The notes under the pieces: generated by a model
Database searches by the model: none
Told to the model about the DNA's origin: nothing
What the model saw: only the letters and a program-made list of their open reading frames with translations
Made by a program: the position numbers and the translations under genes
Shown: positions 1-64,000 of the stretch, in pieces
Layout: each line of letters opens with the position of its first letter
Position numbering within the stretch: the first letter of the stretch is position 1
Source of the DNA: Clostridia bacterium
Lineage (GTDB): Bacteria > Bacillota > Clostridia > Christensenellales > CAG-138
Direction of reading: 5' to 3'
Assembly: GCA_017451295.1 (NCBI GenBank)
Contig: JAFSPW010000110.1
Coordinates: 40,213 to 104,212, forward strand
Length of the DNA stretch: 64,000 nucleotides

Positions 1-1510
1 CGGAGCCGCTTTCGTCCACCACGGGGATGCCGGCGCCGGAGAAGGCGCAAATCAGCAGGTTGCTGATGTTGCCCCGACCGACATGCGGGGTGGATTTGCT
101 GCCGCTTTTATAGGAGCCGTCCCCCACATAGCAGATTCTGTCCTTGCTCCACACGGTGCGGCCGGTGAGGGCGTTGATTTTTTTCAAAGTGGCATAGCCC
201 CAGCCCATGGGCAAATCATCCCCCTGGTAGGTGGTTTGGCTCACGGTGTAGCAGAAGAGGGTGTTTTCGTCCCCATCCTCCTCCAGCACGGGAGAGGCAT
301 CCGTGTCCCCGCCCAGATCGAGGGCATACAGCAGCCGCAGGGTGTCCGTGTCGATGCATTGGAGCATGCCGCCGTTGTCGGTGACAAAGAGATAATTCCT
401 AAACAGGGCGGCGGAGGATTCAAAGCCGTACCAACGCTTGCCCCTGCCGTCGTTTGAATTATAGTTGGGACCGGTATAGCGATACTTTACCCTGTCGCCG
501 GGGTTGATGGAGATGGTGCCCCGCTCCGGGTCATAGCTGGTGCGAAGCTCCACAAAGTAGATGATGCCGCCTTCGCTGGGCTGGATGAGGGTGTCGTTGA
601 CGATGAGGGGGCTGCTGTCAAAGGCGTTCCAGTTGCTTCGATAGGCAAAGTAGTCCCGGCCGCCAAACTCGTACTCTACCCGATTGGTGATAAGGTTGAT
701 GGCGTAATAATAGCTTACATCCGTACCCCGGGCGTTCTTTTTCATCAGGCCCGTGCCCACATACAGCATGGGCCGTCCCTCCGGGTCCAGGCTGGGGGTT
801 CCGAACATGGAGGCGCCCACGTTGATGGGCTGACGGGTCTGGGCGCCGGTAATCAAATCATAGAAATAGATGTTGCCGTCCGCCGAGGGATAGATGACCT
901 CGATGAAATCCTGGGTGGACTTATAGATGTCGTTGACGCCCAGCGTCGGCAAAACCTCCTGGCTCCAGCGAACCAGCAGGGGCTGACCGGTCCAGGAGGT
1001 GCCGGCATAGTCCCCTAACTTACCCACCATGGCCTGCCAGACGATATGGGTGGCTTTCAAAGTGATGGTGGCGGTGCCATAGGCGAAGGAGTCCCGATAG
1101 GGGGTGCCGCCGAAGGTGATGACACCGGGCAGCTGGGTATAGGCATCCTTATTGATAAGGCTCAATCCCATGGCCCGAGGAGCGGTGTCCCGAATCTTCT
1201 CCTCGTTGTTCACCCGGACGGCGGACTCCATGCCCGCCGTATCGCTGCCGGAGACAGAATAGGTCTGTTGGGCACTGAGCCGCTTTTTGGGGCGAACGCC
1301 GCCGGTCAGTTCCTGCTCCTCTGCGCCGTTTTCCGTTTGCGTGCCCTCCTCTGCAATGACGGGAAGCTGGAGCTCGCTTTGCTCTTTACGCTCCTGCAGA
1401 TAGTTCACGGCTGCCGAGGCAAGCAGTACCAGCCCCACCACCAGGGCAAGGGAAAGGGCCAAAAATATAAAAAAACGGGGTTGAAAGGTTCGTCTGGTCT
1501 TGCGGCGCAT
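1..1510 (-). CDS. Membrane-anchored PQQ-like beta-propeller repeat protein (BamB/YncE-like), 3' end cut by window edge
   Basis: Open minus-strand frame from ATG 1510; absent from ORF track because it runs off the window. Hand translation MRRKTRRTFQPRFFIFLALSLALVVGLVLLASA gives an N-terminal TM anchor, then repeated blade-like strands (IYFYDLITG, MLYVGTG, GIIYFVEL, LFVTDNGGMLQCID). Frame re-checked at 1022-1051 (THIVWQAMVG). Confidence 0.5.
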   Translation of the reverse strand, partial: MRRKTRRTFQPRFFIFLALSLALVVGLVLLASAAVNYLQERKEQSELQLPVIAEEGTQTENGAEEQELTGGVRPKKRLSAQQTYSVSGSDTAGMESAVRVNNEEKIRDTAPRAMGLSLINKDAYTQLPGVITFGGTPYRDSFAYGTATITLKATHIVWQAMVGKLGDYAGTSWTGQPLLVRWSQEVLPTLGVNDIYKSTQDFIEVIYPSADGNIYFYDLITGAQTRQPINVGASMFGTPSLDPEGRPMLYVGTGLMKKNARGTDVSYYYAINLITNRVEYEFGGRDYFAYRSNWNAFDSSPLIVNDTLIQPSEGGIIYFVELRTSYDPERGTISINPGDRVKYRYTGPNYNSNDGRGKRWYGFESSAALFRNYLFVTDNGGMLQCIDTDTLRLLYALDLGGDTDASPVLEEDGDENTLFCYTVSQTTYQGDDLPMGWGYATLKKINALTGRTVWSKDRICYVGDGSYKSGSKSTPHVGRGNISNLLICAFSGAGIPVVDESGS

Positions 1511-1685
1511 GGCAATGCCCCCTTTAAGAAACTTAGATAGAGAGTATATTACAACAATTGGGCGCAGGATTGCAAGATTCTATGTAAAACGCCTTGCAAA
1601 CGTTCTGTGAATTAGCAAACGGCAAAAAGAAAAAAAGCCCTTATACAAGAGCTTTCTTCGCGACGATGTGGGTAATCATGGGCGG

Positions 1686-1877
1686 TTAGTTGTTGTCCTT
1701 GTCCATGTCAATGACCTTTGCGCCATCATAATACCCGCACTTCTTGCAAACAGTGTGAGGGACCTTCAGCTCGTGGCACTGGGGGCACTCCACCAGGGTG
1801 GGGGCCGTCAGGTTGTTGTTGGCCGAACGGCGAGAATCTCTCCTTGCCTTGGATGTTTTTCTTTTTGGTACTGCCAT
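1686..1877 (-). CDS. rpmF: 50S ribosomal protein L32
   Basis: 63 aa, MAVPKRKTSKARRDSRR N-terminus and CPQC...CKKCG zinc knuckle typical of bL32. Directly downstream of yceD as in most Firmicutes. Confidence 0.95.
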   Translation of the reverse strand: MAVPKRKTSKARRDSRRSANNNLTAPTLVECPQCHELKVPHTVCKKCGYYDGAKVIDMDKDNN

Positions 1878-1889
1878 GATTACACCTCC

Positions 1890-2393
1890 TTATTTTTCGA
1901 AACTCAATGCTTTCAGCGCATCAAAGGCGCTCTTTTGGGGTTGGTCGGCGCAGCTGCACCGGGAACGGTTGAGATTGGTACCGCAGACGGGGCAAAGCCC
2001 CTTGCAATCGGGACGGCACAGACTCACCATGGGCAGATTCAAAAACAGATTGTCCATGAAGGCCTGCTCTAAATCCACCGTGTCTCCCTGGAAGGGATAG
2101 GCATCGTCTTCGGGGGTAATCATCCCCGCCCGGAGAAACCTTTCCTCAAAGGAGAAGGTGATGGGTTGCTGCACGGGCTCGTTGCACCGGGCGCATCGGG
2201 TGTCCAACACCAAAGAAGCCTCGCCCGTGATACGGAAGGCATCCTTTTCGCCGGTGATGGTTCCCTGCAAGGCGGCTTCTCCCAGGAAGGAAAGCTGCCC
2301 GCCGCCATAGGATTGGGCCGGGACGCTGCCGGTCCAGGCATAGGGCACGGGTTCGCCCAGCTGTTTTGCTGCCTGATGAACGGAAACTTCCAT
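1890..2393 (-). CDS. yceD: YceD/DUF177 family protein (large-subunit rRNA accumulation protein)
   Basis: C-terminal CRPDCKGLCPVCGTNLN motif and yceD-rpmF synteny. Start moved to ATG 2393, preceded by AAGGGGTG RBS. Confidence 0.85.
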   Translation of the reverse strand: MEVSVHQAAKQLGEPVPYAWTGSVPAQSYGGGQLSFLGEAALQGTITGEKDAFRITGEASLVLDTRCARCNEPVQQPITFSFEERFLRAGMITPEDDAYPFQGDTVDLEQAFMDNLFLNLPMVSLCRPDCKGLCPVCGTNLNRSRCSCADQPQKSAFDALKALSFEK

Positions 2394-2487
2394 AGCACAC
2401 CCCTTAAAATCAACCAAAGTGTATTCTACTTGCTTCGAGGCGGTTTGTCAACCACAAACTTGCCGAGATTTCCACATTTTCCGGGGA

Positions 2488-2772
2488 TTATGAGCGGGTA
2501 TCGTCAGGCGATTGGCCATCTTCCTCCACGGAAAAGGCGGCATGAGGGGAAACCGGCTCCGCCGGCGGCTCCTCCTCCTGGGGGGCATGGATACCGGAGC
2601 GCTTCAACTCCCCCACCAGATAGTCGATGGTGTCGGTCAGCTCCCGCCGCTCCTGCTCCATTTGCCGCAGTTGGGCAATGATTTCGTCCAGAAAATCATC
2701 CACCTGCTCCAGGTCGTATCCCAGCAGCGTACGGCGGAAAGATTTGTTGGCGATGTTCTCCACACTCAGCAT
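2488..2772 (-). CDS. DivIVA-domain cell-division protein (short, GpsB/DivIVA-like)
   Basis: LSVENIANKSFRRTLLGYDLEQVDDFLDEI matches the DivIVA N-terminal signature, followed by a coiled coil. Start set to ATG 2772 with GAGGA RBS. Next to sepF. Confidence 0.75.
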   Translation of the reverse strand: MLSVENIANKSFRRTLLGYDLEQVDDFLDEIIAQLRQMEQERRELTDTIDYLVGELKRSGIHAPQEEEPPAEPVSPHAAFSVEEDGQSPDDTRS

Positions 2773-2817
2773 AGCATCCTCGCAAAAAAGCGGGCCGGTC
2801 ACCCTGCCCGCCCGGTG

Positions 2818-3276
2818 TTACATCTCCTCGTACTCTCCGGTCTCGTTACCGATGACATCGTAGTTGGTGGGGGCCACCACGAAGATGCCCCGGCTAATCT
2901 TGGCGATGGTGCCGTTGATGGCATAGATGGCGCCGGAGATGAAGTCCAGAATCCGCTGGGCACAGGCCACATCCAGCTCCTCCATGTTGACGATGACGGG
3001 CTTGCGGGCCTTGAGATTGTCGATGATGTTCTGGGCATCCTCATAGCTGACGGGATGATAGACGATCATCTTCATGGCCGCCACGTTGGGGGTGGGGATG
3101 CTCTCGCCGCCGCCCTGCAGACGGGTCTCCCGGGACAGTTTGCGAGGTTCGGGCTCCGCGCGGCGCTTAGGCTGGGGGGCTTCCTTCTCCCCCTCCTCCT
3201 CGAACAGTTCGTCCTCGGGCTTGTCTTCACTTTCCTCTATGCCGATAAAATCCAGAAACTTATTGTAGATACCCAC
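2818..3276 (-). CDS. sepF: Cell division protein SepF
   Basis: C-terminal core KMIVYHPVSYEDAQNIIDNLKARKPVIVNMEELD...RILDFISGAIYAINGTI is the SepF domain. GTG start at 3276 sits 8 nt after AGGAGG. Confidence 0.85.
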   Translation of the reverse strand: MGIYNKFLDFIGIEESEDKPEDELFEEEGEKEAPQPKRRAEPEPRKLSRETRLQGGGESIPTPNVAAMKMIVYHPVSYEDAQNIIDNLKARKPVIVNMEELDVACAQRILDFISGAIYAINGTIAKISRGIFVVAPTNYDVIGNETGEYEEM

Positions 3277-3302
3277 TTGCTTGCCTCCTGAATGAATTTG
3301 CA

Positions 3303-3992
3303 TTACAATCTGTTGCGCTGACCGAAGATGGCGGTGCCGACCCGAACCATGGTGGCTCCCTCCTCTATGGCCTGGGGATAATCGTGACTCATGCCCATGG
3401 ACAGCTCCCGTAAGGGAAGCTCCGGAAACAGGCGCTGCATGCGAGAGCTCAGCTCATAGAGCCGGGCAAAGTATGCCCTAGCTGCCGTAGCCTCCACCGC
3501 AGGAGGCACACACATAAGCCCCCGCACCCGCAGGTGCTTGCAGCCGCAGGACGCCTCCAGCAGCAGCGGCAGCTTGTCCACAGCCACGCCGCCCTTTTGC
3601 GGCTCGTTTGCGATGTTCACCTGCAGCAGCACATCCTGAACAAGGTTCAGCTTTTTAGCCTGATTCTCCACCGCCAGCAGCAGGGATTCCCTGTCCACCG
3701 ACTGGAGCAATGCCACATTGCCAACAATGTATTTTACCTTATTGGTCTGCAGTTGTCCAATGAAATGAACCGTCGCCTGGTTCTGTTTATAAAAAGTTAA
3801 CTTTTCCCGGACCTCCTGGGCGTGGTTCTCCCCCACGCTGTGTACCCCGCAGGCAAAGGCCTCGGCGATACGCTCCGGCTCCACATATTTGGTGACCGCG
3901 ATTAGCTGCACATCCGCCCTTTTTCGGCCCGCTCTTTGGCAGGCCAAGGCCATGTTTTGCTCCACGGACTGTATGTTCTCTTCGATGCTCAT
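3303..3992 (-). CDS. yggS: YggS family pyridoxal-phosphate homeostasis protein
   Basis: 229 aa with LIAVTKY PLP-lysine context. Canonical position upstream of sepF/divIVA (ylmE position). Confidence 0.85.
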   Translation of the reverse strand: MSIEENIQSVEQNMALACQRAGRKRADVQLIAVTKYVEPERIAEAFACGVHSVGENHAQEVREKLTFYKQNQATVHFIGQLQTNKVKYIVGNVALLQSVDRESLLLAVENQAKKLNLVQDVLLQVNIANEPQKGGVAVDKLPLLLEASCGCKHLRVRGLMCVPPAVEATAARAYFARLYELSSRMQRLFPELPLRELSMGMSHDYPQAIEEGATMVRVGTAIFGQRNRL

Positions 3993-4004
3993 AGCTGCCT
4001 GCCT

Positions 4005-5288
4005 CTATGGAACGGGAGTGGGCCGAGGGGTGCTGGTGGGCGCCGGAGTAGCCGAGGCTGGGGCTTGCGGTTCGCTGGTGGGGCTGCTCTGCTCCTCCTC
4101 CTCGCCGTGATACTCAAAGCGCAGACCTCTGGTCAGCTGGATGCTGGGGTCCGCCGCCTGGATGATGGCGGTCTCCCCATCGGAGGAGGGAATGACCACC
4201 TGGATGGGCTGATAGACCCGACCGGTGTTCATGAACACATAGGGAATGCCGCCGTTAAAATAGATGCCCTTCACGGGGATGGACACGCCGCTGGCCATGG
4301 TGTGGATGGTGAAGGTCATGGTCCGGTTCTCCAGCACGGGGAGCACATCGGAATTGACTTCCAGGATATAGAGCACATAGTTGGTGGCGGGGCGCTCGGC
4401 AATGACCCGGCCGGTATAGGCGGAGTCCTGATACTTTACCCTAAGCTCATAGCTATTGCCTACCACCAGCCGATGGGAGTCCGCCGCCCGGACGGTAAAG
4501 GCCACATAGAAGCCGTTGGGATCCACCACCCGATAGACACCGGCGGCGTTATAGGACAGGGACACCGGGGAGGAGACCACCCGGCTAATCTGGGTGGCGG
4601 TGAGAGAATCCACGCTCATGGCGTTCTCGTAGCCGTCCAGATGGAAGCTGATATAGCCGGAACCGGCGTTGTTTACCAGGGCGCTCTCGGCGGTGAAGTT
4701 GCTGTGCATGATGTCCAGCTGCTGATAGCTGGCCGTCAGGGAGGCATCGGAGGGGACGATTTGCCGCATCAGGTTCTGCCGGGCAGTGAGCAGGTCGTTG
4801 AGCTGCTCGGCAAGAGCAATATAGTCGAGGCCCTCCTTACCGGCGGAAGCCCGGGTCATCTGCTCCACCACCTGCTGAATCTGCTGGTTATACTGCAGCA
4901 CCTCGTCAGGAAGGGTCATGCCGTCGGCGGAGCTGAGGCGAAGCAGGGTTTGCTGCTGCTGGTAAATCTGCTGCTCCTTGCTGATGATGTCCGCCATCTG
5001 GTTATCAAAGCCCTTTTTATAGAGCATGGCCACGGTGTCCCCGTCGGAAACGGTAGCTCCCTCCCCTACCAGGAAGCGGATGCTGTGGTAGTCGTCGGTG
5101 GAGGCCACGTTCTCCCGACGCAGAATGACGCCGGTGAACTCTATATCCCCCTCCACGGTGTCGCTGCCCAGGCGGCCGGTAGCCGGGTTCAAAATGCGGT
5201 AGCCGACATAGACCCCCAGCAGAAGCACGGGGACAAGCAGAAACAGATAGAACTTCAGTTTGAATTTACGCGTCCTCTTGGCCGACAA
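4005..5288 (-). CDS. HlyD-like membrane-fusion/adaptor family protein (single N-terminal TM, Pro/Thr-rich C-terminal tail)
   Basis: 427 aa. N-terminal KFKLKFYLFLLVPVLLLGVYVGY anchor, central coiled-coil-like Q-rich segment (EQQIYQQQQTLL, QQIQQVVEQ) flanked by beta-rich regions. Assignment is by architecture only. Confidence 0.35.
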   Translation of the reverse strand: MSAKRTRKFKLKFYLFLLVPVLLLGVYVGYRILNPATGRLGSDTVEGDIEFTGVILRRENVASTDDYHSIRFLVGEGATVSDGDTVAMLYKKGFDNQMADIISKEQQIYQQQQTLLRLSSADGMTLPDEVLQYNQQIQQVVEQMTRASAGKEGLDYIALAEQLNDLLTARQNLMRQIVPSDASLTASYQQLDIMHSNFTAESALVNNAGSGYISFHLDGYENAMSVDSLTATQISRVVSSPVSLSYNAAGVYRVVDPNGFYVAFTVRAADSHRLVVGNSYELRVKYQDSAYTGRVIAERPATNYVLYILEVNSDVLPVLENRTMTFTIHTMASGVSIPVKGIYFNGGIPYVFMNTGRVYQPIQVVIPSSDGETAIIQAADPSIQLTRGLRFEYHGEEEEQSSPTSEPQAPASATPAPTSTPRPTPVP

Positions 5289-5646
5289 CTTCCTTCACCT
5301 CGTAGCCCTGTTTTTGGGAGCGACCGTACTGCCGGTCGAAGTTTTCCTTGTTCTTGGCGATGTATCCATCATAGAGCGCCTGGCCGTCCATGCCGCTGCG
5401 GATGCACATGCTGACAAAGAAATGGAGCACATCCACCAGCTCCTCCTGGATGGCGGCCTGGTTCTGGGGCTTCTTGTTCTTCCACCATTTATACTGGACC
5501 TCGTTGAGGACCTCCATAATCTCCTCAATGCAGGCCAGGGCGTCCTTCTGCATCCATTCCTCGTAGGAATAGGAAAGGTTCCGCCGGGTCATAATGTCCT
5601 CGTCCAGGCTCTTTTGCAGATTAAAAATCACGTCGAGGCGATCCAT
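5266..5646 (-). CDS. Dimeric all-alpha dUTPase-like protein
   Basis: MDRLDVIFNLQKSLDEDI...EEIMEVLNEVQYKWWKNKKP...ELVDVLHFFVS resembles the dimeric dUTPase/MazG-like family. Start moved to ATG 5646 (AAGGAGAT RBS), 2 nt after the M16 peptidase stop. Confidence 0.55.
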   Translation of the reverse strand: MDRLDVIFNLQKSLDEDIMTRRNLSYSYEEWMQKDALACIEEIMEVLNEVQYKWWKNKKPQNQAAIQEELVDVLHFFVSMCIRSGMDGQALYDGYIAKNKENFDRQYGRSQKQGYEVKEVVGQEDA

Positions 5647-5648
5647 TG

Positions 5649-6923
5649 TTATCTCCTTTGCATCCAGTCGCTGAGAATAGCTTCCATCTCTTTTTGTACC
5701 CGCTTCACCCTGCCCACACAGGCGCACACCGCCCTGTGGGGGGAAAGAATGTGGGGCAGAATGGCCTCTATCTTTTTCATTGTAACACATTCCATGGCCC
5801 GGAGGGTATCCTCCAATGTGAATTCTTTGTTTTGCAAAAGCAATCTTTTGCCCAAAGCGTTCATGTGGGCGCTGCTGCCCTCCATGCCAAGAAGAAAGCT
5901 GCCCTTGAGCTGGGCGCGGCTGCGCATGAGCTCCTCCTCGGTGATGCCGGCGGTCAGCTTTTTAAGCTCTTGCAGGGACAAATCCAGCGCCTTTACCGCC
6001 TGCTTCTCCCCGGTGCCAAAATACAGGCAGATATCCCCCGTGTCCCGAAAGCCGGTGGGATAGGTATACACGGAGTAGGCAAGGCCCCTTTCCTCCCGAA
6101 TGGACTGGAAGAGGCGGCTGGAGGTGCTGCCCCCCAGGGCGTTGCTGAGCACCGCGAGCGCCGCATACTCCTCGGTATCCAGCGCATAGCCCGGCAGGGT
6201 CAGGCAGGCATGGACCTGCTCCGTATCCTTTTGTATAAACTGCCAGCGGCTGCCGGGAAGCGGCGTCTTCTCCGGGGTCATATCCCCGGGCGCCCGGGGG
6301 CAGTCGGCAAAGGCGGACTCGAGAAGCGTCAAAAGCTCATCGGTGTTGAATTTTCCGGCACAGGCGATAACGATGTTTCCGGACACATACCGCCGGGCCA
6401 TATAGGCAAGAATCTGTTCCCGGGTGAAGGAGCGAACCTGCTGCTCTGTGCCAAGAATAGGGGAAGACAGGCAGGTGTCCCCATAATACGCCATGGCGGC
6501 GGCTTCAAAGGCCTTGTCCTCCGGGTTATCCTCGCTCATAAGGATTTCCTCTATCACCACCCCCTTCTCCTTCTCCATCTCCACCGGGTCCAAAGAAGGG
6601 TGCAGGGTGATGTCCGAGAGCATGTCTACCGCCAAAGGCAAATCCTCGCCCAGGACCTTGGCATAGAAACAGGTGCATTCCTTGGCCGTGAAGGCGTTCA
6701 GGTTCCCGCCTACGGCATCCATCTGGGCAGCGATCTGGGCGGCGGTGCGGCGGGCAGTGCCCTTGAACACCATGTGCTCGATAAAGTGGCTGATGCCCTC
6801 CTCCGCCTTCGTTTCAAAGACGGAACCGGCGTTGACCCAAACCCCGATGCTGACGGAGCTCAGGTTTTCCATGGGCTCCATAATGACCCGGATGCCGCTA
6901 TGGAGCTTTGCCTGATAAATCAA
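5649..6923 (-). CDS. M16 family (insulinase/pitrilysin-like) zinc peptidase
   Basis: HFIEHMVFKG is the inverted HxxEH zinc motif. Position downstream of pnp matches mlpA/ymxG synteny. Start re-set to TTG 6923 (GGAG RBS), giving LIYQAKLHSGIRV. Confidence 0.8.
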   Translation of the reverse strand: MIYQAKLHSGIRVIMEPMENLSSVSIGVWVNAGSVFETKAEEGISHFIEHMVFKGTARRTAAQIAAQMDAVGGNLNAFTAKECTCFYAKVLGEDLPLAVDMLSDITLHPSLDPVEMEKEKGVVIEEILMSEDNPEDKAFEAAAMAYYGDTCLSSPILGTEQQVRSFTREQILAYMARRYVSGNIVIACAGKFNTDELLTLLESAFADCPRAPGDMTPEKTPLPGSRWQFIQKDTEQVHACLTLPGYALDTEEYAALAVLSNALGGSTSSRLFQSIREERGLAYSVYTYPTGFRDTGDICLYFGTGEKQAVKALDLSLQELKKLTAGITEEELMRSRAQLKGSFLLGMEGSSAHMNALGKRLLLQNKEFTLEDTLRAMECVTMKKIEAILPHILSPHRAVCACVGRVKRVQKEMEAILSDWMQRR

Positions 6924-7022
6924 TGAACTGAATCTCCTTTTTTGCCTATGATGCCCTGAAATAGAATGAACAAAACAGGGGCGTAATTGCACGCATTACG
7001 CCCCCTCAGTCAAGTCATAGGG

Positions 7023-9125
7023 TTAGTCGTTCTTCTCGTCCTCGGGAAGCAGGCCCTTGCGATCGAGGCTGATCTTGCCCGTCTTGGGATCGATTTCGAT
7101 GACCCGAACCAGGACCTTGTCGCCCAGATTCATCACATCCTCCACCTTGTTGACCCGCTTCTTGTCCATGCGAGAGATGTGGAGCAGACCGTCCTTGCCG
7201 GGGGTCAGGTTGATGAAGGCGCCGAAGGACTGGATGTTCACCACGGTGCCGAGGTACACCTCGCCCACCTCGATTTCCTTGACGATGCTGTCGATGATAG
7301 CCTTGGCAGCCTGGGCAGCGGACTCGTCGGGAGAGGCGATGGACACGGTGCCGTCGTCGTCGATGTCGATCTTCACGCCGGTCTGGGCAATGATGCCGTT
7401 GATGGTCTTGCCGCCGGAGCCGATGACGTCACGAATCTTATCGGGATCGATCTTGAAGCTGATGATGCGGGGCGCATAGGGGGACAGCTCCGTCCGGGGC
7501 TTGTCCAGGCACTCGCACATCTTGTCCAGGATGAATAGACGCCCGCGGCGAGCCTGAGCCAGGGCGCGGGTGAGAATCTCCTCATCGATGCCCTTAATCT
7601 TGATGTCCATCTGGATGGCAGTGATGCCGTCCCGGGTACCGGCCACCTTAAAGTCCATATCGCCCAGGAAGTCTTCGAGGCCCTGGATGTCGGTAAGCAC
7701 GGCGATGTTGCCCGTATCCACGTCCTTGATAAGGCCCATGGCCACACCGGCTACCATCTTCTTGATGGGAACGCCGGCGTCCATCAGGGCCAGGGTGCTG
7801 GCGCAGATGCTGGCCTGGGAGGTGGAACCGTTGCTGGAGATAACCTCGCTGACCAGCCGCATGCAGTAGGGGAACTCCTCCTCGCTGGGGAGCACGGGCA
7901 GCAACGCACGCTCTGCCAGGGCGCCATGGCCGATTTCACGACGGCCTGGGCTGCGGACGGGGCGGGTTTCGCCGGTGCTGTAGGGCGGCATGTTGTACTG
8001 GTGCATATAGCGCTTGGAATCCTCCAGGCCGATGCCGTCCAGAATCTGGGCTTCGGCGATGGTGCCCAGGGTGGCGATGGTCATAACCTGGGTTTGTCCC
8101 CGGGTGAACACGGCGCTGCCATGGGTCCTTTCCAGAATGCCGGCTTCGCACCAGATGGGACGAATCTCCTCCTGGCCACGGCCATCGGGACGAATCTTCT
8201 TGTTGATAATCTTGTCACGCATGACCTCTTTGGTCATGTTGTACAGAATGGCATCGATGTCCTTGCCCTCTTCGGGATGGGCCTCGTCGAAGGCGGCATG
8301 GGTTTCGGCCTTCACCTGCTCAGTACGCACTTCCCGCTCGTGGCGATCGAAGGTGTCCATCTGCCAGACCACCTTGTCCATGGCAAAGGCGCGGACAGCG
8401 GCTTCCAGCTCGGCATCGGGCTTATGGATGTTGACCTCCATCTTGGGCTTGCCAACCTCAGCCTGGATGTCGCTGATGAAGGCACAAATCTTCTTGATTT
8501 CCTCATGTGCAAAGAGGATAGCACCCAGCATCTCCTCCTCGGTGAGCTCCTGAGCACCGGCTTCCACCATCATGACGGCGTCCTTGGTGCCGGACACGGT
8601 CAAATTGAGGGTGCTCTTTTCCCTATCCTCCACGCCGGGGTTAAGGATGTACTTGCCGTCCACATAGCCCACAGCCACGGAACCCGTGGGGCCCATGAAG
8701 GGAGCTTCGGAGATGGACAGGGCGATGGAGGAACCCAGCATGGCCACCACATCGGGGGGCACATCCTGGTCCACGGACAGCACGGTGGCGATGACCTGCA
8801 CGTCGTTATAGAAGCCCTTGGGGAACAGGGGCCGCAGGGGACGGTCAATCAGACGGTCGGTCAAAATGGCCTTCTCGGAAGGACGGCCTTCGCGCTTGAT
8901 GAAGCCGCCGGGAATCTTGCCCACGGAGTAGAGCTTCTCCTCAAACTCCACAGACAGCGGCAGAAAGTCCACGCCATCCCGGGGAGCTTTGGCAACGGTG
9001 GCGCACACCAGCACTGCGGTGCCGCCGCAGCGCAGCAGGACGGAACCGCCTGCCTGCTCGGCATACTTGCCGGTTTCGACGACGAGCTTGCGATCGCCGA
9101 TCATGGTTTCAAATTGCTTGAACAT
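7023..9125 (-). CDS. pnp: Polyribonucleotide nucleotidyltransferase (PNPase)
   Basis: 700 aa with two RNase PH domains, a KH domain and an S1 domain ([20 protein letters not shown]). Sits downstream of rpsO. Confidence 0.97.
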
Positions 9126-9195
9126 ACCTCTTTATATCCTCTTTCTTAATTAATGCCTGGTTAGTATTCCCCGTTTTTGCGCGCAAAGGAGGCAG

Positions 9196-9233
9196 CGCCC
9201 AAAAATGGAAGGCGGGTGTTTTGCCCGCCTCCC
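9196..9233 (-). terminator. rpsO terminator / pnp leader hairpin
   Basis: Minus-strand RNA GGGAGGCGGG-caaaaca-CCCGCCTTCC followed by ATTTTTGG, between the rpsO stop and the pnp start. Confidence 0.6.
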
Positions 9234-9243
9234 TGCCTTGTCG

Positions 9244-9498
9244 TTACTTTCTGAGGTTCAGAGCTGCCAGGATGGCACGATACCGCTCGATGTCCTTCTC
9301 CTTGAGATAGTTGAGAAGGCCACGGCGCTGGCCGACCATCTTGAGCAGGCCGCGACGGCTGTGATGGTCGTTCTTGTTGTTGGCAAGGTGCTCGTTGAGG
9401 TGGTTGATGCGGTCGGTGAGCAGCGCAATCTGCACCTCGGGGGAGCCGGTGTCACCCTCGTGAAGGGCGTACTTGGTGATGATTTCCTGTTTGGTCAT
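9244..9498 (-). CDS. rpsO: 30S ribosomal protein S15
   Basis: [38 protein letters not shown]...HHSRRGLL is canonical uS15. Start moved to ATG 9498. Confidence 0.95.
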
Positions 9499-9606
9499 TT
9501 TGTTTTTCCTCCTTTTATTTAACCCCGCAAACAGAGAGGGAGCGAAGGTTTTTTGAACCCGGAGATGTGCTTCCACCCAGTACGCGGTTTAACCTTTGGT
9601 ATGGTA

Positions 9607-10542
9607 TCACAATCCTTTTGCGTTGTAAACACCTTTTCGATCAGAAACAAAAAGTTTTTTTGCCGCCTCCACATCCCGGCCAATCTGCTTTGATAGCTCT
9701 TGGGGGGAAGCAAAGGCCGTCTCCCCTCTAAGGCGCCGGTGCAGGGAGACGGAAATCTTCTTCGTGTACAAGGAGAGCTGCTCGTTTAGGATGTAGGTCT
9801 CCACGGTGCGCTCCCCTTGACCAAAGGTGGGGTTGGTACCCACGTTGGTGACGGCGGCATAGGTGGCATTTTCAAGGGTTACCGTGGAGGCATAGACCCC
9901 GTCTAAGGGCAGCAGCAGGTCTCCCGGCTCGATATTGGCCGTGGGAAAGCCCAGTTTTCGGCCCACCTGGCGATGGGCCACCACCCGGCCAGAAAGGGTA
10001 TAGGGACGGCCCAACAGGGCGGCGGCACCGGGCATGTCCCCTTCGCTGATACGGGCGCGGATGCGGGTGCTGGAAATGGGTTCAGCACCGAACAGAACCG
10101 GCTCGGCAATCTCAACGGCGATGCCCCGCTCCCGGCCCAGCTCCTGCAGGGTTTGGGCGGAGCCGGCACCGAACTTCCCGAAGGTATAGTTGAACCCGGC
10201 AGCAAGGCCCACCAGAGGATACCGTTCCTGCAAAAAGCTAAAAAATTCTTCCGGAGTGAGGCTCGCAAAAGCGGGCGTGAACTCCACTCGGTCCACCCTG
10301 TCTGCCCCCGCCCGAAGCAGCAGCCGTTCCTGCTCCTCTATAGAGCACAGCCTAGCGGTGGGACGGTTTAGGAGCTTTCCCGGCAGGTCCGTAAAGGTGA
10401 ACACCGCCAAGCGTGCCCTTAGCTTCTTTGCAAGGGAAGCCGCCTGCGCCACCAAAGCCTGATGCCCCAGGTGCACCCCATCGAAGGTGCCGAGGGCCAG
10501 CACCAGGGGCTGGGCTGGGTTTTGTATCGTCTGATTACTCAT
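9607..10542 (-). CDS. ribF: Bifunctional riboflavin kinase / FMN adenylyltransferase
   Basis: 311 aa. LGTFDGVHLGHQAL nucleotidyltransferase motif and C-terminal riboflavin kinase (GFPTANI, E.H..). truB-ribF-rpsO synteny. Confidence 0.9.
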   Translation of the reverse strand: MSNQTIQNPAQPLVLALGTFDGVHLGHQALVAQAASLAKKLRARLAVFTFTDLPGKLLNRPTARLCSIEEQERLLLRAGADRVDRVEFTPAFASLTPEEFFSFLQERYPLVGLAAGFNYTFGKFGAGSAQTLQELGRERGIAVEIAEPVLFGAEPISSTRIRARISEGDMPGAAALLGRPYTLSGRVVAHRQVGRKLGFPTANIEPGDLLLPLDGVYASTVTLENATYAAVTNVGTNPTFGQGERTVETYILNEQLSLYTKKISVSLHRRLRGETAFASPQELSKQIGRDVEAAKKLFVSDRKGVYNAKGL

Positions 10543-11410
10543 ATAGATGCACTTTCAGCTGGACCCGGCCCTCTGTCACCTGGCCCAGGCCCATAAACTC
10601 CTTGCCGCAATACAGCCGCACCAAGCCCTCCCCTGCCCGCACATCCGTGGGAAGGCCGTTTTTGGTGGGCACCAAGCGGTCGGCCTTGAGCACCAGAGGG
10701 GCATAGCCTAAGAGGGCATCCTCGCAGCAGACCAGGCACTTTTCAAGGCTCCCCTGCTCCTTCAAAGCCGTCAGCTCCTCCATGGTGAAGCTATGCTCCA
10801 GGGAGAAGGGGCCGGAACGGGTGCGAAGCAGAGCGCCCATATGGCCGCAGGTGCCAAGGGCATGGCCCAAGTCATGGCAGACGGTCCGCACATAGGTGCC
10901 CCGAGAGCAGGTCATCTCCATGAGAAAACGCCCCTCCCCCGTCTGCCGGAGCAGATGTAGCCGGGAGATGGTCACAGGTCGCTGCTTCTCGGGGACTTCC
11001 TTTCCCTGCAGCGCAAGGTCGTACAGCTTTTTGCCATTGCTCTTTAAGGCGGAAAAGGCGGGGGCTATCTGGACAATCTCCCCCAAAAAGGCCCCTAAGG
11101 CCGCCTCTACGGCAGAGGCTTGCACCTCTTTGGTGCCCTCCTCCACTATCTTGCCGAAGCTGTCCTGGGTGTCGGTGGCGGTGCCTAAGATGAGTTCAAA
11201 GCGATAGGTCTTATCCTTATCCACCAGATAATCAAAGAGCCGCACCGCTCGGCCCACGCACACCGGCAGAACCCCGGCGGCTCCCGGGTCCAGGGTGCCC
11301 AGGTGGCCCACCCGCTTCTGCTCGAAGAGGCGGCGCACGAAGACCACCCCATCGGAGCTGGACATGCCGGGGGGCTTTAGCAAGGGGACGATGCCCTCCC
11401 CTGTGTTCAT
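10535..11410 (-). CDS. truB: tRNA pseudouridine(55) synthase
   Basis: KPPGMSSSDGV...VGHLGTLDPGAAGVLPV contains the catalytic Asp motif (GTLDP). Operon position fits. Confidence 0.92.
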   Translation of the reverse strand: MNTGEGIVPLLKPPGMSSSDGVVFVRRLFEQKRVGHLGTLDPGAAGVLPVCVGRAVRLFDYLVDKDKTYRFELILGTATDTQDSFGKIVEEGTKEVQASAVEAALGAFLGEIVQIAPAFSALKSNGKKLYDLALQGKEVPEKQRPVTISRLHLLRQTGEGRFLMEMTCSRGTYVRTVCHDLGHALGTCGHMGALLRTRSGPFSLEHSFTMEELTALKEQGSLEKCLVCCEDALLGYAPLVLKADRLVPTKNGLPTDVRAGEGLVRLYCGKEFMGLGQVTEGRVQLKVHLYE

Positions 11411-12387
11411 AGCGTTTCTCCCTTTTGGAAGGCGGTCAATAGGGCTTCGGTAATCATAGCCTGGGCCGTGGGCAAATCTGCATGGATGGTGGCTCCCGCC
11501 GCCCGGATATGGCCGCCGCCCCCAAAGCGCTGGGCCAGGGTGGCACAGTCCACCTTGTCCTTAGAGCGAAGGCTCAGCTTCACCTCTTTTGGACCGCACT
11601 GCCGCAAAAAGCAGGCGGCCTGCACGGTTTCCACATCTCTAAGTTCGTCCACGATGCCGTCGCAATCCGCATCTATGGCACAAAGTTCACGCATCTCTGA
11701 AAGGCTCACGGCGCTGATAGCCACCTGGTTGTCTTCATAGAAGCGGGCGTTCTCCACCGCCCGGCTAAGGAGCCGAAGTTTTGGCAGGCGCTTGTTCCGA
11801 TACAGGCGACGATTGGCTTCGTATAAATCAAAACCGCTTTCCCGGACCTCGCTCATGAGCCGGAAGGTGCGGGGGGATACGGAGTTATAGGCAAAGTTTC
11901 CCGTGTCCGTGGACAAAGCCGTGTAGAGGCACAGACCCGCCTCCGGGCTCATGGGCACGCCCATGGCCTCATACAGCAGGCAAACGAGCTCCCCTGCGGC
12001 GGCACAGTCCTCGATATAGTTTACATCCGCAAAACCCTGGCCCCTATAGCCGGGATTGGTGATATGGTGGTCGATGCAGAGGCTGGGCTTCCCGGCGGCA
12101 CGCTGGGCGCCTATGCCGGCTCGCTCTAAGTCGGCACAGTCCACAAACACCGCCGCCTCTGCCTCCGCCTGCCGGTCGGGAGGGAGGATTTCACCTGCCC
12201 CGGGCAAAAAGGCGTACAGATGGGGCACCGGGTGGTCACAGCAGACCAGGGCGCTCTTGCCCATCTGCTGCAGCAGCGCCTGCAAGGCCAGGTTGGAGCC
12301 CAGGGTGTCCCCATCCGGGGAGACGTGGGCAAACAGCAGGAAGCTCTGGTACCGGTTCAAAAAGGCGACGGCATCATGTAGGCTCAT
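11407..12387 (-). CDS. nrnA: DHH/DHHA1 phosphoesterase (NrnA-like oligoribonuclease/pAp phosphatase)
   Basis: HVSPDGDTLGS, CIDHH and C-terminal FGGGGHIRAAG motifs. 4-nt overlap with truB. Confidence 0.7.
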   Translation of the reverse strand: MSLHDAVAFLNRYQSFLLFAHVSPDGDTLGSNLALQALLQQMGKSALVCCDHPVPHLYAFLPGAGEILPPDRQAEAEAAVFVDCADLERAGIGAQRAAGKPSLCIDHHITNPGYRGQGFADVNYIEDCAAAGELVCLLYEAMGVPMSPEAGLCLYTALSTDTGNFAYNSVSPRTFRLMSEVRESGFDLYEANRRLYRNKRLPKLRLLSRAVENARFYEDNQVAISAVSLSEMRELCAIDADCDGIVDELRDVETVQAACFLRQCGPKEVKLSLRSKDKVDCATLAQRFGGGGHIRAAGATIHADLPTAQAMITEALLTAFQKGETL

Positions 12388-12742
12388 GCTCGTCCTTCTC
12401 CCGGTTCAACTGGTTGAGTACCTCTGCGATGTGGACGCTGTAGGCGATGCCTTGGTCCAGGGTGAAGCTGAACTTGGGAATGGCCCGAATCTGCATCCGC
12501 TTCCCCAGCTCCCAGCCGATGTGCCCGGCGGCGCTGTTCAGGGTGCGGATGGTGGCGCTGCGGACCGCTTCGTCCTGGTCATAGACGGAGACGCTGACCT
12601 TGCAGTACTTCAAATCCCTGGTCACATTCACCTCGGAGATGGTGGTCATGGAGGAGATGCGGGGGTCCTTCATATCAAAGATAATGGCGGAGAGGGTCTT
12701 TTTAATCTCCTCGTTCAGCCGTTCGGTTCGATTGTTTGCCAT
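12374..12742 (-). CDS. rbfA: Ribosome-binding factor A
   Basis: 122 aa; RTERLNEEIKKTLSAIIF...DPRI...ISEVNVTRDLKYCKVSVSV is the RbfA signature. Downstream of infB. Confidence 0.9.
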   Translation of the reverse strand: MANNRTERLNEEIKKTLSAIIFDMKDPRISSMTTISEVNVTRDLKYCKVSVSVYDQDEAVRSATIRTLNSAAGHIGWELGKRMQIRAIPKFSFTLDQGIAYSVHIAEVLNQLNREKDEHEPT

Positions 12743-12802
12743 ACTGATTCTCCTTTTGTCTAAAAAACGGGCGCCAGAGGACGCCCGCCGGGTTGGTTTT
12801 GT

Positions 12803-15304
12803 TTAGCGCTCCACCTGCTCCATGGTGTAGGCTTCGATGACATCCCCTTCGTGGATGTCGTTGAAGTTCTCAAACGAGATGCCGCACTCGTAGCCGGTGG
12901 CGACTTCCTTCACATCGTCCTTGAACCGGCGCAGGGAGGAAATCTTTCCGTCGTAGACCACAACGCCGTCCCGGACCACCCGGACCTGGGCGGAACGGGT
13001 GACCTTGCCGTCCTGGACATAGCCGCCGGCGATGGTGCCCACGCCGCTGATTTTGAAGGTGTTGCGGACGGAAATCCGACCCATATCCACCTCTTTGAAC
13101 ACGGGCTTAAACATGCCCTTCATGGCGGCCTGCACATCCTCGATGGCGTTATAGATGACCCGGTAGGTCCGCACGTCCACCTTCTCCTTCTCGGCCGTGG
13201 CGCGGGCGGCACCGTCGGGGCGGACATTGAAGCCGATGACGATGGCGTTGCTGGCGGAGGCGAACATAACGTCGCTCTCCGTGATGGCGCCAACGGCGGC
13301 ATGGATGCAGCGGACACGGACCTCGTCGTTGGAGAGCTTCTCCAAGGACTGCTTCACGGCCTCGGCAGAGCCCTGCACATCGGCCTTGATGATGATGTTC
13401 AAGTCCTTCAGCTCGCCTTCGGCCATCTGGTTGAACAATTCGTCCAAGGACACCTTCTGCTTGGCCATAATCTGGGCGGCCTTAATCTTGTCCTTGCGCT
13501 CCTCCGCCACCTGACGGGTCAGCTTATCGGCATCGGCCACGTTCATGACGTCGCCGGCTTCGGGAACCTCGTTGAAGCCCAAAATCTCCACGGGCGTGGA
13601 GGGACCGGCACTGTTGACACTGCGGCCCTTATCGTCAATCATGGCCCGGATACGGCCATAGGCGGTTCCGGCGATGATAGTGTCTCCTTTTTTTAGCGTG
13701 CCATTCTGCACAAGAACGGTGGCGAGGGGACCCCGGGACTTGTCGAGCTTGGCTTCGATGACCGTGCCCTTAGCAAGGCGATTGGGGTTGGCCTTGAGCT
13801 CGAGCACATCGGCCTGAAGCAGCACCATCTCAAGCAGCGTGTCCAGATTCTGGTTCTTCTTGGCAGAGACGGGCACCACGATGGTATCGCCGCCCCAGTC
13901 CTCAGAGACCAGGCCGTATTCCGTCAGCTGCTGGGTGACCCGGTCCGGATCGGCGCCGGGCTTATCAATCTTGTTCACCGCCACCACGATGGGCACGTTG
14001 GCGGCTTTGGCATGGTTGATGGCTTCCACGGTCTGGGGCATGATGCCGTCATCCGCCGCCACCACCAGAATGACGATATCCGTCACCTGCGCGCCCCGGG
14101 CACGCATGGAGGTGAACGCCTCGTGACCCGGCGTGTCGATGAAGGTGATTTGGCGGCCCTTGCACATGACGGTATAGGCACCGATGTGCTGGGTGATGCC
14201 GCCGGCTTCCCCTGCCGTCACGTTGCTGTGGCGGAAGGCATCCAGCAGGGAGGTCTTGCCGTGGTCCACGTGACCCATGATGGTGACCACCGGGGGACGG
14301 GGCTGGAGCTGGTCCTCCCGATCCTCCTCCTCGGCATTGTCGGTGAGCACGTCCTCATAGGACTTGGCCAGCTGCTGCTCCAGGGTGATGTTATAATCGC
14401 TGGCAATCAGTTCGCAGGTATCAAAGTCAATCTCCTGGTTGATGGTGGCCATGATGCCCAGCAGGAACAGCTTCTTGATGATTTCGGCGGCGGGCTTGCC
14501 AATCTTCTCGGACAGATCCTTGACCGTGATGGTCTCGGAGGTAATCACCGCATGCTCAATCACGACCGGTGCGGGCTTGACCGCCTCCTGCTTGTTGCTC
14601 TTGCCCTTGCGGCGGTTGCCCATGGAACCGTCTTCGTCCCACACCACCGAGGGTCCGTTCTCTCGCTGCATAGCTTTCTTGTTCTTAGCTTTCTTATCCT
14701 TATCGTAGGAATTGTTGTTCTTCTTGTTCTGATCCCGAGATCCCGCACTGGGATTGATGACCACAGCCCGGTTGCCGGAAGGAGCGCTCTGGGGCCGCTC
14801 CGGCCGAGGAGGACGCTGGTCCTTGCGGGGGGCGTTTGCACCCGTTTGCCCGGCGGGCTGGGTGGGACGGGGACCGTTATTGCGGCGCTCGGCCTGGGGT
14901 GCGGCGGGACGGGGCCGACTGGGCTCCGCTACATAAGCCGGTTTCTCCTCGGGCTTGGGCGCAGGGGCAACAGGGGGTTCCGGGGCAGCCGGCGGCTCCG
15001 GTGCGGCGGCGGGGGTTTCTGCCGCTGCTACAGAATCGGCCTGCCGGGCCTCGTTCACCTGGTCCTGAGCATCCACCACATAGGCGTTGGTTTCCCCGGA
15101 TTCGAGGAATTTTTTCAGCCGTTCAGCCTTCTGCTTTTCGGCCTGCTCCCGCTGCTGCCGCTGCTCCTTCTCCAGGAGCTTCGCTTCTGCGCCGCGAGCC
15201 TCGCTCAACAGGGCGGCCACCGCCTCCCGGTTGGCCTTAATCTTTTCCAGCAGACCTTGCGCCTGGGTCTTTACGGTTTTTGCAGTATCAAAATAGTTTG
15301 CCAT
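12803..15304 (-). CDS. infB: Translation initiation factor IF-2
   Basis: 833 aa. GTPase core [27 protein letters not shown]. Low-complexity Pro/Ala/Lys N-terminal region. Confidence 0.97.
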
Positions 15305-15308
15305 GTAT

Positions 15309-15623
15309 TCAACCCCCTACTTGCGTTTGGGATGCCAAAGCATCCTGTATCATTCGTGCAAATCCTGCGTCCGTCACCGCCATGACGATGTGGCTTGGCT
15401 TGCCGATGGCCTTGCCCACCTCGGGGACAAGAACCAAGGGCACGCTGTGACGAGTACACAGGGCGGCGTATCTATCCTTTGTGGCCTCGGCCGCCGCCTG
15501 CTCTAACAGCATCAGTTTTGCCTTGCCGCTTTCTACGGCACGACTGGCGGCAAAGTCGCCGCTTTGGCACTTCCCGGCCCGGCGGCATAGGCCCAGGCTG
15601 TTAAAAAGTCGAGTCTGCTCCAC
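15309..15623 (-). CDS. ylxQ: L7Ae-family RNA-binding protein YlxQ
   Basis: LGLCRRAGK...[12 protein letters not shown] pattern of the L7Ae/YlxQ family between ylxR and infB. Track start 15629 is TTG abutting the RBS; GTG 15623 lies 6 nt after AGAGGTGA. Confidence 0.7.
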
Positions 15624-15861
15624 AGGCAATCACCTCTTTGAGGCTCGCCTTGGTCTCTTCCGACAAAGGCTGCTCCAATGCGCGCTCCAAGGCCCGGGTT
15701 TTGAAAGCCTTCATCAAGCAGGCCTCACTTTTGCACAGATACGCACCCCGACCGTTTTTCCGGCCCGTTTCATCGGCAACGATTTGGCCTTCCTGCGTGC
15801 GTACCACCCGAACGAGCTCCTTCTTGGGCTTCATTTCCCGACAGGCCACGCACATACGCAT
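15601..15861 (-). CDS. ylxR: YlxR/RnpM (DUF448) RNA-binding protein
   Basis: [19 protein letters not shown]...GRGAYLC is the DUF448 signature. Start is ATG 15861 or TTG 15879, just after the nusA stop at 15881. Confidence 0.8.
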
Positions 15862-15880
15862 GGGAACTTTTTTTACCAAT

Positions 15881-16939
15881 TTATGCCTCCGAATCGGCCA
15901 TGGCGGACTCCGCCTGGCTCTGGCTCTTGATGTCAATCTTCCAGCCGGTGAGCTTTGCGGCCAGGCGTGCGTTCTGCCCCTCCTTGCCGATAGCCAAGGA
16001 CAGCTGGTTGTCGGGAACGATGACCCGGGCGGCCTTCTCCTCCTCGTTGATATAGACCATGAGGACCTTCGCCGGGCTCAGGGCCTTGGCGATATAGATG
16101 GCGTTGTCCGGATCCCACTCGATGATGTCGATCTTCTCGTTGCCAATCTCGTTGCAGATGCGCTCCACGCGAGCGCCCCGCTGCCCCACGCAGGAGCCCA
16201 CGGCATCCACCTGGGGATCCGTGGAGAACACGGCAATCTTGGTGCGGAAGCCTGCCTCCCGGGCGATGGACTTAATCTGCACCACGCCGGACATGATTTC
16301 GGGCACTTCCATTTCAAACAGGCGCTTGATAAGGCCCGGATGGGTACGGGACACCAGCACCTGGGGACCGCGGCTGTCCTTGCGGACCTCCAGCACATAG
16401 ACCTTGACCCGCTGATTGTTCTCGTAGGTCTCGCCGGGAATCATTTCGTTGGCGGTCAAGATACCGTCGGTCTTGCCCAATTCCACATAGGCGTTGCCCT
16501 TCTCCACCCGCTGAACGATGGCGGTGAGAATCTCGTTCTCCTTCTCGGCATACTCCTCATAGATGTTGCCCCGCTCCGCTTCCCGAATGCGCTGGACCAC
16601 CACCTGCTTGGCGGTTTGGGCGGCGATGCGGCCGAACTTGCGGGTGTCGGCTTCCTCCTCCACCACATCGCCCACCTCGTAGAGGGAGTTAAGCTTCTTG
16701 GCCTGCTCCAAAGACATCTCCACCGTGGGGTCGTTGACCTCCTCCACCACGGTCTTGCTGGCATAGATGTGGATTTCGCCGGTGCTGCCGTCGATTTCCG
16801 CCCGCATGTTGCCCTGGGAATTGTAGTTGCGCTTATAGGCGAAGATTAAAGCGGATTCCACCGTGGACAAAAGCACGTCCTTGTTGATGCCTTTTTCCTT
16901 TTCCAGTGCGTTGAGAGCCTCGATAAAATCTAAGTTCAT
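15881..16939 (-). CDS. nusA: Transcription termination/antitermination factor NusA
   Basis: 352 aa. N-terminal domain, S1 ([14 protein letters not shown]..) and two KH domains ([20 protein letters not shown]). Confidence 0.95.
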
Positions 16940-16963
16940 TGTCGTTTCCCTTTCATTGGTATC

Positions 16964-17434
16964 TTAAAATTCAATATAGGGGCGGATTAGCGCCGCCTGC
17001 TTCTTTTGAATGCTGTGTTCCTTGCCGCCCTCGGTTTTTATGGTGAAGCTGTCCTCATCATAGGCCGTCAAAAGACCGTGGAGCTGCTTCAGGCTCTTTC
17101 CGGAGGGCATTTTCAGCGGCGAATAGAGCTTGACCTCTATATCCTTTCCCAGATTTCGCTCATAATCCTTAGGGAGCTTTAAGGGACGGTCCAGCCCCAG
17201 GCTGCTGACAGAGAGGGTGTAGGCCTGCTCGATGGGGTCCTGCTCGTCCAAAATGGGCTCCAGGGCACGGCTGACCGCTTCGCAGTCCTCGATGGTGACG
17301 CCGCCTTCCTTATCTATATAGAAGGTGAGCACCCAGTCCCCGAACTCCTTTTGGAACTCCACATCCCAGAGCACAAAGCCCATCTGTTCGACGGTGCTTT
17401 GGCACAGCTGCTGGCAAACATCCGTAACCTTCAA
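16964..17434 (-). CDS. rimP: Ribosome maturation factor RimP
   Basis: GFVLWDVEFQKEFGDWVLTFYIDKEGGVTIEDCEAVSRAL is the RimP pattern. Start re-set to TTG 17434, 6 nt after GGGAGG. First gene of the nusA operon. Confidence 0.85.
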   Translation of the reverse strand: MKVTDVCQQLCQSTVEQMGFVLWDVEFQKEFGDWVLTFYIDKEGGVTIEDCEAVSRALEPILDEQDPIEQAYTLSVSSLGLDRPLKLPKDYERNLGKDIEVKLYSPLKMPSGKSLKQLHGLLTAYDEDSFTIKTEGGKEHSIQKKQAALIRPYIEF

Positions 17435-17538
17435 TGGCTGCCTCCCTTTCAAAATGAAAGAGTGGGTCGCCCCACTCTCCACATTCGTTCACATTCCAAC
17501 GATGGCAGTATACCACAGCTGTTTCAAAAGTGCAAGCC

Positions 17539-18126
17539 CTATTTCAGGGTTCCTGAGACGAGATACATCTGCTCATCATCCACACAGGCGGTTATGTCCA
17601 CATACCCCTCCAGCAAGGCGGCAAGCTCCCTCGCCGGCGGCAGGCTGACAGACACATTCTTAGCTGCTCCCATATGATGGGCCGCCAGCTGCTCCCGGCT
17701 CATACCGTGGGCGATGGTCAGCGTGCCCCCGAAAGCGAGCAAGCCCGTCAAATGGGAAACGAGTCCCTTCGGGTCGCAAAAATGCGGGAATGCATTGTAG
17801 ATTAAGATGCAGTCGAAGGGTTCTTTATAGGTAACCGCGCCCGCATCCTCGCACAGGATACGAACCTTCGGACAGGCGGCAAACTTTTCCCCGGCCAGCT
17901 GGGCCATCTTGGGGGAAATATCCACCCCCACCACCAAAGAAGCACCTCGATTCAAATAGTCCCCTATCAGAACGCCGGTGCCGCAGGCCACATCCAGCAC
18001 TCGCTTTCCTTCCCTCACCTGGGCGGCATCCAAAATGGCGGCGATGACCCGCTCGTTGCGCCGGATGCCGGCATCCCATTGGGGGGCCAGCCTGTCGAAA
18101 AACTCGATTACATCCCGATTCTGCAT
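17539..18126 (-). CDS. Class I SAM-dependent methyltransferase
   Basis: VLDVACGTGVL (motif I) in a 195-aa Rossmann-type protein. Confidence 0.7.
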   Translation of the reverse strand: MQNRDVIEFFDRLAPQWDAGIRRNERVIAAILDAAQVREGKRVLDVACGTGVLIGDYLNRGASLVVGVDISPKMAQLAGEKFAACPKVRILCEDAGAVTYKEPFDCILIYNAFPHFCDPKGLVSHLTGLLAFGGTLTIAHGMSREQLAAHHMGAAKNVSVSLPPARELAALLEGYVDITACVDDEQMYLVSGTLK

Positions 18127-18149
18127 GGCTTTCTCCTACAACAGCCGCT

Positions 18150-18181
18150 TCAAAAGAATCCCCCTGTCAAGCGGCAGGGGG
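18150..18181 (-). terminator. Intrinsic terminator after the decarboxylase operon
   Basis: Minus-strand CCCCCTG-ccgcttga-CAGGGGG followed by ATTCTTTTG, 20 nt after the oadA stop. Confidence 0.5.
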
Positions 18182-18200
18182 ACAGCAACGGTGGCTTAGA

Positions 18201-19637
18201 TTAGAGGGACAGGTCCTCCACATACAGCTCCCGCACGGTGTTTGCGGCGGGGGCGGCTTCCTTCTTGGGGGCTTCGGGCTTTGCTTCCGGCTCCACAAGG
18301 CCGTCACGCACGTCGAAGAACTTGGTGGCAACCTGGGGGAAGAGGGCGTAGCTGAGCACATCCTCCTCCTGCTTGGCCCGATCGCCCAGCTCCTTCCTGT
18401 ACTTCTCCAGCTCCGGCTCCAGCAGGTCGGCCGGGCGGCAGGTGATGACCTTCTCGTCGCCGATGGCCATCTTGCGGACCTCCTCGTTCACTTCGCCGGG
18501 GAGCTTGCCGTAGGCGCCGCGAAGCAGCTCCTTGGAGTTGTTGGGGAAGGTCTTGTAGCGGCCCATCAGCACGTTGAACACGGCCTGGGTGCCCACAATC
18601 TGGCTGGTGGGGGTCACCAGGGGGGGATAGCCAAAGTCCTTGCGGACCCGGGGAATCTCAGCGAGCACCTCATAATATTTATCCTCGGCGCCGGCATCCT
18701 TGAGCTGCTTGACCAGGTTGCTCAGCATCCCGCCGGGCACCTGATAGAGCAGGGTGTTGGTATCCACCATCAGGGACTTGGTGGTGTAGATGCCTTCCTT
18801 CATCATCCGTTCCTGGACGCCTCTGAAGTGCTTGGCCACCTCTGCAAGGGCGGAAAGGTCCAGCCCCGTATCCCGCTCGGTGCCCTTCAAGGTGGCTACC
18901 AGGGATTCGGTGGCGGGCTGGGCGGTGCCGTTGCCGAAGGGGCTCAGGCACGTGTCCACAATGTCCACCCCGGCCTGGGCAGCCATCAGGTTGACCATGT
19001 CGCCGGTGCCGGTGGTGTTGTGGGTGTGCAGATGGATGGGCACAGACACCTCCGCCTTCAGCTTCTTTACGAGGCTGTAGGCATCGTAGGGCAAGAGGAG
19101 GTTCGCCATGTCCTTGATGCAGATAGAGTCGGCCCCCATCTGCACGAGCTCCTTGGCGAGCTTCACAAAGTATTCCTCGCTGTGCACCGGAGAGGTGGTG
19201 TAGCTGAGCGCTGCCTCGCACCAGCCGCCGTACTTCTTGGTGTACTTGATGGCGGCTTCGAGGTTCCGGGTGTCGTTCAGGGCATCGAAGATACGGATGA
19301 TGTCGATACCGTTTTCGATGGCCTTGCGGCAGAAGGCTTCCACCACATCGTCCGCATAGTGCTTATAGCCCAGAATGTTCTGGCCTCTAAAGAGCATCTG
19401 CAGCTTGGTGTTGGGCAGGGCCTTGCGAAGGGTACGCAGCCGCTCCCAGGGGTCCTCGTTCAAGAAGCGAAGGCAGGCGTCGAAGGTGGCGCCGCCCCAA
19501 ACCTCCAAAGACCAGTAGCCGATGGCATCCAGGGCCTCGCAGGCAGGGAGCATATCGCTGATGGGCATACGGGTGGCCGCCTTGCTCTGGTGACCGTCCC
19601 GGAGAATGGTATCTGTGATATAAAGTTTATTTGCCAT
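18201..19637 (-). CDS. oadA: Oxaloacetate decarboxylase alpha subunit, carboxyltransferase (5S-type) domain only
   Basis: ITDTILRDGHQS...HLHTHNTTG motifs of the HMGL-like carboxyltransferase. No biotinyl domain at the C-terminus; it ends in a PEAKPEAPKKEAAPA linker. Confidence 0.8.
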   Translation of the reverse strand: MANKLYITDTILRDGHQSKAATRMPISDMLPACEALDAIGYWSLEVWGGATFDACLRFLNEDPWERLRTLRKALPNTKLQMLFRGQNILGYKHYADDVVEAFCRKAIENGIDIIRIFDALNDTRNLEAAIKYTKKYGGWCEAALSYTTSPVHSEEYFVKLAKELVQMGADSICIKDMANLLLPYDAYSLVKKLKAEVSVPIHLHTHNTTGTGDMVNLMAAQAGVDIVDTCLSPFGNGTAQPATESLVATLKGTERDTGLDLSALAEVAKHFRGVQERMMKEGIYTTKSLMVDTNTLLYQVPGGMLSNLVKQLKDAGAEDKYYEVLAEIPRVRKDFGYPPLVTPTSQIVGTQAVFNVLMGRYKTFPNNSKELLRGAYGKLPGEVNEEVRKMAIGDEKVITCRPADLLEPELEKYRKELGDRAKQEEDVLSYALFPQVATKFFDVRDGLVEPEAKPEAPKKEAAPAANTVRELYVEDLSL

Positions 19638-19645
19638 ATTTCACC

Positions 19646-20818
19646 TCAATGACCAAACAAGGACAGGAACACGCCCGCCGCAATGGCCGAACCGATGACG
19701 CCGGCCACGTTGGGGCCCATGGCATGCATGAGCAGGAAGTTGCCGGGCTTGGCTTTCTGGCCTTCCACCTGGGAGACCCGGGCGGCCATGGGCACGGCAG
19801 ACACACCGGCGGAACCGATGAGGGGGTTGATCTTATCCTTGAGGAACAGGTTCATAAGCTTGGCGAGCAGCACGCCGCCGGCGGTGCCGCCGCCAAAGGC
19901 GAACACGCCCAGAAGGACGATGAGCAAAGTCTGCAGCTTCAGGAAGTTGTCAGCGGTGGCGGTGGCGCCCACGGAGATGCCCAGGAAGATGGTGACGATG
20001 TTGCACAGCTCGTTCTGCGCGGTTTTGCTGAGCCGCTCCGTCACGCCGCACTCCTTAAACAGGTTGCCCAGCATGAGCGAGCCCACCAGGGGCGCCGCAT
20101 CGGGCACCAGGAAGCTGACGAAGATGGTGACAGCGATGGGGAAGATAATCTTCTCCTGCTGGGACACGGCGCGAAGCTGCTTCATGGAAATCTGCCGCTC
20201 GGCCTTGGTGGTAAGCAGCCGCATGATGGGGGGCTGAATGACCGGCACCAGGGCCATATAGGAATAGGCGGCCACAGCCACGGCGCCCAGAATCTCCGGC
20301 GCGAGCTTGGTGGTGACCAGAATGGCCGTGGGGCCGTCCGCACCGCCGATGATGCCGATGGAGGCCGCCTGATTGACGGGGAAGCCCACCAGCAGGGCCA
20401 GCCCATAGGCAAGGTAGATGCCCAACTGCGCCGCAGCGCCCAGAATCAGGGACTTGGGGTTGGCGATGAGGGGGCCAAAGTCCGTCATGGCGCCCACGCC
20501 CATGAAGATGAGGCAGGGATAGATGCCGAGCTTCACGCCCAGGTACAGATAGTCAAGCAGACCGCAGTTCTTGGGATCGGAAAGGGCAGCCCAATCCACA
20601 TGACCTGCATAATATTCCGCATGATAGAGCCCCGCACCCGGCAGGTTGGTCAGCAGCATGCCAAAGGCGATGGGGAGCAACAGCAACGGCTCGAACTTCT
20701 TAACGATAGCCAGATACAGCAGCACGCAGGCCACGGCCAGCATCACAAGCTGCAGAGGGTTATCGAAAATCTGGACGAAACCCGTCGTTTGTAAGAAATC
20801 AAGAATGGCACTGCCCAT
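19646..20818 (-). CDS. oadB: Sodium ion-translocating decarboxylase beta subunit
   Basis: 390-aa polytopic membrane protein ([18 protein letters not shown]) typical of the OadB/GcdB/MmdB family. Confidence 0.85.
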
Positions 20819-20836
20819 AGCTTGTTGACCTCACAA

Positions 20837-21196
20837 TCAAGCGATGGTGCACAGCAGCTGGCCGGAGGAAACGGTGGAACCCTTTTGCACGGACAGGTTG
20901 GAGACGGTGCCATCGCAGGGGGCGATAATCTCGTTTTCCATCTTCATGGCTTCGAGAATCATCAGGATGGTGCCGGACTTGACGGCCTGGCCGTTGCTCA
21001 CCCGCACATCGAGGATGTTGCCGGGCATGGGGGCGTTGATGTTCTCGCCCTTGCCGGCGGGGGCAGCGGCGGGAGCGGCGGCGGGGGCAGGTGCAGCCTT
21101 GGGGGCGGCGCCGGAGATTTCCTCCACCTGAACCTGATAGGTGGTTCCGTTGACATTCACATTAAAAGTACGCATAGTTAGCTTTTCCTCCCTCAA
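20837..21196 (-). CDS. Stand-alone biotin carboxyl carrier (biotinyl-domain) protein
   Basis: 119 aa with an Ala/Pro linker and the EAMKMENEI biotinyl-lysine motif. Confidence 0.85.
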   Translation of the reverse strand: MREEKLTMRTFNVNVNGTTYQVQVEEISGAAPKAAPAPAAAPAAAPAGKGENINAPMPGNILDVRVSNGQAVKSGTILMILEAMKMENEIIAPCDGTVSNLSVQKGSTVSSGQLLCTIA

Positions 21197-21525
21197 TCAT
21201 TTACTTTTTTGATAGACAGAATCCGAATCGCGCTCACATCCTCGCCCATAACGGTGGCGATGGCGGCGGAGATGGCAGCCACCATACCCTGGCGGTCTGC
21301 GCTTTGCTGTACCGGCGCAGCCGGAGCCACGCTTTGGGGCGCAGCGGCGACGGCCTTTTGGGCCTCTTTGGCAGCGGAACCGGCCATGATTTTGCCCAGC
21401 AGCGTGATGATGAGAATCAACGCAATCAGGCCCACAAAGACGGTGCCAAAGCCCACCACGAATACCTGGATGAACGGCGTATCAGTGGATGCCGCCGCCA
21501 TTGCCAAACTCATGTTGGTCAACAT
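21193..21525 (-). CDS. oadG: OadG-like decarboxylase gamma subunit
   Basis: Single TM (FVVGFGTVFVGLIALILIITLLG), Ala/Pro linker, C-terminal AAISAAIATVMGE tail as in OadG. Start moved to ATG 21525 after AGGAGGGA. Confidence 0.55.
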   Translation of the reverse strand: MLTNMSLAMAAASTDTPFIQVFVVGFGTVFVGLIALILIITLLGKIMAGSAAKEAQKAVAAAPQSVAPAAPVQQSADRQGMVAAISAAIATVMGEDVSAIRILSIKKVND

Positions 21526-21650
21526 TTTTCCCTCCTGCATTTTTTGTTGCATGACGAGTCTCAATCTAACCCATCTTTCAATGTATTCGACGCTATTCCT
21601 TTTTTTCCTTCCGCTTTTTTGAGAATGAAGGATATATTTTTTCACAAGCT

Positions 21651-22352
21651 ATGGGTATGCTGATACTGTTCTTGCGTACCATCCTTCTATACGGCTTCAT
21701 CCTGTTCATTCTGCGTATGACGGGAAAGCGGCAGATTTCCGATCTGCAGCCCTATGATCTTTTGATCACCATGACCATTGCGGACGTGGCGGCCACCGCC
21801 GTTTCGGACACGGGCACGCCGCTGGTCTACAGTCTCGTTCCCATATTGGGGCTGTTTTTGTCCCAGCAGGCTATATCCGCCCTGTGCTTGAGGAATCACG
21901 CCTTTCGACGGATGGTCTGCGGTGCGCCGCTGCTGCTTGTGAAGGAGGGGGTACTGGACGAGCAGCGCATGCGCGAGGCCAACTATACCGTAAGCGACCT
22001 CTGCGACCATCTTCGAGAGGAGGACATCTTCGATCTATCCAAGGTGCAGTACGCCATTTTGGAGACCAACGGCAGCCTTTCCGTGTTGCAGAAGCAGACC
22101 GAGGGCCAGAGCCCCAAGCTATCGCACATGCTGATACTGGACGGGGCGTTGTGCTTCACGGCTCTAAAGCACCTGCACATCCCCCCCAAGGCCCTGCGGG
22201 GGCTGCTGCGGCACATGGGAATACAGCAAGTACAGCAGGTGTTTTACTTCCAATATATGGGGGACGGCTCCGCCCGCTTCCAGCTCAAAAGCCGCTATGG
22301 GGCCAAGGTCTATACGGTGTCCAAAAAGGAGGGAAAGGCCCTGTGTTCATAA
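21651..22352 (+). CDS. DUF421 (YetF-like) membrane protein
   Basis: LRTILLYGFILFILRMTGKRQISDLQPYDLLITMTIADVAA is the characteristic DUF421 N-terminus. Confidence 0.7.
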   Translation: MGMLILFLRTILLYGFILFILRMTGKRQISDLQPYDLLITMTIADVAATAVSDTGTPLVYSLVPILGLFLSQQAISALCLRNHAFRRMVCGAPLLLVKEGVLDEQRMREANYTVSDLCDHLREEDIFDLSKVQYAILETNGSLSVLQKQTEGQSPKLSHMLILDGALCFTALKHLHIPPKALRGLLRHMGIQQVQQVFYFQYMGDGSARFQLKSRYGAKVYTVSKKEGKALCS

Positions 22353-22711
22353 AAGTCCGCCGCCTGTTTACCGCAGGAGCTATCCTTGCCCTGCTGCTGT
22401 TGTTTATCCTTCCGGGGGTGTACATTCGTCAATCCTGCAGGGAGCTTTCAAGCCTCGCCATGGCGGTAGCCGAGAGCCGAAACCAAGCGGACTTTGAAAA
22501 GCTGTATGCAGGCTACGACGAGTTTTCACAGACATTGGACTTCTTCGTGCCAAACGTGCTCATCAGCCCCGCCTCCCAGGCTATGGAGCGCATGAAAGCA
22601 TACACAGAGCAGGGGGAAGCCACGGAGCTATGGCGGGCAGCAAGGGACTTTTGCCTTGCCTTAGGGGATATTGCGGCGGCAGAGACCCTGGACAGCCACC
22701 TGTTTTTGTAA
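22343..22711 (+). CDS. DUF4363-like small membrane-anchored protein
   Basis: In-frame GTG 22343 follows AAAAAGGAGGGA and overlaps the DUF421 stop. One N-terminal TM plus a helical domain. DUF421/DUF4363 pairing is common in Firmicutes. The upstream part of track ORF 21884..22711 overlaps DUF421 out of frame. Confidence 0.45.
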   Translation: MFIKVRRLFTAGAILALLLLFILPGVYIRQSCRELSSLAMAVAESRNQADFEKLYAGYDEFSQTLDFFVPNVLISPASQAMERMKAYTEQGEATELWRAARDFCLALGDIAAAETLDSHLFL

Positions 22712-22786
22712 CATTTGGGCAACATAAGTGTAAACACCCCCTCCCCCGGCTTGTCCTTTTGCGCCGGGCTTCCTATACTGATACGC

Positions 22787-23656
22787 ATGAAAGACGCTAA
22801 ACGACACCATCGGCCTTTGCTCTGGGCCCTGTCCCTGCTGCTGCTCGGGGCCATGATATGGTTCGGTCTGCCGCCCTACTATCAGCCTTTGGCTATCGGT
22901 GTGGCAGTCCTTTGCCTCCCCTGCCTCCTTTGGTCCAAATGGGGGCCATGGCTCCTGTGCCTTTGCCTCATGGGGCTGGGCGTGCTGCTGTGTACCTTCC
23001 GGGCCGCCGGATACCACTATGCCGCCCTGCTGCCCTTGGGGGCGGCGGTGCTGCTCGTTGTGTTTCGCTTGGGGAAACGGCGGCTGAAGGTCTTTGTGTC
23101 CATAGGAACGGGACTACTCTCAGCTTTTCTGCTTTCAGCTTTGCTGCCGATTCTCGCGGCGGCGTATGCCGGACAGCAAGCAGATGCCCCCTATGTCATC
23201 GTGCTGGGGGCGGCGGTGTATGGACAGACCCCCTCCATCTCGCTACGGCATCGGCTCGACAAGGCGGCGGCGTATCTGAATGATAATCCCGAGGCTACCG
23301 CCGTGGTGTCCGGAGGCCAGGGCGAAGGGGAGGATATCTCCGAGGCGGAATGCATGCGCCGGTACCTTGTGGACAAGGGCATAGACGAAAGCCGGATCCT
23401 AATGGAGGCTGCTTCCACCTCCACCCTGGAGAATCTGACCTTCTCCAAGGCGGTGATTGAGGCCTCCGGCGGCGATGCCGCAGAGGTGGCCATTGTATCG
23501 AGCGCCTATCATCTCTACCGGGCAAAGGGCATGGCCAAGTCCCTGGGCATGGAGGCCCGGGGCATCGCCAGCCAGGACGGCTACCCCGTCTACATGGCGG
23601 GGATGTATATCCGGGAGGCCCTCGCGGTATGGAAGCTGTGGCTGTTTGGGGTATAG
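22787..23656 (+). CDS. YdcF/DUF218 (ElyC/SanA-like) family protein with N-terminal TM region
   Basis: YVIVLGAAVYGQTPS...VVSGGQGEGEDISEAECM...STSTLENL...IVSSAYHLYRA is the DUF218 core. Start placed at MKDAKRHH (22787). Confidence 0.7.
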   Translation: MKDAKRHHRPLLWALSLLLLGAMIWFGLPPYYQPLAIGVAVLCLPCLLWSKWGPWLLCLCLMGLGVLLCTFRAAGYHYAALLPLGAAVLLVVFRLGKRRLKVFVSIGTGLLSAFLLSALLPILAAAYAGQQADAPYVIVLGAAVYGQTPSISLRHRLDKAAAYLNDNPEATAVVSGGQGEGEDISEAECMRRYLVDKGIDESRILMEAASTSTLENLTFSKAVIEASGGDAAEVAIVSSAYHLYRAKGMAKSLGMEARGIASQDGYPVYMAGMYIREALAVWKLWLFGV

Positions 23657-23658
23657 GC

Positions 23659-23796
23659 GCCCCTCTGGCAGGGTTTGTTTCCCTCTGTCTATGCATCCTG
23701 CCGGTCGCTGCCGGTCGTTTCCAATACTTTTTTTAGAATCGTTTTTTAAAAACGCCCTATACTAGTTTTATGTATTGACCGGCAGGGACCGGCAGG
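23659..23796. repeat. Twin element copy 1: conserved preface + palindromic arms (2 x 10-mer each) + conserved AT-rich core
   Basis: Arms 23697-23717 (CCTGCCGGTCGCTGCCGGTCG) and 23777-23796 (GACCGGCAGGGACCGGCAGG) are reverse complements (19/20). Core 23754-23777 GCCCTATACTAGTTTTATGTATTG. Confidence 0.8.
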
Positions 23797-23818
23797 ATTG
23801 GGGGTGTGAACCCATTTT

Positions 23819-23956
23819 GCCCCTGGGGGCAGGGTTTGATTACTTCCAAAGCGAAACTATGACGGCCGATGTCGGCCATTTCTAAAAACTATTTTAGATT
23901 AAAAATAAAAAAATGCCCTATACTAGTTTTATGTATTGGCCGACATTGGCCGACAT
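23819..23956. repeat. Twin element copy 2: same architecture, different arm sequence
   Basis: Arms 23859-23877 (ATGACGGCCGATGTCGGCC) and 23938-23956 (GGCCGACATTGGCCGACAT) are reverse complements (17/19). The identical 24-nt core lies at 23915-23938. Preface GCCCCTGGGGGCAGGGTTTG matches 23659-23679. Confidence 0.8.
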
Positions 23957-23978
23957 ACGCACACACAAGAGCGCAGCC

Positions 23979-24698
23979 TCAGGCTTTGGCGGAGGCAAGA
24001 AGCTCAGAAATCTCCTTCTCGGTAAGATACCGCCACTGGCCGCTCCGTAGCTCCCCCAGCGTGAGCGGGCCATAGCCCTCCCGCTTTAGCCGCAGGGTTC
24101 TGTGGCCCACGGCTTCCAGCATGCGGCGAATCTGCCGGTTCCGGCCCTCGTGGATGGTGATGCAGATGCCCGTGTCCCCCTTGGGCGTGGTGGTGGTATA
24201 GTGAATCCTGGCAGGGGCGGTCATGCCGTCCTCCAGCAGGACGCCGTTGATAAGCTGTGCCCGCTCGGAGGCGGTGAGCTTGCCATCGCACACGGCGTAA
24301 TAGGTCTTTTCCACCCGAAACTTGGGGTGGGTCATCTTGTTGCACAGCTCCCCGTCGTTGGTCATAAGAAGCAAACCCTCGGAGTTTAAGTCAAGACGAC
24401 CCACATTATACAGCCGCTGCGGGATTTCGGTGAAGAAATCCTGCACGGTCTTTCGGCCCTGGGGGTCGCTGCTGCTGCAGATGACGCCCCGGGGCTTATA
24501 GAATAGGATGACGATGCGTTTCTCCTCGGCGGACAGGGGCTGCCCGTCCACTAAGATGGCATCCCCCTCCTCCACGCTCATGCCCAGGGTGGCGGGGATA
24601 CCGTTCACGGTGACCCGCCCCTCTTCGATGAGCTTTTCCGATGCCCGACGGGAAGCCACCCCCGCCGCCGCCATAACCTTTTGCAGCCGCTCTGCCAT
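23979..24698 (-). CDS. rluB: 23S rRNA pseudouridine synthase (RsuA/RluB family)
   Basis: N-terminal S4 domain (RLQKVMAAAGVASRRASEKLIEEGRVTVNG) and catalytic GRLDLNSEGLLL motif. Confidence 0.85.
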   Translation of the reverse strand: MAERLQKVMAAAGVASRRASEKLIEEGRVTVNGIPATLGMSVEEGDAILVDGQPLSAEEKRIVILFYKPRGVICSSSDPQGRKTVQDFFTEIPQRLYNVGRLDLNSEGLLLMTNDGELCNKMTHPKFRVEKTYYAVCDGKLTASERAQLINGVLLEDGMTAPARIHYTTTTPKGDTGICITIHEGRNRQIRRMLEAVGHRTLRLKREGYGPLTLGELRSGQWRYLTEKEISELLASAKA

Positions 24699-24708
24699 GA
24701 TTGCCCTC

Positions 24709-25824
24709 CTATGCGGTCAGGTACGCCTCCATACACTGCCTGAAAATGCCGGACCAGGTCCTTTTATCCGCCCCCTCGAAGGTGTACAGGGGGACGGTGT
24801 TCACCAAGGTTCCGTTGACGAACAAACGGCATTCCCCCGCCTGCTGGCCGGGGGATACGGGGGCTTGCAGGGACTCAAAAATCTCCGTTTCCCGGGTGAT
24901 GCCCTCGCTGCCGTCGGTTTTGACGGGATACAGTATATCCTGTTTTGCCGCCACAGGCAATGCTTTTTTCTCGCTGCCCATCACCGCCACCTGGCCAAGG
25001 CTTTGTCCGCCCGGTAAAAGCGGCTCCAGCCGGTAGTGAGAAAAGCCCTCCTCTAAGATGAGCCTCGCATCGTTCCACATGTCAGGGGCATGGAGCACCG
25101 TGCCGATAAGGAGCATGCCCTCCCGCCTCGCCGCAAAGCACAGGCACCGGCCCGCCTTTTTGGTGTAGCCGGTTTTGATGCCGCAGCCGCCTTCGATTTG
25201 GGTCAGGACCTTGTTCTTGGTCGTAAAGGTCCTCCGATGGCTGCCGGAGGTGGTGGTGTAGCGCTGGGTGCTCACCATCTTTTGGAAGGTGGCATTCTGC
25301 ATGGCGGCGGCGGCGATGCGGCTTAGGTCCAGGGCGGTGGTATAGTGCTCGGGGTCGTGGAGGCCGTTGGGGGTGACAAAGTGGGTGTCTGTGCAGCCCA
25401 GGGCCGCCGCCCTCTCGTTCATCCGCTGGGCAAAGGCGGCTACGGAGCCGTCCACATACAAAGCGATGGCTACGGCGGCATCGTTGCCGCTGGCCATGAG
25501 CAAGCCATAGAGCAAGTCTTCCAAAGTCAGCTGCTCCCCGGCAGAGAGGTACAGGGAGGAGCCCTCCACCCCGGCCGCCTCCGCAGGAACGGTAATCACA
25601 TCCTGCAGCTGCCCCTGCTCGAGGGCCAAAAGGGCCGTCATAATCTTGGTGGTGCTGGCCATGGGGAGCCGCTGTGTCTCGTTCTTCCGATAGAGAAGCC
25701 GCCCGGAGGCGGCCTCGATAAGGACGGCGCCCTGGGCGCTGATGCTTCCCTGGGCCTCGGCCGTCTTGAGGGGAAGGGGCAGCACCAGCAGCAGGCACAG
25801 CACGAGCGGCAATAGCCGTTTCAC
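24709..25824 (-). CDS. D-alanyl-D-alanine carboxypeptidase (S11, DacB/DacF-like)
   Basis: SxxK (ASTTK), SxN (ASGND) and KTG (IKTGYT) motifs with a signal-peptide-like N-terminus. Start re-set to GTG 25824, forming a GTGA overlap with the ytfJ stop. Confidence 0.8.
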   Translation of the reverse strand: MKRLLPLVLCLLLVLPLPLKTAEAQGSISAQGAVLIEAASGRLLYRKNETQRLPMASTTKIMTALLALEQGQLQDVITVPAEAAGVEGSSLYLSAGEQLTLEDLLYGLLMASGNDAAVAIALYVDGSVAAFAQRMNERAAALGCTDTHFVTPNGLHDPEHYTTALDLSRIAAAAMQNATFQKMVSTQRYTTTSGSHRRTFTTKNKVLTQIEGGCGIKTGYTKKAGRCLCFAARREGMLLIGTVLHAPDMWNDARLILEEGFSHYRLEPLLPGGQSLGQVAVMGSEKKALPVAAKQDILYPVKTDGSEGITRETEIFESLQAPVSPGQQAGECRLFVNGTLVNTVPLYTFEGADKRTWSGIFRQCMEAYLTA

Positions 25825-26219
25825 GGCTGGACCTCTTGGGAGCGGGTGGCTTTTTTTAGCTCCTCCACCAGCTTGGGCAGTTGACAAATGGCCCTGTCCA
25901 GGGTGGACTCGTAGGTAGCGGGAACCACATTGACCTCCTCCCCGGTGGTGACCAAAAAGGCCTTGGGGGTAAGGGACACCCCAGCTACGGCGGTGCCGAG
26001 GAAGGGATAGCCCTCCTGGTCGGAGAGGGCGGCGGCCTTGGCCACCTTGCCCATGGGAGCATACTCCCCGCCGCCGGAGAAGAAGCCGAAGGCCACCTTG
26101 GACACAGGCACCACCACCCCGTTGCCGGCGGGGATGGGTTCCCCCACGATGGTGTTTACATCCACGATGGTTTTGAGCCGGGACATGGTGGTTTCAATGA
26201 TGGATTCAACGGATTGCAT
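25821..26219 (-). CDS. ytfJ: Sporulation protein YtfJ (GerW family)
   Basis: 132 aa; VNTIVGEPIPAGNGVVVPVSKVAFGFFSGGGEY is the YtfJ signature. Confidence 0.8.
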   Translation of the reverse strand: MQSVESIIETTMSRLKTIVDVNTIVGEPIPAGNGVVVPVSKVAFGFFSGGGEYAPMGKVAKAAALSDQEGYPFLGTAVAGVSLTPKAFLVTTGEEVNVVPATYESTLDRAICQLPKLVEELKKATRSQEVQP

Positions 26220-26712
26220 GGTATCGCCTCTTTTCTTTCAGATATTCCTTTATATTCTGTGCGAGCGTGAAGCGGCCTATTCCAAAAAGTTGGAGGGCGC
26301 AGATGTTTTTGTCAAAACAGGCCCGGGGCTGCAGGTTCACCCGGCAGTTTAGGGACAGGCCCGCCGTTTCCAAAAGGGCATAGAGGGCGCCCAGGGCCTC
26401 CACGGTGAAGGCGCCCTCCTCCCTTACCCCGAGGTACAAGGCGCCGTCCAGGCGCTCCACCTGTATGATGGGGGTGAAGCCCTGGCCCTTACCCTGCGAT
26501 TTTAGTTTCTTTCGCCGCCCCCTGCCATCTAGCAGGTGGAGGCTGAAATAGGGCTCCTGCAAAAAGTCCCCCTCTATTCTCAGCCTAAAGAAGGAGGCGA
26601 TGTACACCTCCCCCCTGCAGGATGTGGCTGAAAGGCGGAGACTCATGCGGATGCAAAAGGGCCACAGGAGCAGATACCCCAGGGAAGCCACGGCAAACAG
26701 AATCCAAACCAT
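26206..26712 (-). CDS. DUF2953 (YtfI-like) sporulation-associated membrane protein
   Basis: N-terminal TM (MVWILFAVASLGYLLLWPF), located immediately upstream of and overlapping ytfJ. Start moved to ATG 26712. Confidence 0.45.
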   Translation of the reverse strand: MVWILFAVASLGYLLLWPFCIRMSLRLSATSCRGEVYIASFFRLRIEGDFLQEPYFSLHLLDGRGRRKKLKSQGKGQGFTPIIQVERLDGALYLGVREEGAFTVEALGALYALLETAGLSLNCRVNLQPRACFDKNICALQLFGIGRFTLAQNIKEYLKEKRRYHAIR

Positions 26713-26822
26713 AGCATAAGCCTGGCCCCTTTTGGCCAGATTTACACAGGGTTTCCCATCTTTTTCACAATTGGGCCATGCACAGGGCCGGATTTCTGCT
26801 ATAATAGGAACATTGAGGCAGT

Positions 26823-27665
26823 ATGTTTGGGTATGTGACCACAGTTGAATCGGAGCTGAAGGTGCGGGAAGCAAGGAGCTATGCAAGCTGGTATTGCGGC
26901 CTGTGTCAATGTATGCGCCGCCGATACGGCCGCTTTTCTACGCTGTTCCTGCAGTATGACTGTGCGTTCCTTGCGCTGCTTTTCTCCGGGGAACTGGGGG
27001 AAACGGTGGACGCCAAGGCCTGCCGCTGCCTGCACCGGTGCCATGACCCCCAGCGAAAGTACCGTTTGGAGACACCTGCGCTTGCTTTTGCGGCGGCGGT
27101 GAACGTGATGCTCAGCTACTATAAGTGCCTGGACGACTGGCAGGATGAGCGGAACCTTATCAAGGGGGCGGCGGCTCTGCTGCTAAAAGGCGCCGTCCGC
27201 AAGGCCGCCCTTGACCAGCCCGGGCTGCTGGAACTGACAAAAGCCTACGCCGATGAGCAGCGATTTGCGGAACGGGACGGCGGCGGCGTGGATAAAGCCG
27301 CGGACCCCACGGGGCAGTATCTGTCGGCCATGGCGGATTTGCTCCCCTTTCCTGAGAAGGAGCGGCTGCCGCTTAAGTGGCTATTATATAACCTTGGCCG
27401 ATGGATATACCTGATGGACGCCTGGGACGATCGGCAGAAGGACAAAAAGAAGGGGGTCTTCAACCCCTATGTAGCAGCGGGCTACAGCAAGGAGCAGGCT
27501 GCCTTTGGGCTCTATGCCTCCCTGGAGGAGGCGAAGAAAGCCTTTGATTTGCTCTCCCCCACCCGGGACCGGGGGCTTATGGAGAATGTGCTGACGCTGG
27601 GGTGCGCCCAGCGGACCCGACAGGTTTTAGAGGACGGCAAGGAGGATGGGGATGAACCCGTATAA
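26823..27665 (+). CDS. DUF5685-like protein (Cys-containing N-terminus, function unknown)
   Basis: MFGYVTTVESELKVREARSYASWYCGLCQCMRRRYG...LQYDCAFLALL matches my recollection of the DUF5685 N-terminus. An extended -10 (TGcTATAAT, 26797-26805) lies upstream. Confidence 0.45.
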   Translation: MFGYVTTVESELKVREARSYASWYCGLCQCMRRRYGRFSTLFLQYDCAFLALLFSGELGETVDAKACRCLHRCHDPQRKYRLETPALAFAAAVNVMLSYYKCLDDWQDERNLIKGAAALLLKGAVRKAALDQPGLLELTKAYADEQRFAERDGGGVDKAADPTGQYLSAMADLLPFPEKERLPLKWLLYNLGRWIYLMDAWDDRQKDKKKGVFNPYVAAGYSKEQAAFGLYASLEEAKKAFDLLSPTRDRGLMENVLTLGCAQRTRQVLEDGKEDGDEPV

Positions 27666-28272
27666 AGTGCTGGGCGTCAGCGAAAACGCCACGCCGGAGG
27701 AGATTCGTAAGGCCTATTTGGACCTCGTGAAGAAGTATCACCCGGACCGCTATGCAGACGGTCCCATGAAGGACATGGCCAACGAAAAGCTGAAGGAAAT
27801 CAACCAGGCCTATGAGCTGTTGACCAAGAAGAAGGACAGTTCCTCCACCCGCTCCTCCTATTCCCGCAGCACCTATTCCCAAAGCGGGTACTGGCAGAAC
27901 CAGGGGAGCTATGCCGGGGAGTATGCGGCGGAGTTTTCCCGTGTTCGCAGTTTCTTTGCCCAAAACAACCTCAACGCCGCCAAGGCGGTGCTGGACGCAG
28001 TGCCGCTGCACAACGCCGAGTGGCACTATCTCTATGGCATTCTCTACTTCCGTTGGGGCTGGTATGACCAGGCCAAGCAGCACCTTTCCATGGCCGCCAG
28101 CATGGAGCCGGGGAATGTGGAGTACCAGAACGCCTATTCCACCGTGATGAACACGGGGCGTGGGTTTCGGACGGGGACCATGAACCCTAACGGCGCCGAG
28201 TGCGACACCTGCGACATCTGCAGCACCATGCTGTGCCTCAACTGCCTGTGCAACTGCGGAGGCTGCCGCTGA
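27652..28272 (+). CDS. J-domain protein with TPR-like middle and Cys-rich C-terminal tail
   Basis: NPYKVLGV...KKYHPDRY (HPD motif), then a TPR-like stretch (WHYLYGILYFRWGWYDQAKQHL), then CDTCDICSTMLCLNCLCNCGGCR. ATG 27652 is 6 nt after AAGGAGGA and overlaps the upstream gene by 14 nt. Confidence 0.85.
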   Translation: MNPYKVLGVSENATPEEIRKAYLDLVKKYHPDRYADGPMKDMANEKLKEINQAYELLTKKKDSSSTRSSYSRSTYSQSGYWQNQGSYAGEYAAEFSRVRSFFAQNNLNAAKAVLDAVPLHNAEWHYLYGILYFRWGWYDQAKQHLSMAASMEPGNVEYQNAYSTVMNTGRGFRTGTMNPNGAECDTCDICSTMLCLNCLCNCGGCR

Positions 28273-28808
28273 TGGAAAGAAGCAGGCTCTCCCCCGGCCG
28301 CCGCGTGTCATTGGGGGCCATGGTGTGTGCGCTGACGCTGCTGTTTTTGTATGCATCGGAGGTGCTGACGGGCTTTCGGTTCATCTGCTGCCGCATCTGC
28401 AGCTTTTTTGTGACGGTGCTGGTGCTGGAGGATTTGTATCTGGAAGCCTGGCTTTGCTACCTGTGCGTGTGTCTGCTGGGGTTTTTGCTCTGCCCCGACA
28501 GGCTCAGCTGGTTTATGTATGTGGCGCTCCTCGGCCATTACGGCATTGTGCGCCGGTTCTTCCAGCGGTTCATCACCGTGCCTGCGGTCCGGTCGCTCTT
28601 CACGGTGCTCTACTGCAACGCCGGGGCCGGGCTGGGGCTCTGGGCCATCCACACGATTGCGGGGGTGGACAGCCTTTCCCTGCTGCCGGATATCCCGCTG
28701 GTGGTGCTGGTGCTGCTTGTAGAGGCGGCGTTCTTTTTGCTGGATATTCTGTTTGAAGCCGCGACCAATCTGTATCAAAAAAGAGTCCGGCGCTTCCTGC
28801 TTCGATAG
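28272..28808 (+). CDS. Polytopic membrane protein of unknown function, Cys-rich in first helices
   Basis: ATGA stop/start overlap with the J-protein gene. About 5 hydrophobic segments (ICCRICSFFVTVLVL, LCYLCVCLLGFLLC ...). No family recognised. Confidence 0.4.
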   Translation: MERSRLSPGRRVSLGAMVCALTLLFLYASEVLTGFRFICCRICSFFVTVLVLEDLYLEAWLCYLCVCLLGFLLCPDRLSWFMYVALLGHYGIVRRFFQRFITVPAVRSLFTVLYCNAGAGLGLWAIHTIAGVDSLSLLPDIPLVVLVLLVEAAFFLLDILFEAATNLYQKRVRRFLLR

Positions 28809-28844
28809 CATAGCAAGCGGTTCCTATGCCCATACTATGGCAGT

Positions 28845-31229
28845 ATGGGCCGGAGAATAAACAAACGATATTTGCATCATCGCAACCACCGCCGCCTGTG
28901 GCGGTGGCTGTTTTGCCTTGCCGGGGCGGTGCTGGTGCCTGTCATCGCCCTGGCTGCGTATGTATTGAGCCGGGATGCCTGGCGGGCTTTGAGCGAGGAG
29001 AAGCTGCGCTTTGAAACCCTGTCGTTGCAGGTCTATGACCGGGAGGATAGGGTCTGCTCCATTTTGGGCCCCGGGGAAAACCGGCTGCTCGTGGATGTTG
29101 AGGAGCTGCCGGAGCATGTGAAGCAGGCTTTCATCTCCGCCGAGGATGCCCGGTTCTATGAGCATCCGGGCGTGGACGTAATACGGGTGCTCGGGGCGGC
29201 CTGGAGCGACATCAAGGCCGGGTCCTTTGTGGAGGGGGCCAGCACCATCACCCAGCAGCTGATAAAGCTCACACACCTGACCAGCAAAAAGGAGCTGTCC
29301 CGGAAGGTGGACGAGGCCATCCTATCGCTGCTACTCGAGAAGCGGTTCACCAAGGACCAGATTCTGGAACTGTATCTAAACACGGTATACTTTGGCGGCG
29401 GCTACTACGGTCTGGAGACCGCCGCCCACGGGTACTTCGGCATCAGCGCAAAAGAGCTCAGCTTAGCCCAGGCGGCGCTGCTGGCCGGGGTATTAAAGTC
29501 CCCCTCCCGGTTTGCCCCTCACCTTCGGCCGGAGGCTTCCCTGGGGCGGCGAGGGGTCATACTGGATTTGATGGCGGAATACGGCTGCATCACAACGGCG
29601 CAGGCGCAGGCCGCCAAGGCGGAGCCCCTGAGTCTCAACCGGGACCCGGCGCTCGAAAAGCGGGGCTACTATGTGGACTATGCCCTGCAGCAGGCCTGCG
29701 ATTTGCTGGGGGTGAGCATGGATCAGCTGCTTTCAGAGGGGTATCACCTGTACACCGCCATGGACCAGAGGGCAAACGGGCTCTGCGAGGACCTGTTTTT
29801 GGAGGATGACCTGTTCCCTGAGGTGAACGGGGAGCACGCCCAGGGGGCCATCTTCCTTATGGATGCCCAGCAGGGGCAGGTCATCGCCCTGGTGGGGGGA
29901 CGGGACCAGACCGTGGCCCTGGGCTATAACCGGGCGGTGCGTATTCGCCGTCAGCCCGGGTCCGTCATAAAGCCCATATTGGTCTATGCCCCGGCCCTGG
30001 AAGCCGGGTACACGGCGGCGGATGTGCTGCTGGATGAGGCAGCCACCTTCGGAGACTATGCCCCCTCCGATGCCAGCAAGCGGTATTCCGGCTGGGTGAC
30101 CATGCGGGAGGCGGTGACGAGATCCCTGAACATTCCGGCGGTGGAACTGTTTGACCGGCTGGGCATCGGCCGGTGCAAGAGCTTTGCCCGGAATCTGGGC
30201 ATCCCCTTTGATAAAAACGATACCCGGCTGGCACTTGCCCTGGGGGGCTTTACCTATGGGGTGTCGCCCAAGGACCTGTGCGCCGCCTATGCCGCCTTTG
30301 CCGCCGGCGGGGTCTATCGAGCCCCTGTGGTGGTTCGCCGCATCACGGACCGGGAGGGAAAGACGGTGTATGAAGCCTCCCCCGCCGCCCGCCGGGTGAT
30401 GAGTGAAGGGAACGCCTTCATCCTCACGAGCATGCTGCAAAGCGTGGCCACGGAGGGCACGGCCAAGGTGTTGGGGGAACTGGATATGGAGGTAGCGGCC
30501 AAGACCGGCACCGTGGGGGATGCCACGGGGAATAGGGACGTGTGGCTGGCAGCCTACACCAGGGACTATGCGGCGGTCATCTGGATGGGCTTTGACCAAA
30601 GCGGGGGCGGGCGGCTCCTGCCCCCGGATTCCGGCGGCGGCGACTACCCCGCAGGGCTGATGAAGCGGGTGCTGGAAGGGCTGTACCTGGGCAAGCAAGC
30701 ACCGACCTTTACCCAGCCCAGCTCCGTCATCTCCGTGCGGCTGGACGGATACACCATGCAGGAACGGCACGAGGCGGTGCTCGCCACCGCCTTCACCCCG
30801 GAACGGTATGACCTTTGGGAGTACTTTGTCCGGGGCACGGAGCCCCGGCAGGAGAGTACCTATTGGGCGGAGCCGGAGCCGCCGCAGGATTTGCAGCTAA
30901 GCCGCATCGGCACGCAGGTGACCCTCACCTTCACGCCCCCGACAAGCTATGCCCGGTATCTGCTCTATAAGCAGGACAGCAACGGCTATTCGAGGCTCCT
31001 GTTCACCTTTGAAGGGGACGAAGCGCCCAGGTACACGGATTCCGTGGCGCTCGACAGAGGCTTTATCTCCTACTATGTGGTGCCCCTGCACCCGATGATA
31101 CTCATTAACGGCAGTCCCTTAGCTGGTCCCGCCTCCAAAGCGGTCAGCACCACGGTGCTTTTAGAGGGGCTGGCAGAAAATGAAGCCAATCCTGCAACAG
31201 AGGCCGATAATTCGACAGATTCTGCATAA
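28845..31229 (+). CDS. Class A penicillin-binding protein (PBP1A family: glycosyltransferase + transpeptidase)
   Basis: GT51 motifs ISAEDARFYEH and GASTITQQL. Transpeptidase motifs SVIKP (SxxK), SLN (SxN) and KTGT. N-terminal TM anchor. Confidence 0.9.
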   Translation: MGRRINKRYLHHRNHRRLWRWLFCLAGAVLVPVIALAAYVLSRDAWRALSEEKLRFETLSLQVYDREDRVCSILGPGENRLLVDVEELPEHVKQAFISAEDARFYEHPGVDVIRVLGAAWSDIKAGSFVEGASTITQQLIKLTHLTSKKELSRKVDEAILSLLLEKRFTKDQILELYLNTVYFGGGYYGLETAAHGYFGISAKELSLAQAALLAGVLKSPSRFAPHLRPEASLGRRGVILDLMAEYGCITTAQAQAAKAEPLSLNRDPALEKRGYYVDYALQQACDLLGVSMDQLLSEGYHLYTAMDQRANGLCEDLFLEDDLFPEVNGEHAQGAIFLMDAQQGQVIALVGGRDQTVALGYNRAVRIRRQPGSVIKPILVYAPALEAGYTAADVLLDEAATFGDYAPSDASKRYSGWVTMREAVTRSLNIPAVELFDRLGIGRCKSFARNLGIPFDKNDTRLALALGGFTYGVSPKDLCAAYAAFAAGGVYRAPVVVRRITDREGKTVYEASPAARRVMSEGNAFILTSMLQSVATEGTAKVLGELDMEVAAKTGTVGDATGNRDVWLAAYTRDYAAVIWMGFDQSGGGRLLPPDSGGGDYPAGLMKRVLEGLYLGKQAPTFTQPSSVISVRLDGYTMQERHEAVLATAFTPERYDLWEYFVRGTEPRQESTYWAEPEPPQDLQLSRIGTQVTLTFTPPTSYARYLLYKQDSNGYSRLLFTFEGDEAPRYTDSVALDRGFISYYVVPLHPMILINGSPLAGPASKAVSTTVLLEGLAENEANPATEADNSTDSA

Positions 31230-31234
31230 AAAGA

Positions 31235-31263
31235 TTGACTATTCATGACGGGGTGTATATAAT
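31235..31263 (+). promoter_or_regulatory. Near-consensus sigma-A promoter for the GntR gene
   Basis: TTGACT (31235-31240), 17-nt spacer, TATAAT (31258-31263), 27 nt upstream of the GTG start. Confidence 0.6.
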
Positions 31264-31290
31264 ATGCTGTATTAAAAGTAACAACTGGGA

Positions 31291-31968
31291 GTGAGTAAGC
31301 GTATGGATTATCGTGAATTGATGAATGCGGTGGGTCCCCGCACGGGTCAAACCCAGGAGTGGGTATGCCGGGTGCTGCGGGAAGGCATCACCAGCGGCAA
31401 GCTGCAGCCGGGAATGCAGCTAAAACAGGATGAAGTTTCTGCCGCCCTGTCCGTCAGCCACATTCCCGTGCGGGAAGCCTTGCGGCAGTTGGAAGCCCAG
31501 GGATTGGTCACCATCCATCCCAACCGGGGCTCCGTGGTGACCTCTTTGGATCGCTCCGCTTTGGAGGATATGATGGAGATTCGGGCCAGCATCACCTATC
31601 AGCTGGCAAAGCGAGCTGTCCCGCTGATGACACAAGAGGACTTTGCCCAGATGCAGGAGCTCATCGAGGCCCAGAAGCAGACCGCCGATGCCTTTGAAGA
31701 GGAGCGGCTGAACTATCGCTTCCATGAGATTATCACCCATCGGGCCAACAACAAGGTGGCCGATATGTTCATCGACCTGATTCACTATAATGCCGATCGG
31801 TATCTAAGGGGTGCGTTCTATGCCGATGAGGCCCGCCGCACCCGCTCTATCAGCGAGCACCAGGCCATTTTGGATGCCTGCCGGGCCGGGGATGCGGACA
31901 AGGCCTGCACCCTGCTGCACGACCATATTCTGGATGCCCGCAACTGCATCCCGGAGAACATGGCCTAA
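31291..31968 (+). CDS. GntR family transcriptional regulator (FadR/FCD subfamily)
   Basis: Winged-helix LKQDEVSAALSVSHIPVREALRQLEAQGLV plus an all-helical FCD-like C-terminal domain (HEIITHRANNK, EHQAILDACRAGD). Confidence 0.85.
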   Translation: MSKRMDYRELMNAVGPRTGQTQEWVCRVLREGITSGKLQPGMQLKQDEVSAALSVSHIPVREALRQLEAQGLVTIHPNRGSVVTSLDRSALEDMMEIRASITYQLAKRAVPLMTQEDFAQMQELIEAQKQTADAFEEERLNYRFHEIITHRANNKVADMFIDLIHYNADRYLRGAFYADEARRTRSISEHQAILDACRAGDADKACTLLHDHILDARNCIPENMA

Positions 31969-31971
31969 GGG

Positions 31972-32139
31972 TCAGGTATAGATGCGGTAGTATAGGACCA
32001 GTCCCAATACTGCAAGCACCAAAAGAAGCAACAGAATCATGGCAAGAGCGGCAGCAATGCCGCTCTTTTTTGCGGTGTAGAATATGTACAGGCCTGCATA
32101 CAGGAGCACGCCTCCTGCCATGGGCAAGAAAAACACCAT
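31972..32139 (-). CDS. 55-aa two-TM small membrane protein (unannotated; candidate germinant-receptor D-type subunit)
   Basis: Hand-found ORF below the track's 60-aa cutoff. AAGGAGGT RBS, ATG 32139, MVFFLPMAGGVLLYAGLYIFYTAKKSGIAAALAMILLLLLVLAVLGLVLYYRIYT, stop at 31972. Starts 12 nt after the gerAC stop. Confidence 0.5.
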   Translation of the reverse strand: MVFFLPMAGGVLLYAGLYIFYTAKKSGIAAALAMILLLLLVLAVLGLVLYYRIYT

Positions 32140-32151
32140 TATATACCTCCT

Positions 32152-33309
32152 TTATTCGAGCGCCGGGTCCTTGGGCGCATGGGACAGCTTTACATTCACA
32201 TCAAATGCAGCTTCCATCTGCTGCAGGTGGGAGGAAAAGGCGTATGCCTCCCAGGCCTTTGTGGTCTGAAAGCTGCCGATAGCCTCCTCCCCCAGGCAAA
32301 ACACATCCGCACCGGCGGCTTTCGTGGCCTCAAACACCCTACAAAGCTCCCCTTGCAGGTGGGTACGGATGGCCTCTATCAGCTCCCCGGAAGGGGCATC
32401 CACCTGTAGCGGCTGTTCTACATCCGCTTCCAAAGTGAGAGTGCAATAAAAGGTGTTCCCCTCCATCCTGCGGCGGGGCTTTTTTAGGGCATAGAGGGCC
32501 ACATTGACCGTCTCCCCCCGAAAGGGAATTTGGGCATGGCCCTGAAAGAAGGTGCCCTTTGCCATGAGCACCAGCATGGTATGCTGGCCGCTAAGAAGCC
32601 CCACCATCCTATCCTGGGCAAAGACGGCGCTGCCGCAAAGGGTGCTGCCAAGCTGTCCTTCCCCCAGGAGGCGGCCGCCCAGATAGGGATAGGCTTGTCC
32701 CCCGGCCATGTCCGCCCGGGGCAGGCCGTCGTTCTTGCCGCAATAGGGCAAGAGGGCGTCTCCGGTTTCGTTTTTGAAGGCTTCCAGCATGCGGTTTAGC
32801 CCCCAATCCTCCACAAAGCCATAGTTGCGTTCGTATCGCTTCACGTTGGATTTGAGCCGGTTCAGGCTGGGGTCGTCGTTGCTGATAAGGCCCAAAAAGG
32901 TCTCCTCCATGTCCGTCTCCACCACGATGACCCGGATGTTGTGGCGAATCTTCAGCCGCCCCAGGGCGCCGTCCGTAATGGCCCGTATCTCCCCCGCCTC
33001 GGCAAGGTCCCTCGAGAAGGCCATGAGGGTGGTGCGCTCGAAGGACAGCTGAGCCGGCAGGGTGCCGGACAGGGCTTCGATGGCATCAAAGAGGCTTCGC
33101 TCCTCCGCCTGAACCAGGGTGGTGTTGCCCCTGCCCTCCTCCTCCCCTGCGTCCCGGTTCAACAGGAACACGAACCGATAGGGCAGGTTCTCCCCTCGCT
33201 CCACGCCGATGTCCAGCACATAGCAGAAGCTGTCCAGGGGTGCCCCCTGAAGACAGCCCGTAAGCAGCAGCTGACAGCCCATCAGCATTAGGCAAAGCAA
33301 GCGTTTCAT
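32152..33309 (-). CDS. gerAC: Germinant receptor C subunit (Ger(x)C lipoprotein)
   Basis: MKRLLCLMLMGCQLLLTGC lipobox and GerAC-like body. The N-terminal 319 aa of track ORF 32152..34266 overlap gerAB out of frame and are rejected. Confidence 0.8.
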   Translation of the reverse strand: MKRLLCLMLMGCQLLLTGCLQGAPLDSFCYVLDIGVERGENLPYRFVFLLNRDAGEEEGRGNTTLVQAEERSLFDAIEALSGTLPAQLSFERTTLMAFSRDLAEAGEIRAITDGALGRLKIRHNIRVIVVETDMEETFLGLISNDDPSLNRLKSNVKRYERNYGFVEDWGLNRMLEAFKNETGDALLPYCGKNDGLPRADMAGGQAYPYLGGRLLGEGQLGSTLCGSAVFAQDRMVGLLSGQHTMLVLMAKGTFFQGHAQIPFRGETVNVALYALKKPRRRMEGNTFYCTLTLEADVEQPLQVDAPSGELIEAIRTHLQGELCRVFEATKAAGADVFCLGEEAIGSFQTTKAWEAYAFSSHLQQMEAAFDVNVKLSHAPKDPALE

Positions 33310-34385
33310 ACTTTCCTCCCCATAAGCAGCAGCATCCCCAGAACAGGCAACAAAAACAGCCAGTATCCCCAGCGATACACCGCCGCCGTGGCGGTCTGAA
33401 TGGGGGCCGCATCCAGGTTGACCAGCAGCAGTAAACCGCACACCAGCAGCACCCAAAGGGCACCGGCGGGACGAATGTCCTGCACATGAAAGAGGGCACA
33501 GAACAGCAGCGCCGCCCCATAGATACAGAACCCGGCGGCAACCAACCCGCAGAGCACCCAAAGAAACAGCACCAGCACATCGAGCCGCAGGGCCAACCGC
33601 TCCTGCCGGGCGGCCATGGTCATGCAATAGATGGGGGCGCTGACCTCCTTTAGGTCCGTGGCAAAGAAGGTGAGCCCCACCCCGAGCTGCATCCCCACGG
33701 CCCCGATGCCGCCCAAAAGAAGCCCCACGGTCAGGCTTTTTCTGGCATGTATGAGTCCCTGACAGCCCCTGGCCACGACCAGCAGCCCGAGTCCCGGGGG
33801 CAAAAAGCGGGCCGTGGCCTCCAGCGTTTGTCGAAGAAAGGCCTTCCAGCCGGGGCTGAACAGGGGGTATAGGTGGTGAAGGGCGAAGGCGGGGCTGGCT
33901 AAAGCTAAGGTCAGCACCAGGCTGATGAGGGCCGAAATGACCATCAGCTTTCCCGTGCGAGCGATGCACTCCATGCCAAGGCACACGAGCAGCAGCAGAA
34001 CCGGCAGCATCCAGGCGCCCATGGGCACATAATCCGCCTCCACATAGATATACCGCTCCATGGCCAGGGTGAAGCGAAACAGGGGCAGCAGGGCGCAAAG
34101 GGCAAAGCCGAGCATCAGGGATACGCCAAAGAGATACCGCAGGGGCGGCCAAAGCCCATCCAATACATCTATCAGACTCTGCACACGCCTTGCCTCCATG
34201 GCCTTGACAAGAAGGAGCAGCAACAGCAGCGACAGCAGCAGGCCTGCCCCTGTGGCAAGATAGCATACGTTCCCTTTTTCGTAGGTCTCCCCCACGTTGA
34301 CGGAGAACACACCCGAAACGAGGGCACCCAGACCCACCGCGGCGGCGCTCTCCTGCAGACCGAAGCGACCAAGGCGCAGGTTCAT
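33306..34385 (-). CDS. gerAB: Germinant receptor B subunit (APC-type permease-like)
   Basis: About 10-TM protein beginning MNLRLGRFGLQESAAAVGLG. ATGA overlaps with both neighbours. Confidence 0.8.
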   Translation of the reverse strand: MNLRLGRFGLQESAAAVGLGALVSGVFSVNVGETYEKGNVCYLATGAGLLLSLLLLLLLVKAMEARRVQSLIDVLDGLWPPLRYLFGVSLMLGFALCALLPLFRFTLAMERYIYVEADYVPMGAWMLPVLLLLVCLGMECIARTGKLMVISALISLVLTLALASPAFALHHLYPLFSPGWKAFLRQTLEATARFLPPGLGLLVVARGCQGLIHARKSLTVGLLLGGIGAVGMQLGVGLTFFATDLKEVSAPIYCMTMAARQERLALRLDVLVLFLWVLCGLVAAGFCIYGAALLFCALFHVQDIRPAGALWVLLVCGLLLLVNLDAAPIQTATAAVYRWGYWLFLLPVLGMLLLMGRKV

Positions 34386-35974
34386 AGCCCCGCCTCCCCG
34401 TTCATATCGTCCTGGGCTTGCCCCTGGCCCCGGATGGTACCGCGGTAGAAAAGGGGCTCCCGCTGGACGGTCTTGGGCGCCACGGGAGAGAGAAAGGGCA
34501 CGCCGAAGGATTTTTGGTTGGCTAACAGCGCCAACGCCCCCAACAGGCCGCAGCTGACCCCCAGCAAGCCGCCCCAGACCGCCAGCAGGCACAGCAGCAC
34601 CCGATAGTAGGCCACGGTGATTTGCAGGTCATAGTTGGGAATGACGAAGTTGCCGAGGCCCGTCAGGGCCACGATGATAAGGGCCACCGTGGAGACGAAG
34701 TTGGCGGACACCGCCGCCTGCCCTAGAATGAGACCGCCGATGATGCCCACGGTTTGGCCCACGGCCCCGGGCGCCCTCACCCCCGCCTCCCGAACCAACT
34801 GGAACACCAGCAGCAAAAACACCATCTCCATGCCCATGGGCATGAACACCAGCTTTCGGGAGGAGATGACGGTGGAGAGCACCTCCGCCGACAGCAGCCC
34901 CTGATGGTGATAGGCAAGGGCCAGGAAATAGGCGGGCATGAGCACGGACACCCCCACCCCAAACAGGCGCACGAACCGAAGGATGGAGCCCGTGGGCCGC
35001 CGTAGATAGGTGTCCTCCGCCGTCAGCAGCAGCCCCGTCAGGGTGATGGGCAGCACCAATGCCTGGGGACTGCCCTCCACCAGGATGACCACCTTCCCTC
35101 CCATGATGGCGGCTGCCGCCCGGTCGGGCCGTTCCGTCAGCAGCGTTTGGGGCACCGGGGACAGGGGGCTGTCCTCGATGCGCTGGCCCAGGGTCCCCGC
35201 CGACAGCAGCATATCGGTGCTGATGGCGGACAGGCGCCGCTTCACCTCCTGCAGAAGGGACTGGTTGCACACGGTGCCAAGATAGCACAGGGCCAGCTTG
35301 GCGTTGTTCTTGCTGCCAGTCTCGCGAAACTCGCACACCAAATCCGCCCGGCGAATCATGCGCCGCAGCAGGGTGATGCTGGTACGCAGATTCTCATGGA
35401 AGGCTTCTGCGGGGCCGAGAATGGTGCTTTCGTTTTCCGCCGTGCCCACGGCCCGGCAGGCATAGCCCCGCACATCCAGCAAGATGGCCGCGGGCTCGCC
35501 CTCCAGGAAAACCGCCGCCCGCCCCTCTAAGATGGCTTCCTCCACCTCAGGCCAGCTTTGGGTGGGCTCCGCCTCCAAAAGGGAAAAGACCTCTTTTATG
35601 GCATAGTCAACAACATCGGTTCCTCTCTTTGGCGGCATTGCACTTTCCATGGCTCGCTTTAGGACGAAGTCGTTTATCTGCTGGGCATCGGCCATGCCGT
35701 TTATGCCGACCACGCAGGCAGGCACCTGGCCGCAAAAGAGGAAGTCCCGAAGTATCAGGTCCGGGTTGATTTGCCCCCAAAAGGCGGAGGTGAGCCGGTC
35801 TTTGTTCCCTTTCAGGTGCCGCTCGACCCGGCGTTCGTCCGGGTATTGAGGGGCTTTTTGTCGAGAACGGCCATGAAAAAAGGACGGGGCTCCCGCTTCC
35901 GTTTCCAGAAGCTCGAACCGACCGTCCGGCGTGTCAAAACCAAGCTTTTGTGCCAAGGCATTCCATCTTTCCAT
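34382..35974 (-). CDS. gerAA: Germinant receptor A subunit (GerA family)
   Basis: 530 aa. Soluble N-terminal domain plus C-terminal TM bundle (RRPTGSILRFVRLFGVGVSVLMPAYFLAL..., GLGNFVIPNYDL) characteristic of the GerAA/SpoVAF family. Confidence 0.85.
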   Translation of the reverse strand: MERWNALAQKLGFDTPDGRFELLETEAGAPSFFHGRSRQKAPQYPDERRVERHLKGNKDRLTSAFWGQINPDLILRDFLFCGQVPACVVGINGMADAQQINDFVLKRAMESAMPPKRGTDVVDYAIKEVFSLLEAEPTQSWPEVEEAILEGRAAVFLEGEPAAILLDVRGYACRAVGTAENESTILGPAEAFHENLRTSITLLRRMIRRADLVCEFRETGSKNNAKLALCYLGTVCNQSLLQEVKRRLSAISTDMLLSAGTLGQRIEDSPLSPVPQTLLTERPDRAAAAIMGGKVVILVEGSPQALVLPITLTGLLLTAEDTYLRRPTGSILRFVRLFGVGVSVLMPAYFLALAYHHQGLLSAEVLSTVISSRKLVFMPMGMEMVFLLLVFQLVREAGVRAPGAVGQTVGIIGGLILGQAAVSANFVSTVALIIVALTGLGNFVIPNYDLQITVAYYRVLLCLLAVWGGLLGVSCGLLGALALLANQKSFGVPFLSPVAPKTVQREPLFYRGTIRGQGQAQDDMNGEAGL

Positions 35975-36003
35975 GGGGAAAGTGTTGACCGCTTTCCCCT
36001 TCC

Positions 36004-36729
36004 CTATTCCTCCATTTCAAAGAAGGCGCGAAGGGTGTTGGTCTCTGCCTCGGTGATGGTGACGATGTGCTTGCTCCCCGCCATGCCGTAGCTGAGTTTC
36101 ACCCGCTCCCCGGGGAGAATCTGGCGGCGATACACCACCGTCATATGGGAAAAGGCATCCATATCCACCGCTGCGGGCAGAGCTTCCAGCGCTAAGTCCA
36201 GATAGGCCACGTTGTGCACATGGTGGTTGCAGTCAATCATGGCTCGGGTGATGGAGGTCTGCAAGGTCCATACGGGCTCGAACGCTGCCGGCTCCCGAGG
36301 GAAGGCAAAATCCGGGTAGTTCTGCCGCTCCGGCTCCGGTTTGTAGGGAGCCATTATCTCCGGGGTGATGCGCTGCACATGGGTGTTGTTCTCGTCCAGC
36401 ACCATCCAGGCGGAGGTACCCTTGGCGCACAGCCGCCCTGCTTCATCATGCAGCAGAAAATCCCGGCCCGTCTGCAGGCGGTTGGCCTGCTGGGCCCAGG
36501 TGATGCCATGGACAGTCTCGGTCATCTTGGGCCGATGCAGCACTTCCAGGTGCCAGCCCACCACGACCCAGGAAAGGTGGCACTTGTCCCTGTCCCCCAG
36601 GCCCTGGCCGATGCGGGTGCCATGCAAACAGGCCAGGTTGCTCATCATGGTGATATAGCCCTTGTTGCTCAGGCCCAGGTCCGTGCCCGTGTCCTCCAAG
36701 CGCACAAAAAAGTCTTGTTCTACCTGCAT
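36004..36729 (-). CDS. Acyl-ACP thioesterase
   Basis: 241 aa double hot-dog. WVVVGWHLEVLHRP, TSAWMVLD and DCNHHVHNVAYLD motifs resemble the FatA/FatB-type bacterial acyl-ACP thioesterase. Confidence 0.75.
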   Translation of the reverse strand: MQVEQDFFVRLEDTGTDLGLSNKGYITMMSNLACLHGTRIGQGLGDRDKCHLSWVVVGWHLEVLHRPKMTETVHGITWAQQANRLQTGRDFLLHDEAGRLCAKGTSAWMVLDENNTHVQRITPEIMAPYKPEPERQNYPDFAFPREPAAFEPVWTLQTSITRAMIDCNHHVHNVAYLDLALEALPAAVDMDAFSHMTVVYRRQILPGERVKLSYGMAGSKHIVTITEAETNTLRAFFEMEE

Positions 36730-36744
36730 ATTTTCCTCATCTTT

Positions 36745-37069
36745 CTACTTGATTATCTGTAGATTCGCATCCGTCATCAGCCGTTCCAGAGAGTAGCAGA
36801 ACAGCAGTTCCTGTGCCCCATACTCCTTGCAAACCTCCGCCACGCTGCCCCGATAGTAGCGCGGATCCACCATGACGATACGCCGATAGCTGGGAACCAG
36901 CAGGGGCGTCCCAAAAAAGGCTCGCATACTTGAACACGAACAGCAGCAGCAGGTTGACCGTCACGCTGATGAGCAGAAAGAGCTTTTTGCGTTTGGGCCA
37001 TCTGTCCATGGCAAAAAGGCGAATAAAAAGGTAAGGGATGAAAAAACCATAGGCGCCAGCCTTTATTCA
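36745..37069 (-). pseudogene. Deletion scar: internal MBOAT (AlgI/DltB-like) fragment fused out of frame to the C-terminal tail of a DHHW-like protein
   Basis: Frame A reads GAYGFFIPYLFIRLFAMDRWPKRKKLFLLISVTVNLLLLFVFKYASLF, an MBOAT region normally about 60-110 aa into the protein, preceded by an in-frame stop. The +1 frame continues PLLVPSYRRIVMVDPRYYRGSVAEVCKEYGAQELLFCYSLERLMTDANL, which resembles DHHW-family C-termini. Confidence 0.45.
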
Positions 37070-37170
37070 AAAATCTACTTATTCTATCATGGCCCCCCTG
37101 GTTTTTCAACCACCATTCGCCCTGTGCTATCCACGCAAAAAGCCACCTGAGCATTAGGTAGTATACCGCC

Positions 37171-37275
37171 CAAAGCACCGGGAATGCGGCCCCAGTACAC
37201 GGGCCACTTCAAATCGCGAAAGCCCGCCCCGGGAATGAGCACAATTGGATATTGAGTTTGGCAGGAGTAAGGCAA
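37171..37275 (-). pseudogene. Orphan 5' fragment of the lipase gene (left copy of a 100-nt direct repeat)
   Basis: 37171-37270 is 98/100 identical to 41453-41552. Encodes MPYSCQTQYPIVLIPGAGFRDLKWPVYWGRIPGAL versus MQDYSCQTQYPIVLIHGAGFRDLKWPVYWGRIPGAL of the intact gene, then diverges and stops. Confidence 0.8.
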
Positions 37276-37366
37276 GTGGCTAAAATTGCCATTTACCGCC
37301 GTAGAAGAAGCAGTATCTTCATAGTTTGTTTTGGTAAGTGATCAACATGAGCGCTTACCAGATTTC

Positions 37367-37406
37367 TGGCAAGGGCAAAGGATAATTTCCATTTTTGCCG
37401 TTGCCA
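37367..37406 (+). promoter_or_regulatory. 13-bp-arm inverted repeat (operator-like) overlapping the -35 of the hipA-like gene
   Basis: TGGCAAGGGCAAA (37367-37379) pairs with TTTGCCGTTGCCA (37394-37406), 12/13 complementary, 14-nt spacer. Confidence 0.6.
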
Positions 37407-37429
37407 AAGCGGATAAAACGGGGTATAAT
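37401..37429 (+). promoter_or_regulatory. Sigma-A-type promoter of the hipA-like gene
   Basis: TTGCCA (37401-37406), 17-nt spacer, TATAAT (37424-37429). RBS GAAAGGGGG lies 7 nt before ATG 37457. Confidence 0.55.
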
Positions 37430-37456
37430 AACGGTGGTAAGAAAGGGGGTTAATTC

Positions 37457-38959
37457 ATGCCTGACCGAATTACGATACAGAAGATAGCGGAATTAACCGA
37501 AAAGATCGGGAAACTCCCCAAAGGCTATATCTCCAAAAAGACCGTGAACGGTAACGTTTATTTTTATCATCAGTGGTCGGAAGGCGGCGTAAAGAAAAGC
37601 AAGTATCTCCGCGATGAGGAGATCGCCGGGCTAACCGATCAGATTGAACTAAGAAAAAAGTTGCAAAAAGAACTGGCTGAAATCAAGGCGGGCAACGTTG
37701 CCTCGCCCAAAGTTCAGAACGGTTTTTTGAAGTGTACCCTGATGCATAAATGCACACCCGTAGTCGAACTCAATCTCGATAACGAAACCGGTTTTATTCA
37801 GAAAATCGGTGCTGTTTTTGCGCCCGAGCATCTGCCCGTTGGCGTCGGTATGAAAAAGGGCGCCGTCGATCGCGCGGCACTGAACGCTTGGTGGACGGAA
37901 AGATCCATCCCCGCCAGCCGCTCCGGTGTGCGCGAGGCAATGGAAACGCTGCAGATCACCGATACAAAAATGCTGTTGATTCGCTGCTTCGGTCTCTCCC
38001 TTTCAGACCAGTATTGGATCCGCCCCGAAAACTCCGAACTTACCTGGGAAAAGATCAACTTTTTTGAAAACGAGTTTTCCGATGATATCGGCGACGTACT
38101 GTTCGGCGCGGATAAGAAACCGGATCCGCTCAATTTCTCTTCGCCCGATAATACCTCCGACGGCAATCTGAAAAAGCGATGGAAAATCATTGACGGCAAG
38201 CGTTGCCTTGTCAAAGGCGGCTCCAACCCCTACCGTCAGCAACCGTTGAACGAAGTCGTCGCCTCAAAGATCATGCGTCGGCTGAATATTCCCCACGTGC
38301 CGTACACCGTGACCTGGAACAAGGGCGCTCCGTACAGCGTGTGCGAAGATTTTGTCAGCGAAGATACCGAGCTTGTCCCGGCGTGGCGGATCATCCAGAC
38401 CAGGAAGCAGCCAAACAGCAAGTCGATGTATCAGCATTTCGTTGACTGCGCGGACGCACTCGGGATCCCGAATGTCAAAGAGTTTTTGGATCAGATGATT
38501 GTGCTCGATTATATCATTGCGAACGAAGATAGACATTTGAACAACTTCGGCGCAATTCGTAACGCCGAAACGCTTGAATGGCTCTGCATGGCGCCGATCT
38601 ATGATAGCGGCTCCTCACTTGGATATGACAAGAGCGTACCGATGATGCGGGACGGGTCGGAGGTAGTCTGCAAACCGTTCAAAAAGCACCACGAAGAACA
38701 GTTAAAACTTGTTTCATCTTTTGACTGGATCGACTTCTCCGCGCTTTCCGGCGTCGGTGAAATGATTACGGAAATCCTCTCCGACGAAAACGCAAAGGAT
38801 TATATGGAAGAAAACCGAATTCGCGTTATTGCTGAGCTGACAGAGCGTCGGATCAAAAATCTGCAAACTCTTGCCAACTCAAAGACGCACAAGCAGACCA
38901 TCACCACCGATGACGAAGTCGGCAAAAACATTGCCGCATCGTATGAAGATAAGAAATAA
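37457..38959 (+). CDS. HipA-homologous Ser/Thr kinase with about 90-aa N-terminal extension and about 100-aa C-terminal extension (monocistronic)
   Basis: Catalytic-loop motif IIANEDRHLNNFG and Mg-binding MAPIYDSGSS, with KRWKIIDGKRCLVKGGS in the ATP-binding region. No HTH/HipB-like ORF on either side. Confidence 0.8.
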   Translation: MPDRITIQKIAELTEKIGKLPKGYISKKTVNGNVYFYHQWSEGGVKKSKYLRDEEIAGLTDQIELRKKLQKELAEIKAGNVASPKVQNGFLKCTLMHKCTPVVELNLDNETGFIQKIGAVFAPEHLPVGVGMKKGAVDRAALNAWWTERSIPASRSGVREAMETLQITDTKMLLIRCFGLSLSDQYWIRPENSELTWEKINFFENEFSDDIGDVLFGADKKPDPLNFSSPDNTSDGNLKKRWKIIDGKRCLVKGGSNPYRQQPLNEVVASKIMRRLNIPHVPYTVTWNKGAPYSVCEDFVSEDTELVPAWRIIQTRKQPNSKSMYQHFVDCADALGIPNVKEFLDQMIVLDYIIANEDRHLNNFGAIRNAETLEWLCMAPIYDSGSSLGYDKSVPMMRDGSEVVCKPFKKHHEEQLKLVSSFDWIDFSALSGVGEMITEILSDENAKDYMEENRIRVIAELTERRIKNLQTLANSKTHKQTITTDDEVGKNIAASYEDKK

Positions 38960-39057
38960 TAGAACGGCAAGTAAGTGCTGCACGCTCGCAGACTTGAAAT
39001 TTTCTGTAGAGTCCAACAGGGTGATGGGCAGAGCCCGGACGATGTCGATGCGCTCGG

Positions 39058-39086
39058 TTGAAATAGATGCAGCCGTATGGTAGTAT
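39058..39086 (+). promoter_or_regulatory. Sigma-A-type promoter of the membrane/PBP gene
   Basis: TTGAAA (39058-39063), 17-nt spacer, TAGTAT (39081-39086). AAAGGAG RBS before ATG 39117. Confidence 0.5.
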
Positions 39087-39116
39087 ACAGAAAACAGATA
39101 GTAAAGGAGTGCTGCA

Positions 39117-40637
39117 ATGAAAAAATGGCTGCAGGTTTTGCTGATCTACTGGCTGATTCCCGCCGTGGGACTGATTCTCGCCGTGGGAGCGGTTGCACGG
39201 ATACCCCTGATTTTTCTGGACTTGAATGTAAATGAATGGTTTTTTGCCTGGTTTGTCCCCATTGTAACCGTATTTCTGTATGTTTTGCTGCGAAAAAAGC
39301 TGGACCTTCCCTTCGCCGCAAGGGTCAATGCCGGGATTCTGATTATACTTTCGGTATCCTTGGCGGTCATTCTGGCCATCACCTCCGGCAGCACAAATGG
39401 TAAAGAGTTCAGCATATTCACCATGCTGACGTTCCCGTTTCTGCTGCTGTCGCTGCTAATGATGGTGGCGGACAGTGCGCTTGCTTTGTTCGCCTGCATC
39501 TTTGCCACCTATGCAGCCGCTATGATTACCTGCCTCGTCCTGTCATCATGCAGTGGAGCTAACGAGCCGGACAGGGTGCAACAGCCACCTATCCGCCGTC
39601 TTTTGCCCTATTTGTTAACCGTTGCGGTGGTCCTGCTCTGCGGAACATTCAGCGTAAAGCAATACCAAAACCGTCCCGAGGTTCGGTATGCGGGGCATGG
39701 TTTCTCGTATATGCATGGATACTCCTCCACGGATTTCACCGATTACATGGTGTATAGTGAGAACTCGAAACTGGTCGAGCTGGACCATCAACCGAGCTTT
39801 ACCATTGAGGATGAGAAGGAGATGCCCGTCATGGACGGTGCGGAAGCGTGCTATCCGGTGTATGCGGCGGTGGCCAAGGCCGTATACCAGGGCATAGAGG
39901 GCATTGAGATGGCTGCATTGCAGACGGATTATGAATATACCAACGGCAAGATTGTCAGCTTCACCAACACCGTGCGTGGATTCTCCCGTCTGTTGGATAA
40001 AGAGGTGAATTTGCTTTTCGGCGCAACGCCCTCCAAAGAACAGCTTGCGGAGGCTGCAAAGAAAGGTATTGCCCTCACCATAACCCCCATCGGTCGGGAG
40101 GCCTTTGTGTTCTTTGTAGAGAAGGACAACCCCATCGACAATCTCACCAGCCAGCAAATCCGGGCCATCTATCACGGAGAGGTAACCAACTGGAAAGAGC
40201 TTGGTGGCAAAAATCAGGAAATCAGGGCCTTTCAACGCCCCCAAAATTCCGGCTCCCAGGCTGTTATGGAATACTTCATGGGGGATGTGTCCCTGATGGA
40301 GCCGGACAAGTATTTCGTCATCAGCGCAATGGGGGACACTATAGAGAAGGTGGCCCAATATGCCGACGAGGACGGCGCCATGGGCTATTCCTTCCGCTAT
40401 TTTGTGGAGGAATTGAATCAAGAGGATGGAGTGAAGATTCTCTGTGTTGACGGCGTTGCCCCGACCCTGGAGAACATCGAAAACGGACTATACCCGCTGA
40501 CGGTGGATCTTTGCCTCATCACCCGCGCCTATGACCCTAAAGCGAATGTGCAGAAGATGATTGATTTTATGCTCTCCCCGGACGGCCAGGAGATTATAAG
40601 AAGAACCGGCTATGCTGCTCTAAAGAGCAATGAATGA
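39117..40637 (+). CDS. Polytopic membrane protein fused to a PstS-like (PBP_like_2) periplasmic-binding domain
   Basis: About 6 hydrophobic helices in residues 1-180. The C-terminal domain has FTNTVRGF..., LTITPIGREAFVFFVEKDNPIDNLTSQQIRAIYHGEVTNWKELGG, QRPQNSGSQ and GLYPLT motifs typical of PstS-family binding proteins. Confidence 0.7.
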   Translation: MKKWLQVLLIYWLIPAVGLILAVGAVARIPLIFLDLNVNEWFFAWFVPIVTVFLYVLLRKKLDLPFAARVNAGILIILSVSLAVILAITSGSTNGKEFSIFTMLTFPFLLLSLLMMVADSALALFACIFATYAAAMITCLVLSSCSGANEPDRVQQPPIRRLLPYLLTVAVVLLCGTFSVKQYQNRPEVRYAGHGFSYMHGYSSTDFTDYMVYSENSKLVELDHQPSFTIEDEKEMPVMDGAEACYPVYAAVAKAVYQGIEGIEMAALQTDYEYTNGKIVSFTNTVRGFSRLLDKEVNLLFGATPSKEQLAEAAKKGIALTITPIGREAFVFFVEKDNPIDNLTSQQIRAIYHGEVTNWKELGGKNQEIRAFQRPQNSGSQAVMEYFMGDVSLMEPDKYFVISAMGDTIEKVAQYADEDGAMGYSFRYFVEELNQEDGVKILCVDGVAPTLENIENGLYPLTVDLCLITRAYDPKANVQKMIDFMLSPDGQEIIRRTGYAALKSNE

Positions 40638-40658
40638 ACGTTCCCCCAATCCACAAAT

Positions 40659-40720
40659 AACGGGACTGCACCAGCTGGTGCAGTCCCGTTGAAGCCACCT
40701 GATGCTCAGGTGGCTTTTTG
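40659..40720. terminator. Two back-to-back hairpins between convergent genes
   Basis: Hairpin 1 AACGGGACTGCACC-agct-GGTGCAGTCCCGTT (40659-40690) has its T-tract on the minus strand (TTATTTGTGG). Hairpin 2 AAGCCACCTGA-tgc-TCAGGTGGCTT (40692-40716) has TTTTG on the plus strand. Confidence 0.6.
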
Positions 40721-40738
40721 TCCCGATGATTTATGCTG

Positions 40739-41560
40739 TTAAAGTCCCCTGGTCTTCAAGCCACGGACGATGTCGATATATACATCCACAATGTCTGTCA
40801 CCCCCTGGCCGGAGCCCTTGGCAAGGGGGCGACGCCTGAGGTCGATGGCGTCCAGATGGGAGATACCCTGCCGGCCGTTGCCCCGTAAGACGGTGAAGTT
40901 ATCGCCCCACTTGGCGGAATCAAGGCTCACCAGGCCGTCGTTCTCCCCTTCGATACGGCTAAGGACGAAGTTAGCTGTGGACAGGTTGATATCCGAAAGG
41001 GGATGGGCCATAACACAGCCGAAGCTCTGATAGAACACCCCAGGCACATCCGGGTTGTTCTTGTTGAAGGCGGTCATATGCTCCGTGGTGAAGCCTTCGC
41101 ATACCGCCAGAAAGTCCGGCTGCTTATCCCCCACCAGGCGAATCCAGTTGTTCACCGCAAAGGCGGCCAAACTGAAAATGGCCTTGGGCGCTCGAAAAAG
41201 CTTGTCAAGAGTTTTAGAGCCATGATGTGGCGTGGCGATGGTGGTGATGCTGGCGATTTTATCCCCGGCCCCTAGGGAGGAGGCGGCCATGCGGGCCTCC
41301 AAGCCGCCCTTGCTGTGGGCAATCAGGTTTACCTTTTGGGCGCCGGTCTCGGCTAAAACGCTTTCAATACGGCGGACGATTTCCCGGGCGTTGGTTTCGG
41401 TGCTGGCCCAGCAATCCTGCAGGCCATAGTATATTGCCGCCCCTCTGAGCTGCAAAGCACCGGGAATGCGGCCCCAGTACACGGGCCACTTCAAATCCCG
41501 AAAGCCCGCCCCGTGAATGAGCACAATTGGATATTGAGTTTGGCAGGAGTAATCTTGCAT
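40739..41560 (-). CDS. Secreted-type triacylglycerol lipase / alpha-beta hydrolase
   Basis: PIVLIHGAG oxyanion region, AHSKGG (GxSxG-type nucleophile elbow), C-terminal HLDAID. Start taken as ATG 41560; ATG 41575 is an alternative. Confidence 0.75.
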   Translation of the reverse strand: MQDYSCQTQYPIVLIHGAGFRDLKWPVYWGRIPGALQLRGAAIYYGLQDCWASTETNAREIVRRIESVLAETGAQKVNLIAHSKGGLEARMAASSLGAGDKIASITTIATPHHGSKTLDKLFRAPKAIFSLAAFAVNNWIRLVGDKQPDFLAVCEGFTTEHMTAFNKNNPDVPGVFYQSFGCVMAHPLSDINLSTANFVLSRIEGENDGLVSLDSAKWGDNFTVLRGNGRQGISHLDAIDLRRRPLAKGSGQGVTDIVDVYIDIVRGLKTRGL

Positions 41561-41610
41561 TTCTATTTCTCTCATCGGGATGAGTATAGCATGATTCCCT
41601 GATAATGACA

Positions 41611-41639
41611 AGAAAAAGCCGCCCCTTGCGGAGCGGCTT
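41611..41639 (-). terminator. ppdK intrinsic terminator
   Basis: Minus-strand AGCCGCTCC-gcaa-GGGGCGGCT followed by TTTTCT, 17 nt after the ppdK stop. Confidence 0.6.
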
Positions 41640-41655
41640 GTGCGGGTTCGTTGGA

Positions 41656-44286
41656 TTAGTTCTGCTTGTCCTTGATCGCAGCCTGAGCGGCGGCCAGACG
41701 AGCGATGGGGACCCTGAAGGGGCTGCAGGAGACATAGGTCAGGCCCACCTTGTGGCAGAACTCCACGGAGGAGGGATCGCCGCCATGCTCGCCGCAGATG
41801 CCCAGCTTGATGTTGGGACGGGTCTGACGGCCCAGGTCGGCAGCCATCTTCACCAGCTTGCCCACGCCCTTCTGATCGAGGCGGGCGAAGGGATCGGACT
41901 CGTAAATCTTGCGATCATAGTAGTCCTTGAGGAACTTGCTCGCATCGTCACGGCTGAAGCCGAAGGTCATCTGGGTCAAGTCGTTGGTGCCGAAGGAGAA
42001 GAACTCGGCTTCCAGTGCGATTTCTTCGGCGGTGAGGGCCGCACGGGGAATCTCAATCATGGTGCCCACGTGGTAGTCAATCTGCTCGCCCCGCTCCTCC
42101 ATGACCTTGGCGGCGGTGTCCACAACCGTCTTCTTCACGAACGCGAGCTCCTTGACTTCGCCCACCAAGGGAATCATAATCTCGGGAACGATGTTCATGC
42201 CGGTTTCCTTGCGAACGTTGAGGGCAGCCTCGATAACCGCACGGGTCTGCATCTCGGCAATCTCGGGATAGGACACGGCGAGGCGGCAGCCACGGTGACC
42301 CATCATGGGGTTGAACTCGTGGAGGCTCTCCACGGTGGCCTTGAGCTGCTCGAAGGTGAGGCCCATTTCCTTGGCCAGATCCCGGATGTCCTCATCGGCG
42401 GTGGGCAGGAACTCATGGAGCGGGGGATCCAGGAACCGGATGGTTACCGGGCGGCCCTCCATGGCCTTGTACATGCCCTCGAAGTCACCGCGCTGCATGG
42501 GCAGGAGCTTGTCCAAAGCCTTGCGGCGGGCTTCCTCGGTGCTGGAGACGATCATCTCACGGACGGCGGGGATACGGTCGGGAGCAAAGAACATATGCTC
42601 GGTACGGCACAGGCCGATGCCCTCGGCGCCGAACTTCACGGCCACAGCGGCATCGTGGGGGTTATCGGCGTTGGTGCGGACCTGGAGGCGACGGGCGGCA
42701 TCCGCCCAGCCCATGAAGCGAGCGAACTCGTTGGCGATGGTGGCATCGGTGGTCTTGATGGCCTCGCCGTAGATGTTGCCGGTGGAGCCGTCGAGGCTGA
42801 TCCAGTCGCCCTCATGATAGGTGCGGCCGGCCAGGGTGAAGCACTTGTTGTCCTCGTCCATGGTGATTTCACCGCAGCCGGAGACGCAGCAGGTGCCCAT
42901 GCCGCGGGCCACAACGGCGGCGTGGCTGGTCATGCCGCCACGGACGGTGAGGATGCCCTGGGAGTGGTTCATGCCTTCGATATCTTCGGGGCTGGTCTCC
43001 AAGCGGACCAGGACCACCTTATGACCGGCCTTGTCCCAGTCGATAGCATCCTGGGCGTTGAACACAATCTGGCCGCAGGCGGCGCCGGGAGAGGCGGGCA
43101 GGGCGTGGGCCACGGGCGTGGCAGCCTTCAGGGCGGCGGCATCGAACTGGGGATGGAGCAAAGCATCCAGCTGCTTGGGGTCAACCATGAGCAGGGCTTC
43201 GTCCACGGTGATGAGACCTTCATCTACGAGGTCGCAGGCAATCTTCAAAGCGGCCTTGGCGGTACGCTTGCCGTTACGGGTCTGGAGCATGTAGAGCTTC
43301 TTATCCTCGATGGTGAACTCCATGTCCTGCATATCGTGATAGTGGGCTTCGAGCTTTCCGCAGATGTCCACAAACTGCTCGTACGCTTCGGGAATGACTT
43401 CCTTGAGCTGGTCGATGGTTTGCGGCGTGCGGACGCCGGCCACCACGTCTTCGCCCTGGGCGTTCATCAAAAACTCGCCAAACAGGTGCTTTTCGCCGGT
43501 AGCGGGGTCACGGGTGAAGGCAACGCCCGTGCCGGAATCATCGCCAGTGTTGCCAAAGACCATCATCTGCACGTTGACGGCAGTGCCCCAATCGCCGGGG
43601 ATGTCGTTCATGCGGCGATAGTAGATGGCCCGGGGGTTGTTCCAGGAACGGAACACGGCCTTGATGGCGCCCAGCAGCTGTTCCTTGGGATCGGAGGGGA
43701 AGTCGGCGCCAATCTTGGCTTTATATTCGGCCTTGAACATCTGGGCCAGCTTCTTCAAATCATCGGCATCGAGCTCGGTATCCAGCTTCACGCCCTTCTC
43801 GGCCTTCATCTGGTCGATGAGCTCTTCAAAATACTTCTTGCCCACTTCCATGACCACATCGGAATACATCTGGATGAAGCGGCGATAGGAATCGTAAGCA
43901 AAGCGGGGGTTGCCGGTCTTGCGGGCGAAGGCTTCCACCACGGTGTCGTTAAGACCCAGGTTCAAAATGGTGTCCATCATGCCAGGCATGGAAGCACGGG
44001 CGCCGGAGCGAACGGAGACCAGCAGGGGGTTATTCAAATCCCCGAACTTCTTGCCGCTCATCTGCTGGAGCTTTTCGACATACTGGTCAATTTCGGCCAG
44101 GATGTCATCGTTAATCTTTTCGCCGTCGTCATAGAACTTGATGCAGGCTTCGGTGGTGATGGTGAAGCCCTGGGGCACGGGCATGCCCAGATTAGTCATC
44201 TCAGCAAGGTTGGCTCCTTTGCCGCCCAAGAGGTTGCGCATGTCCTTGGAGCCTTCGGAGAACAGGTATACATATTTGTGTGCCAA
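41656..44286 (-). CDS. ppdK: Pyruvate, phosphate dikinase
   Basis: About 876 aa. ATP-grasp N-terminus (GGKGANLAEM), phospho-His domain (GGMTSHAAVVARGMG), PEP-utilising TIM barrel (CGEHGGDP). Start re-set to TTG 44286, 7 nt after GGGAGGA, giving LAHKYVYLF. Confidence 0.95.
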   Translation of the reverse strand: MAHKYVYLFSEGSKDMRNLLGGKGANLAEMTNLGMPVPQGFTITTEACIKFYDDGEKINDDILAEIDQYVEKLQQMSGKKFGDLNNPLLVSVRSGARASMPGMMDTILNLGLNDTVVEAFARKTGNPRFAYDSYRRFIQMYSDVVMEVGKKYFEELIDQMKAEKGVKLDTELDADDLKKLAQMFKAEYKAKIGADFPSDPKEQLLGAIKAVFRSWNNPRAIYYRRMNDIPGDWGTAVNVQMMVFGNTGDDSGTGVAFTRDPATGEKHLFGEFLMNAQGEDVVAGVRTPQTIDQLKEVIPEAYEQFVDICGKLEAHYHDMQDMEFTIEDKKLYMLQTRNGKRTAKAALKIACDLVDEGLITVDEALLMVDPKQLDALLHPQFDAAALKAATPVAHALPASPGAACGQIVFNAQDAIDWDKAGHKVVLVRLETSPEDIEGMNHSQGILTVRGGMTSHAAVVARGMGTCCVSGCGEITMDEDNKCFTLAGRTYHEGDWISLDGSTGNIYGEAIKTTDATIANEFARFMGWADAARRLQVRTNADNPHDAAVAVKFGAEGIGLCRTEHMFFAPDRIPAVREMIVSSTEEARRKALDKLLPMQRGDFEGMYKAMEGRPVTIRFLDPPLHEFLPTADEDIRDLAKEMGLTFEQLKATVESLHEFNPMMGHRGCRLAVSYPEIAEMQTRAVIEAALNVRKETGMNIVPEIMIPLVGEVKELAFVKKTVVDTAAKVMEERGEQIDYHVGTMIEIPRAALTAEEIALEAEFFSFGTNDLTQMTFGFSRDDASKFLKDYYDRKIYESDPFARLDQKGVGKLVKMAADLGRQTRPNIKLGICGEHGGDPSSVEFCHKVGLTYVSCSPFRVPIARLAAAQAAIKDKQN

Positions 44287-44327
44287 GATTGATTCCTCCC
44301 TATGTGTATTATTCATTTGAACGACTC

Positions 44328-44356
44328 ATTATACCAGCCGAAGAACGGTATTGCAA
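44328..44356 (-). promoter_or_regulatory. Sigma-A-type promoter of ppdK
   Basis: Minus strand: TTGCAA (44351-44356), 17-nt spacer, TATAAT (44328-44333). Confidence 0.55.
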
Positions 44357-44400
44357 GTTTTTTCATGGATTTTTGTGATGGATTTGCAAGAAATAATTCA

Positions 44401-45162
44401 TCATGACTGCCCCAACGAAACGCTCTCCAGGCCCAGCAGCATATCGGCGGTCTTGCGGATGCCGGGCAGATACTCGAGGGCATAGGGCAGCAGGCAGGAA
44501 AAAACCTCTTTTCGTAGGGCCGGCTTTAGTTTTACCCTCGCCAGCTGGTCATCCTCCAGCAGCAGAATCCGGCGCATAGCTTCCAGGGCGGTTTTGTCCG
44601 CCGCCCTGCCGATGGGGCTGCAGGCGGTGCAGACGGCGCCGCCTCTTTCGACACTGAAGCGGACGATGGCATCCTGCCGCAAATCCCGGCCGCAACCGGC
44701 GCAGTGGGTGATGGCGGGGCGAAAGCCCAGCAGGGACAAGAAGCGCAGCAAAAAGCACACGGCCATGTCCCCCGGCTCCACATCCCCATAGGTAAGGTAG
44801 GACAGGCAGTGATAGAGGAGGGAAAAGACCTCGGGGCTGCTCTGCTGCTCCTGGACCCCCTCCAAACAGGCGGCAGCGCACAGGGAGGCGGCGGCGTACC
44901 GGGCCACATCCTCCCTGAGGGGGTAGAAGCTTTCCAGCACCTCCCCCTGGTCGATGATGTATTTGTTTTTGTGGTAAAACAGCTGATAGTCCCCGTAGAC
45001 AAAGGGCTGGGTACAGGCCAGCAAGGGCGAAGTGGTGCGGCGGCAGCCCCGGGCCTTGGCGTCGATGCGGCCCTGCTCCGCCGTAAAGAGGGTGAGTATT
45101 CTATCGTTGTCCCGGTAATCCACCGTCCGAATCACCATGCCCCTGAGGGCCGTGTCCGCCAT
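44401..45162 (-). CDS. recO: DNA repair protein RecO
   Basis: 253 aa. OB-fold N-terminus (GMVIRTVDYRDNDRILTLFT) and zinc motif CAGCG...CTAC. Downstream of era. Confidence 0.85.
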   Translation of the reverse strand: MADTALRGMVIRTVDYRDNDRILTLFTAEQGRIDAKARGCRRTTSPLLACTQPFVYGDYQLFYHKNKYIIDQGEVLESFYPLREDVARYAAASLCAAACLEGVQEQQSSPEVFSLLYHCLSYLTYGDVEPGDMAVCFLLRFLSLLGFRPAITHCAGCGRDLRQDAIVRFSVERGGAVCTACSPIGRAADKTALEAMRRILLLEDDQLARVKLKPALRKEVFSCLLPYALEYLPGIRKTADMLLGLESVSLGQS

Positions 45163-45256
45163 GCTGTTTCTCCTTCAGCCGGGCATAGCGCAGATAGGCA
45201 TCCACCCGCCCGGTTCCATAAAAATCCTGAAAGGCTTTCTTCTCTTCTTCGGTCAT
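45101..45256 (-). CDS. yqzL: YqzL-like small protein (51 aa)
   Basis: Hand-found: TATAGGAGGTGTCT then ATG 45256, MTEEEKKAFQDFYGTGRVDAYLRYARLKEKQ.... The TG.VDaYL motif and the era-yqzL-recO position match B. subtilis yqzL. The 3' end overlaps recO by 62 nt. Confidence 0.45.
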   Translation of the reverse strand: MTEEEKKAFQDFYGTGRVDAYLRYARLKEKQHGGHGPQGHGDSDGGLPGQR

Positions 45257-45299
45257 AGACACCTCCTATAGAGGGAGTATGGCCAAAGGGAAGCGAGTC

Positions 45300-46184
45300 T
45301 TATTCGTAGCCCAGTTCATTGAGGACGGATTGCCGGTTGCGCCAGTCGTCCTTAATCTTCACCCACAGCTGCAGGTTCACCCGCATGCCCAACAGCCACT
45401 CCATGTCCTTGCGGGCTTCGGAGCCAATCTTTTTTAGCATGGCGCCGCCCTTGCCGATGATGATGCCCTTATGGCTCTCCCGCTCGCAAAGGATGGTGGC
45501 ATAGCAGTCCATGAGCTGCTTGTCCTCCCGCAGCTGCATTTTGTCCATGCTGACGCCGATGCCGTGCGGCACCTCGTCCTTGAGGAGTTCCAGGGCCTTT
45601 TCCCGAATCATCTCGGCGCAAATCAGCCGCTCCGGCTGGTCCGTCACCATGTCCGGGGGAAAGTATTGGGGACCTTCCACCAGGTAGTTTTGCAGCAGCT
45701 CTTCAAGCTCCTGTAGGCCCTTTCCCGTGAAGGCGGAGATGGGATGGATGTTGTCAAAGCCCGCCGCTTCCACGGCCTGGCGAGCTTCGTCCAGCTGGAG
45801 CTTGGTGGATATGTCGCATTTGTTGAGCAGCACCACCACGGGGCAACGAGCTTTTTTGAGCCGGGAAAGAATCTGCTTGTCCCTGTCCATGACCCCCTTG
45901 CGGGCATCCACCAGAAAGAGGATGGCTTCCACATCCATGAGGCAGTCGTCCGCCGTCTTCTGCATGTACTCGCCCAACCTGTTTTTGGGCACGGTCATGC
46001 CGGGGGTATCGAGGAAAATCATCTGGTACTCGTCCCGGGTCACTACGCCCGTGATTCGGTTGCGGGTGGTTTGGGCCCGGTCGGTGACGATGGAAATCTT
46101 CTGTCCCACCAGGGCGTTGATAAGGGTGGACTTGCCCACATTGGGGCAGCCGATAAGACTGAAAAATCCGCTTTTGTAGGCCAT
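45300..46184 (-). CDS. era: GTPase Era
   Basis: GCPNVGKSTLINAL (G1), DTPG (G3), NKCD (G4) and a C-terminal KH domain. Confidence 0.95.
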   Translation of the reverse strand: MAYKSGFFSLIGCPNVGKSTLINALVGQKISIVTDRAQTTRNRITGVVTRDEYQMIFLDTPGMTVPKNRLGEYMQKTADDCLMDVEAILFLVDARKGVMDRDKQILSRLKKARCPVVVLLNKCDISTKLQLDEARQAVEAAGFDNIHPISAFTGKGLQELEELLQNYLVEGPQYFPPDMVTDQPERLICAEMIREKALELLKDEVPHGIGVSMDKMQLREDKQLMDCYATILCERESHKGIIIGKGGAMLKKIGSEARKDMEWLLGMRVNLQLWVKIKDDWRNRQSVLNELGYE

Positions 46185-46186
46185 GG

Positions 46187-46600
46187 TTACCTCCCTAAAT
46201 CCTTGGGGCCGAAGGCATGGGGCAACAGCTCCTCAAAGGTGCTGATGTTCACCTTGGTCCTGTCAGCATTGGCGGTGATGATGATAAAATCCCCCTTGCA
46301 GAACTCCGCCATGACCTGGCGGCACACCCCGCAGGGGAACCCGGGCTCCTCCCCCGCCACCACGGCGATGGCGGTAAAGGCACGGTGACCGTCGTACACC
46401 GCCTGAAAGAAGGCGGTGCGCTCGGCACAGTTGGTGGGACCGTAGGCGGCGTTTTCGATGTTGCAGCCGCCATAGACCTGACCGTCCGCCGTTAAGAGGG
46501 CGGCTCCCACCTGATAGTGGGAATACGGGGTATAGGCATGGGTGCGGGCTTCCTGGGCCGCATCCAGTAAAGAATCTATCTGCTCCTGGGGCAGGGTCAT
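46187..46600 (-). CDS. cdd: Cytidine deaminase
   Basis: 137 aa with CAERTAF and PCGVCRQ zinc-binding motifs. Confidence 0.9.
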   Translation of the reverse strand: MTLPQEQIDSLLDAAQEARTHAYTPYSHYQVGAALLTADGQVYGGCNIENAAYGPTNCAERTAFFQAVYDGHRAFTAIAVVAGEEPGFPCGVCRQVMAEFCKGDFIIITANADRTKVNISTFEELLPHAFGPKDLGR

Positions 46601-47037
46601 CTTGTTTCACCAATCCTCTCTAAAATGTCCCGCTGTCGGGCGCGCATGACCTGCTCCTCCTCAGGCACCATGTGGTCATAGCCCAAGATGTGCAAGGTGC
46701 CGTGAACCGCCAGAAAGGCCAGCTCCCGGGACAGGCTGTGGCCATACTCCTCGGCTTGCTCCACCGCCCGACTGCGGCAGATCATGATGTCCCCCAGATA
46801 CCCTTCCGGGGTGCCCAGGACCGTTTCCCCCTCGAAGCTAGGGAAGGTGAGCACGTCCGTCACCCGGTCCACCTGGCGAAAGTCCCGGTTGAGCGCGCGA
46901 ATATGCTCCGCTCCCGCCACGAGGACGGTGATGTCCCCCTGGGCGTTCTCCATCTCAAGAGCCGTTTGACAGGCGCGGCGAATGCCCTCCTCCTCCTCTT
47001 TGGTCAGGGCCTGGTCCTCGGATAATACTTCAATCAT
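46597..47037 (-). CDS. ybeY: rRNA maturation RNase YbeY
   Basis: HGTLHILGYDH metal-binding motif, 146 aa. Confidence 0.92.
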   Translation of the reverse strand: MIEVLSEDQALTKEEEEGIRRACQTALEMENAQGDITVLVAGAEHIRALNRDFRQVDRVTDVLTFPSFEGETVLGTPEGYLGDIMICRSRAVEQAEEYGHSLSRELAFLAVHGTLHILGYDHMVPEEEQVMRARQRDILERIGETR

Positions 47038-49187
47038 GGTTCCTCCTTGGGATAGCTGATTCTATCGTGCAGTATGCCGGTGAGGGTCTTCAAAAAGGCT
47101 TCCTGGACCCGGCTCATTTCGCTGAGGGTCAGGGGACAGGCCGCCAGCTGCCCATCCTCCAGCTTGCCCTGAAAGACCTTAGCCACCATATCCTTCACCT
47201 GGGCGGGGCTGGGGTTCTTCAGGGAGCGAACCGCCGCCTCGCAGCTGTCCGCCAGCATCAAGATGGCGCTCTCCCGGCTGTCGGGCCGGGGGCCGGGATA
47301 GCGGAAGTCCGCCTCCTTGGCCTCCCCCTCCTGCCGGGCCTTGTGGTAGAAATAGGCCACCAGGGTGGTGCCGTGGTGCTGGGCCACGATGCGGCGCACG
47401 GCTAACGGTACCTTATACTTGCTGAGCAGCTCCTCCCCCTCCGCCACATGGCCGATGATGATGCGGGCGCTCCGCTGGGGCGGCAGCTGGTCGTGGGGGT
47501 TGATGCCGTTGGCCTGGTTCTCGGAGAACAGCAGGGGGTCCTTGAGCTTCCCCACGTCGTGAAGGGAAGCTGCGGCCTTGCTGAGCAGGGCGTTGGCGCC
47601 GATGGCTCTGGCGCCGCTTTCTGAGAGCAGGGCCACCATCTGGCAATGGTGATAGGTCCCCGGGGCGCTGTTCATCAGCCGCCGCTGCAGGGGGTGGTTG
47701 GCGCTGAGCAGCTCGTTTAGCTTCGATTCGGAGGGCAGTCCAAACAGCAGTTCCCAGATGGCGGTGAAGCCCATGGACAGCACCAGGGCCAACAGAGCGC
47801 CGAGGAACACAAGCCCGAAGGCCAGGAAGGCCGGCAGCCACCCGCCGCCAGCAAGCAGTACCTGGGCCGCGACCATGAGGCCCCCCAACCCACCGGCCAC
47901 CGCCGCCGCCAGAACACTGCCCGTGCGGCGGGTGTCCACGCTCATCAGGCTGATGGCCACCTGCCCTGCCGCCAGGAAGGCGGCTGCATAGGCGAAGGTC
48001 TCCCCGCCAAAGAGGCCGCCTTGGGGCAAAAACAGGCCGCCGGTAAGGCTAAGAAGCACATTGGCGCTGCGGGCGGTCTTCTTTTCATGGGTGGCCGCAA
48101 TCATGAGCGTTCCCATAAGAAGCGGGGCGATGCGGCTTTCAAACAGGGTGAAGGCCCAAACGAGGGCCAGGGTGAGCATGAGCGCCAGGCTGAGCCGAAC
48201 CATGACCAGGGGGGCAAAGGCGGTCTCCCGTTCCGCCAAAAGAAGGTAGAGGGCAAAGGCGCAATAGATGGGGATTAGGTACAGGGCAAAGCCGAGACCC
48301 CGATGGGAGGCGGTGCCGTCCTCCAGCATGTTGAGGGCGGCCAGGTGGGAGATATCCTCCCCGGAAAGAGTGGTCCCGGCCGGCAGCAGCAAGGCGCCCT
48401 TGCGGACGCTGACCGGGTTTACGGCGGCTGCGGCGGCGGAACGCTTTTGCTCCGTCTGCACCTGGTCCACCACCAGGGAGGGCTGCAGGTACAGGTCTAT
48501 CAAATTCCCCGCCAGCTCCGTTTTTTCCACGGCGGACAGGGCGGATTGCTTCAAAGCAGTCTTTACCTGCTCCCGAGCGGCGGACAAATCCGTTTCCCGA
48601 ATGCCCTCCTGCATGGGGGCGAGGACGGCCTCGGTTATGGCAGCGCGCAGGCTCCCGGTGTCCGGGGTTTCCCCTGCATCGTGGAGGCTGTTTTGAGGCA
48701 GATAGCCGTTCAAAAGAGCATAGGCCATGGTGGCATCCAGAGCCTCGCCCAGGCCGTATTCCTCTATCTTTGCGGCAAGGGCCGGGGGCAGGATGATGCT
48801 GTCCCAGGCGGTGCGGTTATAGCGCTTGCCGTCATGCTCCTGGGCGCCCTGCCCCCAGAGGATGACCATCTCCTGCAGGAACAGGTCGTATCGGTCGAAC
48901 CAGCCGGAAAGGCCCTCTTCTGCATCTAAAACGGCCTTTGTATCCAGGGCATAGACGGGCTCCGTCTTGTCTCTTGCCACCTGGCGCTGCCAGTCGGTGC
49001 GATAGGGGTCAATGCCCGAATAGGGATAGAGTAAATCCGCAGAGAGCACATCCCCGGCCTGAAGGTTCAGGCGGGTGTCCGGGTATCGTAAACACAGCAG
49101 CAGCCAGTTTTCCAGGCACACCAAAAGAAGCAGCAACAGCCCCGCTGCCTGCCGCCAGGCCCGTTTACCGACCCTTCCTGCGTCCAT
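47034..49187 (-). CDS. pgpH: 7TM-HD phosphohydrolase (PgpH/YqfF-like)
   Basis: Extracellular N-domain, 7 TM helices, C-terminal HD domain (HHCQMVA...LHDVGK). phoH-pgpH-ybeY synteny. Start moved to ATG 49187 (GGGAGA RBS), 13 nt after the phoH stop. Confidence 0.75.
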   Translation of the reverse strand: MDAGRVGKRAWRQAAGLLLLLLVCLENWLLLCLRYPDTRLNLQAGDVLSADLLYPYSGIDPYRTDWQRQVARDKTEPVYALDTKAVLDAEEGLSGWFDRYDLFLQEMVILWGQGAQEHDGKRYNRTAWDSIILPPALAAKIEEYGLGEALDATMAYALLNGYLPQNSLHDAGETPDTGSLRAAITEAVLAPMQEGIRETDLSAAREQVKTALKQSALSAVEKTELAGNLIDLYLQPSLVVDQVQTEQKRSAAAAAVNPVSVRKGALLLPAGTTLSGEDISHLAALNMLEDGTASHRGLGFALYLIPIYCAFALYLLLAERETAFAPLVMVRLSLALMLTLALVWAFTLFESRIAPLLMGTLMIAATHEKKTARSANVLLSLTGGLFLPQGGLFGGETFAYAAAFLAAGQVAISLMSVDTRRTGSVLAAAVAGGLGGLMVAAQVLLAGGGWLPAFLAFGLVFLGALLALVLSMGFTAIWELLFGLPSESKLNELLSANHPLQRRLMNSAPGTYHHCQMVALLSESGARAIGANALLSKAAASLHDVGKLKDPLLFSENQANGINPHDQLPPQRSARIIIGHVAEGEELLSKYKVPLAVRRIVAQHHGTTLVAYFYHKARQEGEAKEADFRYPGPRPDSRESAILMLADSCEAAVRSLKNPSPAQVKDMVAKVFQGKLEDGQLAACPLTLSEMSRVQEAFLKTLTGILHDRISYPKEEP

Positions 49188-49200
49188 GGCTTGTCTCCCT

Positions 49201-50163
49201 TCAGTTCTGCTTTTCGCCCCGTTCATAGGCCTGGATGATGCGCTGCACCAGCTCGTGGCGGACCACATCCTTATGGGTCAGGCGAATGACCTTGATGCCC
49301 TCCACATCCTGCAGAATGCGGATGGCGTGTATAAGGCCGCTGACCTTCTCCTTGGGCAAATCCACCTGGGTGATGTCCCCGGTAATCACCGCCCGGCTCC
49401 CCTCCCCCAGACGGGTGAGGAACATCTTCATCTGCTCGATGGAGCAGTTTTGGGCTTCGTCCAGGATGATATAGGCGTTGTTCAGGGTGCGGCCGCGCAT
49501 ATAGGCCAGGGGAGCCACCTCGATGGCGCCCCGCTCCATAAGGCTGCGATAGGTCTCCATGCCGAAGAACTCCTGCAGCGCATCGTACAGGGGGCGCAGG
49601 TAAGGGTCCACCTTGTTCTGCAAATCCCCGGGCAAGAAGCCCAGCTTTTCCCCTGCCTCCACAGCGGGCCGGGTGAGGATGATTCTGTCCACTTCCTTAT
49701 TCTTAAAGGCCAGCACCGCCATGGCTACGGCCAGATAGGTTTTGCCCGTGCCTGCCGGGCCCACGCCAAAGACCAGCTCATACTCCTTTAGGGCAGAGAT
49801 GTATTTCTTTTGGCCCAGGGTCTTGCACTTGATCTGCTTCCCCTTGGCGGTGAGGGCCACCACATCCCCCATGATTTCGGAGATAAGGTCCGCATTCCCC
49901 TCCCGGGCAAGGTCCACCGCATAGCGGATGCGGCTGCGGTTGATGGGCTCCCCCTTGCGCTGCATGGACAAGAGTTTTTCCAGCACCAGGCGGCAAAGCT
50001 CGGCATTCTCCCGCTCCCCCTCGATGCAGATGCCGTCCCCATCGACGGTGATGAGGGTGCCGGTCTCCTGCTCAAAGAGGGTGACATTTTCATCCAGCAC
50101 GCCAAAGAGGCCGGCGGCATCCTCCATACTGGTCAGCTCGATTTTTTCCTTGATAACATCCAT
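49201..50163 (-). CDS. phoH: PhoH-like ATPase
   Basis: GPAGTGKTYLAVA Walker A and IILDEAQN Walker B in a 320-aa PhoH-family protein. Confidence 0.9.
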   Translation of the reverse strand: MDVIKEKIELTSMEDAAGLFGVLDENVTLFEQETGTLITVDGDGICIEGERENAELCRLVLEKLLSMQRKGEPINRSRIRYAVDLAREGNADLISEIMGDVVALTAKGKQIKCKTLGQKKYISALKEYELVFGVGPAGTGKTYLAVAMAVLAFKNKEVDRIILTRPAVEAGEKLGFLPGDLQNKVDPYLRPLYDALQEFFGMETYRSLMERGAIEVAPLAYMRGRTLNNAYIILDEAQNCSIEQMKMFLTRLGEGSRAVITGDITQVDLPKEKVSGLIHAIRILQDVEGIKVIRLTHKDVVRHELVQRIIQAYERGEKQN

Positions 50164-50167
50164 GGGC

Positions 50168-51331
50168 CTATTGGTCTATCTCCTTTGTTATGCCGATGTT
50201 CTCCTCTGCAGTTACGGTGCATACCCCCCACAGCTCCCCGTTCTTTTCCAGGGTGTAGGGGTTCAGCATGAGAATCTTTGCCTGCCGGGGCACCTGCAGC
50301 AGTGCCTGCAGCTGGGCTTGTTCCATGGCGGCCTGCTGTTGCTCCTGTACAGACAGCGGCCGCTGCTGCTGTATCTTCTCCCGATAGACCCCTCTTTGTA
50401 TGCAAAGCGGCCAGGGGGAAAGGGGTACGATGCTTTCTATGACCTGCTCGTGCTCCCAAAAGGGGCTGCGGGTCTGTACAAGGGTTTTGTCTCTCCAACA
50501 GATGGCGCCAAAGGGTGCCTCCTCGTTGGAGTATGCCCAATCCGTCTGGGTTTTAGGGGCCATGACCTGTGCTTGGTACACAACCGCCGCCTGGACCTGG
50601 CCATAGGCGTGGGTACGGTAGCTGGTGCTGCCGTCATAGGCGGTGACCTCCCCCGAGATAAGGACCTGGCCGGGTTGGACTTTGTCCCCCACCTGCACCT
50701 TCGCCTGCCCCCGCAAGGCGGTGATGGCGGTGATGACCCCGGCTTTGGCGGCAATCACATGGCAGGGAAAGCTCAAATCCCGGGGAGCATCGGGCGGCTG
50801 AAGGGTTTCCCGCACCTTCACCCGAAGGACGATGCCGTCCACATGGAGGCTGACGAAGGACAGCTCCTCATACCGGGCGGCGATGTCGCTGCCGATGTCC
50901 ATAAGGTACAGCCTGTCTGCCCGGGCGCCGGGAAAAAGCCCTTGGTCATAGAGCGCCTGGCGCAGGACCGTCCCGTCCATCTGCCGGCAGCCTTCGATAT
51001 CCAGCAGCCAAATCCGCCGGGACGCCCACCAGAAGACCAGCAGGGTAAGGCACATGCCGATTAGCAGCACCCAACGCTTAAGCAGCCTTCGCACAAGGAA
51101 GACACCGCCCCGCTTGCCTTTGATATGAATGCGGCAGCGGCACCGGCGGTTGAGGGCGTGGAGGCGGCGAAAGTCCCGGCTTAGGAGGGAACAGGTCAAG
51201 CTTTCCCCGTCCCTGTACACATCCCAGAGGGCCACGCCTTGCTGCCGGAGCAACCCCAACAGGCGCTCCGGGTACACCCCTTCAATTTGTAGTATAACAT
51301 ATCCCAACAAAAAATGCCACATGAACTTCAC
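50168..51331 (-). CDS. yqfD: Sporulation protein YqfD
   Basis: 387 aa; LLGYVILQIEGVYPERLL N-terminus and a central TM as in YqfD. yqfC-yqfD-phoH order matches B. subtilis. Confidence 0.78.
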   Translation of the reverse strand: MKFMWHFLLGYVILQIEGVYPERLLGLLRQQGVALWDVYRDGESLTCSLLSRDFRRLHALNRRCRCRIHIKGKRGGVFLVRRLLKRWVLLIGMCLTLLVFWWASRRIWLLDIEGCRQMDGTVLRQALYDQGLFPGARADRLYLMDIGSDIAARYEELSFVSLHVDGIVLRVKVRETLQPPDAPRDLSFPCHVIAAKAGVITAITALRGQAKVQVGDKVQPGQVLISGEVTAYDGSTSYRTHAYGQVQAAVVYQAQVMAPKTQTDWAYSNEEAPFGAICWRDKTLVQTRSPFWEHEQVIESIVPLSPWPLCIQRGVYREKIQQQRPLSVQEQQQAAMEQAQLQALLQVPRQAKILMLNPYTLEKNGELWGVCTVTAEENIGITKEIDQ

Positions 51332-51597
51332 ACCTCAAAGCCCCAGGATTGCAGGTCTCCCGTGATGAGGGCGCGGCTTTGGCCCAGCTCCTTCACCTGC
51401 AGGTTCTCCCCTTTGACCAGCAGGGTACCGGCACCCGTCAGCAGCAGCACCTCCCCCTGTGTGCAGCGGCGCAGGCTTTTTAGGTTTTCCACCAGCATGC
51501 TGTCCCGGCCCAGGGTGGTAATTCTTGGGACGTTCGGGTCCAGGTCCTCGGGCAAATCCAGCCATTTCAAGGTTTTTTGCAGCCATACATGTTTCAT
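51328..51597 (-). CDS. yqfC: Sporulation protein YqfC (YabP family)
   Basis: 89 aa of YabP/YqfC-like beta-rich sequence (LLVKGENLQVKELGQSRALITGDLQSWGFEV), overlapping the yqfD start by 4 nt. Confidence 0.75.
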   Translation of the reverse strand: MKHVWLQKTLKWLDLPEDLDPNVPRITTLGRDSMLVENLKSLRRCTQGEVLLLTGAGTLLVKGENLQVKELGQSRALITGDLQSWGFEV

Positions 51598-51678
51598 GGT
51601 TTAGTGTATGCGGTTATTGGGGATGTACAACGAAAAATTTGGATGCTATAATGGCGGCAAACGATAGGAGGTATACAG

Positions 51679-52617
51679 ATGGAACAGATACAAGAGCCAA
51701 TGGTTGAACCCCTGCAGGAGCCCCAGGCACCGAGCAGGAAGCAGATGCAGTCCGTCTTTGGCAGCATAGGTCTGGGCCTGGCTATTGCGCTGCTTGCCAG
51801 CCAGCTTATTCAGGGCGTAGTGATGGCCCTGCCGCTTGGCATCGACATGCAAAGCAACGCCTTCCTCTTTGGCGGGCTTAGCACGGCCTTGGTCGCCCTG
51901 CCCGTTTTCTTTTTGTTCGTAAAGTCCCTGCAACGGCAGTTGCCCCAAAAGCACAGCCTGTCCGTGGGCGCCTTTTTTGCCCTGGTGTGCATCAGCTATG
52001 CCTGCATGGTGGTGGGGAACATGGTCGGCATGGGGGTCAATGTTCTGGTGTCCCCCGGCTCCGTGGATTTGGTGGCTCAGCTGGCAACCGCCAGCGGCTT
52101 GACGCCGCTGACTGTGGTGGCCTTCGTGGTGCTGGCGCCGGTGTTTGAGGAGCTGATTTTCCGCAAGCTCCTGGTGGACCGGGTGCTGCCCTATGGGGAG
52201 TGGCCCGCCATCCTCCTGTCCGGCATCACCTTTGGCCTGTACCATGGAAATTTGACCCAGTTCTTCTATGCGGCGCTGCTGGGCATGGTGCTGGCCTATG
52301 TGTACATTCGCACGGGGAATGTGCTGTACACCATGGGGCTGCACGCCTGCGTCAACTTCCTGGGCGGGGTGCTGCCGCTGCTGATTCCTGAGGCCAGTGC
52401 GGTGATTTTGCTGGTGGCCATTGCGGGCATCGTGCTGTTCTTTATGAATAAGAAGAAGATTCACTTTGAAAAAGCCAAGTATCCCGGCACCATCTCGGCC
52501 ATGTTCCTAAACGGCGGCATGATCGTGTACATGCTGCTGTGCCTCATCCTCATCGCCTCCGTGGCCATCCTCATGGCCAACCCGGAGCTTTCCAACCTCT
52601 CGGCTCTGATGCAGTAA
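51679..52617 (+). CDS. CPBP family intramembrane glutamic endopeptidase (CAAX protease-like)
   Basis: EELIFRKLL and FGLYHGN motifs in a polytopic protein. An extended -10 (TGcTATAAT, 51644-51652) lies upstream. Confidence 0.8.
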   Translation: MEQIQEPMVEPLQEPQAPSRKQMQSVFGSIGLGLAIALLASQLIQGVVMALPLGIDMQSNAFLFGGLSTALVALPVFFLFVKSLQRQLPQKHSLSVGAFFALVCISYACMVVGNMVGMGVNVLVSPGSVDLVAQLATASGLTPLTVVAFVVLAPVFEELIFRKLLVDRVLPYGEWPAILLSGITFGLYHGNLTQFFYAALLGMVLAYVYIRTGNVLYTMGLHACVNFLGGVLPLLIPEASAVILLVAIAGIVLFFMNKKKIHFEKAKYPGTISAMFLNGGMIVYMLLCLILIASVAILMANPELSNLSALMQ

Positions 52618-52671
52618 GGAAAGCATACAGCAATCCCCTCCGCCTTTGACGGAGGGGATTTTTGTGTCTCA

Positions 52672-54387
52672 TTATTCGGAATACTCCGCCGGCGGGGGTT
52701 CCGGGGTGGCAAAGTCCTTGGGCGTTTTGGTGGGTTTGGGGGTCTTGGTGGGAGAAGGCGTGGGGGTGGGCTTGGTGCCGTAAATCCACTGCTCCTCTAT
52801 CTTATCGTAGCTGGCGGTGTAGGTATAGATGGTTTTGGGGTTGCCGCCGTTGGTATACTTGTCCACGAAGGTCTTGATGACATAGCCGTCGTGGGCGTTG
52901 CGGGTCTTCACCTGGTAGTTGGTGTCCTGCTTGTTGTCATACTTAATCTCCGGGGTCAGGGCCTTATCCTCGGACACCATCTCCGCCCGGGTCTTATAGG
53001 TGATGCCGGGTTCCTCCATGCCGTACACATCCACATGGATGTCCTTGCGGCGGGAGCTGTCCTTGTTCTTGGTGATATAGACAAAGAGGTAGATGGTATC
53101 GCTCTTGTTGTTCTTGAACTTAAAGTCGATATGGCCATAGTCCACCGTGGCGTCCCAGCCCAGGTCCACATAGTCCGAGGGAATGGAGTGGGGCCGATGA
53201 TAGGTGATCTCCACCCCGGCCAGCAGCAGGGCGTTATACATGGTGGTACTGACCTGGCAGATGCCGCCGCCGGGTTCCTTCCTGTGGTCCTGCCCGTAGA
53301 TGGCGGGGGCCAGGGCCCAGCCGTTCTTCTCACTTCTATCGCCGGTGGCCTTGTTGAAGCTGAAGCTCTCCCCGGGCTTTAGGGTGATAAGGTTCATCAG
53401 CTCCGCACCCTTGCTGATGTTCACATCCCGTCCCTGGCGGGTCTCGAGCAGTTCTTTGGCTGTGGAGCTGGTGCCGGTGAAATAATAGTCCGTAGTGAAG
53501 CTGGACAGATGGGTGGTGGCCTTCTTCAGGCTCTCCACCGTCACCGCCGGCTCAGAGACGGTCACATCCGGGGTAAAGGAAAGCTGGTAGGTGCCGCTTT
53601 GCAGGGCCGTTTGAATCTGGCCGATGACGCCCTGGGTATCCAGCTGCATCCCGTTGACGCCCTCGGTATAGACGAACTTGGGCTTGTGATAGGTGGTCTT
53701 GCCCACCGTATAGGTATCGTACTCCACGGTCATGGAGGCGTTGGTGGCATGGCCGGGCACCCGCTCATTGAGGGCAGCGAGGGCGGCGGTAAGGGCCTCC
53801 TTATCATAGCTCATGGTGAGGGACAGGGCCGCATTCTCCCCTGCGGCGGCGGCCTGCTCCAGGGCCGTATCCATATCAAAGTAGGCACCGATGTCCCGCC
53901 GGGTCAGGGTGGCATCGAAATACTCGTTCTTTAGCGTGATGGCCAGGCTGTTGAGGGCCTCCTCAAAGGCGGTGTTCAACGTTCCCTGGGCCTCCGCGGC
54001 CGTCATGCCCCCCACCTTGATGCCGTTGACGGTGACGCCCTTTTGGATGGGGGTTGCAGGAAGCGTGCTCCCCTGCTGTCCCTCCACGGGACTTGCGCCG
54101 GGCAGAACGGCGGTCTGCGTCGCCGCCGGGAGAGCCTGCTGCTGGTGTCCGTTGCGAATCATCAGGTAGATGGACCAGACCAGAATCGTCAACGCCAGCA
54201 GAAACACAGCCAAGGCCACCCCAAACACACGCCGCTGGCGCTGGCGTGCCTTCTTGCGGGCGGCCGCCCGGCGACGGGCAGCGGCGCGGCGGGCTTTCTC
54301 CTCTGCCGTGGGTTCCTGCTTGGGGGCCGGGTGCATATTCGTCATTTGCAACGCTTCCTTCTCCGGAGCGCTATTGTTCGTATACAT
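52672..54387 (-). CDS. VanW family protein (N-terminal TM, PG-binding-like repeats, VanW domain, Pro/Thr tail)
   Basis: C-terminal VanW core (STTMYNALLLAGVEITYHRPHS...YGHIDFKFKNN), Arg-rich cytoplasmic N-terminus and a single TM. Confidence 0.7.
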   Translation of the reverse strand: MYTNNSAPEKEALQMTNMHPAPKQEPTAEEKARRAAARRRAAARKKARQRQRRVFGVALAVFLLALTILVWSIYLMIRNGHQQQALPAATQTAVLPGASPVEGQQGSTLPATPIQKGVTVNGIKVGGMTAAEAQGTLNTAFEEALNSLAITLKNEYFDATLTRRDIGAYFDMDTALEQAAAAGENAALSLTMSYDKEALTAALAALNERVPGHATNASMTVEYDTYTVGKTTYHKPKFVYTEGVNGMQLDTQGVIGQIQTALQSGTYQLSFTPDVTVSEPAVTVESLKKATTHLSSFTTDYYFTGTSSTAKELLETRQGRDVNISKGAELMNLITLKPGESFSFNKATGDRSEKNGWALAPAIYGQDHRKEPGGGICQVSTTMYNALLLAGVEITYHRPHSIPSDYVDLGWDATVDYGHIDFKFKNNKSDTIYLFVYITKNKDSSRRKDIHVDVYGMEEPGITYKTRAEMVSEDKALTPEIKYDNKQDTNYQVKTRNAHDGYVIKTFVDKYTNGGNPKTIYTYTASYDKIEEQWIYGTKPTPTPSPTKTPKPTKTPKDFATPEPPPAEYSE

Positions 54388-54489
54388 GCCGCCATTATAC
54401 AGGCAATTTACAGAATGTTCAACCGATGTTGCAAAAAATATGCTAAAATTTTACCTGTCTGCGAAGAATGAAAAAGGAGAGCATCTTTT

Positions 54490-54951
54490 ATGTTTCATAT
54501 CGTTATGGTGGAGCCGGAGATTCCCCAAAACACGGGGAATGTGGCCCGCACCTGTTCCGTCACCGGTTCCTGGCTGCATCTGGTTCGCCCGCTGGGCTTC
54601 TCCATCGACGACAAGCACCTCAAGCGGGCGGGGCTGGACTACTGGCACACGCTGAACATCACCTATCACGACAGCCTCCAGGAGCTCTTTGACCAGTACC
54701 CGGAGGGTCGTTTCTTCTTTGCCTCCACCCACGGCGGCAACCGATATACGGACCGGCAGTTCAGGGACGGGGACTTCCTGGTCTTTGGCAAGGAGACCGC
54801 GGGACTGCCCAAGGAACTGCTTTTGGCCCACCCCGACACGACCATCCGCATCCCCATGGGCCAGAACCAACGCTCATTGAATCTGAGCAATTCCGTGGCC
54901 ATCGTCCTATATGAAGCCCTGCGGCAAAACAATTTTTTCGATTTAATCTAA
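54490..54951 (+). CDS. trmL: tRNA (cytidine/uridine(34)-2'-O)-methyltransferase, SpoU family
   Basis: 153 aa; MFHIVMVEPEIPQNTGNVARTC and LVFGKETAGLP...SLNLSNSVAIVLYE are SPOUT/TrmL signatures. Confidence 0.8.
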   Translation: MFHIVMVEPEIPQNTGNVARTCSVTGSWLHLVRPLGFSIDDKHLKRAGLDYWHTLNITYHDSLQELFDQYPEGRFFFASTHGGNRYTDRQFRDGDFLVFGKETAGLPKELLLAHPDTTIRIPMGQNQRSLNLSNSVAIVLYEALRQNNFFDLI

Positions 54952-54958
54952 AAAACGC

Positions 54959-54987
54959 TTGCATTCTGTGGATGCCTGTGGTAATAT
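54959..54987 (+). promoter_or_regulatory. Sigma-A-type promoter of rpmB
   Basis: TTGCAT (54959-54964), 17-nt spacer, TAATAT (54982-54987). Confidence 0.55.
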
Positions 54988-55023
54988 AGCCCCGTTCGAT
55001 TTTTGCAAAGGAGGTGGACTTGA

Positions 55024-55215
55024 ATGGGTAAGTTCTGTGAAGTCTGCAACAAAGGCAAGATGTCCGGCAATAATGTCAGTCATTCCAACCGCAAGACCAA
55101 GCGTAGCTGGGCTCCCAATGTACAGCGGGTGCATGTCATCGTTGACGGCAAGACTCAGATCATGAATGTTTGCACGCGTTGCCTCCGTTCCGGCAAGATC
55201 GTCCGCAGCGTCTAA
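55024..55215 (+). CDS. rpmB: 50S ribosomal protein L28
   Basis: 63 aa; CEVCNKGKMSGNNVSHSNRKTKRSWAPNVQ is the bL28 signature. Confidence 0.93.
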   Translation: MGKFCEVCNKGKMSGNNVSHSNRKTKRSWAPNVQRVHVIVDGKTQIMNVCTRCLRSGKIVRSV

Positions 55216-55273
55216 AGGCAAACGGCACGCCACCTTCCGGGTGGCTTTTTTTATTATAGATTTAGGAGGCACC

Positions 55274-56011
55274 ATGGAACGCATCACCAGCCGCACCAAC
55301 CCCCGGGTTCAGCTCGCCCGCTCGCTGCGGGAGGGGAAGCACCGGCGGCAGACGGGTCTGCACTTTGTGGAAGGGGACAAGCTCGTGCAGGAAGCCCGGC
55401 TCTCCGGGGCGGAGCTTATGACCGTGTTTGTCCGGGAAGGCTATACGGGGGAGCTGGACTTCCCCTGCGAGGTGCTGCTGGTGACAGATTCCGTCATGGA
55501 GTCCCTGTGCCTCTCCAACACACCCCAGGCCCTGTGCGCCACGGTGAAGACCCCGGCGCTGTCCCTGCCTGAACAGATGGCGGGTCCCGTGCTTCTCTTG
55601 GAGGATTTGCAGGACCCGGGCAATGTGGGCACCCTTATCCGCACGGCGGATGCTCTGGGCGCCGGGTGCGTCATCCTGTCCCCCCGGTGTGCGGACCCCT
55701 TCTCACCCAAGACCCTTCGCTCCTCCATGGGCTCCGTATATCACCTGCCGGTGTGGGTGGGTGAGATTCCCGAAGCGCTGCAGCTGCTCAGGGACCGGGG
55801 CTATACCTGCCTGTGCGGGCATTTGAAGGGCAGCGAAACCCTGCCCGAGAAGACGGACAAAATGGCCCTGCTGGTGGGGAACGAGGGCAACGGGGTCAGC
55901 GACCGGGCCGCCGCCCTCTGCTACACCTATCGGCTCCCCATGGCGGGTAAGGCCGAATCCTTGAACGCCGCCGTCTTCGGCGCCATATTGCTCTACGAGC
56001 TCACCCGATAA
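55274..56011 (+). CDS. TrmH-family (SpoU) RNA 2'-O-methyltransferase
   Basis: ITSRTNPRVQ N-terminal substrate domain, LEDLQDPGNVGTLIRTADA, LLVGNEGNGVS, SLNAAV SPOUT motifs. Start moved to ATG 55274 after AGGAGG. Confidence 0.8.
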   Translation: MERITSRTNPRVQLARSLREGKHRRQTGLHFVEGDKLVQEARLSGAELMTVFVREGYTGELDFPCEVLLVTDSVMESLCLSNTPQALCATVKTPALSLPEQMAGPVLLLEDLQDPGNVGTLIRTADALGAGCVILSPRCADPFSPKTLRSSMGSVYHLPVWVGEIPEALQLLRDRGYTCLCGHLKGSETLPEKTDKMALLVGNEGNGVSDRAAALCYTYRLPMAGKAESLNAAVFGAILLYELTR

Positions 56012-56125
56012 ACCCTCCAGCTTCCTATATGTAATGCACTCCCCCGTATTGACTTTTCAGGGGGAGTGTGTTACTTTGTCTATAGGATTATTTAGCATCC
56101 TAATTGATTATAGGAGGAACCATCC

Positions 56126-57616
56126 ATGAAGGTGAAACTGGCGGCTGCGGCTTTGGTCGCTGCCTTGCTTTTGGGCTGCACGGCCCAGGTGACCACGACG
56201 CCCCAGCAGCAGCAGGCGGAGCAGACAGCAACGACCGCCCCAGCCACGGCGGTGCAGGAAACGGCTCAGCCGGTCGAAACGGCGCTCCCGTACCCCAGGT
56301 TTAGGAGCGTGCCGGTCCACGACCCCTCCGTGATGCGGACGGCGGACGGCACCTATTACATCTACGGCAGCCACATGGCCGCCGCCAAGTCAACGGATTT
56401 AATACAGTGGGAGCTTATCTCCCGGGATGCCGGTCGGGGCTGCACGCTGGTAGAGAACGTGCAGCAGCAGATGCAGGAGGCCCTGTCCTGGGCCCAGACC
56501 AACACCTTCTGGGCGCCGTGCGTCATTGAGCTACAGGACGGCCGCTACTATATGTACTACTGCACCTGCCGGGGGGACAGTCCCCTGTCTGCCCTGGGCC
56601 TGGCGGTGGCAGACAGTCCCGAGGGACCCTTTGAAAACAAGGGCATCTTTTTGAAGTCCGGCATGGAGGGCTACGATGCCACCTACTACCCCAACGTGGT
56701 GGACCCCCACGCCTTCTTTGACAAGGAGGGGCGGCTGTGGATGGTCTACGGCTCCTATTCCGGGGGCATCTTCATTTTAGAGATGGACCAGCAGACCGGC
56801 TTCCCCCTGGAAGGCCAGGAGCCCTACGGCAAAAAGCTGCTGGGAAAGAACCATTCCCGCATCGAAGCGCCCTACATGGTCTATAGTCCCGAGACGGACT
56901 ACTACTACCTGTTCCTGTCCTTCGGGGGCTTGGAGGCCGGGGACGGATACAACATCCGGGTGTGCCGCAGCAAGAACCCGGACGGACCCTTCGAGGATGC
57001 CAAGGGGCAGGATATGATTAATTGCGGCGGTTCCGACGGCAGCTATTTCAACGACCCGGACTATGCGGGCTACGGCACCAAGGTCATGGGGAGCTATGTG
57101 TTCCATGAGGCCAATGACGGCTGGGAGGGAGACACCCTCCTCTCCCCCGGCCACAACAGTGTGTATTACGATGAGCAGACCGGGGACTACTTCTTGATTT
57201 TCCACACCCGCTTCGGCCACAAGTGGGGCTATGAAGTATATGTACACCGGCTGTTTATCAACGAGGACGGCTGGTTCGTCTGCTCCCCCACCCGCTATGC
57301 CGGTGAAACGGTGCAGCCTGTGGCGGCAGCGGACAGAGCCGGTGCCTATCGGCTGCTGTGCCACGAGCTGGACATCAACGGCCAGCCCCACGAGTCCGTG
57401 TACGCCGCCTTGGAAGCGGACGGCACCGTCACCGGCGGCTACAGCGGCACCTGGACCGCCGCAGAGGACGGGCGCTTTACCATTACCCTGGGAGAGGATA
57501 CCTACACGGGGGTCATGAACCTGGGCTACGACGAAAGCCAGGGGGAATGGGTCACGGTGTTCACCGCCATGGACAAGGACGGCATCAGCCTCTGGGGCAT
57601 TCGGGACCATCAATAA
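56126..57616 (+). CDS. Glycoside hydrolase family 43 lipoprotein (arabinanase/xylosidase-like)
   Basis: Lipobox LLLGC. VHDPSVMRTADGTYYIYGSH, WAPCVIE..YYMYY and IEAPYMV are GH43 five-bladed-propeller catalytic motifs. A C-terminal beta-sandwich-like domain follows. Confidence 0.8.
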   Translation: MKVKLAAAALVAALLLGCTAQVTTTPQQQQAEQTATTAPATAVQETAQPVETALPYPRFRSVPVHDPSVMRTADGTYYIYGSHMAAAKSTDLIQWELISRDAGRGCTLVENVQQQMQEALSWAQTNTFWAPCVIELQDGRYYMYYCTCRGDSPLSALGLAVADSPEGPFENKGIFLKSGMEGYDATYYPNVVDPHAFFDKEGRLWMVYGSYSGGIFILEMDQQTGFPLEGQEPYGKKLLGKNHSRIEAPYMVYSPETDYYYLFLSFGGLEAGDGYNIRVCRSKNPDGPFEDAKGQDMINCGGSDGSYFNDPDYAGYGTKVMGSYVFHEANDGWEGDTLLSPGHNSVYYDEQTGDYFLIFHTRFGHKWGYEVYVHRLFINEDGWFVCSPTRYAGETVQPVAAADRAGAYRLLCHELDINGQPHESVYAALEADGTVTGGYSGTWTAAEDGRFTITLGEDTYTGVMNLGYDESQGEWVTVFTAMDKDGISLWGIRDHQ

Positions 57617-57630
57617 AGCATAGACAGCAA

Positions 57631-57670
57631 AGCACCCGGTTCCTGCTTGGAGCCGGGTGCTTATTTTTTG
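57631..57670 (+). terminator. Intrinsic terminator of the GH43 gene
   Basis: AGCACCCGG-ttcctgcttggag-CCGGGTGCT followed by TATTTTTTG. Confidence 0.7.
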
Positions 57671-57682
57671 TTTATTTTTTGT

Positions 57683-57849
57683 TTATACTAATCCGCGTCT
57701 AAAACATGTGCAGTCGGCGAGCAAATTCTGCGTTGGTTCCATGAGGAGAATCGCAGATTGACTGGGAACCGTCAATCAAGATTTGACGAAGCAGAACCGG
57801 CACAGAAGGTGCCGCCCAATGTGCATGGGTTAGGCGTGGATTAGTATTA
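57683..57849. other. About 165-nt hairpin-dense element bounded by imperfect 17-nt inverted repeats
   Basis: TTATACTAATCCGCGTC (57683-57699) versus the reverse complement of GGCGTGGATTAGTATTA (57833-57849), 14/17. The interior carries four 6-7-bp stems, three of which interleave. Confidence 0.4.
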
Positions 57850-57852
57850 CTA

Positions 57853-58860
57853 TCAGAGCAGGAGAATCCCTGCCTGCCGGCAGGCGGAGCGGGTGTCCGG
57901 GTCCCAAAGGCTGCTTTGGACCTCGCCGATGTGGCAGGTGCCAATCATGAGCATGCAGAGCCGGCTTTGGCCGATGCCGCCGCCCATGGTCAGGGGCAGT
58001 TCCCCATTGAGAAGCATCTGGTGGAAGGGCAGCTGCCGCCGCTCGGTGCAATGGGCCGCCTCCAACTGCCGCTCCAAAGCCGGGGCATCCACCCGAATGC
58101 CCATGGAGGAAATCTCCAGGGCGCAGGAGAGGGTGTCGTCCCACATGAGAATGTCCCCGTTCATGGTCCAATCGTCATAGTCCGGGGCTCGGCCGTCATG
58201 GGGCTTTCCATCCCGCAGAGCGCCGCCAATCTGGGACAGGAACACGGTCTTATGCAGCCGGGTAATCTCGTTCTCCCGCTGCTTGGGGGTCAAATCCGGG
58301 TACAAGTCCGCCAGGTCCTGGGTGCTGATGAAGAACACCTCCCGGCTTAGCTTCATGGGCAGGCTCGGAAAGGCCACGCACAGGGCATCGGCGGTTTCGC
58401 ACACGGCATCCACAATGGCCCGGACCGTTCGCTGCAGGGTGTCCTCGTTGCGCTCCTCGGGCCGGATAATCTTCTCCCAATCCCATTGGTCCACATAGAT
58501 GGAGTGGAGGTTGTCGAGGCTCTCGTCCCGGCGGATGGCGTTCATGTCCGTAAAGAGGCCCTTGCCCGGCCGGAACCCATAGCGCTTGAGGGCGAGCCGC
58601 TTCCACTTAGCCAGGGAATGGACCACCTGGGCATCCGCCTCGGCGGCGGGAATATCGAAGCTGACCGGCCGTTCATAGCCGTTCAAATCGTCGTTGAGGC
58701 CGGAGCCGGACTGCACGAACAGCGGGGCCGACACCCGGCGCAGGTTCAGTGCGCTGCCCAGATTCATCTGGAAGCTGCTCTTGATAAACTCAATGACCCG
58801 CTGCATCTCATACACGGATAAGGGGGCCCGATAGCCTTCGGGAATGATAATACTGCTCAT
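57853..58860 (-). CDS. asnA: Aspartate--ammonia ligase
   Basis: IIPEGYRAPLSVYEMQRVIEFIKSSF...SAPLF...GGGIGQSRLCM is the AsnA (class II aaRS-like) signature. Start moved to ATG 58860 after GGAGAGGAA. Confidence 0.88.
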   Translation of the reverse strand: MSSIIIPEGYRAPLSVYEMQRVIEFIKSSFQMNLGSALNLRRVSAPLFVQSGSGLNDDLNGYERPVSFDIPAAEADAQVVHSLAKWKRLALKRYGFRPGKGLFTDMNAIRRDESLDNLHSIYVDQWDWEKIIRPEERNEDTLQRTVRAIVDAVCETADALCVAFPSLPMKLSREVFFISTQDLADLYPDLTPKQRENEITRLHKTVFLSQIGGALRDGKPHDGRAPDYDDWTMNGDILMWDDTLSCALEISSMGIRVDAPALERQLEAAHCTERRQLPFHQMLLNGELPLTMGGGIGQSRLCMLMIGTCHIGEVQSSLWDPDTRSACRQAGILLL

Positions 58861-58889
58861 GGTTCCTCTCCGATTCAATCTATTTGCTA

Positions 58890-58918
58890 AATATAATATA
58901 TAAGTTCTTTCTTGTCAA
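58890..58918 (-). promoter_or_regulatory. Sigma-A-type promoter of asnA
   Basis: Minus strand: TTGACA (58913-58918), 17-nt spacer, TATATT (58890-58895). Confidence 0.55.
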
Positions 58919-58992
58919 TCGGTTTTCGGGCCGGGTTGCGCCTTTGGCCCCGCTGTGGTAGAATGCGGGTACTACGATGGGAGGTTAGGGGT

Positions 58993-59868
58993 ATGAATGC
59001 ATCGTTCATCCGCGCCCAGCTGCAGAAGCTGAAATACAAGCAGGAGCCCCTGCAGGTGGAGCGCATGGGTCAGGATGTGGCCGGGGCGCTGCTGCAGCGG
59101 GACAGGCTGAAGCTCGACACGGAGGAAATCTCCTTCTCCCATGCCAAGGGGGCTCTGCTGACGGATAAGAAGACGGATGCCGCCGGGGCCATCCTGTATC
59201 TGCACGGCGGCGGCTACTGCTGCGGGGACTTGGTCTATGCCTGCGGCTATGGCTCGGTACTCGCGGCGGACACGGGGGCGGCGGTGCTGTGCCTGGCGTA
59301 TCGGCTGGCGCCGGAGTGTCCGTTTCCCCAGGGGCTGGAGGATGTGCTGGAAGCCTATCAATGGCTGCTACATCGCTATGCCCCCGAGAAGATCGCCGTG
59401 GCCGGAGAGAGCGCCGGCGGCGGGCTGGTGTTTGCGCTGTGCCTATTGTGCAAGGAAAGAAACCTGCCCCTGCCCGGCGGGCTGTTGGCTCTGTCCCCCT
59501 GGACGGACATCACCCAGACCGGACCCTCCTATATCTTCAATCAGGAGGCGGACCCCTCCATGACCCGGGAGCATCTCAACCGCTTTGCCGAGGCGTATGT
59601 GCCCCGGGAGGAGGAACGGACGAGTCCCCTCTGCTCCCCGGTGTATGGGGATGTGCGTGGGTTCCCTCCCTGCCGCATCTATGTGGGGGAGAATGAAATC
59701 ATGCTCAGCGACTCACGGCGCATGGCAGAGGCTCTGCAAACCGCGGGCTGTGACTGCCGGCTTACCGTGGCCCCGGGCATGTGGCACGGGTATGTGCTCT
59801 ATGACCTGAAGGAACGGCGGCAGGACAAGGCCGCCATCGCCGCCTTCTTGCGGGAGGTTACGGCATGA
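58993..59868 (+). CDS. Alpha/beta hydrolase, family IV (HSL-like) esterase/lipase
   Basis: LHGGGY oxyanion motif, GESAGG nucleophile elbow and a late His (WHGY). Start moved to ATG 58993. Confidence 0.8.
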   Translation: MNASFIRAQLQKLKYKQEPLQVERMGQDVAGALLQRDRLKLDTEEISFSHAKGALLTDKKTDAAGAILYLHGGGYCCGDLVYACGYGSVLAADTGAAVLCLAYRLAPECPFPQGLEDVLEAYQWLLHRYAPEKIAVAGESAGGGLVFALCLLCKERNLPLPGGLLALSPWTDITQTGPSYIFNQEADPSMTREHLNRFAEAYVPREEERTSPLCSPVYGDVRGFPPCRIYVGENEIMLSDSRRMAEALQTAGCDCRLTVAPGMWHGYVLYDLKERRQDKAAIAAFLREVTA

Positions 59869-61139
59869 GCAGCAAGGGGTGGATGCCGCTGGACAATGCG
59901 GCGCTAATCTTCCCCGCCATCCGCCGCAAGAAGTGGAACAATGTCTTTCGCCAGTCCGTCACGCTGCAGGAGGATATTGACCCCCAGCTGTTGCAGCAGG
60001 CGGTGGATGAATTGATGCCCCGGTTCCCCTCCTTCTATGTGCGGCTGCGGCAGGGCATGTTCTGGTACTATCTGCAGCAGGTGGATGCCCCGCCCCGGGT
60101 GGCGGAGGATTATGCCTATCCCCTGACGTTCATGACAAAAAAGGAGATGGGGCGCTGCTGTCTTCGGGTGCTGTACTATAAAAACCGGCTGGCGGTGGAG
60201 TTTTTTCATGCCCTAAGCGACGGGGGCGGGGCGCTGATGTTCACGAAGACCTTGGCGGCCAAATACATCTCCCTTCGCTACGGGGTGAGTATTCCCCCTA
60301 CGGACGGGGTGCTGGATGCCAGTCTGCCGCCCCAAAAGGAGGAGTTGGAGGACAGCTTTCAGAAGCACGCCGCCCCCTTTGCGGCCTACTGCCCGGAGGC
60401 GGAAGCCTATCATCTGCCGGGTAAGCGGGTGCTGGGGTCCTTCCTGCACCTTATTACCGGGGTGATTCCGGCGGACAGGCTCCACGATGTGGCCAGGAGC
60501 TATGGGGTCACCGTCACCGTCTTTTTATCGGCGGTGATGGCCGAGAGCATAGTAGCGATGCAGGACCAGCGGGTGCCCTTGAAGCGGCAGAAGCAGGTGA
60601 AAATCACCATCCCGGTGGACCTGAGGCGGGTGTTTCATAGCCGGACCCTTCGCAACTTTGCCCTCACCGTGAATCCGGGGGTGGACCCTCGCCTGGGGAC
60701 CTACACCTTGCAGGAGATTTGTGAGAGCTTTTCCCACCAGCTGTCAGCGGAGAACACGCCCCAACGCATGGCGGGGCGGATTGCCCAGAATGTGGTGCCG
60801 CAAAAGAACCCGCTGCTCAAGGGCGTGCCGGTCATCATCAAGAGCCCGGTGATGCGGGCGGTGTATAACCGCCGGGGGGAGAAGCTGGGGTGCTTGAACA
60901 TCTCCAACCTGGGGGTGGCCCGTCTGCCGGAGGCCATGGCGCCCTTTGTGGAGCGAATGGAGTTTATCATCGGCGTTCAATACTCCTATCCCAACAACTG
61001 CTCCGTCATCACCTGCAACGGCGTCACCTGCATCAACATCATCCGCAGCACGCAGGAGCCGGAGCTCGAACGGCGGTTTTTCTCCCGGCTGGTGGAGCTG
61101 GGGGTGCCGGTTAGAATTGAAAGCAATCAGGAGGAATAG
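59865..61139 (+). CDS. HxxxDG acyltransferase (condensation/WS-DGAT/alcohol-acetyltransferase-like superfamily)
   Basis: FFHALSDGGG active-site motif about 130 aa in. N-terminal WMPLDNAALIFPA. 424 aa, two-lobed size typical of the superfamily. ATGA overlap with the esterase gene. Confidence 0.55.
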   Translation: MSSKGWMPLDNAALIFPAIRRKKWNNVFRQSVTLQEDIDPQLLQQAVDELMPRFPSFYVRLRQGMFWYYLQQVDAPPRVAEDYAYPLTFMTKKEMGRCCLRVLYYKNRLAVEFFHALSDGGGALMFTKTLAAKYISLRYGVSIPPTDGVLDASLPPQKEELEDSFQKHAAPFAAYCPEAEAYHLPGKRVLGSFLHLITGVIPADRLHDVARSYGVTVTVFLSAVMAESIVAMQDQRVPLKRQKQVKITIPVDLRRVFHSRTLRNFALTVNPGVDPRLGTYTLQEICESFSHQLSAENTPQRMAGRIAQNVVPQKNPLLKGVPVIIKSPVMRAVYNRRGEKLGCLNISNLGVARLPEAMAPFVERMEFIIGVQYSYPNNCSVITCNGVTCINIIRSTQEPELERRFFSRLVELGVPVRIESNQEE

Positions 61140-61144
61140 AGGCC

Positions 61145-61834
61145 ATGTACTGTGTAAAATGCGGCGTACAGCTGCCGGAGGGTGCAAAAAAATGTCCCCT
61201 GTGCAGCACCCCGGTGTGGTGCCCGGACACGAAAGCGGAGCCTGCCTCCACCTATTCGGACCGGTATCCCATCATCAGCCGTCAGCGGCGGATTACGGTT
61301 ATGTCCCTTATCACCGTGGCCCTATTGGCGGCCATGGTGGCCTGTCTTTCCATCTGCCTGCACATCACCGGCAAGGTGGGCTGGTCCGCCTATGTGCTTT
61401 CTGGCTGCCTGTGCTTTTATACGGTGTGCCTGCTGCCCTTCTGGTTCAAGCGGCCCCATCCCATGGTGTTCGTGCCCGTGGCCTTCGGGGCTGCCCTGGC
61501 CCTGCTGCTGTTCATCAACTGGTACACCGGCGGCCACTGGTTCTGGCCCTTTGCCTTCCCGGTGACCATGATTGTGGCGGCGTTGACCATCGGTGCGCTG
61601 GCCCTCTACCGCTATGTGAAGGGGGGCACCCTGTTCATCACCGGCGGGCTGCTCATGGCTTTGGGCGGTGCCTGCATGCTCATTGAGCTGTTTACCCATC
61701 TGGTGTTCTCTGCTCCCATGTTCGGCTGGTCCCTCTACGGGGCAGTGGTCTTCGGCATCTTCGGCGGCTTCCTTATCCTGTCGGGCATCATCCGTCCCCT
61801 GCGGGAGCATTTGGAACGGACCTTCTTCATCTGA
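61145..61834 (+). CDS. Zinc-ribbon-anchored polytopic membrane protein
   Basis: YCVKCGVQLPEGAKKCPLCSTPV (CxxC...CxxC) followed by about 5 TM helices. Starts 5 nt after the acyltransferase stop. Confidence 0.55.
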   Translation: MYCVKCGVQLPEGAKKCPLCSTPVWCPDTKAEPASTYSDRYPIISRQRRITVMSLITVALLAAMVACLSICLHITGKVGWSAYVLSGCLCFYTVCLLPFWFKRPHPMVFVPVAFGAALALLLFINWYTGGHWFWPFAFPVTMIVAALTIGALALYRYVKGGTLFITGGLLMALGGACMLIELFTHLVFSAPMFGWSLYGAVVFGIFGGFLILSGIIRPLREHLERTFFI

Positions 61835-61940
61835 TGAAAAAGCGGCCGCCCCTCCTCCATGTATGACGGTCATGACTGTCTGTAAGTTTAGGAAATGCCC
61901 GTCAAGGCCGTCATGGCCGCAGACAGGAGGGATGCAAAAA

Positions 61941-61995
61941 GGCCGTTAAGAAAGCCTGTCACAGCAAGGTGACGGTTTTTGCTTTCTTAACGGCC
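61941..61995. terminator. Long bidirectional hairpin between convergent genes
   Basis: GGCCGTTAAGAAAGC (61941-61955) pairs with GCTTTCTTAACGGCC (61981-61995). An inner hairpin CTGTCAC/GTGACGG and a TTTTT tract lie inside; AAAAA precedes the stem. Confidence 0.65.
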
Positions 61996-62013
61996 CGTTG
62001 TGTTTGTGCGGGG

Positions 62014-62397
62014 TTATGCTTCTGCGGGTGCCTTGGGGTCGGGACCATAGGCATTAGCGCCCTGCTCACCGGCGCGGCAGTACCACACCAGTATGAAAAT
62101 CCAGCCCACCAGGGGAATGAGCCAGAAGAACCAATAGCCGCCGGACTTGCCAATGTCGTGCAGCCGCCGCCAAGCCACGGCCAGACCCGGAATCAGCGTC
62201 GCCAGAGAATAGAGACCGGCCAAGCTGTCCAGCAGGGTAGACATAGCGCCCTGACCGGCCGCCCTTCCCAGAATACCCAGGGCAGCGCTGACAAGGAAGT
62301 TGAACAGGAAGAAATACCAATACTCGCTGCGCCGGGCACGGCCGCTGAAATTGGCATAGTTCTGGAAACAATTCTTGACTGCGTCCATCATAGTCAT
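62014..62397 (-). CDS. DUF805 (YhaH/YhaI-like) inner-membrane protein
   Basis: NYANFSGRARRSEYWYFFLFNFLV and AVAWRRLHDIGKSGGYWF are DUF805 hallmarks. Start moved to ATG 62397 after AAGGAGAGG. Confidence 0.75.
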   Translation of the reverse strand: MTMMDAVKNCFQNYANFSGRARRSEYWYFFLFNFLVSAALGILGRAAGQGAMSTLLDSLAGLYSLATLIPGLAVAWRRLHDIGKSGGYWFFWLIPLVGWIFILVWYCRAGEQGANAYGPDPKAPAEA

Positions 62398-62613
62398 ACA
62401 ATCATACCTCTCCTTTTCTGCGTTGGGTTCCTTTTGAACCGTGAGATTAGTATACGCCACGAATCGGCATTTTGCAACCACTATATAGCATTCACGGAAT
62501 ATGCCGCTGTTGAAAGTTGGAAGGCGGTATGGTACTATAGATGCACTGCAAAAAAGGATGGGGTGTCTATCTTCATAGAGACTGTTATCAGTCTTGAATT
62601 GTCAAGTCAAGTG

Positions 62614-62650
62614 CAAAAAAACAGGAGAGAAGGAACCCCTTCTCTCCTGT
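62614..62650 (-). terminator. Intrinsic terminator (probably the ancestral rubrerythrin terminator)
   Basis: ACAGGAGAGAAGG-aacc-CCTTCTCTCCTGT with a 7-nt T-tract on the minus strand. Lies 14 nt beyond the rubrerythrin 3' remnant. Confidence 0.65.
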
Positions 62651-62663
62651 TCGTTCATAGGAT

Positions 62664-62714
62664 TTAGCCGAAGTACCGCCTGAGGAAACCTGCAAAGGTC
62701 TTGCCGTGGCGGGT
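62664..62714 (-). pseudogene. Duplicated 3' end of the rubrerythrin gene (remnant)
   Basis: The minus strand reads ...RHGKTFAGFLRRYFG-stop versus ...RHGKAFAGLLKRYFGE-stop at the end of the intact gene (63332-63385). About 50 nt aligned with about 5 mismatches and one 3-nt indel. Confidence 0.6.
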
Positions 62715-62740
62715 GACTGTTGGCAATAACCTGGCGGCGT

Positions 62741-63025
62741 CTAAACCCGGCCGCAGGCATCGGCGCCCGTCGGGCCGGTCACGCTGTCCTCATACAGCCA
62801 TTGGGGATCGATATCGATATCATCCGGCCATGTCACGCAGCCATTCTGAACGAAAACCTGCGCCCGAAACGCCGAATCCTTCAGGCGCATATAGCACTTT
62901 CGTTCCAGCAGGGGGGTCAGGTCAAAGAAACGCTCCTCCCCATTGGAAAAGTGAACGGCCAGCGAATACTCATCGCAGAGTGAAACATCGACTGCATCAG
63001 GCGGCAGCATTCGCACTTTTGTCAC
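62741..63025 (-). CDS. DUF2442 family protein
   Basis: Small protein (VDVSLCDEYSLAVHFSNGEERFFDLTPLL...VTWPDDIDIDPQWLY) matching the DUF2442 pattern. Always paired with DUF4160 in my experience. Start ambiguous: GTG 63025, GTG 63016 or ATG 63010. Confidence 0.6.
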   Translation of the reverse strand: MTKVRMLPPDAVDVSLCDEYSLAVHFSNGEERFFDLTPLLERKCYMRLKDSAFRAQVFVQNGCVTWPDDIDIDPQWLYEDSVTGPTGADACGRV

Positions 63026-63026
63026 C

Positions 63027-63293
63027 TCACTTGAGGGGCTCAATCTTGTAAGGCATTTCATCCTGCATGGCCAGCTCCCAGTTTGCCCGGAGCTCGTCCT
63101 GATGAATCAGTGTCCATGCCTTCACAATCGATGCCTGCTTAGACGGCAAAGAGCCGGCGATGATTTCCCCATCGAAATCCACCTCTGCTTTGCTGTCGCC
63201 GTACCGCGCATGAAAGTGAGGCGTGTGATGCTGTCCGGTCTTTTCCCAGTACATGGAAATGATTATTCCGTAAAACATCGAGATCGTCGGCAC
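63027..63293 (-). CDS. DUF4160 family protein
   Basis: PTISMFYGIIISMYWEKTGQHHTPHFHARYGDSKAEVDFDGEIIAGSLPSKQ is the DUF4160 signature. GTG 63293 lies 9 nt after AAAGGAGG. Confidence 0.7.
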   Translation of the reverse strand: MPTISMFYGIIISMYWEKTGQHHTPHFHARYGDSKAEVDFDGEIIAGSLPSKQASIVKAWTLIHQDELRANWELAMQDEMPYKIEPLK

Positions 63294-63331
63294 GCTACAC
63301 GCCTCCTTTCATTTGTTAAGTGCTGCAGAAA

Positions 63332-63877
63332 TTACTCCCCGAAGTACCGCTTGAGGAGACCTGCAAAGGCCTTGCCATGGCGGGCTTCGTCACGACCGAT
63401 TTCGTGGACGGCGTCATGGATGGCATCGAGGTTGAGGGCCTTAGCGCGCTTAGCTAAGTCTGCCCGGCCCTGGGTGGCGCCGTATTCGGCCTCGGCCCTT
63501 AGCTCCAGATTCTTCTTGGTGGAGTCGGTGAGGCACTCGCCCAAAAGCTCGGCAAACTGGGCGGCGTGGACGGCCTCTTCCATGGCGGCCTTTTCAAAGA
63601 AAGCGCCGATTTCGGGATAGCCCTCCCGGATGGCCACCCGGCTCATGGCCAGGTACATGCCCACCTCGGAGCACTCGCCGTTGAACATGCTGCGAAGACC
63701 TTCGATGATGTCTTCCGGTGCGCCCTGCGCCACGCCCAGCACATGCTCGGCGGCCCAGACCTTGTCTTCCTTCTGCTCGATGAACTTGGATGCGGGGGCC
63801 TTGCAGACCGGGCACTTCTCCGGTGCGGCATCTCCTTCATAGATATACCCACAGACGCTGCATACAAACTTTGCCAT
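63332..63877 (-). CDS. Reverse rubrerythrin (N-terminal rubredoxin domain + C-terminal ferritin-like diiron domain)
   Basis: CSVCGYIY...CPVCKAP rubredoxin centre at the N-terminus. ExxH diiron motifs (EEAVHAAQF, DEARHGKAF) lie in the four-helix bundle. Confidence 0.85.
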   Translation of the reverse strand: MAKFVCSVCGYIYEGDAAPEKCPVCKAPASKFIEQKEDKVWAAEHVLGVAQGAPEDIIEGLRSMFNGECSEVGMYLAMSRVAIREGYPEIGAFFEKAAMEEAVHAAQFAELLGECLTDSTKKNLELRAEAEYGATQGRADLAKRAKALNLDAIHDAVHEIGRDEARHGKAFAGLLKRYFGE

Positions 63878-64000
63878 GATACATTCCTCCGATTTTTAGA
63901 ATAGGGGTTTTTGCAGACCGCTTGCCTGCGACTACATTTTACTTGGACAGGCCGCCCCTTGTCAACAGAAAGAAACAGTTTTTTCCTATTCGGCGGGGGA

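Follow-up and report, generated by a model that had tools for sequence, protein, structure and literature searches.

The locus and its parts

The stretch of DNA analysed here, 64,000 nt long and referred to below as the window, comes from a lineage of uncultured Clostridia whose RluB protein shares about 71% identity with proteins named Clostridium sp. CAG:1024 and Christensenellales. Within it, a 322-nt gap bordered by two convergent genes holds two palindromic units that lie 161 nt apart. An earlier description made from the letters alone, here called the sequence-only reading, had recognised two copies of one architecture between convergent ydcF-like and rluB genes, and this was borne out by an inverted-repeat search and by the domains of the flanking open reading frames (ORFs). 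The feature is real and accurately placed, and so is the covariation between its arms that is discussed below. Ten further public assemblies, produced in several studies, carry the same locus, which rules out an artefact of assembly. The ten ORFs of the neighbourhood that were scanned against Pfam are housekeeping or unrelated. The parts of the locus, in order along the window, are as follows.

Stop codon 23654-23656, plus strand: end of the DUF218/YdcF-family gene, which borders the gap and converges on the units
23659..23677, plus strand: P1, a short GC hairpin with TTTG, GCCCCTCTGGCAGGGTTTG, directly after the YdcF-gene stop; the terminator-like preface
23678..23694, no strand: spacer s1, from P1 to the left arm of unit 1; aligns barely with spacer s2
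23695..23716, no strand: left arm of unit 1, AT C CTGCCGGTC G CTGCCGGTC, with two tandem sub-repeats; a 22-nt inverted repeat, 95% complementary
23717..23776, plus strand: loop of unit 1, 60 nt, about 25% G+C; a 37-nt A/T-rich left part of free sequence but fixed length, then the conserved right part
23754..23777, plus strand: conserved 24-mer GCCCTATACTAGTTTTATGTATTG of unit 1; includes CCTATACT-N6-ATG, with a -10-like hexamer
23777..23798, no strand: right arm of unit 1, GACCGGCAG G GACCGGCAG G AT; pairs with the left arm
23799..23838, plus strand: t1 + P2, a diverged second copy of the 3' end of the YdcF gene (TTGGGGGT..) and a terminator-like hairpin, GCCCCTGGGGGCAGGGTTTG
23839..23857, no strand: spacer s2, ATTACTTCCAAAGCGAAAC; orthologous to the spacer of the single-unit strain
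23858..23877, no strand: left arm of unit 2, T ATGACGGCC G ATGTCGGCC; 18/20 Watson-Crick pairs plus one G-T
23878..23937, plus strand: loop of unit 2, 60 nt, about 17% G+C
23915..23938, plus strand: 24-mer of unit 2, identical to that of unit 1
23938..23957, no strand: right arm of unit 2, GGCCGACAT T GGCCGACAT A; the RluB-gene stop codon lies 22 nt further
Stop codon 23979-23981, minus strand: end of the RluB-type gene (S4 and PseudoU_synth_2 domains), which borders the gap and converges on the units

The arms had been described as near-perfect reverse complements, which they are, with corrected counts of 21/22 pairs in unit 1 and 18/20 plus one G-T pair in unit 2, in place of 19/20 and 17/19. 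Both strands of both units are predicted to fold into the long stem, with energies from -41 to -52 kcal/mol and z from -6.6 to -8.2 relative to shuffled sequences. The preface to each unit is indeed a duplicated element, as had been noted, and can be defined further: it is the terminator-like hairpin of the YdcF gene, copied along with approximately the last 12 nt of that gene. Since the second preface is preceded by a diverged copy of the gene end, the repeat unit comprises gene end, hairpin, spacer and palindrome. A terminator scan places a terminator-like site within P2 at 23821-23834 on the plus strand, and P1 is rated terminator-like through its counterparts in copy 2 and in the related single-unit locus L018, which score so on the YdcF-gene strand. 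The segment t1 + P2 aligns with the gene end plus the preface of L018.

The loop and its conserved 24-mer

Loop length is nearly fixed, at 60-61 nt in all five sequence versions. Its left 37-38 nt are only 59-72% identical, yet they are A/T-rich throughout, and its right end is the 24-mer that had been reported as identical at 23754 and 23915 and that does close both loops. This 24-mer has no further occurrence in the window at up to three mismatches (0.00 expected by chance). It is identical at 24/24 positions between the units, whereas the remainder of their loops is 59% identical and their spacers are barely alignable; identity amid such diverged surroundings means that constraint, or conversion between the units, must act there. 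Three singleton substitutions occur in it across strains. Its polarity is kept in the window and the ten other assemblies, where it is invariably next to the right arm and directed towards the RluB gene, and the inverted core orientation was found in neither unit of any of them.

The core carries phased A-tracts, and inside the 24-mer lies a -10-like TATACT with GCCC directly upstream. By a consensus scan the spacer is free of promoters in both the window and L018, and the hexamer has neither a -35 element at 16-18 nt (the sequences there are AGAATC, AGATTA and GAAAGA) nor a TG extension. The antisense promoter that the sequence-only reading had offered as one possibility has this hexamer as its sole basis. 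The YdcF gene itself has a predicted promoter at 22751-22789 on the plus strand, TTGTCC-17-(CC)TATACT-N7-ATG, in which the ATG lies only 7 nt past the -10 element, suggesting a leaderless or nearly leaderless mRNA. As CCTATACT-N6-ATG in the 24-mer mirrors CCTATACT-N7-ATG of the YdcF gene, a plus-strand promoter in the 24-mer is conceivable.

Strains and relatives

Five assemblies of the species are identical to the window. Two Logan assemblies, L022 and L023, have flanking genes 4-5% different from those of the window and retain both units; their sole arm change is G to A at the junction of unit 2, which turns the G-T pair into A-T and brings pairing to 19/20, and the 24-mer of their unit 1 is altered once as well, and a T-run is of different length. 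L021 has another single change, in the 24-mer of unit 2. The most informative loci are L018 and L024, two samples from one study with flanking genes 97% identical to those of the window. Here the spacer between the genes is 162 nt and holds one unit only, whose spacer and right flank make it the orthologue of unit 2, and which carries a third arm version, ATGACGGGC ATGACGGGC / GCCGTCAT GCCCGTCAT, paired at 18/19 positions and with a 9-nt period. The loop of L018 is a mosaic of copy-1-like and copy-2-like bases. Further out, relatives at 82-83% RluB identity have the same gene pair with a 34-54-nt spacer and no element; a canonical terminator oriented with the RluB gene is present in one of them, L014. 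In a relative at 87% the neighbourhood is rearranged and the element is likewise absent.

In most strains the element has been doubled in tandem. The single copy of the L018 type probably arose when the two preface hairpins recombined, because the preface of L018 looks like a hybrid of P1 and P2. Judged from the sequences, a P1 x P2 deletion fits better than a simple crossover between copies 1 and 2, which was rejected since L018 keeps the spacer of copy 2 and a copy-2-like left arm. In five of the ten other assemblies (L007, L008, L021, L023 and L024) a contig ends inside the element, in one case at the T-run of strain-variable length and in none at an arm/loop junction. These contig ends probably reflect strain heterogeneity or low coverage rather than inversion.

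Covariation of the arms

The sequence-only reading took the arms to be unrelated in sequence between copies, which does not hold. Every sub-repeat fits nTGnCGGnC, the sub-repeats being CTGCCGGTC in copy 1 and ATG(T/A)CGGCC in copy 2, and 12 of the 20 stem pairs are identical between the copies. In a motif-anchored alignment six stem pairs differ on both sides between copy 1 and copy 2 with Watson-Crick pairing kept. Across the three arm versions TG.CGG.C is invariant in 12/12 sub-repeats, while positions 1, 4 and 8 vary. The 10-nt periodicity, which had been likened to one helical turn, is not a fixed property either: the L018-type unit has 9-nt sub-repeats, with ATGACGGGC present twice. What does stay constant is the distance between arm centres, at 80-83 bp, and the three stem versions are each self-complementary, GC-rich, 19-22 nt long and 90-95% paired. 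Within the window the arm 20-mers have no match at up to three mismatches except in the partner arm, and the motif pair occurs nowhere else in the 64 kb above chance.

It had been proposed that further copies with new arms that are again self-complementary would confirm covariation. This came out positive once, in L018/L024 (18/19), and the third self-complementary arm pair supports a hairpin-forming stem that is kept complementary. Changes on both sides of a pair number six between copy 1 and copy 2, six between copy 1 and L018, and two between copy 2 and L018. In a MAFFT alignment 89.5% of cells pair, against 77.8% in shuffled controls and 19-42% with partners slid, and eight pairs change on both sides; half of the L018 left arm is placed one column off in this alignment, so pairing is understated. 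All covariation measures but one lie above their controls, for three independent arm versions only.

Whether this pattern reflects selection on pairing is a separate question. Each new base is found in three or four of the four sub-repeats of its unit, direct-repeat partners included. Copy 2 has an A-to-T change at sub-repeat position 4 in three of its four sub-repeats, and L018 has a C-to-G change at position 8 in three of four. The incomplete spread leaves a fresh mismatch in both lineages (A-A or G-G), and the sub-repeat that is unconverted is the same in both, ATGACGGCC. Novelties shared among direct and inverted partners, together with fresh mismatches, argue for templated conversion rather than for selection on pairing or independent compensatory mutations. 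Arm change is also episodic rather than clock-like, with a single arm base differing between the window and L022 at 4-5% flanking divergence, and eight arm bases (20%) between the window and L018 at approximately 3%. Of the earlier claim of a stem under selection, therefore, the kept-complementary stem stands; selection is not secure, as the pattern of change fits templated conversion.

Template switching at inverted repeats homogenises their arms and makes or repairs stems in multi-base steps that mimic compensatory mutation (PMC8794818, PMC8604942, PMC5941160). Under such a mechanism, a base change in one of the four sub-repeats would be copied to the others by intrastrand template switching or gene conversion, and slipped pairing between tandem sub-repeats would spread it further; as each arm is a tandem duplicate, out-of-register pairing is possible and could carry a change to all four. 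Complementarity and four-fold uniformity would then be largely a mutational property of the DNA. The units share with quasi-palindromes under replication template switching, as in the Ripley/Lovett model (PMC8794818, PMC8604942, PMC5941160), imperfect arms that are homogenised in multi-base, compensatory-looking steps. They differ in that quasi-palindromes of that type have short stems and spacers, whereas here the spacer is 60 nt, the arms are tandem duplicates and part of the loop is better conserved than the arms. Three sub-repeat positions distinguish copy 1 from copy 2, and both of the positions that changed between copy 2 and L018 belong to these three (approximately 0.08 by chance). The invariant TG.CGG.C and the restricted set of variable positions, neither of which is required by a stem alone, hint at sequence-specific recognition.

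Searches for further copies and comparison with known families

A core that occurs nowhere else had been named by the sequence-only reading as counting against it, and that is the situation as far as exact-match scans can tell, bearing in mind that exact 18-20-mer scans would miss diverged copies and that the 20-mer misses the L018 version by its last base. The 20-mer matched once in the GTDB species representatives, and the 18-mer twice in JGI metagenomes and twice in IMG/VR. None of these matches has arms, and at least one of them, in L009, lies within an ordinary promoter with a start codon. The only 20-mer match in the GTDB species representatives, L001, is in a Planctomycetales metagenome-assembled genome (WFOE01000263.1, 6760-6830, minus strand); it shares CCCTATACTAGTTTTATGTA, which is followed by a short hairpin of its own (GTAAACCCAAAAC..TCTTGGTTTAC), it lacks window-type arms, and the number of matches fits chance. 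No further copy was found with a covariance model run on 125,056 bases, which comprised the window and related loci, or by an architecture scan, and phage and plasmid records showed no similarity at E <= 1. The whole window gave no Rfam match at gathering score; in E-value mode only generic miRNA-hairpin models appeared, at 17-27 bits against thresholds of 60-200.

Several known classes of element resemble the units in part. The REP/BIME elements of enterobacteria are 3' stabilisers of mRNA, often located between convergent genes. Like them, the units are non-coding, hairpin-forming, intergenic downstream of converging genes and capable of tandem arrangement; REP/BIME elements differ in having hundreds of copies, a conserved stem, a short loop and a RAYT transposase, whereas here a single locus was found, with variable stems and a long conserved loop. 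As for membership of the REP/REPIN, MITE or Correia families, no extra copy was found within the 64 kb and the arms are the variable part. Type I toxin-antitoxin systems of the Sib/Ibs type are tandem intergenic units in which a small hydrophobic ORF lies opposite an antisense RNA. The tandem intergenic arrangement and the size of approximately 140-160 nt are shared with these; there is, however, no conserved small ORF here. ORFs of 12-40 codons are wholly different between the window, L022 and L018, and none is conserved on either strand in the three versions, on which grounds a small ORF or type I toxin was rejected.

Other candidates were compared by eye with consensus sequences and set aside. 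The Xer dif site has a 6-nt centre between two 11-nt arms that are partly dyad-symmetric; TTATGTA resembles a XerD arm, but the XerC-arm match needs a 5-nt centre and the inner CATAA/TTATG dyad is absent. Sporulation sigma -10 motifs on the minus strand, a CodY box and a Spo0A box (TGNCGAA, compared with TGnCGG) are partial matches that are broken by strain variants. An iteron- or centromere-like array of the kind bound by Rep, ParR or ribbon-helix-helix (RHH) proteins is not indicated, the period not being fixed and no rep or par gene lying nearby.

Other features of the window

Apart from the units, the window has a rod-like hairpin of approximately 165 nt at 57685-57847 on the plus strand, with ORFs at 56126-57616 (plus) and 57853-58878 (minus) on either side. 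Its 35-nt outer arms are 77% complementary, and it comes just after a terminator-like hairpin with a T-run. The RNA of 57675-57860 is predicted to fold at -87.2 kcal/mol (z -8.6 against shuffles), and no Rfam family matches the hairpin at E <= 1 save a spurious U6atac match on the neighbouring terminator. With its 6S RNA-like predicted shape, it may be an unannotated structured RNA. A low-GC patch at 37000-40700 (48-51%, compared with approximately 59% elsewhere) contains two ORFs, one of 500 aa with a HipA_C kinase domain and the other of 506 aa with a PBP_like_2 domain, and judging by its composition may have been acquired horizontally. Cumulative GC skew over 1-64000 is lowest near 18-19 kb and climbs through the 45 kb that follow, a weak signal, and gene orientation changes from mostly minus to mixed near 21 kb.

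Explanations for the units

The explanation that we tentatively favour, while holding it with somewhat less than even confidence, is that each unit is a non-coding quasi-palindrome peculiar to this lineage, which forms a self-correcting hairpin, stands in place of the usual terminators, and folds in read-through transcripts as a barrier at their 3' ends. The terminator scan finds no canonical terminator after the RluB gene and a weak one after the YdcF gene, the terminator-like sites in the window and L018 lying in the preface only and in the YdcF-gene direction. With no canonical terminator for the one gene and a weak one for the other, transcripts from both would enter the units and fold into the stem. 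The 19-22-bp stem would then keep the two convergent transcription units apart in the manner of REP hairpins, acting at the 3' ends as a barrier or a site of processing, and the asymmetric 24-mer might perhaps add a weak promoter or a protein contact. Such a role appears to be the most economical function. An intrinsic terminator has a GC-rich stem, a 3-8-nt loop and a U-run directly after the stem. Bidirectional terminators of this kind share with the units their position between convergent genes, and relatives have them at the homologous place; only the preface hairpins score terminator-like here, however, P2 and its L018 counterpart passing the terminator scan. The units themselves fall outside the class, having 60-nt loops and no T-run after the stem, and this argues against the favoured explanation, with the loop far from 3-8 nt and no U-run after the stems. 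A plain 3' hairpin also leaves the 24/24 identity of the 24-mer between copies unexplained.

A second explanation is that each unit is a small transcription unit, in which TATACT behind the A/T-rich stretch acts as the -10 element and transcription, beginning approximately 7 nt downstream, passes through the right arm. Unit 1 would then yield an RNA of approximately 65-70 nt ending at P2, and unit 2 and L018 an RNA antisense to the 3' end of the RluB gene, with the arms serving as operators, or forming a hairpin in which the promoter is concealed, either in DNA or in read-through RNA. The far better conservation of the 24-mer than of the remaining loop, its constant polarity in the window and ten assemblies, the resemblance of CCTATACT-N6-ATG to the predicted promoter of the YdcF gene and the terminator-like hairpin approximately 50 nt downstream of unit 1 all agree with this, but we consider it unlikely, as no promoter is scored, the -35 element and TG extension are missing, GCCC sits upstream of the -10 hexamer, and strain substitutions fall at or beside the predicted start (TTTTATG to TTTTTTG, TATACTAG to TATACTGG). 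The left arm would have no role, and the half-transcripts, rejected as terminators or small RNAs, are predicted to fold no better than shuffles in unit 1 (z +0.24) and mildly better in unit 2 (z -2.5). The invariance of TG.CGG.C in 12/12 sub-repeats could alternatively be read as four sites for a protein that recognises these bases, whether a looping repressor or a recombinase or transposase acting on inverted and direct repeats, with the AT-rich core as the working part. The likeness of the four sites within a unit, the 80-83 bp between arm centres and the phased A-tracts of the core fit such a protein; the change of period from 10 nt in the window to 9 nt in L018 would alter helical phasing, the ten Pfam-scanned ORFs include no adjacent regulator, recombinase or partition gene, the motif pair is found nowhere else in the 64 kb above chance, and a protein that reads only the invariant bases gives no reason for the variable positions to agree among the sub-repeats of a unit. 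We therefore regard this as rather doubtful, and the proposal in the sequence-only reading of modules with differing specificity is weakened by arms that share 6/9 positions, a period of 9-10 nt and the absence of a cognate gene nearby.

Concerted evolution of the arms would also follow if each unit were an inverton in which a recombinase flips the 60-nt core, arm-arm recombination keeping the arms identical. Inverted repeats of 19-22 nt and 90-95% complementarity do flank a promoter-like AT-rich segment, and the ends of several short contigs lie within the element. Invertons of gut bacteria (PMC11602134, PMC11892184) share with the units the approximately 20-bp inverted repeats, the short AT-rich promoter-like segment and a gut-type Clostridia genome, and more than 75% of detected invertons are under 300 bases (PMC11602134). 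They differ in that here the segment is 60 nt only, which in our judgement looks short for a recombinase synapse; that the core has one orientation at assembly level in both units of the window and ten assemblies; that both flanking genes point inward, leaving no gene to drive in either orientation; and that no recombinase is found among the ten Pfam-scanned ORFs or the genes called within approximately 4 kb. As the contig ends are not at arm/core junctions and one is at a variable T-run, inversion strikes us as very unlikely. The possibility that a unit is a small mobile palindrome (MITE-, REP/REPIN- or Correia-like) that landed beside a terminator, with sister copies as the source of the arm versions, seems scarcely credible to us. 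It would account for presence and absence among related genomes, for the direct repeat of approximately 20-35 nt that brackets unit 1 (P1, t1+P2), for the absence of unit 1 from L018, whose preface looks like a P1/P2 hybrid, and for the mosaic loop of L018. It has against it the failure of the 64-kb window, the 125-kb covariance-model search and the architecture scan to reveal another copy, the absence of the 18-20-mer core from GTDB species representatives, JGI metagenomes and IMG/VR except for chance matches, the lack of similarity in phage and plasmid records, the arms being the least conserved part when a transposase would need them, and the lack of a target-site duplication directly beside the arms. 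Lastly, the units could belong to an undescribed class of cis-element or small RNA in which the fixed asymmetric loop, with its 24-mer at a constant distance from the arms, does the work and the four-fold sub-repeat arms are an exchangeable address or specificity module that prevents cross-pairing between tandem copies, an idea to which we give little credence. Promoters gated by supercoiling or by a hairpin would be examples, as would recombination sites, and more members with new arms would be expected.

Implications

As it stands, the locus is a single-locus curiosity of one uncultured lineage. If the 24-mer is functional, the units would represent a modular design, absent from current catalogues, in which the loop is fixed and the stem exchangeable. 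As an example of sequence evolution, the locus is a compact natural case of a long stem kept complementary by concerted and probably templated change, in which the intermediates are still visible, with three of four sub-repeats converted in two lineages. It therefore serves as a caution that covariation in inverted repeats is no proof of selection on RNA structure.

Follow-up and report, generated by a model that had tools for sequence, protein, structure and literature searches.

Between an acyl-ACP thioesterase gene (36004-36729, minus strand) and a lipase-like alpha/beta hydrolase gene (40739-41560, minus strand), the 64-kb window, that is, the whole stretch of DNA analysed here, carries two plus-strand genes encoding a HipA-like kinase and a membrane-fused PstS-like protein, together with the debris of further genes. 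GC content is 0.44-0.53 across 37000-40700, compared with ~0.57-0.66 in the flanks. No tRNA gene was found in the entire window, and none of the called genes within 10 kb on either side encodes an integrase or transposase domain. A first-pass annotation of this DNA had reported the AT-richer composition, the two genes with a promoter each, and the lack of integrase, transposase and tRNA; the GC profile, domain matches, promoter-like sites and searches bear out all of these observations. It had also interpreted the locus as a single horizontally acquired island bracketed by a direct repeat of the lipase 5' end, and it is this interpretation that the comparisons below revise.

Genes and gene debris of the segment

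The HipA-like kinase cassette (37395-38963, plus strand) carries its own promoter-like site (TTGCCA-17-TATAAT, 37401-37429) and a coding sequence (37457-38959) for a protein of 500 amino acids with DUF6788 and HipA_C domains. The HipA_C match (PF07804, 39.6 bits against a cutoff of 30.5) shows that the kinase core domain is present, and a catalytic-loop motif, NEDRHLNN, followed by an IYDSG motif, is readable in the translation. The sole sequence match of this protein in the PDB is CtkA, and in a PADLOC search only its kinase core (residues 235-393) matched PDC-M03A, of the candidate defence system PDC-M03, at 69 bits; the neighbouring PstS-like protein gave no PADLOC match. No HipB-type (HTH) antitoxin gene adjoins the kinase gene either here or in the six contigs bearing its close homologues (L067-L072), and there is no small upstream ORF. 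Solo HipA-like kinases include CtkA of H. pylori and the N-terminally extended YjjJ/HipH of E. coli; the kinase of the window belongs to a widespread family of solo HipA-like kinases that has no antitoxin partner, with more than 6,000 detected homologues.

The PstS-like gene (39058-40637, plus strand) likewise possesses a promoter-like site (TTGAAA-17-TG-TAGTAT, 39058-39086), and its coding sequence (39117-40637) specifies 506 amino acids in which an N-terminal multi-pass membrane region is fused to a PBP_like_2 domain. The score of this protein against the PstS-family model TIGR02136, 114.6 bits, is far below the cutoff of 206.6. None of the permease and ATPase genes pstC, pstA and pstB lies next to the PstS-like gene here or in the related loci L073-L076.

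Two hairpins lie between the PstS-like gene and the lipase gene. The first, hp2 (40659-40690), is a perfect 16+16 palindrome and a conserved terminator downstream of PstS. The second, T (40692-40720), is a hairpin plus T-run on the plus strand that, with an A-run for the opposite strand, forms a near-palindromic bidirectional terminator between PstS and lipase; the hairpin with both runs is a near-perfect 33-nt palindrome. The 3' half of this hairpin and its T-run recur as T' (37136-37159, minus strand), a 24-nt inverted match to 40697-40720 that is identical at 23 of 24 positions and contains the 19/19 match reported at first pass; in direct orientation the similarity is ~16/20. No other copy of T occurs in the window or in any locus retrieved for comparison. 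On the minus strand T' directly follows the left copy of the lipase repeat, in the orientation correct for a minus-strand gene, and it no longer folds as a stable hairpin. Because T with its runs is so nearly palindromic, the opposite orientation of T' depends mainly on the 3-nt loop.

The direct repeat itself (37171-37270 and 41453-41552) was recovered just as first described, with 98 of 100 positions identical (blastn E 3e-47), mismatches at 37216/41498 and 37232/41514, and an offset of 4282. Its right copy, on the minus strand, is nt 9-108 of the intact lipase gene, in agreement with its earlier assignment to the lipase 5' end. This gene begins with an ATG at 41560, encodes 273 amino acids with matches to Abhydrolase_1, PGAP1 and Lipase_2 in Pfam, and is preceded on the minus strand (41583-41639) by the ppdK terminator (41616-41639) and a lipase promoter (TTGTCA-17-TG-TATACT, 41611-41583). 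The left copy, also minus-strand and previously called an orphan stub, is indeed a lipase pseudogene that comprises the same nt 9-108 and lacks both the start codon and the lipase promoter; no relic of that promoter or of the ppdK terminator is detectable upstream of it. One of its two mismatches with the lipase gene replaces H by P in the HG motif (LIHGAG, now PG), and the other is synonymous. A degenerate continuation of the stub (GGCGG-TATACT(A), 37160-37170, minus strand) matches lipase nt ~120-134, an extension past the 100 nt that requires deletions of 11 nt and 3 nt and that 28 of 5000 shuffles score equally well. We read the left copy as what is left of a second, decayed lipase gene; the stub and the palindromic terminator are recombination scars. 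Between the stub and the HipA cassette lies a 124-nt filler (37271-37394) that has no homology in any retrieved locus and no Rfam match, and whose plus strand folds better than shuffled sequences (z -3.4).

Toward the thioesterase gene the debris continues with a promoter-like site (TTGAAA-17-TG-TAGAAT, 37081-37109, minus strand), which is likely the current promoter of the thioesterase-gerA genes. Downstream of it are two out-of-frame fragments, MVFSSLTFLFAFLPW and DRWPKRKKLFLLISVTVNLLLLFVFKYASLF (36908-37050, minus strand), which we take from their N-terminal family motifs to be relics of a membrane-bound O-acyltransferase (MBOAT); Pfam matched neither of these very short pieces. The C-terminal 55 codons of a DHHW/AlgX-like gene (36748-36912, minus strand) stop just before the thioesterase ribosome-binding site and share 72-78% identity with the corresponding ends of full-length proteins, for example P0312, which matches both DHHW (PF14286) and ALGX in Pfam. 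We advise that 36737-37275 be annotated as gene debris rather than as ORFs.

The locus in related genomes

Sister species have the order ppdK-lipase-thioesterase, with the thioesterase gene, the left anchor of the variable segment, directly after the lipase gene and only ~35 nt, a ribosome-binding-site spacer, between the two. Some 10 sister-clade loci are collinear with the window over ~20 kb (YbeY to DnaJ) and lack 36730-40738, which upholds the accessory status originally given to the segment. Relative to this empty site the extra DNA is the 4.0 kb between the lipase stop (40739) and the thioesterase start (36729), and not the repeat-bracketed interval 37171-41552 first proposed; the right repeat is part of the resident lipase gene and falls outside the extra DNA. 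Nor do the relatives have the empty site that had been predicted, thioesterase - MBOAT/DHHW - lipase - ppdK. They have thioesterase - lipase - ppdK; MBOAT-DHHW genes are absent from the ppdK-thioesterase site in all of them, and the closest DHHW gene (in L086) is located elsewhere.

By comparison with these genomes, the intact lipase gene is resident and orthologous to that of the sister species. Its product is 80-82% identical in amino acid sequence to those of the sister clade, the ppdK-lipase intergenic region is conserved, and the gene retains the ancestral junction of ppdK terminator and lipase promoter that is common to the clade. Its GC3 is 0.70, an offset of -0.10 from the flanks that equals the offset in sister species.

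The PstS-like gene is probably resident as well, since in relatives it stands beside ppdK or lipase-thioesterase at identities typical of vertical descent. In two outgroup genomes (L075, L076) it converges on ppdK across a hairpin, GGACTGCA...TGCAGTCC, to which hp2 is orthologous. In two sister-clade contigs that do carry PstS at the locus it is divergent from lipase-thioesterase, the order being thioesterase-lipase-PstS in L084 and thioesterase-(lipase relic)-PstS in L085. The identities of its lipase and thioesterase place L084 within the sister clade, and it conserves the PstS -10 region CGTATGGTAGTAT; its contig stops 0.8 kb past PstS, so that the ppdK side is outside it. PstS identity is 66-71%, in line with neighbouring vertically inherited genes, and PstS GC is lower than that of its neighbours, by a similar offset, in the outgroup genomes too. 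Composition alone is no ground for scoring this gene as horizontally acquired.

The HipA-like cassette has a different distribution. It is 78-87% identical at the nucleotide level to copies in L067-L072, which lie in unrelated contexts in hosts of different GC, and the homology extends only from the -35 box to the stop codon, or 4 nt past it in L067-L070. At the protein level, identity is 92-93% with copies whose hosts have 40-50% GC, again in unrelated contexts. A PstS-like gene adjoins the close HipA homologues in none of the six other contigs, which represent three distinct genomic contexts, and HipA was never seen beside PstS homologues in the retrieved loci. Judged from this pattern of homology, the HipA-like cassette is foreign, the only clearly horizontally mobile part of the segment. 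The view of the two genes as acquired cargo thus holds for the HipA-like gene and fails for the PstS-like gene, and the two do not form a single island. The cassette brings with it neither a recombinase nor repeats or flanking DNA. Conceivably, Clostridia of gut and rumen that are not related to one another may exchange it as a minimal unit from promoter to stop, a proposal that we regard as quite improbable; if true, it would imply an unfamiliar capture mechanism, here landing on a decaying lipase copy.

Taken together, the extra DNA is a mosaic of the HipA-like cassette, the PstS-like gene with hp2, and pseudogene debris, which comprises MBOAT pieces and the end of a DHHW gene as well as half a terminator and lipase nt 9 to ~134. 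The locus is an ordinary rearrangement scar rather than a two-gene island. The earlier proposal that it arose by recombination is sustained insofar as the stub and the palindromic terminator are scars, and is set aside insofar as it assumed an island.

A proposed history of two lipase copies and its alternatives

The reading we favour, to which we give about an even chance, is that the segment is a decayed two-copy lipase arrangement within a ppdK / thioesterase-gerA rearrangement hotspot of an uncultured rumen Clostridia clade. The inferred ancestor would have had two direct lipase units flanking PstS, in the order ppdK-lipase-T-hp2-PstS(reverse)-lipase-T-...-thioesterase. Such an A-H-X-H-B arrangement could have arisen by tandem duplication followed by insertion between the copies, or by Campbell-type single crossover of a circle with lipase homology. 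Homologous recombination between the lipase copies would have removed PstS to give the common sister-clade type; in L084 the left lipase copy would have survived, and in the window the right one. The stub is upstream of PstS and divergent from it, on the thioesterase side, and L084 has its intact lipase gene at exactly this place. Inactivation of the left copy would have taken two steps, in which the HipA cassette and the 124-nt filler replaced its promoter and first 8 nt, and an illegitimate deletion joined lipase nt ~134 to the middle of the terminator. MBOAT-DHHW genes that formerly preceded the thioesterase gene would have decayed, and the promoter that they left behind probably serves the thioesterase gene now. 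A stub that is still 98% identical could have been duplicated only recently, or could have evolved in concert with the lipase gene until it was truncated not long ago; if the duplication preceded the split from the sister clade (~20% nucleotide divergence), gene conversion or late truncation is needed as an extra assumption. A direct-duplication model also needs a flip of the hairpin loop, since T' is closer to T in inverted than in direct orientation. None of the retrieved genomes has two intact lipase copies, and no relative was found with a thioesterase identity between 63% and 100%, which leaves the sequence of steps and their dates tentative. A further reading, related to the capture proposal above and likewise improbable, is that direct repeats of the lipase gene turn PstS, and now HipA, into a segment that is excised recurrently; this would explain why filled and empty arrangements both occur within one clade.

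Among the competing accounts, the one in which the left copy is a mis-join or collapsed repeat has practically no chance of being correct. The source is evidently a metagenome-assembled genome, and two contigs of one sample (L026 and L080) share the locus between them; the lone contig break, however, is at 37405-37459, away from the repeat. At least six independent metagenome assemblies, from at least six samples, show identical architecture, as do all nine contigs with the exact thioesterase and all seven with the exact lipase; we found no variant contigs of the locus. Individual contigs, drawn from several independent samples and built by at least two assemblers, run through both copies and agree on the two mismatches, which effectively disposes of the artefact that the first-pass annotation had named as a possible objection. 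Only marginally more credible is a 3.6-kb non-autonomous element comprising stub, HipA and PstS, mobilised in trans through 24-nt inverted repeats. Matching repeats (37136-37159 and 40697-40720, 23/24) do flank that segment, but there is no target-site duplication (the flanks read ...ATCCACG and TCCCGAT...), no transposase, and no further copy in the window or in other retrieved loci, and the boundaries differ from those of the empty site. The repeat is, moreover, half of a palindromic terminator hairpin, whose symmetry leads one to expect inverted similarity.

Two other histories deserve more weight, although both are doubtful. A recent local event might have struck an ancestor of the order ppdK-lipase-T-hp2-PstS-HipA-...-thioesterase, either as a 4282-bp tandem duplication (from 41552 back to 37271) whose second copy was then nearly all deleted, or as a double-strand break between HipA and the MBOAT relic that was patched with filler from the lipase 5' end and an inverted T. 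The 98% identity favours such a recent origin. Stub and T' are adjacent patches from the two ends of the lipase unit, and the small indels at their junction are typical of illegitimate joining; filler copying would also account for the inverted T' without a loop flip. Against this, the presence of the stub at the L084 lipase position, divergent from PstS and with thioesterase downstream, becomes a coincidence; the duplication-deletion route requires two large events with near-coincident endpoints, and, to our knowledge, templated filler of 100 nt or more is not well documented in bacteria. It is also unlikely that HipA and PstS arrived as one island when a lipase-bearing circle underwent a single crossover with the resident lipase gene, the 4282-bp period being the circle and the promoterless left copy being trimmed later. 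An A-H-X-H-B order with a promoterless second copy is the Campbell-type product, most sister-clade genomes lack the segment, its GC is lower, and the HipA gene is mobile. The two genes, however, never occur together elsewhere and their homology blocks are separate, PstS adjoins ppdK or lipase/thioesterase in relatives at vertical-type identities, the low PstS GC is a family trait, and there is no recombinase, tRNA or att-like site. The donor would, in addition, need lipase-T-hp2-PstS and so be a close relative, which turns this account into a variant of the two-copy history.

No part of the segment behaves as a mobile element at present. If the 100-nt repeats recombined, a route suggested at first pass by which the cargo could still be lost, lipase nt 109-822 would be deleted along with PstS and HipA, which would leave a dead stub and not the empty site.

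Comparison with known systems

The segment serves as a caution, in that an island-like signature of GC, repeat, promoters and absence from the nearest relatives proved to be a mosaic. What it has in common with classical genomic islands is its lower GC, a flanking direct repeat and its absence from the nearest relatives. In contrast to those islands, with their integrases, tRNA sites and att repeats, it has neither integrase nor tRNA, its repeat, a piece from inside a gene, does not mark the limits of the extra DNA, and evidence of horizontal transfer exists for just one of its two genes.

Both proteins depart from their namesakes. The kinase shares with HipA-family kinases, such as HipBA and H. 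pylori CtkA, a HipA_C domain scoring above the Pfam cutoff, but unlike HipBA it lacks an adjacent HipB-like antitoxin, here and in the six homologous contigs, and a DUF6788 region takes the place of the N-terminal domains of HipA. The C-terminal half of the PstS-like protein matches PBP_like_2 and, weakly, TIGR02136, a feature shared with PstS from Pst ABC transporters; this domain is fused to a multi-pass membrane region of ~200 amino acids, however, and pstCAB are not adjacent, relatives included.

The locus would represent a small natural case in which duplicated genes let a clade gain and lose the genes between them. As in other gene-duplication remnants, the intact gene is accompanied, at a distance of 4.3 kb and in the same direction, by a promoterless piece of its 5' end; some relatives have the genes in between and others lack them, and small indels mark the illegitimate junction. 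It differs from ordinary repeat-mediated loss in that only ~100 nt of homology are left and recombination would now destroy the lipase gene instead of yielding the sister-clade arrangement. The topology matches that of Campbell-type, suicide-plasmid insertion-duplication: a promoter and full gene, an insert, a 5'-truncated copy and the native downstream region, in the order A-H-X-H-B, with the left copy beginning at lipase nt 9 on the thioesterase side. Unlike such products, the window has no vector, replication or recombinase genes and no donor circle was observed, and its insert includes a PstS-like gene that in relatives is native to the neighbourhood.

The duplicated lipase 5' end and the empty site in relatives

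The 100-nt direct repeat reported in the first-pass annotation was recovered at 37171-37270 and 41453-41552, the copies matching at 98 of 100 positions at an offset of 4282, with mismatches at 37216 and 37232 (blastn E 3e-47). As annotated, the right copy is the genuine 5' end (nt 9-108) of an intact minus-strand lipase gene, 40739-41560, encoding a 273-aa alpha/beta-hydrolase, and the left copy is an orphan stub from which both the start codon and the lipase promoter are absent. One of the differences in the stub is synonymous and the other changes HG of LIHGAG to PG. A degenerate extension of the stub, with deletions of 11 nt and 3 nt, reaches lipase nt ~134 and then abuts T' (37136-37159), a half copy of the hairpin and T-run terminator T (40692-40720). 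A crossover point inside the lipase was rejected because sliding identity to sister-clade lipases has no step, as was an island-like composition of the intact lipase, its GC3 being 0.70.

Two plus-strand genes lie between the copies, encoding a DUF6788 + HipA_C protein (37457-38959) and a membrane-anchored PBP_like_2 (PstS-like) protein (39117-40637), and the segment is AT-richer, as had been noted (GC 0.44-0.53 versus ~0.6 in the flanks). The reported lack of mobility landmarks also holds: the window contains no tRNA, and none of the nearby genes encodes a recombinase; an Rfam search of 36600-41800 gave zero matches. A 124-nt filler (37271-37394), located between the stub and the HipA promoter, is without a homologue in any fetched locus and folds on the plus strand better than its shuffles (z -3.4), with an 11-bp stem at ~37331-37360. 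Relics of the lipase promoter and ppdK terminator were sought in this filler and in the HipA-PstS spacer with nothing significant, and neither had significant homology to the intergenic regions of two sister-clade loci, L084 and L085.

An assembly artefact at the left repeat is excluded, since both copies, with the same two mismatches, are spanned by contigs of several independent samples. Samples containing this genome include ERZ27256811 and ERZ28653690. The architecture is identical in nine of nine contigs with the exact thioesterase and seven of seven with the exact lipase, and exact matches to the HipA, thioesterase and lipase proteins included no empty-site or deletion variant within the species. 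One contig (L078, sample ERZ28653690) equals the window across GerA-TE-HipA-PstS-lipase, where TE is the thioesterase, and differs only in ppdK, at 149 positions (7%); this difference (window 41656-43729) reflects either a recombinant ppdK allele or an assembly chimera spanning a conserved gene. The locus of sample ERZ28653709 is carried on two contigs (L026 and L080) overlapping by 55 nt at 37405-37459. The break coincides with the 5' edge of the HipA cassette instead of the 100-nt repeat, a possible sign that strains in this sample differ there.

Scans of a genome collection and of metagenomes with the lipase as query identified a sister clade (lipase 80-82% and PpdK 95% aa identity to the window), about ten loci of which are collinear with the window across YbeY-Cdd-Era-RecO-PpdK-lipase-thioesterase-GerAA/AB/AC-GntR-PBP1-DnaJ. 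In these loci only 35-40 nt, including a ribosome-binding site, separate the lipase stop from the thioesterase start. The empty site foreseen in relatives therefore exists, but with other boundaries: the extra DNA of the window is 36730-40738, downstream of the intact lipase, rather than the repeat-bracketed interval. Upstream of the intact copy, window and sister clade share a homologous ppdK terminator and lipase promoter, indicating that the right copy occupies the ancestral ppdK junction. The lipase and thioesterase of L084 are 85-87.5% and 81-85% identical, respectively, to those of other sister-clade members, with the window as outgroup, which places L084 within the sister clade. Lipase scans of the genome and metagenome collections yielded nothing above 82%, and a thioesterase search of the collections yielded no intermediate relative between 63% and 100% identity. 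A 6-nt GCATAA present both 3' of the window lipase and in the spacer that separates lipase and thioesterase in the sister clade was set aside as too short.

Loss of the cargo through the 100-nt repeats, also proposed earlier, does not follow from their positions. Recombination between them would take out 4282 bp including lipase nt 109-822, and thus would not restore the empty site of relatives; the product predicted from the coordinates, promoter-stub-T', is a lipase knockout and is absent from every assembly found.

The HipA-like and PstS-like genes

The first-pass annotation considered the two genes to be horizontally acquired cargo. While its observation is confirmed, this interpretation is partly supported: the HipA-like gene is mobile, but the PstS-like gene reads as resident, and the extra DNA is a mosaic. 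The HipA-like protein belongs to a very large family (>6,400 matches), and homologues with 92-93% and 82% aa identity occur in wholly different contexts (contigs L067-L072) in hosts of 40-53% GC, none of them beside a PstS-like gene. Nucleotide homology (78-87%) is limited to the interval from 37395/37401 to 38946-38963, bounded by the -35 box and the stop codon. The solo HipA-like kinase gene is horizontally mobile as a single unit, spreading from promoter to stop. A full-length homologue, 68% identical, is present at 14683-16158 of MT835596.1, a 26-kb contig from human faeces found in a phage collection and deposited as 'Bacteriophage sp.', and weaker homologues reside on Clostridium, Selenomonas and Campylobacter plasmids; such a phage-type contig and plasmids are possible vehicles for the cassette. 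On reading, the catalytic-loop motif of the kinase is intact (NEDRHLNN, IYDSG). Its sole PDB sequence match is CtkA, it has no HipB-like partner, and in PADLOC the candidate family PDC-M03A was matched only in part, over the kinase core.

The PstS-like gene has a different distribution. In two outgroup loci (L075 and L076, PpdK 73%) its homologue, 66% identical in L075 and 65-72% in L076, is directly convergent on PpdK-RecO-Era-Cdd-YbeY, the same block as in the window, and the hairpin just 3' of the window gene (hp2, 40659-40690) is orthologous to the outgroup one, GGACTGCA...TGCAGTCC. Sister-clade homologues (69-71%) are divergently oriented and adjoin either lipase-thioesterase (L084) or a lipase relic and thioesterase (L085), and the PstS -10 region is kept in L084. 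These identities are in line with those of vertically inherited neighbour genes, and in outgroup genomes too the GC of PstS lies 3-9 points under that of its neighbours. Taken together, position, identity and composition are best read as those of a long-standing resident of the neighbourhood, since lost from most genomes of the sister clade.

Within the part of the PstS-like gene for its first transmembrane segment is a perfect-register 18-nt tandem duplication at 39153-39188 (CTGATTCCCGCCGTGGGA / CTGATTCTCGCCGTGGGA, 17/18), which encodes LIPAVG-LILAVG. A 14-nt exact direct match, CGGACGATGTCGAT, joins 39036-39049, upstream of the PstS promoter, and 40764-40777, at the lipase 3' end; it is probably due to chance or a regulatory motif, and GATGTCGAT is present upstream of PstS in L084 as well.

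Terminators and gene debris

The reported 19/19 inverted match between T' and T lengthens to 23/24 (37136-37159 versus 40697-40720). With its runs, T reads CAAAAAGCCACCTGA-loop-TCAGGTGGCTTTTTG, a near-perfect 33-nt palindrome, so inverted and direct copies are told apart mainly by the 3-nt loop (TGC versus GCA) and the surviving run. T' fits better inverted (23/24) than direct (~16/20), although the case for a true inversion is thinner than at first sight. An inversion between T' and T was rejected, since reversal on paper yields a less sensible order of genes in which PstS points away from ppdK, unlike in the outgroups. T' corresponds to the 3' half of T and has lost the stable hairpin, and no target-site duplications flank the 24-nt inverted repeats. 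Between PstS and the lipase, which are convergent, T and hp2 together make up a tandem terminator of very high stability (-47 kcal/mol, z -8.4). A search tolerating up to 4 mismatches found no further copy of T in the window or other fetched loci, and T is therefore no REP-like or att-like repeated element.

Translating the minus strand in three frames from thioesterase to stub revealed two MBOAT-like N-terminal fragments that are out of frame, and the final 55 codons of another gene. This tail shares 72-78% identity with the C-terminal ends of several proteins, including the full-length, 373-aa P0312, which matches Pfam DHHW and ALGX. The closest DHHW homologue (L086) lies in the context MBOAT?-DHHW-peptidase M20 and not beside a thioesterase, and so lends no support to an ancestral lipase-MBOAT-DHHW-thioesterase operon. 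A promoter-like site upstream of the debris (37109-37081) probably now serves the thioesterase. Minus-strand mechanical ORFs of 62, 133 and 90 aa (37087-37275, 36777-37178 and 36737-37009) span the stub, the terminator relic and the MBOAT/DHHW debris, and public assemblies call a 60-aa gene at 36745-36927; very likely none of these is a real gene.

History of the locus and known element classes

The intact lipase copy keeps the ancestral upstream junction with ppdK, and the stub is found toward the thioesterase, the downstream neighbour in the ancestral order, at the place where L084 carries its intact lipase. This A-H-X-H-B topology points to an earlier stage in which PstS stood between two direct copies of the lipase, and an ancestor of this kind is the most likely history. 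From it, recombination between the copies would produce the arrangement common in the sister clade; L084 would result if the left copy survived, and the window if the right copy survived while the left one decayed. In the window, the 124-nt filler and the HipA cassette would have taken the place of the left copy's promoter and first 8 nt, and an illegitimate deletion may afterwards have joined lipase nt ~134 to mid-terminator. The two-copy state could have originated by tandem duplication and insertion, by Campbell-type integration of a relative's DNA, or by a recent local duplication; the 98% identity of the stub requires either that it arose recently or that the copies evolved in concert until a recent truncation.

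The sister-clade loci are themselves variable. In L085 (92-375) the lipase promoter and ~10 first lipase codons remain and run straight into the thioesterase, an independent deletion confirming that the lipase has been lost repeatedly at this locus. Both L084 (2968-3638) and L085 (1899-2527) carry a PIN (VapC) and MazE-like (VapB) toxin-antitoxin pair convergent on PstS in place of the window's hp2/T terminators and lipase; the accessory genes in this slot differ between lineages. At ~1290-1330 of L084, upstream of the lipase promoter, is a degenerate relic of the 3' half of the ppdK terminator (CCCGGGGCGACTGCTTCC). It sits between the divergent lipase and PstS genes, where a terminator is functionless, so the L084 arrangement is derived.

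The locus does not pass the defining tests of three element types. In contrast to a classical genomic island, the locus is without recombinase or tRNA, its repeats do not bound the insert, and incongruence is confined to one gene. Unlike a transposon, it has no target-site duplication, transposase or other copies, and it differs from a HipBA toxin-antitoxin module in having no antitoxin gene. It fits instead a well-known class, that of variable chromosomal loci holding duplication remnants and gene debris, with the addition of one horizontally acquired orphan gene.

Follow-up and report, generated by a model that had tools for sequence, protein, structure and literature searches.

In the window analysed here (the whole 64-kb stretch of DNA), the ORF at positions 37457-38959 on the forward strand encodes a 500-aa protein in which a putative DUF6788 domain is fused to a HipA/CtkA-type kinase, as indicated by ORF calling, Pfam, PDB sequence matches, AlphaFold2 and Foldseek. 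The gene has no partner, and its promoter carries 8-bp boxes, phased along the DNA, which among the homologues go together with the N-terminal domain. The reading we favour, with somewhat more confidence than doubt, is that of a single-chain, self-repressing kinase, an analogue of HipH built with a new DNA-binding module, the binding itself being predicted from sequence comparisons and from the analogy with HipH.

By sequence and by predicted fold, the product of this ORF is a true Ser/Thr kinase of the HipA/CtkA superfamily. Its kinase core, residues 246-397 (38192-38647, + strand), was delimited by Pfam, the PDB match, the homologue alignment and hhalign. The Pfam family HipA_C (PF07804) matched exactly these residues with 39.6 bits, against a curated gathering score of 30.5 (E 6e-10), and the PADLOC model PDC-M03A (PDLC04340, HipA-like kinase) matched residues 235-393 with an E value of 8.9e-20. 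The top PDB sequence match was CtkA (3akj, E 2.9e-4). Starting from the full-length AlphaFold2 model (pLDDT 77.5), Foldseek retrieved CtkA (E 1.9e-7, TM 0.61 on the target) over about 265 columns, which correspond to the kinase core, and HipA structures (E 4e-6 to 1e-4) across some 450-480 columns, that is, over the full length. D358 (codon 38528-38530), in the catalytic loop N356-N363 (38522-38545), was aligned by hhalign with HipA D309, and the Mg-binding D383 (38603-38605) with HipA D332; both residues are invariant among the homologues. The IIANEDRHLNNFG and APIYD motifs, from which the first-pass annotation had recognised a HipA homologue, proved invariant in 43 homologues, and the stretches N356-G365 and D383-S387 are invariant as well.

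Residues 91-245 (37727-38191) are the counterpart of the N-terminal part of HipA, as judged from the start of the short homologues, Foldseek and invariant columns. In the homologue alignment, this region contains the invariant motif LSLSDQYWI. It also holds a putative Gly-rich loop, T233-K240 (38153-38176), which is assigned by pattern alone: the invariant T233-S-D-G-N-L-x-K240 resembles the S-x-x-G-x-Q-x-K of HipA by eye only, and residues 229-239 were modelled at low pLDDT. Residues 398-500 (38648-38956) were found by alignment, AlphaFold2, Foldseek and hhalign to comprise the helices that end the HipA fold together with a tail, modelled with low confidence, that bears a conserved DDV-E-IA-DY motif. 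The approximately 100 residues that follow the core had been taken for an extra domain, an interpretation that has to be abandoned. They fall outside the boundaries of the Pfam HipA_C model only, and because 117 residues follow the Mg-binding Asp here and 108 in HipA, and because the Foldseek alignments run over full-length HipA, they correspond to the normal helical end of HipA. Residues 91-500 are a complete HipA-sized body, to which residues 1-79 alone are added.

This added N-terminal domain (37457-37693) was delimited from the AlphaFold2 model, precomputed PF20586 matches, charge, and identity to the N-terminal domains of a family of AAA_14 ATPases. An extra segment of about 90 aa had been noticed before, in good agreement with the shorter homologues, which begin at residue ~91 of the 500-aa protein. 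The linker, residues 80-90 (37694-37726), is disordered, of variable length in the homologue alignment and of low confidence in the model (pLDDT <50 at residues 80-88). The domain was predicted, with a pLDDT of about 80-88 over residues 10-70 (79 when it was modelled separately), to consist of helix 4-19, strands 24-30, 33-42 and 45-51, and helix 53-79, an alpha-beta3-alpha topology, and its sheet region has a pI of 10.0, versus 5.55 for the kinase body. Precomputed PF20586.4 matches exist for nearly all homologues carrying the domain, that of P0005 reaching E <=1e-5; the local Pfam copy, PF20586.3, gave no match on the 500-aa protein and E 0.3 on homologue P0072. A profile search of residues 1-255 detected no HTH family at E <=10, in line with the initial impression that the N-terminus is not a Cro/C1 HTH. 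The hope that a search of predicted folds would reveal a DNA-binding one was not borne out, as Foldseek with the N-domain model returned no significant known DNA-binding fold from the PDB (best E 0.09; weak matches to dsRBD, SRP9/14, integrase arm domain and AP2). Nor was the top viral match, from BFVD, significant (E 0.011), and a fold-based identity of the domain was dropped. The N-domain profile matched 1273 representative clusters. Among the 150 clusters listed, the domain was N-terminal or very nearly so, save in one short fragment, and the only fusion partners were HipA-like kinase and AAA_14 ATPase. The literature searched held no mention of DUF6788. The sequence comparisons support a separate, non-HTH module, the strongest candidate for a DNA-binding regulator that is fused to the kinase and acts on the promoter of the kinase gene itself.

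The neighbours of the kinase gene in the window encode an acyl-ACP thioesterase, a PBP-like protein, an alpha/beta hydrolase and ppdK. No hipB-like gene lies within 5 kb of it, and an HTH antitoxin gene (HipB) was found neither in the 64-kb window nor in 9 annotated homologue loci. As had been reported, no upstream ORF could encode an HTH protein: the only ones are a 62-codon lipase fragment on the opposite strand and a 12-codon mini-ORF at 37347, which lies outside the conserved cassette (promoter plus ORF, ~37396-38982). None of about 90 homologous loci revealed a conserved partner gene, and the biggest neighbour cluster, present in 11 of 74 loci, corresponds to the ICE backbone. The homologues are solitary in every context examined, which argues against the idea that a hipB or hipS partner had been lost from this locus. 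The family is large (>6400 detectable homologues); its members come mainly from gut and rumen Clostridia, where ICEs often carry them. About half of the family lacks both the N-domain and a partner gene, which weakens the toxin and cis-antitoxin ideas, and a tblastn search for the N-domain in 48 short loci found none. Since such short forms are interspersed with long forms in the kinase tree, the N-domain is dispensable for the kinase. Cases in which an N-domain gene seemed to be split from a short kinase were considered as evidence for an antitoxin and rejected: L091/L092 results from an IS110 insertion in the linker, L094 is a gene broken into several short ORFs, and many others came from very short contigs.

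These data also bear on a conventional two-part toxin-antitoxin system, in which the antitoxin, for example a HipB-like HTH protein encoded on the same element, would act in trans and the N-domain would be irrelevant to neutralisation. Toxicity of E. coli HipH is indeed rescued by HipB supplied in trans (PMC9948734), a canonical HTH_3 plus HipA_C pair lies 2-3 kb from the kinase on the ICE of L005-L008, and in one relative, 38% identical, a HicB-family gene lies upstream and overlaps the kinase gene. Nevertheless, no such gene exists within 5 kb in the window, nor in most of the ~90 loci, and we regard this system as very improbable.

The best promoter match of the region (11/12) is of the sigma-A/sigma-70 type, TTGCCA-17-TATAAT, at 37401-37429 on the + strand, with its -10 hexamer at 37424-37429. 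TTGACA-N17-TATAAT is kept in nearly all long-form homologue loci (kinases with the N-domain, 34 distinct promoters), and DNA homology among loci starts only at the -35 hexamer. The first-pass annotation had described a 13-bp inverted repeat and proposed it as an operator. The repeat exists, with a left arm TGGCAAGGGCAAA (37367-37379) and a right arm TTTGCCGTTGCCA (37394-37406) that includes the -35 TTGCCA (37401-37406); 12 of the 13 positions are complementary, and the spacer is 14 nt. When the 181-nt intergenic region was randomised under a Markov-1 model, 0.7% of the sequences had a repeat as good as this one (p ~0.007). An operator at this place, bound by an N-domain dimer or by a HipB-like protein encoded elsewhere, would profit from this rarity, from the overlap with the -35 and from the partial retention of the left arm in L011, the closest relative and the only one to keep any of it. 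However, the conserved cassette does not include the left arm; seven other loci, which encode proteins of 82-94% identity (L027, L012, L013, L001, L014 and L009 among them), have unrelated sequence in its place, no comparable inverted repeat was found in the other 33 long-form promoters, and the palindrome holds no GGGGTTAA-type box. That it serves as the operator is therefore highly unlikely, and sequence comparison indicates a palindrome that is real but is not a conserved control site. A second hairpin noted at 37333-37359 is present too but weak, a mere 6-bp stem (GGTAAG/CTTACC) with a 15-nt loop, and it lies outside the conserved cassette. An 8-bp TTGCCGTT/AACGGCAA pair flanking the cassette, considered as terminal inverted repeats, is absent in other loci and was ascribed to chance.

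The element that is conserved reads TTGACA-GGGGTTAA-GGGGTATAAT, with more boxes phased at 11-13 bp, and consists of direct GGGGTTAA-type repeats over the -35/-10 spacer, the -10 and the RBS. Four boxes can be recognised in the window, all on the + strand. Box 1, GCGGATAA (37409-37416), is of degenerate GGGGTTAA type and sits in the -35/-10 spacer, where most long-form loci have GGGGTTAA; GCGGWTAA is the box 1 variant of the source lineage. Box 2, GGGGTATAA (37420-37428), lies 11 nt from box 1, overlaps the -10 hexamer and was assigned from the frequency of GGGTATAA in long forms; on both strands of the window, GGGTATAA occurs in box 2 only. Box 3, GGTGGTAA (37433-37440), is a degenerate copy in the 5' UTR, at a position where L009 has GGGGTTAA. 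Box 4, GGGGTTAA (37446-37453), overlaps the Shine-Dalgarno AAGGGGG, 4 nt ahead of the ATG, and all close relatives keep it. Because box 2 is in part the -10 hexamer and box 4 in part the Shine-Dalgarno, some of the box conservation has another cause.

The 34 long-form promoters contain 0.94 GGGGTTAA per locus (79% of loci) and 0.88 GGGTATAA per locus (82% of loci), in the forward orientation always. The 44 promoters of short forms, which lack the N-domain, have corresponding values of 0.05 and 0.11, with boxes in 5-11% of the loci, and the background has at most 0.002. The modal spacing between boxes is 11 nt (22 cases), followed by 12-13 nt (11 cases). Boxes remain at 48-50% protein identity with an altered copy number, five tandem copies in L086 and four in L088. 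A more distantly related gene that encodes the N-domain alone (L106, 97 aa) lacks such boxes and was set aside as uninformative, and viral contigs searched for GGGGTTAANNNGGGGTATAAT gave 0 matches. Joint inheritance of promoter and N-domain as one recombining block is an alternative to binding, and their co-occurrence alone is no proof.

The same N-domain is found on the AAA_14 ATPases, a large family located in unrelated genomic contexts, whose N-domains are 45-53% identical to that of the 500-aa kinase. Related boxes were present in 60 of 60 distinct ATPase promoters examined. All 23 loci of subgroup I (100%) carry ATAACCCC-nn-ATAACCCC-TTGACA-N14-GGGGTTATAAT, and in all 37 loci of subgroup II (100%) the boxes are altered together to TTATACCC / GGGTATAAT. 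Motifs of the N-domain shift in parallel, from GYIS..HQW..GKKKSKY in subgroup I to GSVT..HRW..NKKRREKY in subgroup II, a co-variation that rests on essentially one evolutionary split.

We propose that the DUF6788 module would recognise the 8-bp GGGGTTAA-type boxes, which are placed about one helical turn apart across its own promoter, from the -35/-10 spacer over the -10 and the 5' UTR to the RBS. By keeping RNA polymerase from the promoter, the bound protein would repress its own gene. A single polypeptide would be kinase as well as regulator, a functional match to HipB at hipBA and to the role proposed for the HTH in HipH/YjjJ. What remains of the initial suggestion is the N-terminal module acting on its own promoter, for which it is the best candidate regulator by comparative evidence; its predicted target has moved from the palindrome to the boxes.

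In another reading, which we consider unlikely, the N-domain does not bind DNA. The boxes would serve some other host or ICE factor, or be unusual promoter elements travelling with the N-domain as one inherited 5' module, and the domain would act by oligomerisation through its long helix, RNA binding, docking of a substrate or partner, or intramolecular inhibition of the kinase. The lack of a significant DNA-binding fold fits this reading, as do the dsRBDs and ribosome- or SRP-binding proteins among the weak top matches, the dsRBD-like topology, and the fact that promoter and N-domain appear to be gained and lost as a unit. On the other hand, the cassettes share no neighbour across their many unrelated settings on chromosomes and ICEs, so that any trans factor serving them all would need to be universal, and the box sequence is retained while the surrounding promoter and UTR, the number of boxes and their orientation diverge. 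All four boxes switch jointly in ATPase subgroup II, along with N-domain residues, and distant relatives have HTH domains at the same position. Moreover, most of the boxes precede the predicted start of transcription and so are not part of the RNA.

If the self-repression that we favour is taken one step further, DUF6788 may be an unrecognised class of sequence-specific DNA-binding domain, used in portable, one-gene, self-repressing effector cassettes in which operator and reader co-evolve (GGGGTTAA, GGGGTTAT, GGGTATAA); we see this generalisation as evenly poised. Such cassettes, with potentially harmful enzymes, would be scattered over chromosomes and ICEs of gut and rumen Clostridia. In the boldest version, promoter binding would park the kinase in an inactive state and release would activate it, for example upon entry into a new cell or phage attack, which would make it a genuine single-polypeptide toxin-antitoxin or defence switch. 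The published phylogeny of Hip kinases distinguishes ten gene organisations and draws about 5% of its sequences from Firmicutes (PMC8262856). The present family fits none of the ten and would add an eleventh, in which a solo kinase carries a regulator domain other than an HTH. For DUF6788 this would be the first concrete function open to testing, and the comparison predicts its binding site along with three variants of specificity; the module is common to the abundant and equally unstudied AAA_14 ATPase family. In gut and rumen bacteria the cassettes are often carried by ICEs, and CtkA, the nearest structure, is itself ICE-borne, so that they may be relevant to conjugation, defence or persistence within the microbiome.

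Among known systems, HipBA shares with the 500-aa kinase the fold over the whole length of HipA, with aligned catalytic and Mg-binding Asp residues, and a similar, here predicted, logic of an operator overlapping the promoter. It differs by the presence of hipB, by an identity of only ~13-14% in structural alignments and by the palindromes recognised by HipB, where the candidate operator described here is made of phased direct 8-bp boxes. HipBST, a kinase without N-subdomain-1 and with an upstream HipS, was rejected as a model, since some 155 residues (91-245) precede the core, the whole of HipA aligns and no upstream gene is found. HipL, in which the kinase is followed by HipS-like and HIRAN domains, was rejected as well: Pfam gave no HIRAN match, and the C-terminal region is the helical end of HipA. 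CtkA (JHP0940 of Helicobacter pylori, 3akj) is the nearest solved structure by sequence and by fold and is encoded on an ICE beside type IV secretion genes (PMC5536186), being ICE-borne like many members of the family. Its alignment, however, covers the kinase core only (~265 columns) at an identity of ~18-20%, the deposited chain of 325 aa is too short for an N-domain plus a full HipA-sized body, and the protein has been described as an effector that acts upon host cells. Component A of PDC-M03 is the best match of the kinase among defence-model profiles (E 8.9e-20), but the match is limited to the kinase core and the downstream neighbour of the gene had no PADLOC match; the literature searched for PDC-M03 yielded an unrelated mention only.

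Closer parallels come from systems with a regulator at the N-terminus. HipH/YjjJ of E. coli K-12 (Hip clade X) is monocistronic, with an N-terminal extension of ~100 aa and no adjacent hipB (Gerdes et al. 2021, PMC8262856), and the extension has been proposed to bind DNA, possibly as a cis-acting regulator or antitoxin (PMC8262856). The 500-aa kinase is likewise monocistronic, with an N-terminal extension and no adjacent hipB. Membership of HipH was nonetheless rejected on grounds of sequence, as BLASTP similarity is limited to 49 residues around the catalytic loop (E 0.011), and for the absence of an N-terminal HTH, the extension of HipH being an HTH and that of the 500-aa kinase a putative DUF6788 domain of predicted alpha-beta3-alpha topology without HTH match. 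Relatives whose kinase body is 31-38% identical from residue ~91 on have HTH_17 or HTH_3 at the same N-terminal position (Collinsella WP_320677884, Vescimonas WP_212821699) or an overlapping upstream HicB-family gene (Selenomonas plasmid, WP_069181667). In these relatives a DNA-binding function is carried by the N-terminus itself or by the overlapping gene, with HTH_17, HTH_3 or a HicB family in place of DUF6788. Finally, the DUF6788-AAA_14 ATPases of gut Clostridia (~596 aa) differ by their effector, an AAA_14 ATPase and not a kinase, and by their box layout, in which two inverted boxes precede the -35 and one or two forward boxes sit at the -10, but they have in common with the 500-aa kinase the same N-domain, the single-gene cassette and the 8-bp boxes embedded in the promoter.

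The ORF at 37457-38959 (+) encodes 500 aa, in which Pfam HipA_C passed its threshold (39.6 bits vs a gathering score of 30.5, E 6e-10, residues 246-397). A HipA-like kinase model, from the PADLOC candidate system PDC-M03, matched as well (E 8.9e-20). By sequence, its closest solved structure is Helicobacter pylori CtkA (3akj, E 2.9e-4). An AlphaFold2 model, built with 43 homologues as input (pLDDT 77.5), was matched by Foldseek to CtkA (E 1.9e-7, TM 0.61 on target) and to full-length HipA structures, over about 450-480 aligned columns (E 4e-6 to 1e-4). In the profile alignment D358 and D383 correspond to HipA D309 and D332, and the surrounding NEDRHxNNFG and YDSGSS are invariant among the 43 aligned homologues. 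The catalytic-loop and Mg-binding motifs quoted in the first-pass annotation are therefore real, and the protein, by alignment and model a full-length HipA-type kinase whose catalytic residues are intact, is very probably active. The extra C-terminal domain also claimed there is not an addition. After the Mg-binding Asp, HipA has 108 residues vs 117 here, and the structural alignment to HipA covers the whole length, so that the ~100 C-terminal residues are the normal helical end of the HipA fold, lying only beyond the Pfam model boundary. The tail carries a conserved acidic/aromatic motif, DDV-E-IA-DY (38909-38944, aa ~485-496; V488, A493 and Y496 at least 90% conserved), preceded by a variable, low-confidence linker and present in homologues with and without the N-terminal segment; it could serve for docking or for auto-inhibition.

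The extra N-terminal segment, in turn, is real. When one genome per species was scanned, homologues were either long (~500 aa, aligned from residue 1) or short (~410 aa, beginning at about residue 91 with MKCTLMHK..., a stop codon just upstream). No trace of the segment was found by tblastn anywhere in 48 short-form loci. A helix (4-19), strands (24-30, 33-42, 45-51) and a long helix (53-79) are predicted by AlphaFold2 with pLDDT ~80-88; the linker that comes next is of low confidence and differs in length among homologues. This separable module has a strongly basic sheet region (pI 10.0, 7 K/R vs 1 D/E), in contrast to the acidic kinase body (pI 5.55). In precomputed Pfam annotation of homologues it is labelled DUF6788, a name of which no mention was found in the literature searched; an older local Pfam DUF6788 model scored below significance on the window protein. 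As suspected at first reading, there was no HTH match. As to the suggested DNA-binding fold, Foldseek gave no significant match for the predicted module, the weak ones (dsRBD, SRP9/14, integrase arm domain, AP2) having the alpha-beta3-alpha order in common.

A profile search with the N-domain matched 1273 representative clusters. Among 150 matches listed, it was located at the N-terminus or very close to it, with one short fragment as the exception, and in the longer proteins scanned it was fused to a HipA-like kinase or to an AAA_14 ATPase. Stand-alone copies, where traced, went back to an IS110 element inserted into the linker or to a gene disrupted into several short ORFs, and the remaining copies came in many cases from very short contigs. 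In homologous loci L091 (4001-7143) and L092 (413-3555) the inserted IS110-family transposase divides the gene between an N-domain ORF of 108 aa and a kinase ORF of 412 aa, which makes it a natural 'domain separation' mutant.

The palindrome proposed as operator was found exactly where first described, with arms TGGCAAGGGCAAA (37367-37379) and TTTGCCGTTGCCA (37394-37406), 12 of 13 positions being complementary. Its right arm includes the -35 hexamer of the region's best promoter match (TTGCCA-17-TATAAT, 37401-37429), and an inverted repeat this good occurs in 0.7% of randomised intergenic regions. Conservation argues against a control site: in upstream DNA aligned from eight loci (proteins 82-95% identical), homology starts abruptly at the -35 hexamer, and the left arm is partly kept only in L011, the other six relatives having unrelated sequence. 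Cassette limits obtained by BLASTN (~37396 to 38955-39000) agree, and the left arm, a 6-bp hairpin and the mini-ORF belong to flanking DNA.

What long-form loci share between -35 and start codon is TTGACA-(3-4 nt)-GGGGTTAA-(3 nt)-GGGGTATAAT, often with GGGGWTAA boxes further downstream. In 130-nt upstream regions of long-form kinases (n=34), GGGGTTAA occurred 0.94 times per locus (79% of loci) and GGGTATAA 0.88 times (82%), compared to 0.05 and 0.11 per locus for short forms (n=44) and at most 0.002 each per 130 nt of the remaining sequence of these loci. None of the 34 long-form promoters contained a reverse-orientation box. The spacing of successive boxes corresponds to about one helical turn, with 22 cases of 11 nt and 11 cases of 12-13 nt. 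At 48-50% protein identity they were kept with changed copy number (five in tandem before the -10 in L086, four in L088). The window has GCGGATAA (37409-37416), GGGGTATAA (37420-37428, partly coinciding with the -10), GGTGGTAA (37433-37440) and GGGGTTAA (37446-37453, partly coinciding with the Shine-Dalgarno run); GGGTATAA occurs once in the 64 kb, both strands searched. Judged from sequence, a phased array covers the -35/-10 spacer, the -10 and the RBS, and is linked to the N-module.

The DUF6788-AAA_14 fusions (~596 aa) form a large, unstudied family (at least 8000 matches), found in gut and rumen Clostridia (L095-L102, L111-L190), whose N-domains are 45-53% identical to those of the kinases. 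Their promoters are very regular overall: the -35 comes after two inverted boxes, and the -10 carries one or two in forward orientation. All 23 distinct subgroup I promoters read ATAACCCC-nn-ATAACCCC-TTGACA-N14-GGGGTTATAAT, with a pair of inverted boxes directly against the -35 and a single forward box on the -10; all 37 of subgroup II have the same layout, with every box TTATACCC / GGGTATAAT. In parallel, the N-domain motifs change from GYIS...HQW...GKKKSKY to GSVT...HRW...NKKRREKY, and DNA beyond the outermost box is unrelated between loci. Boxes accompany both kinase and ATPase N-domains and switch in step with them; thus, as far as promoter and protein comparisons tell, the 8-bp box tracks the N-domain, and not enzyme, host or neighbourhood, its sequence shifting together with the domain in one main split.

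The absence of a HipB/HipS partner was confirmed in the window, where the neighbours are an acyl-ACP thioesterase, a 62-codon alpha/beta-hydrolase fragment, a membrane-anchored PBP-like protein, an intact hydrolase and ppdK, and in nine annotated metagenomic loci, where the gene is solitary, some being chromosomal and others lying in conjugative elements between sortase and VirB4/TraG-type genes. When all ORFs up to 1.3 kb either side were clustered for 74 genome loci, no recurrent partner emerged; the largest neighbour family (11/74) is ICE backbone, so a hipB/hipS gene regularly present and merely deleted here does not apply. One ICE (L005-L008) carries two different Hip-type kinases, a canonical bicistron of HTH_3 (140 aa) and HipA_C (309 aa) lying 2-3 kb upstream of the long form (L005, 2405-3753 and 6001-7515).

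Both N-domain families behave as single-gene cassettes, with homology from the first box or -35 to 10-40 nt past the stop codon (window ~37396-38982; L010-L014, L027, L001, L009; L112-L190). Their contexts are unrelated, and no recombinase, terminal repeat or shared neighbour was found. In the window, a 100-nt direct repeat, 98% identical (37171-37270 and 41453-41552, with 37136-37161 and 40692-40720), corresponds to the 5' end of the hydrolase gene 40739-41611(-), copied as the 62-codon ORF 37087-37275(-); after this ORF comes a second copy of the hydrolase gene's terminator hairpin. The intervening 4.28 kb (kinase, PBP-like gene, hydrolase) has a GC of 0.44-0.53, vs ~0.60-0.66 around. In L011, L027 and L014 the cassette is only 0.5-0.9 kb from the ppdK homologue, so the genome of the window has a local rearrangement or insertion. 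The PBP-like and hydrolase genes converge on a perfect 16+16-nt palindrome (40659-40690) and, directly after it, a second hairpin, G+C-rich and with A/T-run flanks (40692-40720); the two are probably a bidirectional terminator. An 18-nt tandem duplication, CTGATTCCCGCCGTGGGA / CTGATTCTCGCCGTGGGA (39153-39188), falls in the membrane segment at the N-terminus of the PBP_like_2 protein (506 aa). The 895-codon ORF 41605-44292 (+), antisense to the PEP-utilising ppdK-like gene 41656-44316 (-), is almost certainly a shadow ORF of the high-GC coding strand; spore-germination genes (32152-35974) are likewise overlain by long antisense ORFs.

We think it rather probable that the kinase protein limits its own synthesis: several N-domains, possibly associating via helix 53-79, would bind the box array on one DNA face and block RNA polymerase. 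The promoter may travel together with the N-domain as a single block, and linkage is therefore no proof of binding. An obligatory antitoxin the N-domain cannot be, since long forms do not group apart from short ones in a neighbour-joining tree built on the kinase part (without support values) and the short forms have neither boxes nor partner. The analysis supplies DUF6788 with a candidate function and a predicted binding site, and a link to the AAA_14 family.

Self-limitation is HipB's job in hipBA and was proposed for the HTH of HipH (PMC8262856), a kinase toxic when overexpressed (PMC9948734). Membership in hipBA, hipBST or hipL was rejected, as gene organisation differs. Like HipH, the window locus encodes a Hip kinase that stands alone and carries a fused putative regulator; unlike HipH it has no HTH match, and similarity is confined to the catalytic loop, and on these two grounds HipH membership was rejected too. 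CtkA is the nearest structure and is also ICE-borne (PMC5536186). Distant kinase relatives are 31-38% identical from residue ~91; at the position of the N-domain, two have true DNA-binding domains, HTH_17 in Collinsella and HTH_3 in Vescimonas, while a Selenomonas plasmid relative has an upstream overlapping HicB-family gene instead of a fused domain.
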